Assembly: GCF_006345805.1 (NCBI RefSeq) | Contig: NC_043012.1 | Coordinates: 42,780,001 to 42,844,000, forward strand | Source: Octopus sinensis | Taxonomy: Eukaryota | Direction of reading: 5' to 3' | Length of the DNA: 64,000 nucleotides | In this document: one piece after another, positions 1 through 64,000 of the stretch | Layout: every line of letters begins with the position of its first letter | Numbering within the stretch: the stretch's first letter is position 1 | Notes under the pieces: model-generated | Told to the model about the DNA's origin: nothing | The model's input: only the letters and a program-made list of their open reading frames with translations | Databases searched by the model: none | Made by a program: the position numbers and the translations under genes

Positions 1-295
1 ACAGCTTAATTCAGTAATTTATAAACTGAAGAAGTCCTTAGTTTCCACTTCCAAAACACAAGTTCTATCACCATCTAATTTCACAAACTTATCTTGGTCC
101 AGTTGAAACTGAATAGCATGTTATGTTGAAAATGTATTGCATCAAAAGAAAGGAAACTTGCACTATAATTTACTCAACTATACAGTCTTTATTCTGATTA
201 ACTTACAATCTCTTTTCTAAATAAAAGAGAATGAAAAATACTTTCAGAATGTATGAAAGGGAATTACTATATAACTTGTCATTTTTACATAAATA

Positions 296-455
296 TTATT
301 TTTTAGCGCTTTTACAATATTTAGCTTCAAGAGAAGCAATAGTACTATTAAAGTTGTTGGCTCTTCTTTTCAATATTTGACTTTCAAGTGAATTTTCACT
401 GTTCAACCCAAGTTTCTTTTTCATTTCTTCAGCTTCTTTTGCTTCCATTTCAAAT
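296..455 (-). CDS. DNAJC9: DNAJC9 coding exon 2 (C-terminal histone H3-H4 binding region)
   Basis: Acceptor ttttgttgcag|A; AG+A gives Arg in phase with exon 1, then FEMEAKEAEEMKKKLGL...SLESQILKRR...FNSTIASLEAKYCKSAKK*. Resembles the DNAJC9 C-terminus (EAKEAE...LEAKY). Total 243 aa. Confidence 0.9.
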
Positions 456-1456
456 CTGCAACAAAAGAATTTAGATTTAGTATCAAATTTATTATACAAG
501 TTGAACAATTAAAAGCACAGCTTATCACAATGGATATTCAAACATTCATCTTTGTAGCAGGACCCATAAATATTTCAAGGAATATTTCTGAAAACTTTAT
601 CCAAAAAACCTGAAAGCATAGCTTGTGTTGTGTCTATATAGAAAGCTAGTCATTTATCTGCTGCTCACTGAAAAGTGAAAGAAATTGGAATATGACGATT
701 ACTTAATGCACTTTATATTCTTTATGCATAATCTTACAGACTTAATACATAGCACTCATAAAATAAATATTCACTCTTATTTTTCCATTTTCCCCCACAA
801 ACAAAAAATCTCATACATATGATACAACCTTCAGTTAAATTACATATATCTGCCACATAAATAAGTGTGAATATTTCACAGAATTGTACTTGTGCGCATG
901 CATTAAGTAATAGGTGATATAAAAAAATTAGTTCAATTTTCACTATCCAATCACCTCCACCTCTCTCTGCCTTAATCAGAACATTACCCCTCTGCTAAAA
1001 TTATATTTTTAACTCTCCCCCTCTACCTTCAATGAACTTTTTTAACTATGTAATAGATATTATGTTCCCCCACCTCACATCATGGACGCTTCTCTCTTCC
1101 TCTTTGCCTTATCCTCTTTTTCTCTCTCCTATTTTTCCCTTCAACTAATCACATGAAAACATTACAATTACATTCCCTCTACCTGTCATGGACACTTCTC
1201 TCTCCCTCTTTTTCTCTTATCACATGAAAGTGTTACTGACAGGCTAAGTAACACAATGACAAGCAGAATTATTATAAGATGTGACAGGCTACAATGGATC
1301 TGTTTACTGAATTCTTCTGTTCCATCCCTGTCCTTCCCCTATCAGCATGGCTTTCCTGTGGAGCCCAAATTTGCAATGTTGCTTTCAAACTCAATTACAC
1401 TGATGTAATTGAGCCCCATCAAAGATTTTATATTCTTAGGAATTATTTGTTAACAC

Positions 1457-1732
1457 AGGTATGGCCTGTGGTAAGAAGTTAGGTTCCCAGCAACATGGTT
1501 CTGAGTTCAGCCCCACTGCATGGCACCTTGGGCAAGTGACTTCTACTATAGCCTCAGACTGACTGAAGCCTTGTGAGTGGATTTAGTAGACAGAAATTAA
1601 AAGAAACCTGTTATATGTGTGTTTGCCTCCATCACTGCTTGACAACCAGTGTTGGTGTATTTACATCCCTGTAACTTAGCAGTTCGGCAAAAGAAACCAA
1701 TAGAATAAGTACCAGCTTAAAAAATAAGTTAG
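1457..1732 (+). mobile_element. tRNA-derived SINE (octopus-type family)
   Basis: Head tggcctgtggtaag...ggttctgagttcagccccactgcatggcaccttgggcaag and core ccctgtaacttagcagttcggcaaaag; the same family recurs at about 18365, 19729 and 62782. Confidence 0.75.
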
Positions 1733-1989
1733 TTTTCCCTGTGCCATGAGGCACATAAGCAACAACACAATCTCTCCAACTAGCTCTGTTTTCTGCCACT
1801 ATTCTGGTCTCTTTCCACATTCAGATAGTGCTTTTTACATGCCACTGGCACAGGTATCACAACTGCAATTTCCATTTGATTTTCATTTTGATGTTGATGT
1901 ACTTGACGCAATAGTTCTCCTCAAGCACAGCAGGTCGTCCTATGATCCAAGGTAAGCACAGCAGGTCGCCCTACAATCCAAGGTACTTT

Positions 1990-3060
1990 TGAATGGGCTG
2001 GGGCTGGTTATGTGAAACTGGTGTAGGATACAGCCATGTCTTCTCAATCACAGCATATCTCCAGAGGTCTTGGTCTTTCAGCATTGCCTCTGTGAGGCCC
2101 AACGTTCGAAGATCACGCTTCACTACCTCATCCCATGTCTTCCTGGATTCCTTCTACTGTTTGGGAGTGGCACTTCTTCAGAGCTCTCCTCATCCATCCG
2201 TAGTACATGACCATACCAGCGCAAATATCTCTCTTGCATGCCACATCCGATGCTTCTTATGTCCAATATTTCTCTCAGAGCACTTACACTCTGTCATGTG
2301 TGCACACTGACATTACATATCCAGTGGATCATGCTAACTTCATTTCTTTCAAGCCAACGCATGTAACTCCACAGTCACGGCCCATGTTTCACTGCTGTGA
2401 AGCATGGCAGTTTGTACACATGCATTGTACAATCTACCTTTCACTCTGAGCAAGAGGCCCTTGTCACTAGTTGGGGTAGAAGTTTTCTAAATTTTGCTCA
2501 GGCTATTCTTATTCTAGTGCTAACACTCTCAGAGCTTCCATCCCCACTACTAACTTGGTCACCTAGGTAGCAGAAGTTATCAACTACATCTAGTTTCTCC
2601 CCCTGGAGTGTGATGGAATCTGTTTTCTGAGCATCTGTGGTGTTTATTGCCCCTATGCATCTGCCGCGCGTGAAAGCTATCTTCGATGTTAGTGCACCTC
2701 TTATGTGTCTATAGCTTGCACTAGGTACATCTTTTGGAGTTTCTACCTACACATTTTCTACAGATCAAGCACGGCCACCTACCTGAGGGTGTGTGTGATG
2801 AGTTCACTTTCCTACTTACTAGAACTTTGGTCTTTGCTACATTGACTCTAAGACCCTTTGATTCTAAACCTAGCTTCCACACCCAAAATTTCTCTAGTTC
2901 TGGTAGTGATTCTGCTATGAGGGCCAGGTCATTAGCATAGAGGAGCTCCCAGGGGCAACCCGTCTTGAATTCCTGTGGAGGACTATGATGAATAAAAGGA
3001 GACTGAGGGCTGATCCTTGGTGGACCCCTACTTCTATCCGGAATTCTTTAATTTGTTTGA
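1990..3060 (-). mobile_element. Decayed RTE-clade LINE, 3' part of RT ORF
   Basis: Antisense copy homologous to the RTE at 33138-34911 (region encoding GCPWELLY, KGLRVN, VVKRDLRTL). Confidence 0.85.
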
Positions 3061-3539
3061 CTAAAATTCCTCAAGGTGGTGCCCCAGCATGGCTGCAGTC
3101 TAATAACTGAAACAAGTAAAAAATATTTATCTATAAAATACTTTTCTCCGCAGCTCTTTGACAATGTAACTCATGAAAAACTCAAAAGTACATTTAACAT
3201 CAAGCTTACTTCAGTATCCTTTGCCAAGGAGGCACTGCTCAAATGGTATGGGAATCTGGGTTTACATAAATGCTCCTCTATCTTTCCTTTGCTTCCTTTC
3301 TTCCATTTATGCTTGATCTTTTTGTGATAAACAATATTCTCTCTTTTCCAAGATGGATTAGCTCCAACAGGGAAGTGAATGAAGCTCTACAACTGTGGAG
3401 TGGGCTTGTTAACTCCAGTGTGGAGAAAACTGACTTAGAGAGTTTGATATAACTTACAGTCCTAACACATTTTTGGCTTTTTTTTTTTTTTATCTGATCA
3501 AAACTCAAGATGCTGCCCACTTTCTCAAAGTGTCAAGTT

Positions 3540-4380
3540 TTCTGGAGATAGGATAGATACAGTGTGTAGCAAATATCAGTGGGTTAGGAGCCCTACATCT
3601 CTATCACCTTCAGAGCCAGAGCTGATAGATGCAGGGGAATGAAGTGTTATTGTGGCATGCCTCTCAGTTCTAAGGTATAGATGGCAATGCTTGCCACAAG
3701 ATAAATACGATCATTTAATGAGCTGAAGTCAGAGTAAATATCATCTCAATTCTGGAACCAGTAGGATAGTCCTGGAATGATGAAAAGAGGACCAATGGAC
3801 CCCTTGACTCTAAGATAGCAGCAGATGCCTTGTATTAGATGTTACTATTAGTGACTCATGAACTCCATCACATATCCTTAATGCTGTTGTGAAGGTTGGA
3901 GTTACTGCATTTACAGCTAAACAAAATAATGCACCAAAATACCATAATTTGTTGGCAAATTATGTAGTTTAACCCGAAGTTTTTAAGATATTGGAGAGGA
4001 TTGGACAACTGACAAAGCTCACTGAAGTATCAGGTGATGCTCAAGCGAGTGCTTGGCTGTTCCAGCACCTAAGCCCTGCAGTTAAGTGGTAAGTGATTTG
4101 GGATGTCTCACAAATTTCTAGAGAACACTAGTTTCCCATGGTACAATGTATAATTGAGGGAGTGTGTGCATACCTCTATTTTGATTATTTACCCATTTCT
4201 ATTTTTTCTTTCTTTCTTATTCTCTAACTATTTACTTTTATAAATTACTTTCTTTTCTCTGAATTATTGCAAATAAAATTTGTTAATTCCCTTCACATAC
4301 TTGAGCTGCAAATTTATGGTTTTATGCTGACGATATCAGAATCTATAATGATGCTGAGGTCCATATCATAGCACATTACT
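3540..4380 (+). mobile_element. Very old LINE RT relic
   Basis: FYADDIRIY (tat gct gac gat at 4323-4334) in broken frames; boundaries approximate. Confidence 0.4.
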
Positions 4381-4694
4381 GAATATTGAAAATTATTTAT
4401 CTTGTTAGAAAATAACTGTTTAGCTAGCATAACTACAGATTAGTGCTCTTCAACACTCAACCTTGTTTCAGAAAAAATGCATATTTTTTAATGAAAATTT
4501 GTAGATACATTCTTGAGTACAATTACATTCATCAAATTAAAAAAAAAAAAGAATTGAAGGATTTTGGATCATTCTCTGCATCCCCATCACAACTGCTTCT
4601 TTATAACTATTTAAATCATTATTTTAAAACATTTTCCAGAAATATTTACAAGCAATTTTGTGAAAATATGTTTTTGAGAATTTAGATTGTGTTG

Positions 4695-4960
4695 TAGTTG
4701 TGCCCCTTGTGCCAGTAACACGTAAAAAAGCACCATCTGAACGTGGCCAATGCCAGTGCCGCCTTGACTAGCTTCCGTGTTGGTGGCATGTAAAAAGCAG
4801 CCACTACACTCTCGGAGTAGTTGGCGTTAGGAAGGGCAACCAGCTGTAGAAACACTGCCAGATCAGATTGGGGCCTGGTGCAGCCTCCTGGCTTCCCAGA
4901 CCCCAGTTGAACCATCCAACCTATGCTAGCATGGAAAACGGACGTTAAATGATGATGATT
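4695..4960 (+). mobile_element. RTE 3'UTR-derived short element with (ATG)n tail
   Basis: aaaaagcagccactacactctcggagtagttggcgttaggaagggc...ccaacctatgctagcatggaaaacggacgttaaatgatgatgat; the same tail recurs many times in the window. Confidence 0.8.
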
Positions 4961-5199
4961 ATGTTAAACCATTACAAATAAAAAGTTTTTGAATAGTTTT
5001 GGATTGCTCTACTTCTATTCTCCTAATTTTGCTATATACCACTAACTTTCTTAATTTTAATATTTTTTACTTTTTTCAGAAGCATCAACATACCAAAGAT
5101 CCGCACTTGGAGGTGTATTTCTGCAAAATGTGAGGGGGGATGAGGAGAATGATCCCAAACCTCTTAATATTTTTCTTTTAATGTTAACAATCATAATAC

Positions 5200-6020
5200 A
5201 TATTCCTCGAAAATTATATCTGCAAAATTTCATAAGGAATATGTATTTTTCAGAAAATTATGCAGTAAATATGCTTTCAAGAGTGTAGATTATACAAGAC
5301 GTACCCCACCCGATTTTGTTTCCACATAACTTTCAGAAAAATGGGTACTTTTTTAATGAAATTTTCTACAAATATGTTTAGGATGGTGTAGATCCCGATA
5401 ATATCGGGACTTGCGAAAAAACCTTTCTACGAGTGGGGAGAGGAGTTACAAGAAATTCACACAAGTCGTCTTTCTTTATAACTTTAAAAATGGGTATTTT
5501 TTAGTGAAATTTTCCACAAATAACCTTAAGAGTGTAGATTACGATCATATGAGAATTTAATGTTAAAAAAAAAAAACAATGTAAAGAATACGCATACCCG
5601 GTGGTCAAGGTGAGGGTTAAGCCGAAAACGGGTGGTATGCGTATTCTTTACCTCTGCTCGCACACATGCATATTGGACACATCATATATTTACAAAATCA
5701 AACTTGAAATTTCGAAACATTTGTGATGTGTACGTGCTCACCCTTTTTCTTTACACCTCAAATTCCAATATAATCGTAATCTACACACCCTGAAAGGTAT
5801 TTGTAGAAAATTTCATTAAAAAAATATAATTTTTTCTGAAAGTTATGAGAAAACAAAGTCGACTCGTGTGAATTTTCTGAAACTCCTCTCCCCACTTCTG
5901 GGAAATGTTTTGCACAACAAATTCCGATGTAATCGAAATCTACACTATCTGAAGTGTGTTTGTAGGAAATTTTATTTTAAAATATTCATTTTTCTGGAAG
6001 TTATGAGGAAACAAATTTGA
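5200..6020. repeat. Foldback/MITE-like element with subrepeated inverted arms and central hairpin
   Basis: Left arm motifs (ataactttcagaaaaat...gtgtagatt, gagtggggagaggagtt) are mirrored in the right arm (aatctacac...tttctgaaagttat, aactcctctccccact). Perfect 18-bp inverted repeat at 5581-5598 / 5634-5651. Confidence 0.65.
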
Positions 6021-7442
6021 GGAGGGAGGCACGAACAGAAAAAAATCAAAAAGGCTACACTTAAGGAAATTGGCAGAACAAAATCGAATCAGAGAAAAAG
6101 GGAAGAACGACACGAAACTGACAAAAGGCAAGAGAAGATAGATCGAATACATCGGCGCTCCAGTGATCAACTAACTGCTACTTATTTTATTAAGCTTGAG
6201 ATTAGTGATCAGAACGTAGATGAGGCTAATAATGAGGCTAATAATGAAGAAGAAAGGATCAAAATTTCCTGATTTCTGCCCCACCACATCCTCTACTTTA
6301 GATGATCATAATCAGAAAATATTCCTTATTTTGGCGATCCTTCGGAATAGGTACCGGAAGTGGCTTTGTTTACATTTCTGAAGATAACAGAAACCTTTTC
6401 TCCCACCCCTAACCCCCCCCCATATATATAAAAAAACACTTTCTTGAAATGTATCCGGTACCTATACCGAAGTTACGCCCTTATTTTTACTTCTGGGGTC
6501 GTCTGTCTTTCTATTAGAAACGTTTACCTGGGAATTTACTAAAAGTGAAAACAAAAATCGTATGTAACAGATAAGTCATCTTAACATATTTCTGTGTACC
6601 AGACCTTTAGCTGTTATTTTTAGCATAACGAGTTTCTTGGTGAGGGTTTCATTTGCCTTCATTGTCTGTTTGTTGCTTCAGTAGAAATCTTCGGAGATTA
6701 CGAAGATGCAAAAAGAAAAAAATTTTAACCCAACTCGCCGCCCCCCACTACCTCTCTTTCCTAGGGGTACAAAAGGAAGTCTTGCCATGCATTTTTCAAG
6801 GAGGGGTGCGAACCTACATTTGGCCCCTTTTAAACACGTCACAAATTAGTTGCGTCGTTAACACTCTAAGGAAGTAGTATCGGAATATCCAAGTCTATTT
6901 TTGTATTTTCCTCGGATCGTTTCGGTTTCATTATTAATCACGTAGATAAGATGTACTTGAAAAAAGACTGCAAATTTTTTTTTCCTAAATGTCACCAACA
7001 TAATTGTAATCAACACCCTCGAAAACGTATATCTGTAAAAATTCATGGCAAAACGTGCATTTTCTGTTGGAGAGAAGGTACGAATCTGTAGTTATGTTCC
7101 GAAAATAAAAAATTAAAAGTCGAGCCGGAAAGAAATGTCAGATGTGTTATTCAATTTCTTTGCGTAATTTATAAATACATACAACATATTTTATACATAA
7201 AACTCAGCGATACGAGCCAATATTAATTTGAGTTGTTCAGCACTCTGTGTCTGTGGGTGCCATCCATAACATCATTTACAAGTATATAAATGAACAATAT
7301 TTATTGATTCTAACAATAAACACGGCAATCAGCTTTCGCTCCAATTAAAATCCTAGTCTCTTTAAAGACTACTCGATATTCGTGTTTCCCTATTGTGTGA
7401 AAATACAAAAGACCTAGTCATTTTAAGAGTGTTTAAATTTAC

Positions 7443-8014
7443 CTTTTACTCCGCTTGTGTTTCTTCTTCATATCCTCTTTTATAAACATTTCAAAGTTTG
7501 GCAATTGTTTCTTTTTAATAAGTCCTTGAACAATATTTACAAATCTTGGTTCGTCTTCAGAAGTAGAACACATCATATTATCCATAATTCTATCCATGTC
7601 ACCTTCATATTCTACATAGCAGTTTTTCAAGTCTTCTAGTTCTTGAGCCGACCCTTTGTATTGTTTTTCGAACTCCATAACATCGTTGACAGAAATTCTT
7701 TTGAAGAGGCAACGCCAATATGCGTACCAATCCTTACCGTCATCGACCAAATCATCGTCTATGCTACCGGTTTGATCGTAGATGGCTCGTTTATCATCGT
7801 CCTGTAATATCGAGTAAATTTTTGACAAAACTTGAAACTTCGCTGTTGCTTCTTCTCGCTGGCTTTCAGTAAATTTATCTGGGTGTGTTGTTAGGGACTT
7901 TTTGTAATATGCTCTTTTAATTTCATTTGCACTGGCGGTTTTATCTACGCCGAATATTTCGTACAAGCAATCGCTGTTGAATAGCGTCCTACATAATTCA
8001 AATAGATTAGACAT
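7443..8014 (-). CDS. DNAJC9: DnaJ homolog subfamily C member 9, coding exon 1 (J domain plus middle region)
   Basis: ORF MSNLFELC...LYEIFGV...YYKKSLTTHPDK (HPD motif)...WYAYWRCLFKRISVNDVMEFEKQYKGS...MDRIMDNMMC matches the DNAJC9 family. Donor AAAAG|GTAAAT with GT at 7442-7441; exon is 572 nt, phase 2. Confidence 0.93.
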
Positions 8015-8116
8015 TTTCTATTGTTTTTGATCCTTGTACTTTAAAAGCTTCGCAAAATTAGACATAAAGGAAATATAAAATGTTCTTTTTATATCTAAAT
8101 TGCCGCTAAGAAAATA

Positions 8117-8124
8117 GCGGGAAA
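8117..8124 (-). promoter_or_regulatory. Canonical E2F site (TTTCCCGC) in the DNAJC9 promoter
   Basis: GCGGGAAA on +, about 100 bp upstream of the DNAJC9 ATG; a CpG-containing motif in AT-rich context. Confidence 0.6.
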
Positions 8125-8194
8125 CAAGCACGTTTAAGTGGGAAGTTACGGTTCTTAGCATGTAGCCCTCCCCCCTCTCTCTCTCTCTCTCTCA

Positions 8195-8236
<42 letters not shown>

Positions 8237-8240
<4 letters not shown>

Positions 8241-8421
8241 GAAAGAAAAGGACGTTCAGAATGCTGGATGGTTGTATATAAAAATATATATATATTTATT
8301 TACATATCACATATTATTTCTTCAAATCACGTAATTAAATATGTGATTAGAAGAAATAATAAATATATATATTTTTTTATATACAACCTTCCAGCATTCT
8401 GAACGTCCTTTTCTTTCATAT
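8237..8421. mobile_element. 185-bp palindromic MITE
   Basis: About 48-bp terminal inverted repeats atatgaaagaaaaggacgttcagaatgctgga(t/a)ggttgtatataaaaa with 1 mismatch, an inner inverted repeat tattatttcttc.aatcac / gtgatt.gaagaaataata, and a (TA)n flank. Confidence 0.8.
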
Positions 8422-8471
8422 GTTTTAAATCTGTTTATCACCCCCAATACTTATCAAAAGGAAAAGATCCC

Positions 8472-8508
<37 letters not shown>

Positions 8509-9893
8509 TTGTTGCTTATTTTGATTTTAATCGCCTTACTTTGAAATTGTATGGATAATACCATACTAAATTCTGGTGCCTCAACTTAAGTACCATATTC
8601 ATTTGAATTAAAATTAGGGCTGAACTCATATATATATGTATGTATATAATGAGAGAGAGGGGGGCGAAACAGCATTATGGGCGATTAATAGTTGTTCGCA
8701 AATTATAGAAGGTGAAAAAAAGTGTAAATTATCGTGAATGCTTCCACTACCACCACCCAAAATATATGTTTCAAACAAAGGTATAACAATATGGCATGTG
8801 GTCAAGAGACACAAATTAGGTGCGATAATTAGATTTTCTGCAATCTTTGGAGTTAGAATCCCAAAACTACGACATTATTGAAATGGATAGTTCTACGAAA
8901 TTCAGCAAATATTATTACAACAGGTTTTCACATTATTACAAAATTTAATAGAAATTATTTTATTCGTATAATTTACCCGTAATGAGTTTATTTTTACCAT
9001 TTAAACACTAGAGAACCCACATTAATTTTAATAAAAATAAAACGATTTCAACTTTTGGAAGAAAATTCATCAATGCCTATGCACCAACTTGCCAGTAATC
9101 AAACTGACAAGTTTTTCACTATACGTAATTATTTTGAAATCGCATAATTATGCAAACCAACTAGTTTTGTTTCTTGCCATAGTTTAAATAAAGTCTTTTA
9201 AATCGGTTCTCCATACACAACAATTTCCCTTAATCATTATAGGCACAAAACTATTCAGGAAAAACCTGCAAGAGGACCCAACAGAGTAGGTGTACATGAG
9301 TTGGAAGCAAATATCAAACATCTACATCCACATGACTGAAAGCACAGATGACTCAAAACTTGTGGTGAACTTGTATTATGTAGATCAAAGCACTTTCACA
9401 AGTGGAGGAAACAATCTTTGAAGCAGTTGTCAAAATGTGATGCAATGTTTCTGAAAAGTTTCCCTATAATGATGAGACACAAGGTAAAAATACTCAAGGA
9501 ACAGGGAAATGAATCAATCAAGTCTTAAAACTTTTTGCAACTTTGCAAAACATTTTGCATGATGTCCAAAAAATTCAAACATTGTCATTCAGTGACATTG
9601 AATTAATTTGCCAGAATTCAATTGCATACAATTCATCAAAGGATACTAGAGACATTAGATGATGTCCTCAATCAATTATAAAGATTGCATTTAACACTTG
9701 AACTAGCTATTGAAAATACTCACCAGTTGCGGACGCATGGGTGTTGTCCTAGTTGCCTGAACAACACCCTTTCTAGCTGAGCCGACATCAAATATAACAC
9801 TGTCATTTTATTTCTAGCAGTTTCTCAGCATTACTGTTTCATATGCATATCGACTGCTACAACAATGTTAGAATACATAAAAATGTGTATATT

Positions 9894-10348
9894 TGTTATG
9901 AATTGTGATTCCCACCTTATATTGTATATTTTTCAAAACTTTTGGGCAACACTAAAAAAAAATTCATGAATCCCTTGCTGCTCACAATCTATCTCTGAGC
10001 ATTGATATGTGTATTCCTACACCTGAAAGAGTGCATGTACTGTGTGTATCTTCCCTTAAAATCATTGGCAATTATGCTTCTACCCAATATAGTGTCTTGT
10101 GATATCATCAGATGGAGTGAGAGTGGCTGTGAAGCATAGCTTTTGAGAGGACCACTACATATAAATAGTAGCAGTCTGAGTAAGTGAGGTAGTTCATACT
10201 AGTCTTAAAGTTTACAGTTCGAGTTAGCGTGTTGGATTGTTGGTTCTTAAAAGATTGTTGTTACATTATGTTTGGTTACTGCCGTTGGTTTCAATTATAT
10301 TATTATCACACTGTTGCAACGTATTCGTTTATCCATAAGGATATAACA
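9894..10348 (+). mobile_element. Ty3/Gypsy LTR (5' LTR)
   Basis: TGTTAT...ATAACA inverted termini, about 455 bp, directly upstream of gag-like sequence. Confidence 0.6.
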
Positions 10349-10419
10349 TCTTGTAATGATGATCGTTTGAAACTCACATTGGTTATTTGACAATTTCTGT
10401 GTCATAGAAAACCTATTAA

Positions 10420-11280
10420 GCACATTAGTACAGCTTCAAGAGAAGCAACAGGAACAACTACAGGAGTTGCAAAAACAAATACTACAACAACTACAATTAA
10501 TTGAGTTACAGTCGGTGAAATCCCCAAATCCAGTAATTCTGAGGATAGTATTAGGTTTCTCACATATTATAGAAGATATGAGGAAATTTTTAATGAGTGC
10601 AAGTCATGGTTGGAGGAGCAGAAAATAAGGCTTTTACTATGCAAGGTAGCTCCTGCCAAACATAAGCATTACTGTAACTTTATTCAAAAAGTCAAGTGAG
10701 ATTAGTTTCCAAGAAACCATGGAACTGCTTTCAAAAATTTTTCCTGATGGAAATTCATTATTCAACACCAGAATGGAGAGTTGGAACTTAACAAAGAATG
10801 AGGAGGAGGATTTTATCACTACATCAAAGTAGTCAACCATGTGTGTGAAAATTTCAAACTCCAGCTTCTCACTGACGATATGTTCAAATCACTTCAGTGG
10901 AGTAAAGAGAATATTGTCATCTAAGTATATTGCCCACAACACCATTGCAGTAGCTGTCCTCATAACTAAGTTTGGCCTTATGAACTAGTCATTACAAGAA
11001 CTCTATGAAATAGATGTTCAGATTTGCAAGCTGTTCCATGTTACAGGAAACTTCAACACCAGTGGAGGCTATACTTCCCATGCAAGGGTGGTGGCCATGG
11101 TCTCAAATCTGTATTGATATCTTATAAAACACATATTCTGAGATTGAAATATCTGCAGTAGAGGAAAGAGACCAGTTACTATCTTGTGACCTTGAAATCA
11201 ACAACTTAATTAGGACAGCTAATGAACTTGAGGAGAGGTGTGAAATAAGAGCTGATATACACTGCATGTCAAATTATTAG
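10420..11280 (+). pseudogene. Frameshifted Gypsy gag (K02A2.6-like family)
   Basis: Frames give YYRRYEEIFNECKSWLEEQKIRLLLCK..., SEISFQETMELLSKIF...SLFNTR...EEDF and VVNHVCENFKL...DDMFK, typical of this gag group. Confidence 0.7.
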
Positions 11281-11574
11281 GCAGCTCAGTTTTTCACAAT
11301 AACATTTATTTGTTTGAATCCAGATACTTTTCCACTTCATGATGATAACATCCATCTGCATGTACAGTACCAAAATAAATCCAATCCACCCATACATAAA
11401 GAAACAACAGCCATTTTTGTTCATAATAAAAATGCTAATTATGCAAAAGCAAACATTTATTTAATGCGACAATTAATTTTTAACAACAAATATAATCATA
11501 ACAGACTTTATAATGAGGATAATAACATGTTTAAATGGAAATAATACAAAAAATATGATGTCTTAAAGTTCTTA

Positions 11575-11765
11575 ATGATGGATGTATGATCTTCCACATG
11601 AGAGAACGTCTCTGACACGTTTATCCATTGAATTTGTCAAGGTAACTATTTCATCTGGTGTAATTCTGTCAGCAGCATCCACAATAGCTTCCCAGGGTAA
11701 TCTTTCGTTGAAAACTGCCATCCATCTTGATATATCTTCCTATAGAAATTCACGAGACACTTGTA
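11575..11765 (-). mobile_element. Tc1-like transposase C-terminal fragment
   Basis: Translates to ...LPWEAIVDAADRITPDEIVTLTNSMDKRVRDVLSCGRSY. Confidence 0.55.
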
Positions 11766-11959
11766 ATAAGTCATAACTTTTATTATTGGAGGTAATGCAT
11801 TAACATACAAGGTTAATTGAGGGAAGCTTATAACATTACATGAATATGTTTTGGTTGCAATCACATGTCTCCAAGTAAGTAAGGTGAATGGGAGCGCGAG
11901 CAGGTGTAAGGTGCAGCGGCCTGACCCAATGCATGTTGAAGAATCAACAGGCACTGAAT

Positions 11960-14900
11960 TAATTTCTTTATTGCTTGTAAGGGCATACATAGAAGATACA
12001 AAAGGAGGGGCCGGAGACAAACAATGGACAGTCTTACAGGGGAAGGGGTACTGGTGTTGGGGTTACAAACATGAAAGCTGTGATGAAAAATGGTATGAGT
12101 TTAAAAATTTTAATGAAATTAAAATATATAGATAAAATATACTGAAATATATATTTTTTCCTGAGTTTATTTTCAATCCACTGATTTGGAACCTTTGTTA
12201 TGTTTTTCTTTTTTTATTTCCCTTTCTTTTTGGCAAGAAAACGTTTTCCTCCTTCTTGACTGGCTACACCAACATGACCCCATTCATACTCAACTTTCTT
12301 ACCACATTTGCCCATCTTTTTTCATACATGCTGAGAGGCAGGTACTTTCACTCCAGATGGATCTTCCTTAAAAGGTGGAAGTTGAACCAACTTACCAACC
12401 CTTGCCCTGAGATAAAGTGGCCTGCCTCAATCCCTTTTGCACGTATCCTCCACACTGTCTCTTTCAGTATGGTCACTACACAGAAAAAGGCTGCCTTCCT
12501 TTTCTTGTTCAGGAAGGGACGCGGTACAATCTTAACTATGGACTCAGTCGAGAGCCGTACTTCTTCCACATCTGAAATCAGTTGTTCGACATAGGCAATC
12601 AACCGCTTCAAGTCCCCACAGTGTACAAAGGCGTGCATGACAGTTTCACTGATGTGTCTGCACCTCAGACATGTGGGGGTGAGTGTTGAAACCGTGTCTA
12701 GACAACCTCTCTCAAACCAATAGGACTGATCAGTAGCACAACAAAGCCATGGAATTCTGGAAATTATCCAGATATCTTGGTCCAAATGCCCTTTCGAACA
12801 GGTTGGCCAGTTGTTCATCATCAAAGCTTAGTTTCCCCCAGGACATCATCAGACTTAAACTCTACCAACCCTCTATAGAAATCCACAGTAGTAACCGCTT
12901 GCTCAGGAGAACAGAATAAGTGCTTGTCAGCACTCCTTCTGCCATTCTCCTGTCTTAGGTTTCTGTTTGATCCATGTGCCTAAGTCCCAGAGGGACTTCA
13001 ATTGTGGGAAAAGCTGCTTGGCATGTGGTGACCTCACCTGTTCACCATCCAGGTAGCACTGGAGGTCTCTCAACCTCAACGTGTGCTTGCACATCATTAG
13101 CCAAGGCATCCCCAGCCCACCCTTTAACAGTTTCTGGCACCTCACAAGAGGTGGTTTCCCTTTTCACAAAAAGTGGAAAAGGATCTGTTCCAGCTTGGTC
13201 AGCCACAAACCGGGACAGGGCATGACAGTCAGGTGATAGGTTATCACAGATGCTATAAACACCTGTGCAACCTTGTCCCTCCCAAACCAGATCTGGGTTA
13301 TGGCTATCACCTTACTCGCTACCTCACACCAGTTCTCCACCTGGAGACCTGATGAAAACTAGATTCTGAGCAATTTAACCAGTACCTCCGTCCAGCATCC
13401 AATGATGCTGTTAGAAGGCATCAACTTGCCATGCCAGGTGCCGAGTTGCAAACCAACAGATTTTTCATGGTTAATTTTTGCCCATGCCACCACTTCATAT
13501 CCTTTGATGGTGTCTTCTACATGAGGTAGCTGCCCTTCATCAGATATGATGATGGTAGCATCATCCGCATATGCCATCGCACTTCTACCATAACATAGAT
13601 CATGCGGGTCTCCCCCCATCATCCCCAATCTCCGTAGCAGTGGCTCAAGAGCCAATACATACAGGGGGCAGCCCTGGCAAACCAAATATTCAATCACAAA
13701 CGGGCTCGAGAAGAACCCATTCACCCAGACAGATTTGATATTGCAATATAAAGCTTTGATCCAACCTCGGACAGTCAAGCCCAGACTGACCACCTAGAGG
13801 ACCACCACCAAATACCGATGGTTGACCCTATCGAATACCTTAGACTGGTCTAAATTCACCAGTGCCCCACTTTTGCCAGGAACTTTACCCATCCTCTCTA
13901 TGGTGTAGCATATGAGATGAAGGTTGTTGAATATCATCCTTCCTGAGATGGCACATGTCTGTGCCTCTCCCACCAGGTCACCTACAAAAATCCACATTCT
14001 CTTGGCTAGCACCCTAGCCAAAATCTTTAACTCTGTGTTTAGCAGAGTTATGGGCCTATTTTATGTTATTCCCCTTGCTCATGTCCTTCCTGATCAGTGT
14101 CACAACTCCTCGGCTCACAGAGTTGGGAATTCTCCCATTCTGCTGCCAATTTGTGTAAACACTAGCCAGTATGTTCCCGAACAAGTCTGGCATACTTTTA
14201 CAAAATTCGTAAGGTAGTCCATCTGATCACGGTGACTTGTCCCCAGGACACTCAGAAAGTACCTCTATAACCTCCTCAGCCATGATCATCCCTTCCCAGC
14301 GCTTAGCATCGCATGCTGAAAGACATGGGCCACCGGCCAGGAAATCCCGGAGGGAATCCCCATGGACCAACATCCCGCTCCTCCCGAACAATGCAGCAAA
14401 GTGCTCATGAAAGGCCTTGCACATCTCCTGTTCTTTGATCTCCTGTCCATGTTCATTAACCATAGACCTTATTGTAGCATCCACGCCACATTGGGTTTCT
14501 ACTGAACGAGCCCACCTGGCAACATCAATACCCTCACGGCCCAGTGCACGTACTTTAGCCCTGACTCTGCATCCTTCTTGTTTGGCATTGAGGTGTCAGT
14601 CCAAGGCCAATCTCACCGCCAAAACTTGGGGTGTAGAGTCCACTCTCAGCACCTCTTCTAATGCCTTAACTAAATCCCTTTCTACTCTAGTCTGCTCTTG
14701 ACTTAACTGCTTGCTAAATCTAATCGACTCAATTTGAATGGTTCTTTTGAGGGCACCCCACCACCGGTTATTTGACACAGTCCCAGTTAGAACCCTCATA
14801 ACTAACACCTTAATCTGGCTACAGTAAGTTTCGCAATCCAATAGGGACTCGTTCAACTTCCAATAGCCAGATCCCAGTCTATGGACCTTATCTATATGCA

Positions 14901-16846
14901 ACCTACACATCACTAATTTGTTATCAGTGTAAGGTACATAGGTATATTGTGGACAGCTAAAACTAGACTTATCTCTAGTGTTAACTATAATCCTGTCTAT
15001 GTAAGACCTGATCAATTTATGGTGATTAGTCCAAGTCCATATTGGCATGCTTGGATTATCAAGTCTGAATCGATCTACCAGCCTAAATCGCTTCAGCAGA
15101 TTGACAAGGCATGAGTTACATCTGCTATCATTTGAGCCTACACTATCCAGGCGTGCATTGAGAATAACGTTAAAATCACCGAACACAACTAGTGTCTTTG
15201 ACGTCACCAGAAAATTCTCCAGGTGTTGATAGACCTCATTCCATTTGCCTATTGTATTAGGCACGTAAATGCCACCAATGTGAAGGCCTTACCTCTGTAT
15301 GTCAGATCTAGAATGACCAACTCACCTTGTGGGTCCACGAAGATTGTATGAGACTTTCTCATAGCTGTTCAGGAGAGATGAGAACTCCTGCAGCTTGGAC
15401 TCTGTAGTAACCATCACATCGATTCTGTGTGTCCTGAGGTTGTCGAGGAAACACACCTGCTTCCTCTTCAACCCCAAACAATGCACATCTAAATAGCCAA
15501 TACATAGTGTAGCCATGTCAAGACAGTAAGAAGAAGGAAGGAAAATTCTATGCTTACCTGCTCATTCATTTCTTTTCGAGGGGGGTTGTTCTTAGTACCA
15601 TTGGGGTAGGAAGCTCCCCCTCCTTCTTCTTGCACAGAAATGGTTCCATCGGCGGGTTGAATATTTTGGGGAGATCCTTGATATCAACAATGTCTCCTCT
15701 ATTTCTCTCCTTGAGTTCTAAATATAAGTCTCTCAAGACTTTTGCAATGGTTATCATATCATTGTCCTTGTTTTCGTAAACTCTCGTCCGTAGGTGTGGT
15801 TTAATCACTCCTTCCAAATATTTGCTTTGATTCTTGTAGGCAATTACTACAATGTCTTCCTTTTTGGGTATATCATTTTCAATTAAGCTTATTTTCCCAC
15901 ATTTTGGCAGGGCCTTGAACTTTTTCTGGGTATCATTGGTTTTCACTATTTTATTTTTAGGAGTCACTTTCCTTCCACATGAACAGTTAACACTGTTTCC
16001 TCCCCTATGTGAATGGACTCTGGGAGGCTTTCCAAATCAGCGGATGAGGCTTGAGCAAGAATCTCTAGAGTTTGGCCTCACAAGTTTTGTGGGGCCAAGC
16101 TCTAGAGATTTGAAAAATATAAAATTTTTCTCCCTTCTGGTGGGTTATTTTAAATTTTTATTCAAGAAGTTCTTCTACCCAGATATAAGGGTAGAAATAA
16201 TATATTCCCATTCTGCACAGTTTGAGTCGAGAAGTCTTTAGCCTTCTCTACTGACTCAAACCATACTTCTATTGTGGAAAACCTTGTTCTTCAGGCCAGG
16301 TATTTTATTTCCTTTAATACCGGCTTAAGGTATTTTTCAATGGTGCTTTCTTTCAGGTACTCGTATTTCTTGTTTTTGGCATTATATGACTTGTATATGA
16401 TGGTTTTTCTCTTGTTTTGTTAATCATTTCGTTGGAAGGTCTGATGTGACTTTCTCCATTCTCTTCTGCAATCATGATGAAATAGGCCTGAAATTCTTCC
16501 TTTCGCAAAGTAATCTTTTCTGCTCTGCCAACAGCGGCGGCAAAATTCAAATTTTTCAGTTCTTTAACCAAAGACATTTTTTTTTGTAGCAAAAATTACT
16601 AAAAGCAAAGGAAAATAAATGATTGTTCCACAAGGAACACAGTTCACACAAAAACGAATAACAATTTGCTTATCCTTCCCCCAAGGTGGGGGGAATAACA
16701 ATTTACAAATGATTATTTGTAAAAATACAATGTTTCCCTTACAGGAAACCACAATACACAGAAAAAACAATTCCTTAAAGGATAACAATATTAAAAATAG
16801 CAATATTAAAAGCAGCTCTTCAGGTACTGAATGAATGCAACTCCAG
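11960..16846 (-). mobile_element. Tx1-clade (L1 superfamily) LINE, copy A, both ends present, decayed
   Basis: ORF1 pieces (15566-16592), APE (15516-14596; GDFNVIL, WTWTN, YIDRII), RT (QGCPL, YADD) and the ETVMHAFVHC zinc-finger region. Flanked by the 13-bp direct repeat acaggcactgaat at 11947-11959 and 16847-16859. Confidence 0.88.
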
Positions 16847-17439
16847 ACAGGCACTGAATGGCACGATTTTAGAATTTCTTTCCTTTATATAAGGGATGGA
16901 CTGGAAGTCCCTGACTTTCACGTAAAACCGGAATCTTCTAGAAAAGTTTCGAACATTCTAGAAGCTCGAAGGAGATTACTCTTGTTACATCCCTCTTCTA
17001 TTTTGCTTACTGTCATAGTCACCAGGGGTCACTACACCCTTGTCAGCCCTCGAAGACCCAACAAATTTCTTAACAGCTCAATGATCTCTTCCCAGGATCT
17101 TTGATATTTCCAATGTCATTTTTGTTTTTCCAAGCTGGTGGACTTCTCATTTTTTTGTTTTTCCAAGATGGTGGACTTCTCATTTGATGTTAAATCACGT
17201 TTTTGTCCCATAATTAACACTTTTATTGAGCACTTGCCTAATAATTTAGGACAGTAAAATTGTTGCTGATTCATGAAAATGGCTGCCATTTTTGATTGAT
17301 TCCAGTTTCAGCTTATGAGCTGTGGCCATGCTGGGGCACCGCCATTTGTTTATATCTGCATTGATCCAATTTATTTGACTACAGTATGCACAAGCAGACG
17401 TTGCCATCATTCAGTGAAAAATATCTGGATTCAAATGAA

Positions 17440-18320
17440 TAAATACTCTGTTATTTAAAAAAAAAGAGCTGCCTAATAATTAGACATGCACTGTAGATCT
17501 CTCTGCCAAGAGCATTGGTAAAATCTATTTATAAGAACAAAATTTTTAAAAAATGGACCAGTTCACTTAGAAGATAGTACAAGTGTACTTGGCACAAAAA
17601 ACACAAACCATAGAAGGCATTGATCATGTGAAAAGCTTGGCATAGAGTGCCAACAAGTTTATGACATCCCACTTTGAAGGCTACCTCCATGCAATTCAAG
17701 AGCAAGTGATCTCCATTAAGTACCTACAGCAGAAAAAGCAGAGATCATTGATAGACAAAACAAACACTGAAGACGTCAACCACATTATTGTCAACTGCAA
17801 GAGAATGTTTTCCAGATATTATCTTCCCGTGAGACGTGATGCAGTGGTCAGAACAGTCTTGAAGAGGATAACAAAAAAGAAAACACCTACAGACAAAGTT
17901 GACTATACCGAGACCAGTGGGTCAAAAGAATATTGGTGGAACTTAGAAATTAAAACAGCTACCAAATTAAAAGACAACTGGCCAGATATTGTTGTGTGGG
18001 ACCATAAGGAAAAAATATATTCTGTTGCAGAAATCAGCTGCCCTCTGGACACCAATGTGGTTAGGAAAGTACAAGACAAAGAGGATGTCTATGGACTATT
18101 GATAAGGAGTTTGCAAATCTAGCACTCATGATACACCTCCAGCTTCATATCTATTATTATTGGAGCACGAGGATACATATCAAACTGTCTGGAACAAGGT
18201 ATGGCTGATCTTGGTTTCTTGGGGAGAGAATGCAAATCTTTAATTCAGACATTACCAATGATCATGTTATCTGGGACTATAAAAACCTGTAAGAGTTTAA
18301 GATTTAAAGGATGACTAGCA
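17440..18320 (+). mobile_element. 5'-truncated RLE-type LINE (R4/Dong-like), restriction-like endonuclease domain
   Basis: ORF 17661-18122: EGYLHAIQEQ, EDVNHIIVNC, PDIVVWD...EISCPLDTN...KEDVY (PD-(D/E)xK-type RLE signature). Confidence 0.75.
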
Positions 18321-18364
18321 GAGATACCTGGCATTGCTCGGGATTAAAATGGTATAGTTTTTAT

Positions 18365-18560
18365 TGTTTTATTTGTTTCAGTCATGTGACTATGGACATG
18401 CCGGAGCCCTAACTTTAGTCAAAGAAATCGACTCTGGGATTTATTCTTTGTAAGCCTTGTACTTATTCTATCAGAGTTTTACCAAATGGCTAAGTTACAG
18501 GAACGTAAACATAGTAACATCGATTGTAAAGTGATGGTGGGGGTACAAACACAGACACAC
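18365..18560 (-). mobile_element. tRNA-SINE 3' half
   Basis: Antisense of the SINE core/tail seen at 19729-20045 and 62782-63135. Confidence 0.7.
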
Positions 18561-18576
18561 ACACACACACACACAC

Positions 18577-18618
<42 letters not shown>

Positions 18619-18859
18619 GGTTCGAGTCCCATGCAAATAGGGAAGCCTTCCTTTTTCTATCGAGGGCTTATATGCCCTGTTTAATAACAGGGCATATAAG
18701 CCCTCGATATTTTCCTTAGTCATTACACAATGATTGCCATAAGCTTTAAGCTTATATAAAAATACCATTATTATTATTTACAGGATTGTAAAATACGGTG
18801 CTGTATAACAAAACCATTTGCACTGAAAGCATATATACACACACACACATATATACACA

Positions 18860-19140
18860 TACATGTTGGACTTAAGAAAAATCAGATTTGGTGTGCAAGA
18901 GAGACGACTGCACTGGTATGGTCATGTGTTGCATATGGATGAGGACAGCTGTGTGAAAAAGTGTCACACCCTAGCAGTAGAGGGAAGCTGTGGGAAAGGT
19001 AGGCCCAGGAAGACCTGGGATGAGGTGGTGAAGCACAACCTTTGAACATTGGGCCTCACGGAGGCAATGACAAGTGACTGAAACCTTTGGAGATACATTG
19101 TGCTTGAGAAGACCCAGAAAGCCAAGTGAGGCCATAACTG
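18860..19140 (+). mobile_element. RTE LINE C-terminal fragment
   Basis: QERRLHWYGHVLHMDEDSCVKKC...GRPRKTWDEVVKHNL. Confidence 0.85.
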
Positions 19141-19728
19141 TGGCCTATGCCATTGCAGGAAGGAATGGAGGAAGAATGGAGGAAAGGAGGAAGAATGGAT
19201 AGTAACAGAGAGTAGAAGGAAGAAGAGGAAGAAAAGAAAGAACACTGAGTGTGATATGGTACCTTAGTCCAACTCAAGACTGCTCAGACCCACCTGCCCT
19301 ATACAGACTCCAGACTCACCCACTCCCTTTCCCCATAGGAAAAAAAGAAAAAGAAAAAAAAAGCAGACACCACCACAGAATTTAGAAGACCCCTCCCCCG
19401 GTGTAAAGGTTATAAAGAATGTTGTCATTGAGCGGTAGTGAGAGTGGAAATAGAAGTACTAGACCAGAGACTAAAGAGGAATTAGGACTCAGAGGCAGCG
19501 AGTGGTGTTGCTCAGTGTGGGGTGAGTAGCACACTCTTCATATTTTCATTTTCAGATATCATTCATGTTATCATAACCTTAATTTATTTTCTCATGTTCA
19601 TTTTCATGTCACTCACAGTATCATATCTTATTTTTACATATTTTTAATTGTTATATGTCCCCACATGTTTTGTAGTGTCCCCTCTGTGTTATGCCTTTAT
19701 GGCAATTTAAAAGAAATAATGTAGCTTG

Positions 19729-20045
19729 CTTACAAACCACATGGGCAAGTGTCTTCAGCTATAGCCTCAGGCTTGCAAATGGATTTGGTAGACGGAAACT
19801 GAAAAAAGGCCATCATATATATGTATGTGTAATATGTTTGTGTGTCTGTGTTTGTACCCCACAACATCACTTGACAACTGATACTGGTGTGTTTACATCC
19901 CCGTAACCTAGCGGTTCGGCAAAATAGACTGATAGAATAAGTACTAGGCTTACAAGGAATAAGTCCTAGGGTCAGTTTGCTCGCCTATATATGGTGATCC
20001 AGCATGGCCACTGTCAAATGCCTGAAACAAGTAAAAGAGTAAAAG
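19729..20045 (+). mobile_element. tRNA-SINE copy
   Basis: gggcaagtgtcttc...ccccgtaacctagcggttcggc...ccagcatggccactgtcaaatgcctgaaacaagtaaaag. Confidence 0.75.
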
Positions 20046-20216
20046 TGAGATACATATATATTTGCACACACACACACATATATATCTACATGCATATATA
20101 CATGCATATATATATGTATATACATATATATACATGTGTGTATATATACATGCACACAAATAGACATATATATAAATATATACATGCATATATATATGTA
20201 TATATATATACATGTG

Positions 20217-20258
<42 letters not shown>

Positions 20259-20269
20259 AATTAAGATAG

Positions 20270-22750
20270 GGGTTGTAAATGCAACCCTCCATGGGATAAC
20301 ATATATCCAATATACTGCTAGTGAAGTACCCAACAAGGTTAATACATAAATGTTAATGATTGCGATGCAATCAATTCATTTACTGTATTATATGGGCAAA
20401 GGTAAAATGATTTACCACAAATTACTAATACAAGATAAGAAAATGGAGAAATACATCTAAATCAAATATCAATTACCAGATAATACTCAATCACATACTT
20501 TATTAAACCACCACATAAGAGACTATAGGGTTAAATATAAAAAGCAGAACAAATCAGTGTACATAAAGGAATGTACATAAAAAAGTGTACATAAAAGAGT
20601 AATGTTGTATAATAAGTAGAATATATATAAAAGAGAATATAAATATAAGTAAATATAAATATAAGTATAGATTACATCTTACAGCTGTTTTGGCCATGTA
20701 GATAAGTATGTCTCATTTTACCAATATTAGCCTTTTATGGTAGGTCAATATATAGATATAAATGAGACATTTACAAAAATATCATAAGGCCTCTTCGGAG
20801 ATTATGTAATATAAATCAGTCTACATATATACCCACATGGGTGTAGGTACATACCCATAATACAACATATACATATACATATGAGTGCATATACTCACAC
20901 TCCTATACATATAAAAATATACATATACATAATGATATAAATAAATAATATAAACTAGTAAACATATAAATGTGTTCAACATTCAATGTCTCAGTTTTTC
21001 GACTTAATATTGTGATAATAAACATGCACAAATTAGTACCTAGATGCAAATATACATAGTCAATAGTACATTATATTACTTCATACTAATTTCTAAAGTG
21101 TCATTAAAGTTAGCATCATTATCGTTGTCAATACCATTAATGCTACCATTATTATCATTCATAATATTATTAATAACGCTTACATTAGGATCCAGAGTGG
21201 CACATATGTATGTCCGGGTTCCAGTTAGTAATTTTCCTTATGACATAAATACACTATTGGATTTGGATTTAAAATTATCATTATCTTCCTCACGGTTGGT
21301 CATTTGAGAGCCGCCCGACCTCCACCACACTGCTGCGCATATACACCTTACACCGATAAAAGACTCTGTGGGGTTCCGAATATCATGCTTATATCAGAAT
21401 AACTATATATTTTTGTATATTTTTCCAGCCGGGACAGAAACAATCAATGTAGAACACATACATGGAGACACAAAAGTTATAAAATTATAAATTGTAAGGA
21501 CCAATAGTACAGTCCTTATATAGATGAATGCTAAAAGGTTACTGGTAGAAGAATTATATGTTATTTAAATCTAGAGAAAGTGTACGCCAATTTGTGAAGG
21601 CAAAAATAATTTCGCTCATTAATGCTGTTAATAATGGGTTGGCCGGCTTTGATGATGAAGAAAATTTCATTGATACATAAAGAGCATTTTTTACTTCTAC
21701 TATTGTATACAGGTGCAGATGTTAGTATTAAAATCTATGTTCTTACTCTTGAGTTCCCAGATATACGTTCTTAACCCCGTAGAGTTCATCCTATTTTTAT
21801 TTTTAAAAGTATATCTATGATAGTTTAGCCGTTGTTTTATACTATTTTTAGTCGCACCAATGTACACCCTGCTATTATATTGTGTATTTACAGTGCATTG
21901 GTAAACCACCTCTCTCCTCAGGCATTTATTACCAAACACACATTGATTCTTGCTTCTGCAATTGCAGCCATTAACAGATTGAGGAGATTTAACCCTGGCA
22001 GAAATCCCCGTAGCCCTATTCCTGTTGATATTATTGCACTTATTTTCACTACTACTCATGTTTATCTTTCTATCATTATAGAAGCAATCCAATTTCTTCG
22101 TTGTTGAAGGAGGAGATGATGGTGGCTAGATACTATATCCTATTCTAATAGTTCTATTGTTAATTATTTGGCTAAATTTATTCTTACCCTTAGTAAATAG
22201 TCTATATATTACTTTATGTATTGTTCTGACTATATCCGTTTTAATCTGCATTGCATATGGTATTATTAGCCATAGTGTATCGTCATCACTATGTGGATTA
22301 CTCCGAAAATTGTTATTCTTGGGAAAAACCCTATTATTCTTCCAACCCATATGCTTTCTACCCTTAGTATTGTCAATATAATGCCTAGAATTCCCCTTTA
22401 GATTGGTTTTATTAGTGACTTTATTGTTATTGTTATTATTATTATTGTTTAGATGAACTCCACTATTACCATATATATTATCAATGTTACTATGGCTATT
22501 GTTAATATCCCTACTCCTAATACTTATTAATTGATTTATCTCCATTTTCTTATTTTTCTTGAATAAATATAAACATTGGTTTATCTAATTACCTATTATT
22601 CATGAGTATTATAATTAATATTCACAACAAATATTAGGTATTGGACCAGTAATTCATTGGATATTACTATCCCTTAATAAGGCCTATCTTATATATATTT
22701 TGAATTTAGTTCACGAAACCCAGGTAGGGAAACCCTGGTCTAGGTAGAAA
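20270..22750 (-). mobile_element. Penelope-like element, 5'-truncated, with GIY-YIG endonuclease
   Basis: ORF 21700-22092: CNCRSKNQC...CLRREVVYQC...VYIGATKNSIKQRLNYH...YIWELK. ORF 22126-22545 has ...IINNRTIRIGYS (RT/EN linker). Outer boundaries approximate. Confidence 0.8.
20672..20809 (-). ncRNA. Degenerate minimal type I hammerhead ribozyme (Penelope-associated)
   Basis: Minus strand reads stem I atct - CCGAAGA - GGCC...GGCC - AAAA - C AGCT G TA / agat. This is the minimal HHR layout with palindromic loop III; two core positions are mutated. Confidence 0.6.
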
Positions 22751-23055
22751 CCATTCTTTCTCCATTAGAGAGAGAGAGCTAGAAGTAAAACTAAAAACAC
22801 AGTAATGCGCGCGCGCACCCCTTACTTTTAGTATATATTTAATTGAAAGGAGAGGTGCGATTCTAAATAATTTCAGTTAACTTTCGGATGTTTTAAATTA
22901 TATATGAAATAAATTAGATTTCACCGAAATTTTGATTTTTAGAAAGGTTACGTATCATTATTGTTCGAAAATAAATTGTTTATCACTTTTATTTCGTTTG
23001 AATCTTGTGAGAGAGCAGTGTAAGTGTTGAGAAGCCTAGCGATGGCTTATGAATA

Positions 23056-23100
23056 TGACGTCAACGCCAATCAGCGCGCAATTCGCCCAGAAAGCGCGGA
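23056..23100 (+). promoter_or_regulatory. Myb proximal promoter: CRE, CCAAT box and E2F-like sites
   Basis: TGACGTCA 23056-23063, CCAAT 23067-23071, GCGCGCAA and GCGCGGAA, all clustered in a CpG-rich patch 140-190 bp upstream of the ATG. Confidence 0.6.
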
Positions 23101-23240
23101 ATACAGTCTCCGCCATGATACTAGTTTTCATCTCTGCTTATGTTTATTTCAAGTGATTATTATCGGCATGAAGTAAATAGTGAATCGTTACGTGTGTCTT
23201 GTTATGGAAATACAATTCGTTTATTATATGATCAATCGTA

Positions 23241-23263
23241 ATGAGTGAGCCTCATAAGATTGG
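23241..23263 (+). CDS. MYB: Myb coding exon 1 (MSEPHKIG)
   Basis: ATG...ATT GG|gtgagt is a strong donor. The 23-nt phase-2 exon joins exon 2 in frame; as I recall, human MYB exon 1 also carries 23 coding nt. Confidence 0.7.
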
Positions 23264-24399
23264 GTGAGTTTTGTTAATTATTTTCGTCTATTTGTTTTCG
23301 ATTGAAAGATGGTTTTTTTCAGACGTAACAAATATTTGTTCATAATTCTTCCTAATCTTTTTATTATATAAAGAAACGTTTTCATATTTCAATTATTCGT
23401 TGGAATGATATGAAGCTGATTTTTATGCTGAATAAATATGTCTCTTAAGTCCATTTTAAAGGAAGAACACAGCATGTCTGCTACCTTGTAGAAAGAACAC
23501 AGTAGATATGTTACCTTATAGAAACAACATACGTCTTTGATTTGGATTTGCAGTGTGAAATGGGTTTGTTGAATGCTTTGTGAATTTACCTAAAATATTA
23601 TGCATGAAATTTGCTTTGTTTGTATAACTTTATATTTTATTATGAGATCTATTTTGTTGAAACGAAATACCTGTTTTAAGGTATCATTAGTTTTCATAAA
23701 ATGTGTCCATCAAAATTTTTATTCATTTCTCTTGATAATCTAAAATTTGTTTTCGATTTACCAAAATGTGTTTTGAGGCTTCAATATCGTAATTTAATAG
23801 CATTTTTTAACGTTTTTCTGGCGTTTGTTGATATATCTGGCGTTTGCTATAAGTATTTTAAAATGCGAATTGAAGTTTTAAGTTTTGTTTATTAAAGCTG
23901 GGTACAAGTTTTATGTGACAATATTTAGTGTAGATGATCTTTCCCACGTGTTATTATTCACATGAGATACTCAAGACAACTTTTAAATGTGAATACGGTG
24001 TAATGGGACTGATCAGAGCGAAAACAGGTATGTTTTCGGTGGAAGAGATTTTATCATACGGTTAAGGTTTGCACGTTTAAAAAAAATTTAATGCTAAGAT
24101 AATTTCAGATAACATTGTTTTACAGGCACCCTATACAATAAAGACAAATTCTCAATTAGCACTTTCAAAACGTCTCATAAAATTATTATACACGTACAGT
24201 CATGCACATCCATCCAAACATACGCTGTGTGTGTGTATTCAGGGCTCAAAAGTTAAGATCTCACTCTAGGAAAGAGCAGTTATGGGTACAATAAGAGGTA
24301 AATCTCTACTATGTATGTATGAATATATGTGTATATATGGATGAGTACACACACACACATACATACACACGCAAACACATACATACACATATACCATCA

Positions 24400-24660
24400 A
24401 CATCATTTAGTGTCTATTTTTCATGCTGGCACACACCGTGACTAGTTCCTATGGCTGAATGCTCTTCCTAACGCCAACCACTCCAAGAGTATAGTGGGTG
24501 CTTTTTACGTGTCATCAGCACTGTCCACGATTACGATTTCACTTGGCCTGACGAGTCTTCTCAAGCACAGCAAACAACTAAAGGTCTCGATCATTTGTCA
24601 TTACCTCCGTGAGACCCAACATCCGAAGATCATGCTTGAATCCTTTGTCCCATGTCTTTC
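24400..24660 (-). mobile_element. RTE 3' end fragment
   Basis: catcaacatcatttagtgtc tail and cttcctaacgccaaccactcc 3'UTR in antisense. Confidence 0.7.
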
Positions 24661-24770
24661 TAGGTCTATCTCTTCCAGAGGTTTATTCCACAGTTATTGA
24701 TCAGCACTTCTTCATGCAGCTGTCCTCGTCCATATGCATATATACTTATATGTACATATTTATAGATATG

Positions 24771-24820
<50 letters not shown>

Positions 24821-24879
24821 TATAATCATCATTTAGCGTCTGTTGTCTATGCTGGCATGGATTGGACATATATATATAG

Positions 24880-26430
24880 TTGCAGAAAGGTTCATAGCTC
24901 AATTAGGGAGAAAGTTAGCATAGATGAGATGCAGTTTGGATTTGTGTCAGGGAGAAGCACCACCGATGCTATCTTCCTGGTGAGGCAACTGCAGGAGAAA
25001 TACCTGGCCAAAAATAAATCTCTGTTTCTGGCTTTCATTGACATGGAGAAAGCCTTTGATAGGGTCCCCCACTCCCTTATCTGATGGGCAATGTGGAAGC
25101 TAAGGATAGATGAGTGGTTAAAGATAGCTGCACAAGTAATATACATGGATGCTGTTAGTATGGTGAGAGTTGCCAATGAGTATAGCATGGAGTTCAGTGT
25201 ACAATTAAAAGTTCACCAGTGGTCAGTTCTTAGCCCGCTCTCTCTCTAAGCTGTAACTGAGGAGTTTAAGACTGGCTGTTCCTGGGAGCTCCTCTATGCT
25301 GATGACCTTGTTCTTATTGCTGAATCACTACAAGAACTAGAGAAAAAATTTCAGGTATGGAAGTAAGGTCTGGAATCAAAGGGCCTTAGAGTTAACATAG
25401 CAAAGACCAAAGTATTGATAAGTAACAAATTGCAGGTACCTTCAGGGAGATGGCCCTGCTCGTTCTGTAGTAAAGGCATAGGTAGAAACTCCATAAGATG
25501 TACTTGGTGTAAGCTATGGACACATAACAGGTGCAGCAATATCAGAAGAAGGTTAACAGGGAAAATAGTCTACATGTGGCAGATGTGCAGGTACTTTAAA
25601 CTCCAGGAATGTATGAAAAATAGATATCCTCAAATGTCAGGGATGATCCTTAGAAGTAGTAGATGCTTTCTGTTACTTGGATGATCAAGTTATTAGTGGG
25701 GGTTCTGAAAGCTTAGCTATTAGAATAAGAATTGGCTGGGTGAAGTTCAGATAGCTACTACCTCTGTTAGTAGCAAAGGGCTTCTCTCTCAGTGGGAGGC
25801 AGATTGTATGATGCCTGTGTATGGACAGCTATGCTACATGGCAGTGAGATGTGGACTGTGACTACTGAGGATATGCAAAGACTTGAAAGAAATTAAGCCA
25901 GTATGATTTGCTGGATGGGTAATGTCAGTGTGCATATACAACAGTGTGATTTGAGAAAAACTGGGTATATGTAGCATCAAATGTAGTGTGTAAGAGAGAA
26001 GACTGTGGTGGTATGGCCATGTAATGCATATCAATGTGAACAGTAGCATCAAGGTGTTGAACTCTAATTGTAGAGGGAACGTGTGGAAGGGATAGACCCA
26101 GGAAGATGCGGGACAAAGAAAGGATCTACAAACATTGGGACTCGCAGAAGAGATGACAAGGGACCAAAACTCTTTGCAGCTTTTTCCGTGCTTGAAAAGA
26201 CACGTTTAAATTCATCCCTTGCAACCCTCTCCAGCCAAGCATCCCCAATCTTGTGGATCGTAAGTGCTGGTGCCATTTAAAATGCACCCAGTATACTCTG
26301 TAAAGTGGTTGGCATTATGAAGGGCATCCAGCTGTAAAAACCATGCCAAAACAGCCCTTCAGCTGGTCAGCTTCTATCAAACTGTCCAACTCATGCCAGC
26401 ATAAAAAACAGACATTAAATGATGATGACA
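24880..26430 (+). mobile_element. Decayed RTE LINE, RT to 3' tail
   Basis: EMQFGFVSGRSTTDAIFLVRQLQEKY...DMEKAFDRVP, WELLYADD; ends ttaaatgatgatg. Confidence 0.88.
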
Positions 26431-26439
26431 TATATATAT

Positions 26440-27400
26440 ATATCGAAGCCTTTGATATTACTCAAAGCCTTTGATGAAATAGAAGGGGATATAGCTTCAC
26501 ACGGTGTAGAAGACAACTGGAGGCTTCTACAGGACAACCTGCTGAGAGCTACTGACCAGATCTGTAGATGGTGCAAACTCCCCTCTCTATCCAAAATAAC
26601 ATGGTGGTGGAACAATGTTGTAGACAGGGCTATTAGAAAAAAGAAACCAGCTTGGAAGAACGGTGGTAGCAGGGAACTGTATCAGACTGCCAGAAGTGAA
26701 GCTAGGAGACAGGTTTATTTAGCCAGAGGGGAAGCAGATAAGAAAAATTTGTCAATGTTCTGAGCCGTGATGACCAAAGACTTGAGGTATTTTGTGTTGT
26801 AAGACAGTGTGTGAGAGAGAATCATGATGTTGTAGGAGAGAAATGTGTCCGCATGGATGATGGTTCTCTTGCACTAAATGAGGCTGCAAAGAGAGAGGTT
26901 TGGAGATGCCACTATGAAAGGTTGCTCAATAAAAAAAATGAATGGGAGAAAGAGAGTCTGCCGAATGTCAACCCAACAGAGGGACCAGCTATCCGATTTG
27001 ACAGTATCTTGGTAGATAAAGCAGTTAAGAGTATGAAGACAGGAAAAGCCCCCGGTCAATCAGGAATTACTGCAGAGATGCTCAAAATATCTGGCAGTGT
27101 CGGCTATAGCCTAGTCACCCAGTGATACATGAAGGAGTCATACCCAATGACTGGTGAAGCAGCATAATAGTCAACTGCTACAAAGGTAAAGGTGATGCTT
27201 TAGATACAAATAATTAGAGAGTTATGTGACGGTGGCACATAAAAGCATCCGCTACACTCTTGTAGTGGTTGGCATTAAGGAGGGCATCCAGTTGTAAAAA
27301 CTGCCAAATCAGATTGGAGTCTGGTTTGCCAGACCTCAGTCAAATCGTCCAACCCATGCTAGCATGGAAAGCAGACGTTAAATGATTATGATGATGATGA
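26440..27400 (+). mobile_element. Internally deleted RTE LINE
   Basis: ...WRCHYERLLNK...KAPGQSGITAEMLK...NCYKGKGDA joined directly to the 3'UTR and (ATG)n tail. Confidence 0.8.
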
Positions 27401-27414
27401 TTTATATATATATA

Positions 27415-27479
<65 letters not shown>

Positions 27480-27574
27480 TATATAGTTATATATATATAT
27501 ATATATTAACAATATTAAGGAACGGCCATAATAGGCCATTCACCCACTAGAAATAACAGCCAAAGCTTCTACCG

Positions 27575-27674
27575 NNNNNNNNNNNNNNNNNNNNNNNNNN
27601 NNNNNNNNNNNNNNNNNNNNNNNNNNNNNNNNNNNNNNNNNNNNNNNNNNNNNNNNNNNNNNNNNNNNNNNNNN
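27575..27674. other. Assembly gap (100 N)
   Basis: Run of N; true length unknown. Confidence 1.
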
Positions 27675-30600
27675 AACTGGCGTTATTCATTAGAGCCTGG
27701 GAAATGCGCCGAGGAGATAGCCCCTAGCGAGGTGATTGCAGCTGTGCCAACCGGCAGCAAGGGCCATGGAGACGGAGAACCCCCGGGTAAGGGTAGAAGA
27801 AGAGGAAGAAAGAAGATGACTGAAAGAGCTAAGGAAAAGCAGCAGGACCAAAGGGTGAAACACCAGGAATGGAAGTGGAACCGCAAAGGATGGAAACAAG
27901 CAGCGCACACTGGTGTGTAGGTTCTACCTGAGAGGTACCTGCTGGTATGGAAAGGAAGGTGCAGGCTGCCGCTTTGCACATCGGGGACCCTGCCGTAGAG
28001 ACACGATGCAGATGGACAAGCCATCAACACAAGGAAAAGGGAAGGTCCACGCACCACCTGCCCCAAAGCGGAGGTACGCAGATGTTGTGCGTGCCACAAA
28101 CCGCAAACATGATGTTGTTGAAAGGGCAGCTGCTGAGCAGCAATCTTTTTTGTGCATGGCACAAAAGATTGAACAGCAGCTGACCTGGCTTCATCAAACC
28201 CAAGCCCGCAGGTGGGACTACCCACTATATACAAGACTACCACAGCAAACAACCCAGGATGGACACCGCCGGCAACAACTACACCTCACCTCGATGCTCC
28301 TACTGAACATCAGAGGGCTGCAAACACTCAGTAACAGGACAAGATCCCGTTCTTGAGAGACTTTGTTGCATGCAATCAAGCCTTATGCATAGCACTTACA
28401 GAAACGCACCTGAAACCGGACATAAGATGTGGAGCTACACACATACCACAGTATGTTGTACTACGGACCGACAGAAAAGAAAGGAGTCATGGAGGAGTAG
28501 CTATGTACATCCGCGAGGACCTCACACCCAGGTCCTCTTGTCATACTCAAACTCGGTGTGTGACACACTAATTGTACATATAAGGCAACTTGATGTAGTT
28601 GTGTGTGCTACATATCGCCCTCCAGATGCCCCAAGCCATGTGGGCAAGTTTGAAGACTGCCTTATAAAAATAGAAGAAGTTCTAATCACATTAGAACAAC
28701 ACATAAGTGTACTTCTTATGGGAGACTTCAATCTACCCAATGTCAGATGGCCCGAGGGCCTTTCTCTCCCAGGAATGACAAGATGTGAACGACGACAGGC
28801 GAGGTCCATCCTGAACCTCATCAACACCCTGTACATGGAGCAAGTAATACTCCAGCCAACCAGGGCAGGTAACACACTGGATCTCTGCTTCACAAATAAT
28901 ATGGATCCCATCCATAATGTGAAAGTGACACCGACACTACTCTCGGATCACAACATGGTAGAGCTGACCATGTACGGGCCAAAAGAAAGCACGGACATGC
29001 AGCCTACAAGAAACCCTCAGAATCTTTCCAGCTTGAACTTCAATAAGGCAAACTGGAAACAAATTGAGAAAGAGATCCTCAAACAAAACTGGCCTGTATG
29101 TCTCTCCTCGCCGGACATCGACATGATACTTCAACAATTCATGTCTGTAATGCAAGCCAAATGCTACAAATGTGTCCCAGAGAGAAAGGCCACTGTACAC
29201 AAGAACAAAATCCCTAGAGAGAGGAAAATCTTAATGAGACGGCGGACAAAAATTTCAAATCGCCTAAACAAACAGATTGAAAGCAGTGAAAAGTCCCGCC
29301 TGAAAATAAAACTGTTGGAAATCGAAAAATGTCTGCAACTCTCCCATGAAAAAGAAAGAGCAGACAAAGAAGCCTGGGCTATAGACAACATAAAATCTAA
29401 CCCCAGAGCTTTCTACAGGTATGCCAAAGAAACAGCTACGGTGCACTGTAGGATAGGGCCACTCCTTGAAGAGGATGGCACACTTACAGGAAAACCAATG
29501 AGGGTAAGTGAAATACTGAATGAGCAATTCAAGAGTGTTTTCACTCCACCCATCGGGCATTTCCAAATCACCAATCCAACTGACTTCTTTACCACTGCAG
29601 ATATAAAATCAGAGGCGGCGACGATAAATTACATCGATATAAAGGAAGACGATGTAATAAAGGCCATAGATGAAATGAAAACAGAATCAGCTATTGGCCC
29701 CGATGGATTCCCGGCAATCCTCCTAAAAGTATATAAGAGAGTCCTAGCAAGACCACTGCAGATCCTCTTTCAGAGCTTCCTAGCAGCTGGCAAACTTCCA
29801 AAAAAACTGAAGGAAGGTAAAATATGCCCTATTCATAAAGGAGGTAGCAGAGCAGAGGCCAAGAACTACAGACCTGTCTCTCTCACCTCACACATCAGCA
29901 AGGTCATGGAACGAATAGTCAGAAGGAAACTAATCACCTTCCTTGAAGAAAATGACTTGCTGCCTGACACCCAACATGGTTTCCGACCAGGAAGAAGCTG
30001 TTTAACTCAGCTCCTACAACACTATGACTGGGTGCTGAAACAACTGCTCAACCACTCAAATGTGGAAGTCATATATCTCGACTTTGCAAAGGCCTTTGAT
30101 AAAGTCGATCATGGAATGATATGTCACAAACTGCGTGATCTTGGCATAGTTGGAAAATTGGGAGAATGGCTTCTTGACTTTCTGAAGAATAGAAGTCAGG
30201 TGGTAGCAGCCAATGGGGCCACTTCCATTAACACACAAACAGTGAGCGGTGTTCCGCAGGGCACTGTTTTGGGACCACTACTGTTCATAATAGCCCTCTC
30301 AGACATGCCCTCAGACACGCAGAGAGCCACGATCACAAGTTATGCAGATGCTCCAAAAGTTTCACAGGCAATACAGAACCCTGAAGACACTAAGCACCTG
30401 CAATGTGAGCTGGACGAAATATACAAGTGGGCTGAAAAGAATAGCATGCAGTTCAATGCTGAAAAGTTTCAAGCTTTATACTATCAGCATGCAAAACTAA
30501 ATGCAATACCCAATGAATACATTGGACCCGGAGAAATAGCAATCCCAGAGGCACAATCAGTGCGTGACCTGGGTATTTACATGAGCGATGACGCAACCTT

Positions 30601-31302
30601 TCGTGTTCATGTTGCTAAATTGGCAATGAAATGTAGACGACTGGCCGGATGGATTCTCAGAACCTTTAGAACAAGAGAACAAGAAACCATGATGGTCCTC
30701 TGGAGGACACTTGTCCTAAGCCACTTTGACTATTGCTCTCAGTTATCGTCACCATCCAGTGTCAAGTTGATCACAGAGCTCGATGTGATCCAGCGTAGCT
30801 ACACGAAGAAGATAGCCTCTATGCAGAATGTAAGCTACTGGGAAAGAGTCGAGATTAAAACTATATTCCTTGGAGCGTAGGCGGGAAAGATATGCCATAA
30901 TATACATCTGGAAGATCCTGGAGGGACGTGTCCGAAACTTTGGCATCGAGAGTTACACAAATGCCAGAACTGGGCGCCACTGCGTGGTGCCTAGGACTCC
31001 GAATTTGCCATCAAGTTGTAGGACAAGATACTGTGATAGCCTGGGCTTCCGTGGCCCACAACTCTTCAATATCCTCCCGAAGATCCTGAGAGACCTGCAT
31101 GGGGTGGATGCAGGTGTCTTTAAAATGGAACTGGATCTCTTCCTGTCAGGTGTCCCAGATGAACCAACTTCACGGCAGGAGGTGCAGATGAGGGCAGCTG
31201 CATCGAACTCTCTCATGCACCAAATGGCAGTTGCTAAAAAGCTTCCGTGAAGTGAAACCAAGTAGCAACACCAAATGGCGGTGCCCCAATCAATCAATCA
31301 AT
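27675..31302 (+). mobile_element. Near full-length CR1-like LINE with CCCH-finger ORF1, APE-RT ORF2 and (AATC)n tail
   Basis: ORF1 CRFYLRGTCWYGKEGAGCRFAH; APE ALTETHL, YRPP, GDFNLP; RT NYRPVSLTS, QHGFRPGRSC, LDFAKAFDKV, GVPQGTVLGP; tail caatcaatcaatc. The catalytic motif is mutated to YADA (30341-30352) and there are frameshifts near both ends of ORF2. Confidence 0.9.
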
Positions 31303-32255
<953 letters not shown>

Positions 32256-32370
32256 TCAGAAAAATGGCCCCCTAAGACTTTAACTTTCAACTTGCTTCAT
32301 TCATATTTTTAAGCGTTCCTACGAATTATATTCAAACTCGTTGTTCCTACGAATTATATTCAAACTCGTT

Positions 32371-34911
32371 CATCATCATCATCATCATCATTTAGCGTCC
32401 GCTTTCCATGCTAGCATGGGTTGGACGGGTCAACTGGGGTCTGTGAAGCTGGAAGGCTTCGTCAGGCCCAGTCAGATCTGGCAGTGTTTCTACGGCTGGA
32501 TGCCATTCCTAACGCCAACCACTCCGCGAGTGTAGTGGGTGTTTTTTTACGTGCCACCTGCACAGGTGCCAGACAGAGCTGGCAAACGGCAACGAACGGA
32601 TGGTGCTTTTACGTGTCACCGGCACGGGGCCAGGCGATGCTGGCAATGGACACGAACGGATGGTGCTTTTACGTGCCACCGACACGGGGCCAGACAGGGC
32701 TGGCAAACGGCCACGAACGGACGGTGCTTTTATGTGTCACCGGCACGGGGCCAGACAGAGCTGGCAAACGGCCACGAACAGACGGTGCTTTTACGTGTCA
32801 CCGGCACGGGGGCCAGCCGAGGCTGGCAACAGACATGAACGGATGGTGCTTTTACATGCCACCGACACGGGGCCAGACAGAGCTGGCAAACGGCCACGAA
32901 CGGACGGTGCTTTTACGTGTCACCGGCACGGGGCCAGGCGAGGCTGGCAATGAACACGAATGGATGGTGCTTTTACGTGCCACCGACACGGGGGCCAGAC
33001 AGAGCTGGCAAACGGCCACGAGCGAATGGTGCTTTTACGTATCACCGACATGGGTGCCAAACGAGGCTGGCAGCGGACACGAAGGGATGGGTCACTTAAC
33101 CCCTGCTTTCTGATATATGATTTGATTTTGATTGTTCTCACTGGTCTTGCCGGGTCTTCTGACGCACAGCATACTTCCATAGGTCTCGGTCTCTGGTCAT
33201 TTCCTTGGTGAGATCTAGAGTTCGAAGGTCGTGCTTCACCACCTTGACCCAGGTTTTCCTGGGTCTACCTCTTCCACAAGTCCCCTCAACTGCTAGGGTG
33301 TGGCACTTTTTCACACACCTATCTTCATCCATTGTCGCCACATGACCATACCAGCGCAATCGTCTCTCTTGCACACAACATCTGCTGCCTCGTAGGTCCA
33401 ACTTTTCTCTCCAGGTACTTACACTCTGTCGACTATGAACACTGACATTACACATCCAACGGAGCATACTAGCTTCATTTCTCGCGAGCTTAGGCATGTC
33501 CTCAGCAGTCACAGCCCATGTTTCACTGCCATGTAGCATGGCTGTTCGTACACATGCATCATACAGTCTGCCTTTTACTCTGAGCGAGAGGCCTTTAGTC
33601 ACCAACAGAGGTAAGAGCTCCCTAAACTTTGCCCAGGCTATTCTTACTCTAGCCGTTACACTTTCAGCACACCCACCCCCACTACTGACTTGGTCACCAA
33701 GATAACGGAAGCTATCAACTACTTCTAGTTTTTCCCCCTGGAAAGTGATGGAAGTTGTTTTCTGCAGATTTTCAGAGGTTAATGCTCCCGAGCATCTGCC
33801 ACATACAAAAACCATCTTCCTAGTTAGCCTTCCTATGACATTGCTGCACCTCTTATGTGTCCATAGCTTACACTTGGTGCATCTTATAGAGTTTCTACCT
33901 ACACCTTTTCTACAGATCGAGCAGGGCCATCTTCCTGAAGGCGTTTGTGATTTGTCTACCTTCCTACGACTTTGGTTTTAGCTAGGTTGACACTAAGGCC
34001 CTTTGATTCTAAACCTTGCTTTGATTCTAAACCTGAAATTTCTTCTCCAGTTCTGATAGTGACTCAGCAATTAGAGCAAGGTCATCAGCATAGAGGAGCT
34101 CCCAGGGGCATCCTGTCTTGAATTTCTCCGTTATTGCCTGGAGGACTATGATAAATAGGAGGGGGCTGAGGACTGAGCCTTGGTGGACCCCTACCTCTAC
34201 CCGGAATTCTTCACTGTACTCGTTGCCAACCCTCACCTTGCTAGCAGCGTCCCTGTACATGGCTTGCATAGCTCTCACTAACCATTCATCTATTCCTAGT
34301 TTCCTCATTGACCACCAGATAAGGGATCGGGGGACCCTGTCGAAGGCTTTCTCCATGTCAACAAAAGCCAGGTACAGGGGCTTATCTTTGGCTAGGTATT
34401 TCTCCTGCAGCTGCCTTACCAGGAATATAGCATCAGTGGTACTTTTCCCTGGCACGAACCCAAACTGCATCTCGTCTAAACTAACACTCTCTCTAATTAG
34501 TTGGCTTATGACCCTCTCCGTAACCTTCATCACCTGATCCAACAGCTTGATACCTCTGTAATTATTTGTATCTAGGGCATCACCTTTACCTTTGTAGCAG
34601 TTGACTATTATGCTGCTACACCAGTCATTGGGTATAACTCCTTCATGTATCACCTGATTAACTATACAGGTGACTAGGCTATAGCCGACACTACCAGATT
34701 TTTTGAGCATCTCTGCAGTGATACCTGATGGGCCTGGGGCTTTCCCTGTCTTCATGCTTCTAATTGCCTTAGCTACCAAGGAACTATCAACCCTGATAGC
34801 TGGTCCCTCTGTTGGGTCAACGTTCGGCAAACTCTCTTTATCCCATTCATTTTCTTTATTCAGCAACCTTTCATAGTGGCGTCTCCAAGCCTCTCTCTTT
34901 TCCTGGTACAT
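32371..34911 (-). mobile_element. 5'-truncated RTE LINE with long open RT segments and a VNTR in the 3'UTR
   Basis: ORF 34027-34911 (GVHQGSVLSPLLFII, WELLYADD), ORF 33138-33815, and the (CAT)n tail at 32371. Confidence 0.93.
32540..33085. repeat. About 61-bp tandem repeat (about 9 units)
   Basis: ggtgctttta recurs at about 32602, 32662, 32723, 32784, 32845, 32906, 32966 and 33028. Confidence 0.9.
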
Positions 34912-34949
34912 CCCAACATAGGCTACTAATTAGTGACTTCAAAATTAGG

Positions 34950-35820
34950 GCTCATCATCATCATTGTTCGATCATGGTCGAGACAATGGAATTTACTATG
35001 TTACACCAGACTTCACGGTCCATCATAGCATTACCGAGGCCCTGTTGCTGGATGCCTGTATCCTTGGAGATTACATCAGGGTAGGAGAGTGTGTGTCCTC
35101 TGGTATCGCGAGCATATGGCTTCCAGAGGAGAAGAGTAGAAATTACCGACAACATCCCAGCTATAATTTAGAAGGATGATAGATTTCACGTCCTTTTGCT
35201 CAATCTTTGCAATCACATACTTTCCACCTTTATAGCTTCAAAGATTTGGCACCAATCTCAAATCATCCCAATACCCCAAAAAAGGCGATTTATCCCTCGT
35301 CACCAACTACAGGGGTATATCTCCATTGTCAATTGCTGCAAAATTGTACAACAAACTGGTTTTAAACCATCTTGTCCCTTTTGTTGAACTTTTGCTCCGA
35401 AAGAACCAAAATGGATTCAGACATGGGCACTCAACGTTGAGCCAAATACTATGCCTACGCAGACTTATTGAAGAATCAAAAGCATTTAATTGCGATCTTG
35501 CAATGGTGTTTGTAGACTTTTCTAAAGCATTTTGACTCTGTAGAATAGGTACAAGATGTTTGAAATCCTTAAGCTCTATGGGATTCCAGACAAAATCATC
35601 TCTGCCATCAAGGTTCTCTACACAGATACGTCTTAAACCATCTTAACCCCTGATGGGGAAACATCTTTCTCAATCAAAGTCGGAATACTGCAGGGAGACA
35701 CACTCGCCCCATTTCACTTCATCATTGTCGTTGACTATGTGCTACGTATGTCAGTTGATACCGTTTCTGGTAAGGGCTTTGAAATAAAACCTAGAAGTTC
35801 CAGACACCCAGCTGAAATTA
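34950..35820. mobile_element. Second LINE family (QGDTLAP-type RT, RTE-related), 3' end on - and RT segment on +
   Basis: Minus 34950-35180 has LLLWKP...SYPDVISKDTG...AMMDREVW and an (ATG)n tail. Plus 35180-35820 has NYRGIS, QNGFR, VDFSKAFDSV and GILQGDTLAP. Confidence 0.8.
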
Positions 35821-37200
35821 GGGCTAGAAAGACTCAGAGAAATAAACCATACTGGAATAGAAGATTATGGATGCTCAAAGACTCCGCAAACTAACAGAAA
35901 TTTAGAGACATTCTAATGGAAGCCTTTGATGATAGAGAGGAGGAGGTGGTGGGGATATATAGCTTAGAGGACAATTGGAAGTTCCTGCGGGACAATCTAC
36001 TGGGGACCGCTAACCAAATCTGTGGCTTGTGCAAAGTCCCATCAGAGTTGATAACAGTATAATAAATAAGGCAATTAAGGATATGAAGACAGGGAAAACC
36101 CCTGGATCATCAGGAACCACTGCTGAGATGGTTAAAATATCTGGTGGTCTATAAGGAAGTTAGGAGTAGACAGTGGTGAATTTAGCATACAAGTAGGGGT
36201 TCATCAAGGCTCAGTTCTTAGTCTTCTCTTATTCATCATAATCCTTCAGGCCATAATGGAGGAATTCAAAACTGCATGCCCATGGGAACTGCTATATGCT
36301 GATGACCTTGCTCTTATTGCAGAATCTGAAGCAGAATTGAACAAATTCCAGGTATGAAAGCAAAACCTGGAATCAAATGGCCTTAATGCTAACCTGGCAA
36401 ACACTAAAGTTGTTGTTAGCAAGAAAGCAGATAAGACTCTTTCCATCAGGTAAATGGCCCTTCTCAGTAGGAAAGCAGTGGGAAGTAATTCCATTCACTG
36501 CACTCAGTGAAAGCTATGAACACATAAGAGATGCAGTGGAACCACAGGTGGATTAACAGATAAGGTCGCCTTCATGTGTGGCAGATGTGCAGGAACATTA
36601 AGCACTAAGTGCACACGGAACTTAGACTCTCTCAGATACCCAAGAGACTCTCTTGAGGTTGTAAATAGCTTCTGCTACTTAGGTGACCAAATTAGTAATG
36701 GTGGTGGGTGCTCTGAAAGTATTGTTTCTAGAATAAGAATAGGGTGGAGGAAGTTTTGGCAGCAAAAGGGCTCCCTCTCAGAGTGAAAGGTAGTTTTTAA
36801 ACTGCGTGTCTATGAACGACTATACTCCATGGTAGTATAGGGCTCTGAATGCAGAGGAAGTGTGTAGACTAGAGAGCAATGAAGGTAGTATGCAACATCA
36901 GTGTGCATGACCAACAAAGTGCAACTGTGTTGAGAGAAAAGTTGGGTATAAGAGGAATTAAATGTGGCATGCAAGAGAGGACATTATGTTAGTTTGGACA
37001 TGTGATGCGTATGAATGAAGACAGCTGTGTAAAGAAGTGTCAGTTGCTGAAAGTTGATAGCACCTGTAGAAGAGGGGGATCCAGGAAGACATGGGATGAA
37101 GTGGTGTGGACCAGTCTTAGGATGTTGGGGCTCATGGAGGAGATGACAATGGAATGAGATGTCTGGTGATATGAGTTTCTAGAGAGGACCTGCCCACATC
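35820..37200 (+). mobile_element. Fragmented older RTE LINE
   Basis: KTGKTPGSSGTTAEM, GVHQGSVLS, WELLYADD and YLGDQI pieces with deletions. Confidence 0.8.
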
Positions 37201-38527
37201 AGCAACACTGAATGCCAGAAGCATTGTGTCCTATCCACATGTAACAATAAAATTTTCACACCTCCTCCCCCAACAAATCAAACTGCATCTCCTCTCCTAA
37301 ACTGCATCTTTTCTATTCCTTTTTATACCCTATGATTATTTCCCACTCCCTATCCCTGCCCTCATTGCTCTGCTCACTGTATCACTGCATTACCCTCTCC
37401 TTCTTTATACTTAGGTTCTCACCAGTCACTGCAACCCCACTCCCTACTTGCGCTTTCTCAACAATACTTGACGATGTATATTATGACCTCCATACCTTGA
37501 GGGCATGCCACCATTTATGTCGCTGTTCCTTACTTTACAATCCCATCTATGCTCAGATTCCTGTTCCTTGTGAGTATTCCCTGGCACTTCACCACCATCT
37601 CTCTCTTGCTCTCTTTTGCACTCTTGCTGTCTCCTACTCCCCCCCTCTCTGGCTGGCTAGCTTGATAACTATGTATCTCCTCTATGGCAGCACACCTGTT
37701 TCTGCCCTCATTCTTGTTACTTGTCCCCTCCCCCTATCTTCCATTCTTTCCCTTTCTCTCTTCCTCTCCCTCTGTCTGTCTGTCTCTGGGTGGATAACCA
37801 AGTACCTCCTCTATAGCAAGATACCTGTTTCTGCCTCTCTAGCCTTTCATCATCTGACACTAGATCTCCTCCTCTAATGTCTCCTCCCCTCTCAAAAAGT
37901 CATTGTCTTGGAAGTTACTTGGTGACCATGCCGGTGTTGGTGCTATGTAAAAAGCATGCAGACCTCACTGTGAAGTAGTTGGCAATTGGAAGAGCATTCA
38001 GCTGCAAAAAGCAGGCCAAAACTGACCACCTGTGCTGGTGCCATGTGAAATGTGACGTGGAAGTCCACTCTGTGGGGTGGTTGGTGTTAGGAAGGACATC
38101 CAGTCGTAAAAACCATGCCAAAACTGACACAGTAGCCTGTTGTAGTCTTCTACCTGGCCGACTCCTGTCAAGTGTCCAACCCATGTCAGCATGGAAGGCA
38201 GAAGTTAAATGATGATGACACGGATGATTTAAAGCTGTACATTAATAATAGCTTTCATCATCTTTATAATACAGATTTTGATTGTTTATAGCTCATGTGT
38301 AGAATGGATATTGCAACCAGTGCTTCTACCGGACTACTAATAATCTTTGTATTGTTTCATTCAGTTAGACCATATTGTGTTACATTTCAGTCACCATAAT
38401 TCACCTTTGCAATCACCATAATGGGTTAGTTGTTTCAGCAATATTGCTCATCTAGAAAAAAAAACGTTTCAAGTTTTAGTTTTTTGTGATATGAATTGTA
38501 ATTAAAAATTTGCTTTTTTTGTTGCAG

Positions 38528-38654
38528 AGGCAGTAATCGACAGTCATTCAAAAGTGAGGATGACACTGACAGCGAGGTATTGGATCATGATTATAATATA
38601 TCATTCAGTTCAAGCAATAAAGTAATAAATAAAGGCCGATGGACTAAGAATGAG
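38528..38654 (+). CDS. MYB: Myb coding exon 2
   Basis: ttgcag|A GGC...GAG|gtaaat, 127 nt; GSNRQSFKSEDDTDSEVLDHDYNISFSSSNKVINKGRWTKNE matches the Myb N-terminus (DHDY...RWT.EE). Confidence 0.9.
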
Positions 38655-40570
38655 GTAAATAATCATTCATTTGTAAAAGTGTTTTTGCTTATTCCTGGAT
38701 ACTATTGAAACAATTGTTTTTGACAGATAAATGCTTTTCCTTCTGCTAATTACTTCAAAAATGAATTTTTTCATGCTCCTTCAATAGAGCTATCTGGAAG
38801 AAAGCTGTTGGGTGAGGGCAGGAGAGAACAGGTAGTAAAATACACAAGTGCTAATAATTTTTAGCTGTAGATGTTGAATTTCACCCTTTCTTTACTATAT
38901 CTCTAGGTAAAAGATGTATTTTAATTAAATTCTAAAATATTTAAGAATTTAAAGTTGGTTTTGTAAACAACTATAACTTTTTGTGTTTTGGGAGAGTCAT
39001 GCCAATAACTCATGCACTGGTCTGTGTGTTATTATTGGCATGATTGCCCTTCCAAGGCTCAGTGTGTGTGTGTGTGTGTTATAATTATTGGTGTAATGAG
39101 CTTCCCAAGACATTGGATTTGTTTCAACTCACAATCTAGCAAACCAAATACAAAAACTATAGTTTTTTTTTTTGTTTTTGATTTTTAATAATGTTGGGCC
39201 TCACGGAGGCGATGACAAGTGACTGAGACCTTTGGCAATATGCTGTGCTTGTCAAACCCAGTGAAATTGTAATTGCGACCATTGCCGGAGTCATGTAAAT
39301 GGCACCTGTGCCAAAGACATGTAAAAAACATCCATTACGCTCTCGGAGTGGTTGGCATTAAGAAGGGCATCCAGTTGTAGAAACCATACCAAATCAGACC
39401 TGGTGCAGCCCTCTGGTTTATCAGTTCCAGTCAAACTGTCTAACCCACACCAGCATGGGAAACGTCAAATGACAACGACGATGATGATGATGTTGTTTTG
39501 AGCACTACAAAAAGCTCTCTTACAATTTTTGCCCGAAAGATGCTCCAATTACAAGTAAGTACAAGTAAAATCAGTAACATTTATCCCCACTTAAATGTAG
39601 ATGTTCTGTTAAAACAGACTATACTGCAGCTGATACCATGAGAGAAACTGGTTTCTGGTGCAAAAATTACTCACATCACTAGCAATATAATCAGGCATGC
39701 TTTTTGCACCAGAAGCGTTTGTGAATGATATCTTTTGAAAAGATTAGCACCACAACACTTGTCTTGATGAGTTCTATCATATGAGGTAAAAAAAAATTTA
39801 TAGGTTTTGAATTTGCTTTTAAGCATTAGTAGTTTTTCTATTAAAAACTTTTTTTGACATAATTTACATCATCAGATTCCTCTAATGAGATCTATCAGAA
39901 AAGTTGAATTTAAATATAGTTTTCTTTTGAAATAAGAATAATATTTGGAGTCAAAGTCAATTTCAGGTGTTAATCTCCTTTTTTTTCCGCTAGTTTTTAC
40001 CTCAGTACTTTTTGTCTACTGAATACTTTTGCATGATCTATCATATAGGCTAAAATAAAATATAAATTTAAAAAAAAACAACTAAAAAATAAACAAGCAA
40101 AAAAACATTTGGACTCAGTTGATTTCAGGCTTTACACACCTGTTTCTGACCTGACATATTTACTGAAACTTTTTTTTCTACCAAAGCATTTTCAAATTTT
40201 ATAGCTGAAAGTGTAGCTTAGGATGTGACCAATCTAAAAATGTAAGCATCATCTGGTTAAAAACTGAGTTAGTGGCAAAGCCTAGAAGTGGTCGCGAGTG
40301 ATTAAATGTTGACCTTAAAAATATTATTCATACACTACTGTGTGTGAATGATATATATATGATTAGGTTTTATAAATATTTCTCAAATTTACTTTGAATT
40401 TTTTGTTTACCTGTAATTTTAATTTGCCTGTAAGGTGAGTAACAAGTTTTGATTTAATTTCTCTTGTAAACAAACATAAGTTTGTTTTTGAAGTGTTGAA
40501 ATGTATTGTAGACCAAGTAGAAAGTATATATAAAGGATAAAATCCTTTTAAGAGCAGAAAAATTTGCTGG

Positions 40571-40648
40571 CAACCAGCTTTGAGGATCGAACTCACACCC
40601 CTCCAATATCCGGTTGGAGTGCTCTCTCCTTTAAGCTAAACTGCTGAC
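40571..40648 (-). other. tRNA-like sequence (SINE head or tRNA pseudogene)
   Basis: A-box-like TAGCTTAAAGG, B-box GTTCGATCC, anticodon arm ctccaa-CCGGATA-ttggag and T arm tgag/ctca; lacks the conserved U33. Confidence 0.55.
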
Positions 40649-40789
40649 CGGTGAATAATTCTTCAATTTTAGAAGTTATAAAGTCATCCAGAAATGCTAG
40701 ATGTCATATAGAGAACGTCATATGTATACAAACCTAAGTTTGTTTTTGAAGCACTGAAATGTATCATAGAACAGGTAGAAGGATGTATT

Positions 40790-43700
40790 TTTCAACATGC
40801 AGGACAGTTTCACCATCCTGCTTGCATCTTGCTCAAACCATCAATGGCGCACACCCATGTCTAAAGACCTTTTCTTGAACCAGTAAAGCTCCTCTGTAAC
40901 ATTGGCAGGCCAGGGACTTTTGGTAATTATCCATAGGCCCCGGCCCAAATGTTCTTTGGAACAGGTTGGCCAGTTGATCTTTGTCGAAGCCCAGAGTTTC
41001 TCCCAGGACGTCGTTACACTTAATTTCTACTAACCCTTAAACTTAAACTCAACTAACGAGGTAGTACACCCCGCCATCGGCATTGCCTGACTGGGAGAGA
41101 AGCACGTGTGCCTGATGGCACTCTGCATGCCACACACCCAACCTCTGTCTATACTTGATCTATGGGTTCAGTTTGGTAAACGATGTGAACTGTGGAAACA
41201 ACAGCTTGATGAACAGAGACCACATCTGCTCACCGTCCAGGTAAAACCCGAGGTGCCTAAGAGGTGTCTGCGCATTTTTAGCCACAGCATCCCTAGCCCA
41301 CCCTTCAGTGGCTTTTGGCAGCAGATGGAGCGCCTTACAAGAGGTCTGCTGCCCCTCCACAAAAAGCGAAAGAGCATGCATTCCAGTTTGTTCAGCCACG
41401 AATCGGTCAGGTAGTAGGTGATTACAGAGGCGATAAACACCTCTCCAACCTCCGCCCTCCCTTTCAAGGACAGCCTCCGCTCAGACCAGGTCTGAGTTAG
41501 GAGTGCTACCTCGCTCCAATTCCTCTCTATCTGGAGATCTGGACCTAACCAGACTCCAAGCATTTTTACTGGCCCTTCCATCCAACGTCCCACGACGCTG
41601 TCGGAAGGCATTGACTTGCCCCTACAGGTGCCGGTTTGCAAGCCGATCAATTTATTCCAGTTGATTTTCGCTCCTGCCAGCGTTTTGTAATCCCTTAAGG
41701 CCTCACCTACCCACTGTAGGTGCTTGACCTGGGATACGATGACAGTGATGTTGTCCGCATATGCTGAAGTTGACTTTCCACACCCTAGATCTTGCGGAGC
41801 GTCCCTCATAGCTTCCAACCTCCTCGGCAATGGCTTGAGGGCCAAAACGTAGAGAAGTGGGGAGAGGGGGCACTCTTGATGTACCGAATGTTCAATGCTG
41901 AATGGCTCTGAAAAGAAAACGTTCACCTGAACTACTGATTCAATGTTGCTGTATAAAGCGTTAATCCATCTGTGGACGGTCGGCCCGAAGCCATCCGCCA
42001 TGAGGACCGCCGCCAGATACTGATGGTCTACCCTGTTGAATGCTTTCGATTGGTTTAAATGGACCATACCCCCACCCTTGCCAGGAATCCTATTTACCCT
42101 TTCTAAGACATAGCGTAGAAAGTGGAGATTGTCGTGGATGGTCCTGCCAGGGATGGTGCAAGGTTGTGCCTCGCCAACAAATTCACCCATGACCTGCACT
42201 AACCTTTTTGCTAAAACCTTGGCCAAAATCTTCAACTTTGCATTAAGCAGAGTGATGGGCTGAAAATTATCAATTAAATCACCCTTGTTTGGGTCCTGTT
42301 TTAGTGCCACCACCCCTTGGCTCACAGACTTGGGAATTCTCTCGTTCTACTGCCTGTTGGTGTACACGCATGCAAGTAGGTGCCCAAACAAGTCTGGCAT
42401 GCTACTATAGAGTTTGTAAGGCAGACCATTGAGTCCCGGCAATTTGTTCCCACTGCAGTCTGCCAACACATCTTTGATTTCCTTGGCTGTGATTGGCGCT
42501 TCACAAAATTCTGCATCCCGCCCCGACAGATATGGCAAACCGGCCAGGAAGTCTGCAAGCTTTTCCTTGTGCTCCAGTCTGCCACTCCTCATGAATATTT
42601 GGGTTCATTTACTGATCGACCATATGGGTCCGTCAAAGATCGAATGGTTGAGTTGTTGCCACACTGGCTCTCTACCACCCGGGCCCATCCGGCCACGTTG
42701 ATCCCTTCCTGTCTCATTGCACGTATCTTAGCCCTGACAATGCACCCTTCGTGTTTAGCATTGAGATGTTGGTCGAGTGCCAACCTTGCCGCTAACACTT
42801 TCGATGCACCGCCTGACCTCATTTCCTCGTCTACTGCCTCAACTAGTTCCTTTTCTACTAGCTAATTCTTTTCTAAATATAATTGACTCAAATTTGATGG
42901 CTCTTTTCCAATAGCGACTTGTTTAGCTTCCAGTAACTGGTACCTCGTCTTCACATACTATCTAGGTCGTGCATACAGGTCAGTAATTTGTGATTGATGT
43001 AGCTGACGATATGGTGTTGTGGACATCTAAGTATTTTCTTATCTTTCTTTCTAGTAATGATTCTATCTATGTAAGATCTGGACTACCCGTCATTTCTTGC
43101 CCAGGTCCATGCTGGAATGTCTGGGTGGCCCAGTCTGAATCGATCTGCCAACTTAAAATGACTTAGCAGATCGTTGAGGTAAGGGTATCCCCTCCTATTC
43201 TTTCTCGAGCCAACATAATTTATGCGGGCATTGCAAATTGTGTTGAAGTCGCCGAGCAATAGTAACGTGTTCGACATGCCAAGAAAATTCTGTCTGGCTT
43301 TTCCTTCACAGGGAGCATAGACAGCGACCAGCCTAAACACTTTACCACTGCTGTGCGTCACATGCAAAACAACCAACCTGCCTTCTGGATCTATAAAGAC
43401 AGTTCTAATCACTAAATCCAGGTTTTTCCTGACTAGTACTGCCACTCCTCGCCCCCTCCCAGTTGGCAGGGAGAAACATATTTCTCGTAGCCGTTTAGAA
43501 GGGGCGAAAAAGCCTGCAGCCCACTCAGTTTGGATTCGGTAATTACAACTACGTCCAAACGATGCAACCCAAGGTCGTCAAGGAGGCAACCTTGCTTCCA
43601 ATCCGACCCCAGACTGCGTACATTTAAACAACCGACTTTAAATGAGAATGTGAAAGATAAATCATATGTTTAAAAATTACTGTTTTAATGGGAGAGAGGG

Positions 43701-45315
43701 TGTAGTTTCACCCTCCTCATTTCTGTCTGCAAGTGTTGAGGTTTGCGAGGTCATTTTTTTAGAGAATTGCCTGTACAGATGGCTCGAAAAGTTCATCTGT
43801 AACAGGCTGATGTCCTCCGCAAAAGATTTTTTTAGTTTGAAATAGTCTGTGTTGTCGATAATATAAAACTCGACATTTGCAAGAATTGTTTTATTTAAAT
43901 CTGTTGCGATATATTTTTTCGACGACTTCATTAAAACAATTTGGTCTCTCAAGAGTTTGTTATTTTTGTTTATCGCTGTGAAGTTGTTTCTCTTTTTTTT
44001 TATTAGGCGATTGTGGAGGGGTATGTGTGTGTGCTTGTAGATGCGTAGGTGTTTGTAGGTGTCTGTGTTTGTGTGTCCTTTTTCCAGTGTGTGTGTTTTT
44101 TTGGCTAAGTGTGTGTTTGTGGGTGTGCTTTCTCTCTCTCTCTCTCAGCATAGTCCTGTGTATCCGAAGAGGGGGGGTCGTTTCCGTCTTCTTTTTGAAG
44201 GTTCCATGGTGACCCACTCCTGGTGTTGTTGTTGTTTTCTCCCGCTGTCGACTGTACCTCAGTAGTTTGTGCGCGTGACATGATTGCTATTTCTAGTGGT
44301 GTGGTCATTGTCTTCATTGCCTTTTCTGTTGTGTTTCCTTTGATTGTTTCTTTTTTCTTACAGTTCGACCTTATGTGGCCTTTCTCACCACATTTATAGC
44401 ACCTCAGCTTTCGCCCCTCGACTACCACCATCAGGCTGGTATCTTCCCCAATTATAATTGAACAGGGCATTTCTTCTCAATCGATGGGGTTTGCTTGAAT
44501 GAAGAGCTCTAAGGCTTGTCCAACCCAGTTCATGTGGTGGTATCTCTTCGCCCGTAGAATGGTAATTTTTTCCTCTCTGCCCATGAGGATAGCAGCTACC
44601 AGCCAGGCCACATATATTTCGGGTGGTATATCACTGACCCTAACTTTGGAAGTTCTCCTTCCTAAGTTGACTTCAATGTCATTGTTGAATGTTCTCTGGC
44701 TTTTTCTTCGATAGGGAAACGCACTGCCGAAGCAACTACCCCTTGCTATATAACTTGTTTGTTGCCATATTGGCCTCAAGCATTTCTCTATGGCTTCCCT
44801 CGTCACGAAGTCAATTTTTCTATTTTTGATGTGGTAAGTCTTATATGTTTAGTGTTTTTCTCTCCGTCATGTTGATTAATTCACTGGGGGGTAGCAGCTT
44901 CATATTTTCACCTTGTAGTAAACTTTGATATTTTAAAAAATCTTCCTTGCTTATTTCAATATTTTCACAGGGGCGACTTGCTGCATTCACAAAATTAACT
45001 CTAGATTTTTCTTGTTGTGTAGCCTCACTAAACATTTTATCGTCTGCCTTTGTAGCGAGTGCATGCGATGCTTCTATATCTTTACCGCTATGCCTTGAAA
45101 CAAAATTTCAAAGATTTCCTTGGACTCTGAAGAAATTGGTGGCAAATTCATGTTTTTAGCTGTTTCCTCCTTGAAACAAGGGGGAAAAGACAGCAAAATT
45201 CTGCTGTAACAGCAGAAAAGAAGTGGTCTCGATGACCAAAATGGTAAATTTTCACAATCTTCAGCATAAAGACAATCTTTCACAGTGGAGCAAAGAATAA
45301 CACGGCCAAAAAACA
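40790..45315 (-). mobile_element. Tx1-clade LINE, copy B, 3'-truncated
   Basis: ORF1 with CYKCGEKGHIRSNC knuckle (44105-44470), APE (GDFNTI), RT ORF 41168-42325 (CPLSPLLY, YADN); breaks off just after the CKQDGETVLH motif. Confidence 0.88.
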
Positions 45316-45327
45316 GCAGAAGTCACT

Positions 45328-45753
45328 AGTGGCAGAAGTCACTAGAAAAACTCTTATATATTTGCAAACAGGCCTTTTCTTTCATCGTGATCTGGTGATT
45401 ACCGCCCGTTGATAAGAGGCAATAACCTCGAAACCATGGTCTGGTGCGTATCACTTAGGCTTACGAGAAAGGGATGGCCTCCCTTTGCAAATACCATAAG
45501 GGCACAGATAGTGTGCCTAAAGCCAGCTGGAGACGATGATCTTCTGGGGCTAAAAAGCTACAGTAACACCCCCCTTTGTGGTTAGCCATATTGAGATGGC
45601 TATTATACTTTACATTGTCGAGCGATTACTGTTTACATCTCGTTCTGAGATTTAATAATGCTTACAGACAGTTTTTTGAAATCAGTGGCAGAAGTCACTA
45701 GAAAAACTCCTATGTATTTGCAAACAGGCCTTTTCTTTCATCGTGATCCGGTG
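45328..45753 (+). repeat. 356-bp tandem unit (one full copy plus the start of a second); candidate structured RNA gene
   Basis: agtggcagaagtcactagaaaaactc starts at 45328 and again at 45684; the second copy is interrupted by Tx1-C and resumes at 52102-52357. Confidence 0.9.
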
Positions 45754-48700
45754 TTTTGACTCATCTAGGGACCCCTCTTTCATCTGCGTATTGAGAAGTT
45801 AGCTGCCTATTTTGTTGAGTGAGTTCGTTTTTTGTTCGTCGTTGTTTGTGTTTGCTCGTGAATTGAACAGTTATCCGTTGTGTGACAGTAATTTTTGCCC
45901 TACAGGGCTGAAAATTCTGTGTATAAACATTGTTATTACCTTCGGGGTAATTTTTTTTTTTATTGAAAAATTGGTTCTCATAATTTGAGAAATGCAGTTC
46001 GACTTGGTGTCGAGGAGCAACTTTCCCGTGATGGGAAAAGGTGAACAGAAGGATATCGAGGTTAAAAAACAGTCTTTTTCGGCTGCAGTGAACGGAACCG
46101 TAACGGAAGTAGAATTTAAAATAGAACAGTTGTTCAAATACCGGAATTTGGTAAAAAAGGAAGGCAACGAAATAAAACTGGTACCGCCGCAAGCGATATT
46201 ACAGGAAATAAAGGCCAAGACAGTTGTATACAAGGTTTACAGTAACAAAGAGAAAAAAATAATGGACGTGAAGAACGAAATAGTAGAGAAGTGCTTGTCC
46301 CCGGTGTGGAGCAAAATTCGCTACGTCGGTCGAGGTGCCCGCAGCGCTACCGTTGAAGTACATTTCGACTCGGCTGATGTGGCAAGAGAGATTTCATCGA
46401 TGACCTTAAAAAGTGAGGACATCATGTTACTACCTACTTATATGGGAAAAAGAACTGCGAAACTATATGTGGAAGACATTACAAGAGGATATGATATAAT
46501 GTGGGTAGCAGCGGCGGTTCTGCACGACGTAGAGCAGAAAGTTTCAATTCTGCAGATGAAAAGGAAAGAGGAGGTAAACTGGAAGGGACAAGCACTCGAA
46601 CTCCTCGTTTAAGCAGAAAATAATGTGCTAGAAAACTTACCCGATAGGGTATTTATTGAGGAGGGAATTACAATGAGAGTGTCAGTGGAGGGGCGCAGAC
46701 CTAGGTGTTTCAAATGTGGTGAAAAGGGTCACATCCGCTCGAACTGCATAAAAAAAAAGAAAAACAGCGAAGCCCCTCCTCAAAGTGCTTCAAACACAGA
46801 AAAAGAAAAGGCGGAAAAAGACCCCAAGACTACGACAAGGAAGGGAATCGAAACGGAAGATAAAAATGAACAAAAATGGAATTTACACATGTGACACACA
46901 AAAGAAAAAAAGAGAATACCCTGGACTCCCCTCCCCAAAGAAAAAATCAGCAAACACCGCAGAGATACATACAAAACAAATTCCCCAGCCCTACCCCCAC
47001 GGCACTGTCCCTCCCCATAAAACAAGATTGGAAAAAATTGATTTAAAAAAATGAAAAGATTGTAGCATTCGATGAGAAGAACGATAGAGTGTTTAAGTAT
47101 TTAAAATTTTCAAAACTGAAATTATTCAGTAAGTCTGCAGACACTAAGTCGACCACTCGTTTTGCAAAAATAAAGGAAGACGAGTGGAAGGAAAAAACAC
47201 TCCAAGAACATTTTAAAAATAACCTCATTAGAGATGTAACCAACGAAATACTGGAGGGCAAACTTACAATAACCCCGGCAACCACACCTACCCAGAGCCC
47301 TGCAGCTACGACCACAAGGGAGGAAGAAGGGGAAGCATGCAGATTTAAACTGTCATGCTCCCTGTCCCAACCGTAAGTTTATTTTTTTCTCTCTCTCCGA
47401 CAATGGCAAAGCTGGGTTGTGTGAATGTGCGTGGAATGGGGTCGAAATGGAAACAAATTTGTCTCCTGAACGACCTCACGACACACGGAGTGGACGTAGC
47501 TATTGTAACCGAGTCCAAGATGAACGGGGCCCAAGCGTTCTCGCCTCTTCTAAATGGTTTCGAGAAATTTATTTCTCCTAGCCGAGGAGGAGGAAGGGGC
47601 GTGGCAGTCCTTATCAGGAAGAGCTTGGACTTGCAGGTAAGTACTGTCTTTCTGGACCCAGAAGGCAGGCTGGTCGTTCTGGATGTGACCCATGTAAGTA
47701 AACAGTCCTTCAGGTTGGTAGCTGTCTACGCTCCGAATGAGTGTAGGCAGTCGGGTTTTTTTCGGAATCTGGAGCACTTTTTAGTGACGTCGAAAACGGT
47801 AGTCTTAGTAGGGGACTTTAACACTGTCCTCGAAGCGCGGGTCGACAGTGTTGGCTCAACCAATAGGAAGGGGAACCCTAGTCTCAAGGGTCTACTAGAG
47901 AGCTTTAATCTAGTAGACCGTTATCGACTGGATGAGCCGAGCGTTCCACAGTGGACGTGGAGTAATAACGACGGCTCACGCAGATCGTATATACATAAGA
48001 TATTCGTTAGGAAAAGAGATAAGGATACGTTTAGTTGTCCACAGTTTCACATTGTGCCTTACACGGATCACAAATTTGTGACTTGTAGGGTGCAATTAGA
48101 TAAGTGTCATAGACAGGGACCCGGGTACTGGAAGCTGAACAAGTCTATTTTGAATTGTGAAGACTTCCGTACCCGGATTAAGGTGTTAGTACAGAGGGCA
48201 TTATGTGGCACCATCATTAACAATAGATGGTGGCACTCCCTCAAAAGAGCCATTCGTTCAGAGTCCATTAGATTTAGCAATCAGCTAAGGTTAGATAGGT
48301 CTAGGATAGAGGACGATTTAGTTAAGAATCTAAACGAGGCAATGGAATCTGGCTCTGCATCCGGAGTGATGGCGGCAAGGACGGTATTGTACCGTCACCT
48401 TAACTCCAAACACGAAGGTTGCAGAGTTAGAGCTAAGCTACGCGCAGGGAAACGAGAAGGTATTAACGTTGCCGGATGGGCCTGTCGAGTGGAGAGTCAG
48501 AGAGGCAACAAAGCTTCAATCAAGTCTTTAACTGACGAACAGGGACACAAGATCTATGGACAGGAGGAGATGCAAAAGTTTCTTCACCAGCATTTCGCCT
48601 GCGCGTTTGGGGGTGGTGGTTCGCTGGAGCCGGGCAGGGCCTTAACCCATTCGATACCAAATCGCCCAAAGCCGCCCGAAAAAAATTTTGGTTAATGTGA

Positions 48701-51700
48701 CCAAACCGCCCAAACTCGCCCGTATTTACCTATTCATATTTAAATGAGAATATCAGAGCAAATCTCTTTAGTACATTCGTGAAAACACGTATTATACTTC
48801 GTAAAGAGTTCAACTACAGTTTTGTACAACAATCTAAGTGTAATTTTAATTCCGTGAATTTTGGGAGATTTTTTTCCGAAATTTGTTCCTATTGTGTTTT
48901 CAAAATTTGTAATTCTGACAAAAAATGGATACGAATTTCATTATATCAAGCAGCGAGTCAGAATTCGAAGGATTTTCTACTGAAGACCTTCATAAATCTA
49001 ACTCAATGACTGAAAAAAAAGCACGTGGTATTTGATAATGAATCTGATGTTTCATTTTCCGAAAGTGAAAATAGTGAATTCGAGAGCTCCGACAGCGATA
49101 AAGAAAATGAATTGGCACCTGAATGGAGTGAAAATTTAAAAACTGTTTCTTTCGGTGATTTTTCTGAAGAAACTGGACCAAGCCACAGACTTTCCCAGAA
49201 GAGTAAAGCCTTAGACTATTTCTTTTTACTTTTTCGAATGAGCCCATTTGAAATCATTACGGCGGAAACGAACCGTTACGCTAAACGTAAACAAAGCGAA
49301 GGAAAAGATAGTTAGTGGTTTCCCATAACCTTAAATGAAATTAAGACTATTTTGCCGTAAATATTATTATGGGTATCAGAAAGTTACCCAGAATAACAAA
49401 TTCTATCGTAAAATTTTGTTGTATACCCAATTGAATATTAGCTAATAACCCATTTTCTATAGCGATGTTTGAACAAAATTTTAATAATTTTATATTTTGT
49501 TGAATTTACCTGTATCTACCTGCAATTAGAGTCACTTTGTGACAAAAATTATAGTATAGAATTGGTTGAGAACATTTCATTAAATTATCTTCCAAAATTC
49601 GCGTTAATATATTGATAAATAAAAAAGTTATAGTTGTTTAATGAAACCAGACTAAATATATGATTATGTCAGAAATTAATTGAAACACATAAGGGGTGTA
49701 TTTTGGTCAGAAATATAGTAACGAAAGGGTTAAAGGACTTCCCAGCCGGCGGACCGCGGTTCTCGGGGCGTGAGGTGGAGTGCTGTGAAGGAGTGATCAC
49801 TCCCGCGGAGATAGAGGGGGTACTGGCCAGATGTGCCGGGGTTGGATGGTCTGCCCTACGAGTTTTATCAAAGTATGCCGGACTTGTTCGGGGGAATACT
49901 GGCAGGCGTCTACGCGAACTGGCAGCAGAACGGGAGAATTCCCAGTGGTGACGCTAATCCAGAAAGACCCGAGCAAGGGGGATAACATTAGTAATTACAG
50001 GCCCATAACTCTACTTATTGTAGAGTTAAAGATTTTGGCCAAGGTGTTGGCAAAAAGGTTGATGACTGTCGTGGAGAAACTTGTAGGGAAAGCACAGACA
50101 TGTGCAATTCCAGGCAGGTCGATCCAGGACAATCTTCACCTTATACGCTACACCTTAGATAGGGTGGGTAAATTAACCGGCAAGGGCGGGGTAATGGTCC
50201 ATTTAGACCAAAGTAAAGCGTTCGATAGGGTAGACCATAAGTACCTGGCGATGGTCCTCGAAGCGGCTGGACTGGGCCCTGAATTTCGCGGGTGTATCTC
50301 CGCTATGTATAGTGGCATCAAGTCCACCGTCCAGATAAACGGTTACCTAATGGAACCGTTTTCGATCGAATGTTCAGTTCGTCAAGGGTGCCCCTTGTCA
50401 CCACTTTTGTACGTGTTGGCTCTCGAGCCATTGCTGCGAAAGTTGGAGAGGCTGGGAAGTAACCCGGATGAGATCGGAGGCGGGAGGACGGTTTCTGCTT
50501 ATGCGGATGACGTCACCCTCATCGTGTCCAATGAGGCTCAGCTACCTTGTGTAGTAGAAGATGCTATCAGAGGATACGAGGCGGTGGCAGGAGCAAAAGT
50601 TAACAAGGACAAGTCGATTGGCTTACGCCTCGGCACCTGGAGGAGCAAGTCGATATCGTCCAGTGCCGTGGGACACTGGACAGATGGTCCTGTTAAGTTG
50701 CTAGGAGTTTGGTTTGGCCAGACTCCCAAACGGAGAGGAATTGGAGTGAGGTGACGGGCAAGGTGGAGGCCATAGTACGGACCTGGTCCGGAAGGTTTCT
50801 GTCCTTGAAAGGAAGGGCGGAGGTGGTACAGATGTATATTGCATCTGTAATCACTTACCGCCTGACCGTTGTCCCTTGCCCCGATTCATGGCTTAGCAAG
50901 TTGGAGCGAATCCTTTTCTGCTTTTTGTGGAAGGGAGGAAAGCCACTTGTGAGGCGCTCCGTTTGCTGCCAGGAACTGTTAAAGGGTGGGTTAGGAATGC
51001 CTTGGTTGATGATGCGCAGACATGGTTGAGGCTGAAGCATCTCTGGCACCACCTGGAGGGTGATAAGGTGTGGAGTCTGCTGGCAGGGGAATTTTTCCCA
51101 AGACCGGCTTCCTTAGTGAATTTTAAACCCGGTTGCATCAAAAGACGGAATCTGACTTTATGGCAAAAGGAGTGCCGACAGGCACTCACGCTGATCCACA
51201 AGGCGGGCAAGGCTGGCTGCGGAAATACCACCTCGGTATTTTATAGCAGGCTGGTAGAGGCAAAGAACGACGACGTCCTAGGAGGAGCTCTGGGGTTCGA
51301 CGAGGACCAGCTTACCAACCTGTTTAAAAATACTTTCAGGACGGGGTATTTGGATAATTTCCAAAGATCCCTAGCCTGGCAGTGTTATAGGAATGCTTTA
51401 CCTGTTCGCGAGAAGTTATCGCGGCACGGAATTTCAGTGCCACCGACATGTCCAAGATGCGGGTTGGACGATGAAACCATCCAGCACGCTTTTGTACACT
51501 GTCGGCAGTTGTCAGACTTGATAAGTTACGCAGAACACGTGTTATCGCATCTGGGACGAGTACAGCTGTCGGCTGAGTCTATGATTAAGATGATACCGCC
51601 AACTGGACTCTCGAAGGAAGGTGAGGCATGTTTTCACTGCACGGTTGCAGTAGTAAAAGAATGCATGTGGCGTACAAGAATGGAAGGAGTCGCAATAGGA

Positions 51701-52101
51701 TCCTTTGTCTCAGGCCCCGGCTTGCTCACTTACTTCAGATATCATCTGAAGAGCAAAATGGGGCTGGAAAAGAAGACCTTACCACGAGGTATGTATGAAA
51801 AAAGATGGAAGGAAGTGGCGAAAAAGGTGGGTGTCAGAAACCCAGTTTAACTATGGATGGAGAAGAAGAAAGGAAAGCTGCTGGGCCTTATAGGTTGCCG
51901 GGGTTTAAAATATATCAGTAAGATTTCAATCTAATGTAATGTTATATTAGTCAATGCAAAGGACAATTTAAATACAGTTTTTTGTATAATGAATAATCCA
52001 TATATTTTGGAAATTTTTAAACGAACCACTTAACTGTTTTTTGTATGTATGTCCTGTATTGTTCTTCTATGTACTGATTTTATAATCATAATAAAGAATT
52101 A
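45754..52101 (+). mobile_element. Tx1-clade LINE, copy C, full-length with TSD, interrupted by a piggyBac
   Basis: ORF1 45992-about 47375 (CFKCGEKGHIRSNC; one nonsense codon and frameshifts); ORF2 from ATG 47403 (APE, RT QGCPLSP/YADD, CPRCGLDDETIQHAFVHC) to 51850. Duplication atcgtgatc(c/t)ggtg at 45740-45753 and 52102-52115. Confidence 0.93.
48646..49729 (+). mobile_element. Internally deleted piggyBac DNA transposon
   Basis: TTAA duplications at 48642-48645 and 49730-49733; termini CCCATTCGATAC / GTAACGAAAGGG; PGBD-like ORF 49025-49315 (DYFFLLF...IITAETNRYA), continuing WFPITLNEIK...IIMGIRKLP. Confidence 0.9.
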
Positions 52102-52357
52102 ATCGTGATCTGGTGATTACCGCCCGTTGATAAGAGGCAATAACCTCGAAACCGCGGTCCGGTGCGTATCACTTAGGCTTACGAGAAAGGGATGGCCTCC
52201 CTTTGCAAATACCATAAGGGCACAGATAGTGTACCTAAAGCCAGCTAAAGCTACACTAACACCCCCTTTTGTGGTTAGCCATATTGAGATGGCTATTGTA
52301 CTTTACATTGTCAAGCGATTACTGTTTACATCTCGTTCTGAGATTTAATAATGCTTA
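52102..52357 (+). repeat. Continuation of the interrupted 356-bp unit
   Basis: Near-identical to 45384-45664 except for a deletion of about 25 bp that removes the ggagacgatgatcttc hairpin. Confidence 0.9.
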
Positions 52358-52639
52358 TATATATATGCCTGTGCATATATGGGTACAGCACATAAAAAAG
52401 ACGTGAACAAAATGAAAAATGAGAACATAAAAAAACAAAGACATGGAAAATTAACTTTTTTCGAACAATGAAAGAAACAAGTAGAGAAACGAGGAGGCAA
52501 CATGAAGAACGATTCCTTCATCAGTTGTCCCCTGTTTTATCTACTCTGCATTTCAAATGTTGGGACAAGACGCGACTTCGTTACAACAGTCGTTCTCGCA
52601 AAGCAATTTAAATAAAATTTTGGATTTGCAGAGAGTTAA

Positions 52640-53500
52640 AGTGGTAACAAAAACAGGACAGTATGTGTATTTCTGCATTTGATATACCTGGTTTCAGGTG
52701 TGTTTACATAAGTGCTATGAATAATGCTTTGATTGCATGCAACAATGTCCCTCAGGGAAGGAATTTTTGTCCTGTTATTTAGTGTTAACAGTCTTTTGAT
52801 GTTCAGTAAGAGCACCGATATGATGTGTGTGTTGTTGCCAGTGGTGTCCACCTTGGGTCCATTTGCTGCAGTGGTCTTGTGTATTGGGGATAGTCCCATC
52901 TGTGAGATTGATGCAGCCAGGTTAGTTGCTGTACAATCTTTTGTGCCATGCAAAAAAAAGATTCTTGTTCAGCAGCTATCCTTTCAACAACATGTTGATA
53001 GGACTGGTTTGTAGCATGCGCTATATTTGCATATTTCTGTTTTGAGGCAGGTGCTATGTAATCCTTTCCCTTTTGCGAGTCGATTCCACTCTGTTTCATG
53101 TTTGTGTGGCAGGGTCTTTGGTGTGCAAAACAGCAGCTTGCACCTCCTTCTCCAGTAGACCTTTCAAGTAGAATTTACATATTCGTATGTGCTGTCTCTT
53201 TTTAACATTTTTTGATGTATAGGCAGTCACACTTGCTTCTTTGTTTGGCTTTGTTTTTTGCTCCTTTTGGTCTTCCTTTCTGGGCTCTTTCACCTCCTTG
53301 GCTTTTTACTTTGATGGTGGTAGGGGCACTTGGGTTTTCTTTCCTTGCTGGTCTCTTTGTACCGTCTTCTTTGTTTACCTGAATGTCTACCAAGTGGGGA
53401 GAACATCTTTCACATATATCCATGCCTCTGATCTTGTCATCTTTGCTCTGTTCATTATCAAAGGTGGCATCAAGAGTGCTAATGTGAGATCTTATGAGAG
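52640..53500 (-). mobile_element. 5' fragment of a second CR1-like copy (ORF1 and start of APE)
   Basis: ICKFYLKG, FFCMAQKIVQQLTWLHQ and VLLLNIKRLLTLNNRTKIP are homologous to 27913-28450. Confidence 0.85.
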
Positions 53501-53519
53501 CGTAGGAGTGTATAAACTC

Positions 53520-53810
53520 CTGCGTCTTTCGCTCTATCTGTTTTGTGTTCTTTGTATGAATTTTGAATAACCCTAGCTGTGTGAATGGTACATTACCATC
53601 CTGAAAGATTACCCTATCATCAGGGAATGATGTTTGTACTAATTGATGGATATAATCAACTAAAATATCCAATTAATCCTTGGCATTAACTTTGCCATGT
53701 AGAAAAACTAAAGGACCAAAAGAATTCTGTGATATGGCTGCCCAAATCATCACAAAGCCACCACCTCCATGCTTGACAGCATGGTTAAAGGCTTCTTTGG
53801 GCTGTCTACA
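53520..53810 (-). mobile_element. Tc1 transposase catalytic-domain fragment
   Basis: AVKHGGGFVMIWAAISQNSFGPLVFLHGKVNAKD...VIFQDGNVP. Confidence 0.75.
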
Positions 53811-54571
53811 TATTGCTCTGGTTATAATTTACAAAGTCTTATCTGCCAATTAATTCATTGATTAAATCATCAAATAAGCCACCTCTCAAAGAATGATGAG
53901 TGGCCATTTTTTAAAAGAAAGTTTTGATAAAATAAACCTTAGGAGGAGGGGGGGGGGAAATCACAAAAATTCAACATGTTTGTTGTTAACATTGACCCAT
54001 GCATGAATAAATGATAGAGAAAGGGATTACATTTTTGTCCTTTAGATTAGAGACTTGCATAACTCCTTTTAAACTGATGTAAACAAGAGTAATTCAATTT
54101 GTGCAGTTTCAGACAGTGTAGGACAGATAGACTGGTAGATACAGTGTTGTACAGATTCATGTTCTACAGGGTGCTAATCTATATGTTAATATGGTAAGGC
54201 CAAATGCATTAAGCTGTTACGTGACTAGTTAAAGGGAGTGGTGAAGAACAAGGCAAAAAGGAGAGAGAAGTGTTAACATGTGGTAAGGGAAAAGTAATAG
54301 TTATTACATGGTTAGCAAGTTAGTTGAAGGGAGAGATATAGAGTAAGAGAGTTTGAAATACAATATTTTAGCAGAAGAGTGATGTTCTGCTGGTGAGGTT
54401 AAAAAAATGTACATAAAGAGAGAGTGGAGGGCAGTTATATTAAGAGTGAGAGATAGTATGCTAGCCAATGCATTATGCTGTTATATGGTTAGTGGGAGAG
54501 GTAAAGAGAAACAGAGAAATGATAATGATGTGAAGAGGGGAATTACATAGGTAAGAAGTTTGTTGAAGTTA

Positions 54572-55806
54572 TGAGGGTTGGCTGAAAAGTTCATCACAGG
54601 CTGAGCAAGATACTCTCATGGAATGACCAAATGAGGTTTATTTTTCGACAATTTCCCTTGTGGTTTATACACTTCTTCCATCAGTGTTGCAGTGCCTGGA
54701 TCCTATTGATGAAGAAGCTTTCATCCTGTTGATTGAAAAAGTCATCAACAGCAGATACGATATTATCATTACTGTGATACTGGTTCCTGACCAAGTGTTT
54801 TTTCACCCTAACCCTAACCCAAATTAGGAGAATAGGTGATCAATCTGTTTAAAGCCACAGTCACACACAGCAACCATTGAAACCAAGGATTTGTGTGTTG
54901 GAGCATTGACTGATGAAACAAGATCCCTTTCATCAGTTTTCCTGGGCATTTGGTCTTGATAGCCTTTTGTAATGCTTCAGCAAGTTGGCATAATTCTCTT
55001 CATTGTTGGTGTGATACTTTTGAAGATGGTTATTAGACAATGCCTTTTGCATCCCAGAAAACAGAGGCCATCACCTTCCCTACGGATGAAACAACCATGG
55101 CCTTCCTTGCAGCAGGTGAGGAGGGGTGTTTCCACTGCATGAATTGTCTTTTCATTTCTGCCTCAAAGTGATGAAGCCCACACTTATCCTGGGTTGGGGA
55201 TCATTCAAGGAAACCAGCTGGATATGCCTGAAACAATGTAAGATTTTCCCATGATGTGATCAGGTGTCAGAAGACATGAAACCCACTGAGCAGAAACTTT
55301 CATCCTGCCAAGTTCATTGTGCAGAATATTCCCAACTCTCACGGGATATGCTAACAGCATTACCTATTTGATTTATAGTCAGTTATCTGTCACCATGTGG
55401 TGAACGCGATCAATGTTTTCCCTTGTCCTTTCCCAAGGTTTGGACATACTGAAACTGTTTCAGGATGTCCAAACCTTGGGTAATCTTCAAAACACTCCCT
55501 TATCCTCCTAAATTCTACTCCACTTTTGCACTGGTGATAAAGGCAAAATGTAGCTCCTATGTCAGCACAGATATTGTTGGGGGCTAAACTCTTTTTACTT
55601 GATAACACCACCATGCCAAATTATGTCCACTTTGAAAAGAAGTCACTACTATTTACTTTTGAAGTCTTCTTTGAAGAGTCAGATGTCAGTTTACCTGGAA
55701 AGAATGCATTTATTAATAAGAAGATGTGAAATTAATGCATGCAAGATTTCACAGCTCTAACTTAACTCTTTCATAGTTAGCCTATGAACATTTCAGCTTA
55801 CCTTCG
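54572..55806 (-). mobile_element. Full-length decayed mariner element (about 1.24 kb)
   Basis: Inverted termini tgagggttggctgaaaagttcat / atgaacatttcagcttaccttcg; broken frames give ILHNELG.MKVSAQWV, QWKHPSSPAARKA, GKVMASVFWDAKG, YSP and WKKC. Confidence 0.85.
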
Positions 55807-56616
55807 TGGAGGTAGAGAGAAAAAGAGAGTGTTTAGCAGAGGGAAATTTTAAACACCATATATTATTGTGACTGACAAGAAAAATATTTATTATAATTCT
55901 GCTTATTCATTTGTTCACACCTCAGAGACAGTGGGAGGTAGAATGTGTGAGAGATGGAATGAAAGTCAGAGAGAGGGAGGGCTGTTAGTGAGATAACAGA
56001 TAGTCAGCCAATGGAATACACTCTTGGGTTAGTGGAAGTGAGAGGGGAAGAGGAAGAGAGAAATCTTAAGGATATGAAGAAGGGAATTACAAGGTTAAAA
56101 AACTTGTTGAAATAAGAGGTAGAGAGAAAAAGAGAGGAATATGAAGTGTTTAGCAGAGGGGAATTTTAAAATCATGATATATTATTGTGACTAGAAATGA
56201 AATAACTTAAAATAGCTGTGGATGTTATTTTCTTTTTAATTTTCAATGGAATTGAAACTAATCATGTAAATAAAAATGTGTATATTCTCTATATCATTTT
56301 GTGTACATAAAATTGTATATAATGTAATTATGATAAAATATGCATAATAAAGAATATGCAATTATATATTGATTTTCCAATTTCAGTAGAATTAAATACT
56401 AATGAATGATATGTGCATGAAATATTGTATAGATTGTTACTAAATATTTTTGTATCATTTATTGCACAGGCAACAATACGAATAGTATGCAATAAAAATG
56501 CAAGTCATCGTTTCTTAAATAGCTTCTGATGAAATTCATTTATGCACTTTTTTCCTACTAAATGCTATATGTATTTTTGTTATATGAACTTCTTTTTTTT
56601 TTTTTTGCTTGTTTAG

Positions 56617-56769
56617 GATAATCTCCTGAGAGAGGTTGTTGGACAACATGGACTTAATGATTGGAAATTAATTGCTGGCTACTTACCTGACCGTACGTGT
56701 GTACAGTGTCAACATCGCTGGTTGAAAGTGTTGAACCCTGAACTAGTAAAGGGTCCATGGACAAAAGAG
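56617..56769 (+). CDS. MYB: Myb coding exon 3 (repeat R1 and start of R2)
   Basis: tttag|GAT...; DNLLREVVGQHGLNDWKLIAGYLPDRTCVQCQHRWLKVLNPELVKGPWTKE, cf. c-Myb ...WKVIANYLPNRTDVQCQHRWQKVLNPELIKGPWTKE. No later exon was found in the window. Confidence 0.95.
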
Positions 56770-58288
56770 GTTCTATTTTACTTGAATAATAAAATTGTAC
56801 ATTATTGTGTTTATTTTGTAAAATCTTACATATTTTTTCAGTCACTTGCTTGTTTTATATTTTAGTAAATGAAACATGTAATTAATTTCAAATGATAGTT
56901 GCTTCTTGCATTGGATTTTCTATTTATTTTTAGTAAGTTAATATTTTTGCAAACTGTCTTATTCATGGTGAACCAACTTGAATCAAAACAGTGAGTTGTA
57001 TAGTCATTCTTAATACATTCTGGTAGATTTGAACATAATTTGATACTTGAACTTATGAACTATGACTTACAAACCTGTTTTCTTCCACCTTATATTAGAT
57101 GCATGTTCATGTACCTGTATGTACATATATATGTTTATATCTATACATGTATGTTCATTTTCATATAGGTATGTGTATATATTGTGTATTTCCATTCCTA
57201 TCCTTTAATTACGGTAGTAGTTGAATAATATTCTTAGGGCCGCAATTTATTTACGTGTGGCATCTTTCAGGGCTAATTCAGTCACTAATTCAGTTCTTAA
57301 CCAAATAGAAAACTGTTAACATTTTTGTAGAGGACTGGCCTCTGGCTACATTTTGGCATTAAAAAATTGAGATTTAGTTGTGTAGAAAAAAAAGTTTAAA
57401 TCAAAATTTGTAGCAATGTTATAGGAGAGTAAGTAATACCTTTAATCAAGTTTAAATATATTTATCTTAGCTTCAATGATAGAAGAAGGCATGAGGAATT
57501 TCATAGTTTTGGTCCCATGCAACAAAAATTTATATCAAAGTAGTTGTGAAAAAACTATAAGTAAGGAATGAATTGGATTTAAGTATAATTAACTTTTTTA
57601 TTTTAAAAGCAAACTATATTTTAATTAAAGTTTAAATGATAAAGGCTCAATATGATGAATTTCATGGTATCAATCTCATGCAATGAAGTTTTAAATGAAA
57701 AAAAGTTATGTTTGTTTCTCAAATTTGAGGGTGGTAATATAGTTCTATACTTTTTTATGAATATAATTCTACATGTATGGGAACATCTAATATATGTCAC
57801 CGACATCATTGAGGTAGGGGAAAAAATTATCAGCGACACTGCTAATTTGCAATTAGTTTAATTATGTCATCTGTATTAATTAATGCAATTATATCATGTA
57901 AACACAGTCCTGTAATATCTGTGACAAGAAACGATCATTTTTGCATTTTTCCCCTCCTAAATGTTATATGCATTTTTGTTATATGAACTTTTTTCTAGCT
58001 AATCACTGTTGTGTTTCATCATTGGAGAACGTCTTCTTTCAGATGAATCTATCATAACACAATTCATTAGTGTAAGAGTACATTCAATATTTCAACATCA
58101 TTGTGTCTTATTAGCCAAAGACACACTGGATTAATGAATCTCATCAAGATATCAAGGTCTTTGTTTATAAGTTCAAGCACCAAATTATTTTCTGATAATA
58201 ATTTGTGAACTGTTCACTGCTTCCATTTTAATGTTTGAGGTCCTGTTAGGGTAGAGGCATTTCATTTCCAAGAATTATAAATCTTCAG

Positions 58289-58323
<35 letters not shown>

Positions 58324-58452
58324 GGCACATGTGCATGTTGCTAGGTCTGGAGGAAAGAACATTGCCCATGATCTTCATAAGTCCCTCAGAGGTTGGTAAG
58401 TTCAATGCTGTCAATGTTCTATTTTTGTAAGGTAGGTTACTCTGAGGAAAGC

Positions 58453-58534
<82 letters not shown>

Positions 58535-58559
58535 CCAGAAAGTCAACATTATAGGATAA

Positions 58560-59950
58560 GAGAGTGGATGTAATAATTACTGTGGATCATAGGGTGTTGG
58601 ATACAGTATAGGTGATAAGGAGAAAAGAGACAAACAGGCTGGGAATGCCTAAGTAAAAAGTGCTTAAGACCAAGGAAAAGAGGTCATTAAAGTAGTAACA
58701 GAAAAGAAAGAGAGAGAGAGGAGACAGCATTTCTTTAAGCTAGAGGTTGGAGTGTGTCTGTGTGACTTTAAGTCAATCAGATTATTGGTCTTTCTGTAGA
58801 TGCAGCTTCGGATGTCAATGCGTTGCATCAACATTGTCCCAGATGTGGAAACATTACCCAGTAATTTTGGGGACTGAACTACTTTTCTGGATACGAACAA
58901 AAGAACCAGTTTTGAAATGGAATCCTAGCTATGTTAAAGAATTGCAAGGACTCTATGTTTAAGGGAGTGAAATGCTGTGATTTTTTCTGATATGAGTAGT
59001 GTTTGCTTGTGGCATGGTTTTTTTTGTTTACTGTTGAAAGACAAGGTTGGCACTATCTCATTACAGGATGTTTTTGAGGATGTTCATGTAGTCAGTGAAG
59101 ATTATGTGTGAGATGTCTAAGTTGCCTATGGATGGTGCATAGTTGGGGAAGAGTGCATATGAGCAGGCATTGTTGGCTAGGGCAGCAAGTAAGTTATCAA
59201 TATACAGGAGGAAGAGTATGGGTGACAAAACTGAACTCTGGGACACACCTGAGATGATAAAAGAGGGGGACAAAATGTGGTCTATCAGCATAGGTTGTGA
59301 TAGTGCAGAATAATGAAAGAAGGATGGAGCCTGTAGGTAAGCAGTTTTGGTATGATGCACATGTCAGATACTTGAAAACTTTTCTGAGATTGAGGCCAAT
59401 AACACTGGTTTTGCCAAACTTCTCTGGAGCAAGAGCTTACTGGTAAGTGAAATAGGGATGTAGGTTTCCAGTAGATCTAGTTTTATGGAAGTAATACCAG
59501 TGGGCTACTGATAGGTAGGTGGGGAGAGATTGGTGAATGTAGGGCCAGCTCTGGGGTGCAGTGTTTGAAAATAATGGAATGGATATTGTCAAGGCTAATG
59601 GCTTTGCTTGTTTAGTGAAACCAAAGGTAATTGTCACATTTAACTTGTATGTATGTAAGGTGGTAAACCTAGTGGAGTGAAAGGGAATTTATGTGTAGAT
59701 TTATCAAATCAGTTCAGCATAGTTGTAGGTAAAGTGGGAGCAAAGGTGGAGGCTTTCTCTATGGGAATACTGCTCACAGAACCTTGTAGCTGAGATGCTG
59801 AGGAAAGCATGTTTCGACAAAGTTGGAAATCCTTTTTGGTAGGAGATCATAAGGATCAGCAGTGGAAGAGCTTGAGGTTTAAGTAGTATGGGGATGCATT
59901 TTTTTTTGTAGTTCATATGCTGGTCTTGCAAGATTTGTGACGTTGTCTGA
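58560..59950 (-). mobile_element. Old CR1/L2-like LINE RT relic
   Basis: SGVSQSSVLSPILFLLYIDNLL (GVPQGSVLSP-type motif); boundaries approximate. Confidence 0.6.
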
Positions 59951-61360
59951 TTTGTGAAAGTGGTTGGCTTTTTAACCAGAGGTGTAGAAGCAAGGTCTGG
60001 AATCGAAGGGCCTTAGAGTCAATCTAGCAAAAAACCAAAGTCTTAGTAAGTAGGAAGGCAGACAAATCACAAATCCCTTCATGTAGATGGCCCTGCTTGA
60101 TCTGTAGAAAAGGTGTAGGGAGAAACTCCACAAGATGTACTTGGTGTAAGCTATGGACACATAAGAGGTGCATCAATATCAAAGGAAGGTTAACTGGGAA
60201 GATAGTTTGTGTGTGGGGAAGATGTATAGAAAACAGATTCCATCACATGCCAGGTGGAAAAACTAGAAGTAGCTGATAGCTTCCGATACCTAGGTGACTA
60301 AGTTAGTAGCAGGGGTGAATGCTGTGAGAGTGTAGCTGCTAGAATAAGAATAGCCCGGGCAAAGTTCAGAGAGCTCCTACCTCTACTGGTGACAAAAGGT
60401 CTCTCACTCAGAGTGAAAGGTAGGCTGTATGATGCATGTGTGTGAACAGCTATGCTACATGGCAGTAAAACATGGGCTGTGACTGCCGAGGATTTGCGTA
60501 GGCTTGAAAGAAATAAAGCTAGTATGCTCTGCTGGATATGTAATGTCTACGCACGTACACGACAGAGCGTAAGCACCTTAAGAGAAAAGTTATACATAAG
60601 AAGCATCAGTTGTGTGTAAGAGAGACAACTGGGCTGGTATGGTCATGTGATGCGTATGGATGAGGACAGCTGTGTGAAGTGTCACACCCTAACAGTGGAG
60701 GGAACCTGTGGAAGAGGTAGACTCAGGAAGACCTGGGATGAGGTGGTGAAGCACAACCTTCGAACATTGGGCCTCACAGAAGCAATGACAAGTGACTGAG
60801 ACCTTTGGAGGTATGCTGTGCTTGTGAAGACTTGGCAAGCCTAGTGAGATCATATCCATGGCTGACGCCAATGTAGCATAACTGGTCCGTTTAAAAGTAC
60901 TCTTCAATCATTGGGCAATATGCTGTGCTTGAGAAGACCTGTTGAGTCAAGTGAAATCATTGTCGTGGTTGATGCGTGTTGCCTGACTGGCACCTGTGCC
61001 AGTAACATGTAAAAAGCACCATTCGAGTGAGGCTGATGCCAGTGCTGGTGGTACATAAAAAGCACCATTCAAGCATGGTCAATGCCAGTGCTGCATGACT
61101 GGCTCCTGTGCCGGTGGCACGTAAAAAGCACCATTCGAGCATGGTTGATGCCAGTCTGCCTAACTGGCCCCCATGCTGCTGGCACATAAAATGCTCCCAC
61201 TACACTCTCAGAGTGGTTGGTGTTAGGAAGGGCATCCGGCCATAGAAACCTTGCCAGAGCAGATTGGAGCTTGGTGTAACCTCCTGGCTTGCCAGTCCTC
61301 AGTCAAACCGTCCAACCCATGGCTAGTATGGAAAGTGGACGTTAAATGATGATGATGATT
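59950..61360 (+). mobile_element. RTE LINE 3' fragment with 3'UTR repeats and (ATG)n tail
   Basis: Antisense homolog of 32371-33960; aaaagcaccattc repeats at about 61013-61135. Confidence 0.85.
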
Positions 61361-61911
61361 GAAGGCCTTGTGTTTTTGCTTGAATCCTTAAAGGACTTGG
61401 AGCGTTGAATTTTTATTGTGTGTAGAATGTGGAGGGACATGCCTAAGAGAATGTGTTCAGTCACACACTTAAATGTTTCTGTTAGGTCAGAAGTGCAGCA
61501 CATGTACGACCAGGCATAGTTAGCATACAAATGGTAGAGTCAAGTCATTTTTCTCAGTTACTTTAATGCTTACCACACTCATTCCATATTAATACCATTC
61601 GTGCAGAAACCAAAACTTTTTATGATCCTTAATTCATGTTTCATTTCCTACATATATCCCTGACTGGTACAGAGATACTATATTACAAATGATCCTCTCT
61701 TGTGGACAAAATAATGTTGAGTTCTAGAGTTGAGATAATGGGGGGGGGGGGGGAAACTGGTGGAAAATGTATACAGCTAGCTAGTTCAGAAGGGCAGAGG
61801 TAGTTGTAGTGACAGAATAAGCAAAGATAAGAGACTGCATTTGTAAGGAATTGTTTTACATCATGCTGGTAAATTAATCAGCCAATCAGTGGAACGGTTT
61901 TTTAGATTTAA

Positions 61912-62077
61912 CCCTTTGGCATTTAAACTGACAATATCCAGTACAAATATTCTATTTGTTTTTATGTTTAAATTGGTTAGATCCTGCCTCTCACAATGTT
62001 GTTCTAATATACTATCAAATCATTAGAATCTTGAAGCTACAGGTTACATTTAACTGAGTGATCTGAATGTTAAAGGG
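61912..62077. mobile_element. 166-bp piggyBac-type MITE
   Basis: TTAA|CCCTTTGGCATT...AATGTTAAAGGG|TTAA. Confidence 0.7.
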
Positions 62078-62781
62078 TTAATCTTGAATGTTTGTGTGGG
62101 TTTTACATGAACCTTGTAGAATATTAACAACTGATCTGGATTGAAGCATTTGTCGGTCTTTAAAAGAAACATAGTGTAGCTCCTGTCAGAAATTCTGATA
62201 ACTACCATTTCTAACAACTTTGTGTGTTCATGGCTTGAGAAGTTGGGTGCACTGGACAGTTTGCTTGATGTATACTGGTTGTGTCACCATAATGTAATAT
62301 TACAAGCAAACTAAAGAGCATTCAAAGTATCAAATAGAGTAAATATATTATTGTTGAAGTTGTCTATTTCTGCATTACTTGGAAAACATTCATCAGACGG
62401 TACATCTATTGAGGAATATCAACAATACTAACAGCTTTTTTGAGAATAGCATGCAGTACATCTGTAGAAACCATTCCAAAACAGATGTTGGAGTACAATG
62501 CAGTCTTTGAATTGTTAAACTATCATGCCAGCATGGAACATGGATGTTAAATGATGATGATGGTGATTGTGGTGATGATGATGTTTATTATAATGTAACT
62601 AGGACAACTTGTTACCACAATGACATTTACTTATTTTTATGTTAGCATTTAAATTATCTGTTGTTTTGATAAAAATATATACATTTATATGTGTGTATGT
62701 CATCATCATCATCACACACACACAAATAAATATAGGTATATGGTACATGCATATGCAAATGTGTGTGTATATAGGACATGT

Positions 62782-63135
62782 GCAGGAGTGGCTGTGTGGT
62801 AAGGTTATTTCCCAACCACATGGTTCCAGGTTTATTCCCACAGCAAGGCATCTCAGGCAAGTGTCTTCTGCTATAGCCTTGTGAGTGAATTTGGTAGACA
62901 GGAACTGAAAGAAGCTGGCTGTGTATATGTGTGTGTGTGTCTGTGTTTGTCCCTCCACCATCACTTGATGCTGATATTAGTGTGTTTACATCCCCGTAAC
63001 TTTGTGGTTCGGCATAAGAGACTGATAGTATAAGTACTAGGCTTATAAAGAATATGTCCTGGGGTTGATTTGTTCGACTAAAAGCAGTGCTCCAGCAAGG
63101 CCACAGTCAAATGACTGAAACAAGTAGAAGAATAA
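62782..63135 (+). mobile_element. Full-length tRNA-SINE copy
   Basis: ggagtggctgtgtggtaag...ggttccaggttta head, core and gactgaaacaagtagaag tail. Confidence 0.8.
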
Positions 63136-64000
63136 AAGAATGCTATATATATATTACACATTTATACTCTCCAATTATGTCACACTCTTTTCACTCTAAT
63201 GCACTTCACCTATTCACCCACCTTTTCTGTTCTTTTTGTTTTCTTCCTCATATTCACCTTGTAGCTTGAGGGTATGTTCTCATCATCATCCCGCTCTCTT
63301 TCCAGCTGGGGAAACATGTATTCATCTCTCCAACAACATATCTGTGCCCATCCCTGTATCATATTTTCACCCACTTCACTATTATATCTCATTCAGTTGT
63401 GGAGTTTTGTCCTATGAGTCCTTGTGACCTGACTGGTGCTAGTGCCACAAAGAAAAGCACCTAATATACACAATATAAGGAATGGTGTTAGGAAGAACAT
63501 CCAGCTGTAGGAGCCCTGACAAAGCAAACATCGGAGCTCAGCACAGCTCTTTGGGTCATCACTTTTGGTTGAAACATCCAACCCATGCCAACATCGATAA
63601 AGGGAAGTTAAAGGATAATAATGATATATATCTTCAGTGTTTAAGGTCCTTTTTCTATGTTAGGCATGGGTTGGATGGTTTGACAGGAGTTGATAAGCTA
63701 TGCCAATCCTTAGAAACAATACCTAAGCAGAAACTAGAGCACAATGTAGTCTTCAAGCCCATTGGATTCTCTCAAACCATTCACCGTTTGCCAGTATTGA
63801 GGATGAATGTTACAGGAGGAAAATGAGGCAGAGGCATAGTGTGTGCGTGTGTGTGTGTGTGAGAGAGAGATATTTATATAACAGTATATACACTTGGAGC
63901 TACAGAAATTAAAATGATGATGTACATGATTTCATCATTTGATGTCTGTTGTCTATGCTGGTATAGGTTGGACTGTTTGACTAGGGCTGGCAAGCTGGAA

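What the first reader, a model, noticed from the sequence alone, without database searches (positions are those of the whole stretch)
45328..45683. Unidentified 356-bp tandem unit that looks like a ~290-nt Pol III (type 3) structured RNA gene
Seen: upstream motif gtggcagaagtcactag, TATA-like cttatata (45353-45360), and a purine start about 30 nt later (A45384). The next 288 nt have no T4 run and end in T6 (45672-45677). Several stems are present: GAGG/CCTC; AAAGGGA/TCCCTTT 45468-45486; GGCACA/TGTGCC 45501-45517; closing GGCTT/AAGCC or alternative TTAGGC/GCCTAA; GGAGA/TCTTC; TAGCCAT/ATGGCTA 45583-45602. The second copy lacks exactly one hairpin. I could not match it by eye to 5S, 5.8S, U1-U6, U11/U12, U3, 7SL, 7SK, RNase P/MRP or a telomerase template. 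Known: Tx1 elements commonly target multicopy small-RNA genes. Inference: a lineage-specific multicopy ncRNA gene or SINE-like master unit.
Basis: partly seen in the sequence, partly recalled or inferred. Interest (0 to 1): 0.75.

Follow-up and report, generated by a model that had tools for sequence, protein, structure and literature searches.

The report
Hammerhead-ribozyme retrozyme repeat hosting a LINE
The 356-bp unit is not a new RNA polymerase III gene but one copy of an abundant mobile repeat in this octopus-type genome that carries a hammerhead self-cleaving ribozyme, and a LINE family lands at one fixed site beside that ribozyme.

Summary
The identification changes. The unit (45328-45683) contains a type I hammerhead ribozyme at 45394-45455 (Rfam HH9-like, 32.4 bits, E 3.7e-6, below the curated cut-off of 52), with predicted cleavage after C45441.

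Across 67 copies from at least five sequence families the fold is kept: 94% of cells pair, against 19-54% in slid controls. The C3-G8 core pair covaries with U3-A8, helix II covaries, and the centre of helix III stays palindromic.

The unit is a dispersed repeat with thousands of first-look candidates. Copies have 9-12 bp target duplications, prefer (TA)n, and show partial-tandem plus inverted-copy architecture like Penelope-like elements. I read it as a non-LTR retrozyme.

The second copy is split by a 6.35-kb L1/Tx1-type LINE (45754-52103) with a 12-bp duplication. Thirty of 30 5' junctions sampled elsewhere in the genome, and 29 of 30 3' junctions (the 30th a tandem LINE at the same site), lie at this site.

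Not shown: expression, circular RNA, the Penelope partner and the promoter type. The absence of T4 runs is not beyond chance (P 0.31).

Three earlier notes of this scan, on other windows of this genome, reached the same reading.

The parts
45316..45327 (+). Short extra copy of unit positions 6-18 at the left edge of the array, directly after the 5' end of a minus-strand LINE
   Evidence: Other copies of that LINE's 5' region end at window 45303-45315.
45328..45683 (+). Retrozyme unit, copy 1 (356 bp, complete period)
   Evidence: It is 42% G+C and its longest stop-free stretch is 64 aa.
45329..45366 (+). Conserved upstream blocks: palindrome GTGGCAGAAGTCAC, an A-run, an AT-rich stretch and the invariant ATTTGC. 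Function not shown (promoter or RNA element).
   Evidence: Conserved across families.
45394..45455 (+). Type I hammerhead ribozyme, copy 1. Helix I is 45394-45398/45451-45455 and 45403-45408/45442-45448. The core UUGAUAA is 45409-45415 (U3 45409, A8 45414). Helix II is 45416-45419/45426-45429. GAA is 45430-45432. Helix III is ACCAUGGU at 45433-45440. C17 is 45441, with predicted cleavage between 45441 and 45442.
   Evidence: RF02275, 32.4 bits, E 3.7e-6; covariation.
45672..45677 (+). T6 run (T5 in most copies), conserved in all families just upstream of the unit junction
   Evidence: T45677 reads C in other copies.
45684..45753 (+). Retrozyme unit, copy 2, 5' part (unit positions 1-70)
45742..45753 (+). 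Left copy of the LINE's 12-bp target-site duplication (cgtgatccggtg)
45754..52103 (+). L1/Tx1-type LINE, 6350 bp, decayed copy. ORF1 is 45992-46612, then an in-frame stop, then a CCHC knuckle near 46715-46760. The endonuclease piece is 47355-48695, the reverse transcriptase piece 49831-50754 and the zf-RVT piece 50927-51850. AATAAA lies at 52091-52096. There is no poly(A) tail.
52104..52115 (+). Right copy of the target-site duplication (cgtgatctggtg, one C/T difference)
52104..52357 (+). Retrozyme unit, copy 2, 3' part. It ends at unit position about 335, has a 25-bp internal deletion, and is followed by (TA)n.
52112..52173 (+). Hammerhead ribozyme, copy 2, intact. Helix III is ACCGCGGU. Predicted cleavage is after C52159, 56 nt downstream of the LINE's last base.

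Best explanation
The unit is a copy of a non-autonomous, non-coding retroelement of the animal 'non-LTR retrozyme' kind: a roughly 335-356-nt repeat carrying a canonical metazoan type I hammerhead ribozyme.

Shown here:
- The ribozyme motif and its conservation through compensatory changes.
- The dispersed, transposed nature of the copies.
- Their insertion architecture, which matches that of Penelope-like elements.
- The fixed-site LINE insertions.

Inferred from the known family:
- Transcripts longer than one unit bring two ribozymes together through the palindromic helix III.
- They cut after GUC (C45441 and C52159 here) and release a unit-length RNA.
- A host RNA ligase circularises that RNA.
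- A Penelope-like reverse transcriptase/GIY-YIG endonuclease, abundant and open-framed in this genome, copies it into (TA)n-rich sites. This would give the partial tandems, the inverted 5'-truncated copies and the roughly 47-bp tail.

A separate L1/Tx1-type LINE family uses the repeat as its landing site. It nicks at TTCAT|CG and 12 bp further on, after GGTG. This is at the 5' edge of ribozyme helix I, so each insertion leaves an intact ribozyme immediately 3' of the LINE.
For: Ribozyme:
- HH9-type match at 45391-45464, E 3.7e-6, and 35.2 bits in a second copy.
- U4, A9, G12 and A14 are among only nine invariant columns in 67 copies.
- 94.3% of cells pair, against 19-54% in slid controls. The core pair reads U-A 44, C-G 17, U-G 5, other 1. 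Helix II pairs switch G-C/A-U in 26 and 12 copies.
- The centre of helix III stays palindromic across six variants: U-A 13, C-G 6.
- An exact 26-nt core pattern occurs 123 times in the genome, against 0 for the reversed control.
- The circular fold of the unit has z -4.6.

Mobile element:
- 3821 first-look candidates and copies on many chromosomes.
- Architecture of [inverted copy ending at position 288][partial tandem][1 to about 335] in 15 of 27 loci.
- Duplications of 8 bp or more in 14 of 27 loci, against 0 of 27 displaced controls.
- This matches published Penelope-like insertion structure (PMC8557442) and retrozyme traits (PMC7229834, PMC4209133).
- Penelope-like ORFs: at least 5029 GIY-YIG candidates, many in a 781-aa open frame.

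LINE:
- 30/30 5' junctions and 29/30 3' junctions lie at the same site. The 30th is a tandem LINE.
- The junctions fall in at least four ribozyme families.
Against: - The Rfam curated cut-off is not reached (32-35 bits against 52), and sister families fall below E 0.01 in a larger search.
- The minimum-energy fold of the isolated motif is unremarkable (z -1.2).
- Within the family the ribozyme region diverges as fast as the rest, 0.057-0.063 per site. Most copies are therefore decaying relics.
- One large family has a C-A mismatch at the base of helix II (19 of 67 copies).
- No RNA evidence. In runs guessed to be RNA, depth over the unit simply tracks genomic copy number.
- No Penelope-like element sharing this repeat was found.
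- Arrays in the sampled loci are short, at most about 2 units. Published retrozymes range from dimers to large multimers.
Confidence: 0.8

Rival explanations
1. A host non-coding RNA gene transcribed by RNA polymerase III from a type 3 (U6-like) external promoter, giving a roughly 290-nt structured RNA with a cellular function.
For: The palindrome, the AT-rich box plus ATTTGC, TTCATCG and the T5-6 run are conserved across diverged families, with U6-like spacing. From my own memory and not checked here: newt satellite 2, another hammerhead repeat, was reported to use an snRNA-type promoter.
Against: Copies are transposed insertions with target duplications in microsatellites. Retrotransposed copies include the supposed external promoter, which a 290-nt transcript could not carry. 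The lack of T4 runs is not significant. Individual copies decay evenly. A Pol III promoter could still drive a retrozyme, so only the 'host gene' part is disfavoured.
Confidence: 0.05
2. The units are solo or truncated terminal repeats (pseudo-LTRs) of an autonomous Penelope-like element, not an independent non-autonomous family.
For: The tandem, inverted and tail architecture is that of Penelope-like elements, whose terminal repeats carry hammerheads (PMC4209133, PMC8557442). A 2026 preprint derives animal retrozymes from such repeats (10.64898/2026.07.22.740005).
Against: None of about 90 loci with 1.5-kb flanks has Penelope-like coding sequence next to a unit. The tandem period is 356 bp with no ORF. 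The one Penelope-like element fetched shares no sequence with the unit. Only one such element could be examined.
Confidence: 0.1
3. A SINE mobilised by the L1/Tx1-type LINE itself; that is, the LINE's passenger rather than its target.
For: The two are physically associated. Both end in AT-rich tails with a loosely similar AATAA motif.
Against: Unit insertions go to (TA)n and varied sites and carry inverted and tandem structure. The LINE goes only to one 17-bp site inside units. The termini are not shared.
Confidence: 0.03

Closest known systems
Metazoan non-LTR retrozymes (Cervera and de la Pena 2020, PMC7229834)
   Same: Non-coding repeats of 170-400 bp in tandem, with a type I hammerhead, low G+C (42% here), target duplications and a highly self-paired predicted circular RNA.
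   Different: Not reported for cephalopods in that paper or its held supplement. Arrays here are short and carry inverted copies. Expression and circularity were not tested.
Hammerheads of Penelope-like element terminal repeats (Cervera and de la Pena 2014, PMC4209133)
   Same: The U3-A8 core variant, a short palindromic helix III implying dimeric action, and pairs of motifs on opposite strands 100-700 bp apart.
   Different: Here helix I (5+6 bp with an internal loop) and helix II (4 bp with a 6-nt loop) are of the canonical kind, not the minimal kind with a long helix II. No coding element is attached.
Rfam Hammerhead_HH9 (RF02275)
   Same: Full-length alignment to the model (positions 1-77), with the same helix I internal loop and a loop 2 rich in A.
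   Different: Scores 32-35 bits against a gathering score of 52. The core has U3-A8 and helix III is shorter. HH9 is a single-copy intronic ribozyme of amniotes.
Schistosoma Sm-alpha/Sj-alpha SINE-like elements and newt satellite 2 (from my own knowledge, not checked here)
   Same: Repeats of about 330 bp with an active type I hammerhead, abundant and dispersed or tandem.
   Different: No sequence relation was tested. The promoter types reported for them (internal Pol III boxes; snRNA-type) were not shown here.
Site-specific Tx1-clade LINEs (Tx1L in Tx1D, Keno in U2 genes, Tx1-Mar in Mariner-N4; PMC4494074)
   Same: Endonuclease, reverse transcriptase and zf-RVT domains; an ORF1 with a CCHC knuckle; insertion at one sequence in a multicopy target, including other transposons; precise junctions; tandem re-insertion.
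   Different: The target, a hammerhead retrozyme, appears in no paper found. Clade membership by phylogeny was not tested.

Membership tests
Hammerhead ribozyme (type I) | Core boxes CUGANGA and GAAA | tested here: met
   The boxes read UUGAUAA and GAAA at 45409-45415 and 45430-45433. U4, A9, G12 and A14 are invariant in 67 copies. Position 3 pairs with position 8 as U-A in 44, C-G in 17 and U-G in 5 copies. This variant is published for Schistosoma elements (PMC4209133).
Hammerhead ribozyme (type I) | Three helices around the core, with helix I open, supported by covariation | tested here: met
   94-96% of cells paired against 19-54% in slid controls; 12 pairs with changes on both sides against 5.7+-1.3 in shuffles (0 of 500). 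Helix III is 2 bp plus a palindromic loop.
Hammerhead ribozyme (type I) | Cleavage triplet NUH before helix I | tested here: met
   GUC at 45439-45441 and at 52157-52159.
Hammerhead ribozyme (type I) | Curated Rfam score threshold | tested here: not met
   32.4 and 35.2 bits against 52 for RF02275. There were no matches at the gathering threshold.
Hammerhead ribozyme (type I) | Self-cleavage | not testable with these tools
   Needs in vitro transcription of monomer and dimer constructs.
Non-LTR retrozyme | Short non-coding tandem repeat (about 170-400 bp) carrying the ribozyme, low G+C, with target duplications | tested here: met
   The period is 356 bp. G+C is 42% and there is no ORF over 64 aa. 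There are 1 to 2 units per locus. Target duplications are 9-12 bp.
Non-LTR retrozyme | Expressed as unit-length linear and circular RNA | tested here: inconclusive
   Only contigs of runs guessed to be RNA were available, and depth tracks DNA copy number. One error-free contig spans the unit-to-LINE junction (45680-45864), but its start is set by k-mer uniqueness.
Penelope-like mobilisation | Partial tandem, adjacent inverted 5'-truncated copy, one-sided tail of tens of bp, microsatellite targets | tested here: met
   inverted copies always end at unit position 288 and direct copies at about 335 or 288. Targets are (TA)n and (CA)n. Compare PMC8557442.
Penelope-like mobilisation | An autonomous partner sharing the repeat | tested here: inconclusive
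   Open RT+GIY-YIG ORFs are abundant. The one element fetched is unrelated, and no more genome sequence could be fetched.
Tx1-clade site-specific LINE | AP endonuclease, reverse transcriptase and C-terminal zinc-binding domain; ORF1 with a CCHC knuckle | tested here: met
   Pfam Exo_endo_phos, RVT_1 and zf-RVT. The CCHC knuckle follows ORF1 in frame.
Tx1-clade site-specific LINE | Insertion at one target sequence | tested here: met
   30/30 5' junctions and 29/30 3' junctions. The target consensus is TTCAT|CGWRAWCYGGTG|ATT.
Tx1-clade site-specific LINE | Reverse transcriptase groups with Tx1 in a phylogeny | not tested
   The homologues found are unnamed fragments. No reference sequences were at hand.
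Type 3 RNA polymerase III gene (U6/7SK-like) | A proximal sequence element shared with host U6/7SK genes, plus a TATA box at about -30 | not tested
   Host snRNA promoters could not be fetched. The AT-rich box is variable across families, and only ATTTGC is invariant.
Type 3 RNA polymerase III gene (U6/7SK-like) | Transcript body free of T4 runs, ending in a T run | tested here: inconclusive
   This is true of the sequence but expected by chance (P 0.31). The T5-6 run is conserved across families.

The most novel reading that the evidence does not exclude
A three-tier parasitism. A Tx1-type LINE lineage has specialised on the retrozyme, which itself depends on Penelope-like elements. The LINE uses it not only as a harmless landing site but also to make its own RNA. 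Transcription would enter from the retrozyme's conserved upstream blocks, about 15 nt before the LINE. The intact hammerhead 56 nt past the LINE's end would trim read-through transcripts to a defined 3' tail of target sequence. That tail would then anneal to the nicked target for precise priming. This would be analogous to R2's use of a ribozyme on its rRNA co-transcript, but with a ribozyme supplied by the target.
Probability: 0.2. Interest if true: 0.75.

Novelty: new member of a known kind. Interest (0 to 1): 0.5.

Why it matters
It gives a name to what is probably a large share of the 'unclassified SINE' fraction of octopus genomes (PMC13282606 lists 893 such families and mentions no ribozymes). 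It extends hammerhead retrozymes to cephalopods.

It also offers a natural data set for the ribozyme. Sister families carry either C3-G8 or U3-A8 cores, with U-G intermediates, and six different palindromic versions of helix III. These bear directly on the core base pair and on dimeric action.

The LINE's fixed site adds a ribozyme-bearing retroelement to the known targets of site-specific LINEs. It also gives a testable case of one mobile element exploiting another's RNA-processing signal.

Tried and rejected
- Rfam at the gathering threshold on the whole window gave nothing. The hammerhead appeared only in an E-value scan of 800 bases.
- Tandem Repeats Finder missed the repeat.
- The mir-297 and mir-466 matches in related loci are microsatellite artefacts. 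The RAGATH matches are chance.
- RNA evidence: all runs are contigs of uncertain type, so nothing could be concluded about starts, ends, circles or level.
The one element fetched is unrelated.
- The protein search for the reverse transcriptase returned only unnamed fragments, so it gave no clade name.
- I first read the minus-strand LINE as ending at a tRNA-like sequence. One search showed that sequence to be a separate 275-nt repeat, so I dropped the idea.
- An extended helix I between the TTCATCG block and the sequence after the ribozyme needs different registers in different families. I do not claim it.
A shorter one was used instead.
- For statistics only, I computed a majority sequence of the non-coding 335-nt repeat in scripts. 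It is not reproduced here, and no repair of any LINE frame was attempted.

Full report
**What is there.** The window holds unit copy 1 at 45328-45683. Copy 2 follows at once (45684-45753), is interrupted at 45754, and resumes at 52104-52357. The interruption is a 6350-bp LINE on the same strand. It has an ORF1 (45992-46612, one in-frame stop, then a CCHC knuckle) and pieces with Pfam Exo_endo_phos, RVT_1 and zf-RVT domains. It is flanked by a 12-bp duplication, cgtgatccggtg and cgtgatctggtg. Copy 2 lacks 25 bp, which removes one hairpin, and ends at unit position about 335 next to (TA)n.

**The ribozyme.** A gathering-threshold Rfam scan of the window found nothing. An E-value scan of 45100-45900 found a full-length match to Hammerhead_HH9 at 45391-45464 (32.4 bits, E 3.7e-6, cut-off 52). 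A second copy scored 35.2 bits in a 29-kb search. The motif has these parts:
- Helix I of 5+6 bp with an internal loop.
- The core UUGAUAA.
- A 4-bp helix II with a 6-nt loop.
- GAAA.
- A helix III of two pairs around a palindromic tetraloop.
- GUC, followed by the cleavage site after C45441.

This is the architecture published for canonical animal type I hammerheads, which are thought to act as dimers through the palindrome (PMC4209133). The U3-A8 core is also published there as a natural covariant of C3-G8.

**Is the fold under constraint?** I collected 67 distinct copies from at least five sequence families and counted pairs.
- 94.3% of cells pair, against 19-54% when partners are slid.
- The 3-8 core pair is U-A in 44 copies, C-G in 17, U-G in 5 and unpaired in 1.
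- Two helix II pairs switch between G-C and A-U in 26 and 12 copies.
- On a 23-sequence alignment of unit positions 58-288, 95.6% of cells pair. Twelve pairs change on both sides, against 5.7+-1.3 in shuffles (0 of 500).
- The two central positions of helix III stay self-complementary: U-A 13, C-G 6. Six palindromic versions occur.
- U4, A9, G12 and A14 are among nine invariant columns.
- An exact 26-nt pattern of core plus helix II occurs 123 times in the genome, against 0 for the reversed control. Of 100 listed, 99 keep the covarying pair.

Within one family the ribozyme region diverges as fast as the rest. Constraint therefore acted on the source copies, not on each insertion. One family has a C-A mismatch at the base of helix II.

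**The rest of the RNA.** Folded as a circle, the 356-nt unit has an energy of -108.3 kcal/mol, z -4.6 against 200 dinucleotide shuffles, with 65% of bases paired. Published retrozyme circles are described the same way (PMC7229834). The isolated ribozyme alone folds unremarkably.

**It is a mobile element.** The genome search gave 3821 first-look candidates, with copies at 90-96% identity on many chromosomes. In 27 loci the insertion has a recurring form:
- an optional inverted, 5'-truncated copy whose outer end is always unit position 288;
- then a partial unit running to 356;
- then 1 to about 335, or 288 in some loci.

Flanking duplications of 8 bp or more occur in 14 of 27 loci, against 0 of 27 displaced controls. 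Unique-sequence examples are 9-12 bp. Targets are strongly biased to (TA)n. Partial tandems, an adjacent inverted truncated copy, a one-sided tail and microsatellite targets are the published signature of insertion by Penelope-like elements (PMC8557442). The genome holds at least 5029 GIY-YIG candidates, many in a 781-aa open frame. One that I fetched is RT plus GIY-YIG but shares no sequence with the unit. No unit locus has such coding sequence nearby. The partner is therefore inferred, not identified.

**The LINE is site-specific.** I searched the genome with the LINE's last 254 bases and its first 234 bases.
- In 29 of 30 3' junctions the LINE end is followed directly by a hammerhead-bearing unit. 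The 30th is another LINE at the same site.
- All 30 5' junctions read ...TTCATCGWRAWCYGGTG followed by the LINE's TTTTGACTC.
- Thirteen elements seen at both ends show the 12-bp duplication. A related subfamily makes 16 bp.
- The targets belong to at least four families that differ in core, helix II and helix III, so the conserved 17-bp site is what is recognised.
- The site is the 5' edge of helix I. Each insertion therefore leaves an intact ribozyme whose cleavage site lies 56 nt past the LINE.

Known Tx1-clade targets are a piggyBac element, U2 genes, microsatellites, a Mariner and LTR elements (PMC4494074). I found no paper linking Tx1 with hammerheads. I did not test the clade assignment by phylogeny, and the homologues found are unnamed.

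**The Pol III idea.** Three points count against, or fail to support, the idea:
- The absence of T4 runs is expected by chance (P 0.31).
- Retrotransposed copies include the supposed external promoter.
- The LINE begins with TTTT, which would stop Pol III at once.

Host snRNA promoters could not be fetched. The polymerase remains open.

**Expression.** The unit's 31-letter words occur in runs under four organism labels. All the runs are held as contigs and their RNA label is a guess. Depth over the unit relative to the LINE is within about threefold of that in a DNA run, so there is no sign of specific abundance. One error-free contig covers 45680-45864, across the unit-to-LINE junction, but its start coincides with the first locus-specific 31-mer. 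I draw no conclusion from it.

**Earlier notes.** After my own reading was fixed (stated), a word search found three earlier reports of this scan on other windows of this genome. They describe a Tx1/L1-type LINE nested at a fixed site in a hammerhead retrozyme. They agree with what I tested independently here.

**Verdict.** The unit is a new member of a known kind, the hammerhead retrozyme, not a new RNA class. The LINE's choice of target is the more novel element.

Noticed in passing
window 40523-40799 (- strand): A repeat of about 275 nt with a tRNA-like head (ARAGORN call at 40572-40645; Rfam tRNA 26.8 bits, just under its cut-off). There are 695 first-look candidates in the genome. Its copies also sit in partial-tandem plus inverted arrangements, which suggests the same insertion machinery as the retrozyme.
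   Followed up: partly
window 40869-45315 (- strand): A second L1/Tx1-type LINE (RT, endonuclease fragment, CCHC ORF1), only 66% identical to the plus-strand one. Its family's 5' end (45303-45315 by comparison with other copies) abuts the left edge of the retrozyme array. No target duplication was found.
   Followed up: partly
window 12521-15343 (- strand): A third fragment of a related LINE (65-70% identity to the plus-strand LINE).
   Followed up: no
window 32505-33090: A G+C-rich tandem array with a 61-bp period, about 9 copies at 60-90% identity.
   Followed up: no
window 48650-49850: In a DNA run, the summed contig depth over this part of the LINE is about ten times that of the rest of the element. 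This stretch is therefore shared with a much more abundant repeat.
   Followed up: no
L091:1421-3763 (G000:C6:12729800-12735300): An open 781-aa Penelope-like ORF (RVT_1 plus C-terminal GIY-YIG). At least ten other loci give the same score and the same open-frame length. An inverted repeat lies upstream of it.
   Followed up: partly
L035:1755-1834 and L054:1756-1835: A fourth target family whose hammerhead-like motif reads CCGAUGA or CCGAUGC (C at core position 4) and has a 3-bp helix III with a tetraloop. It may be an inactive or unusual variant, yet the same LINE has inserted at the equivalent site.
   Followed up: no
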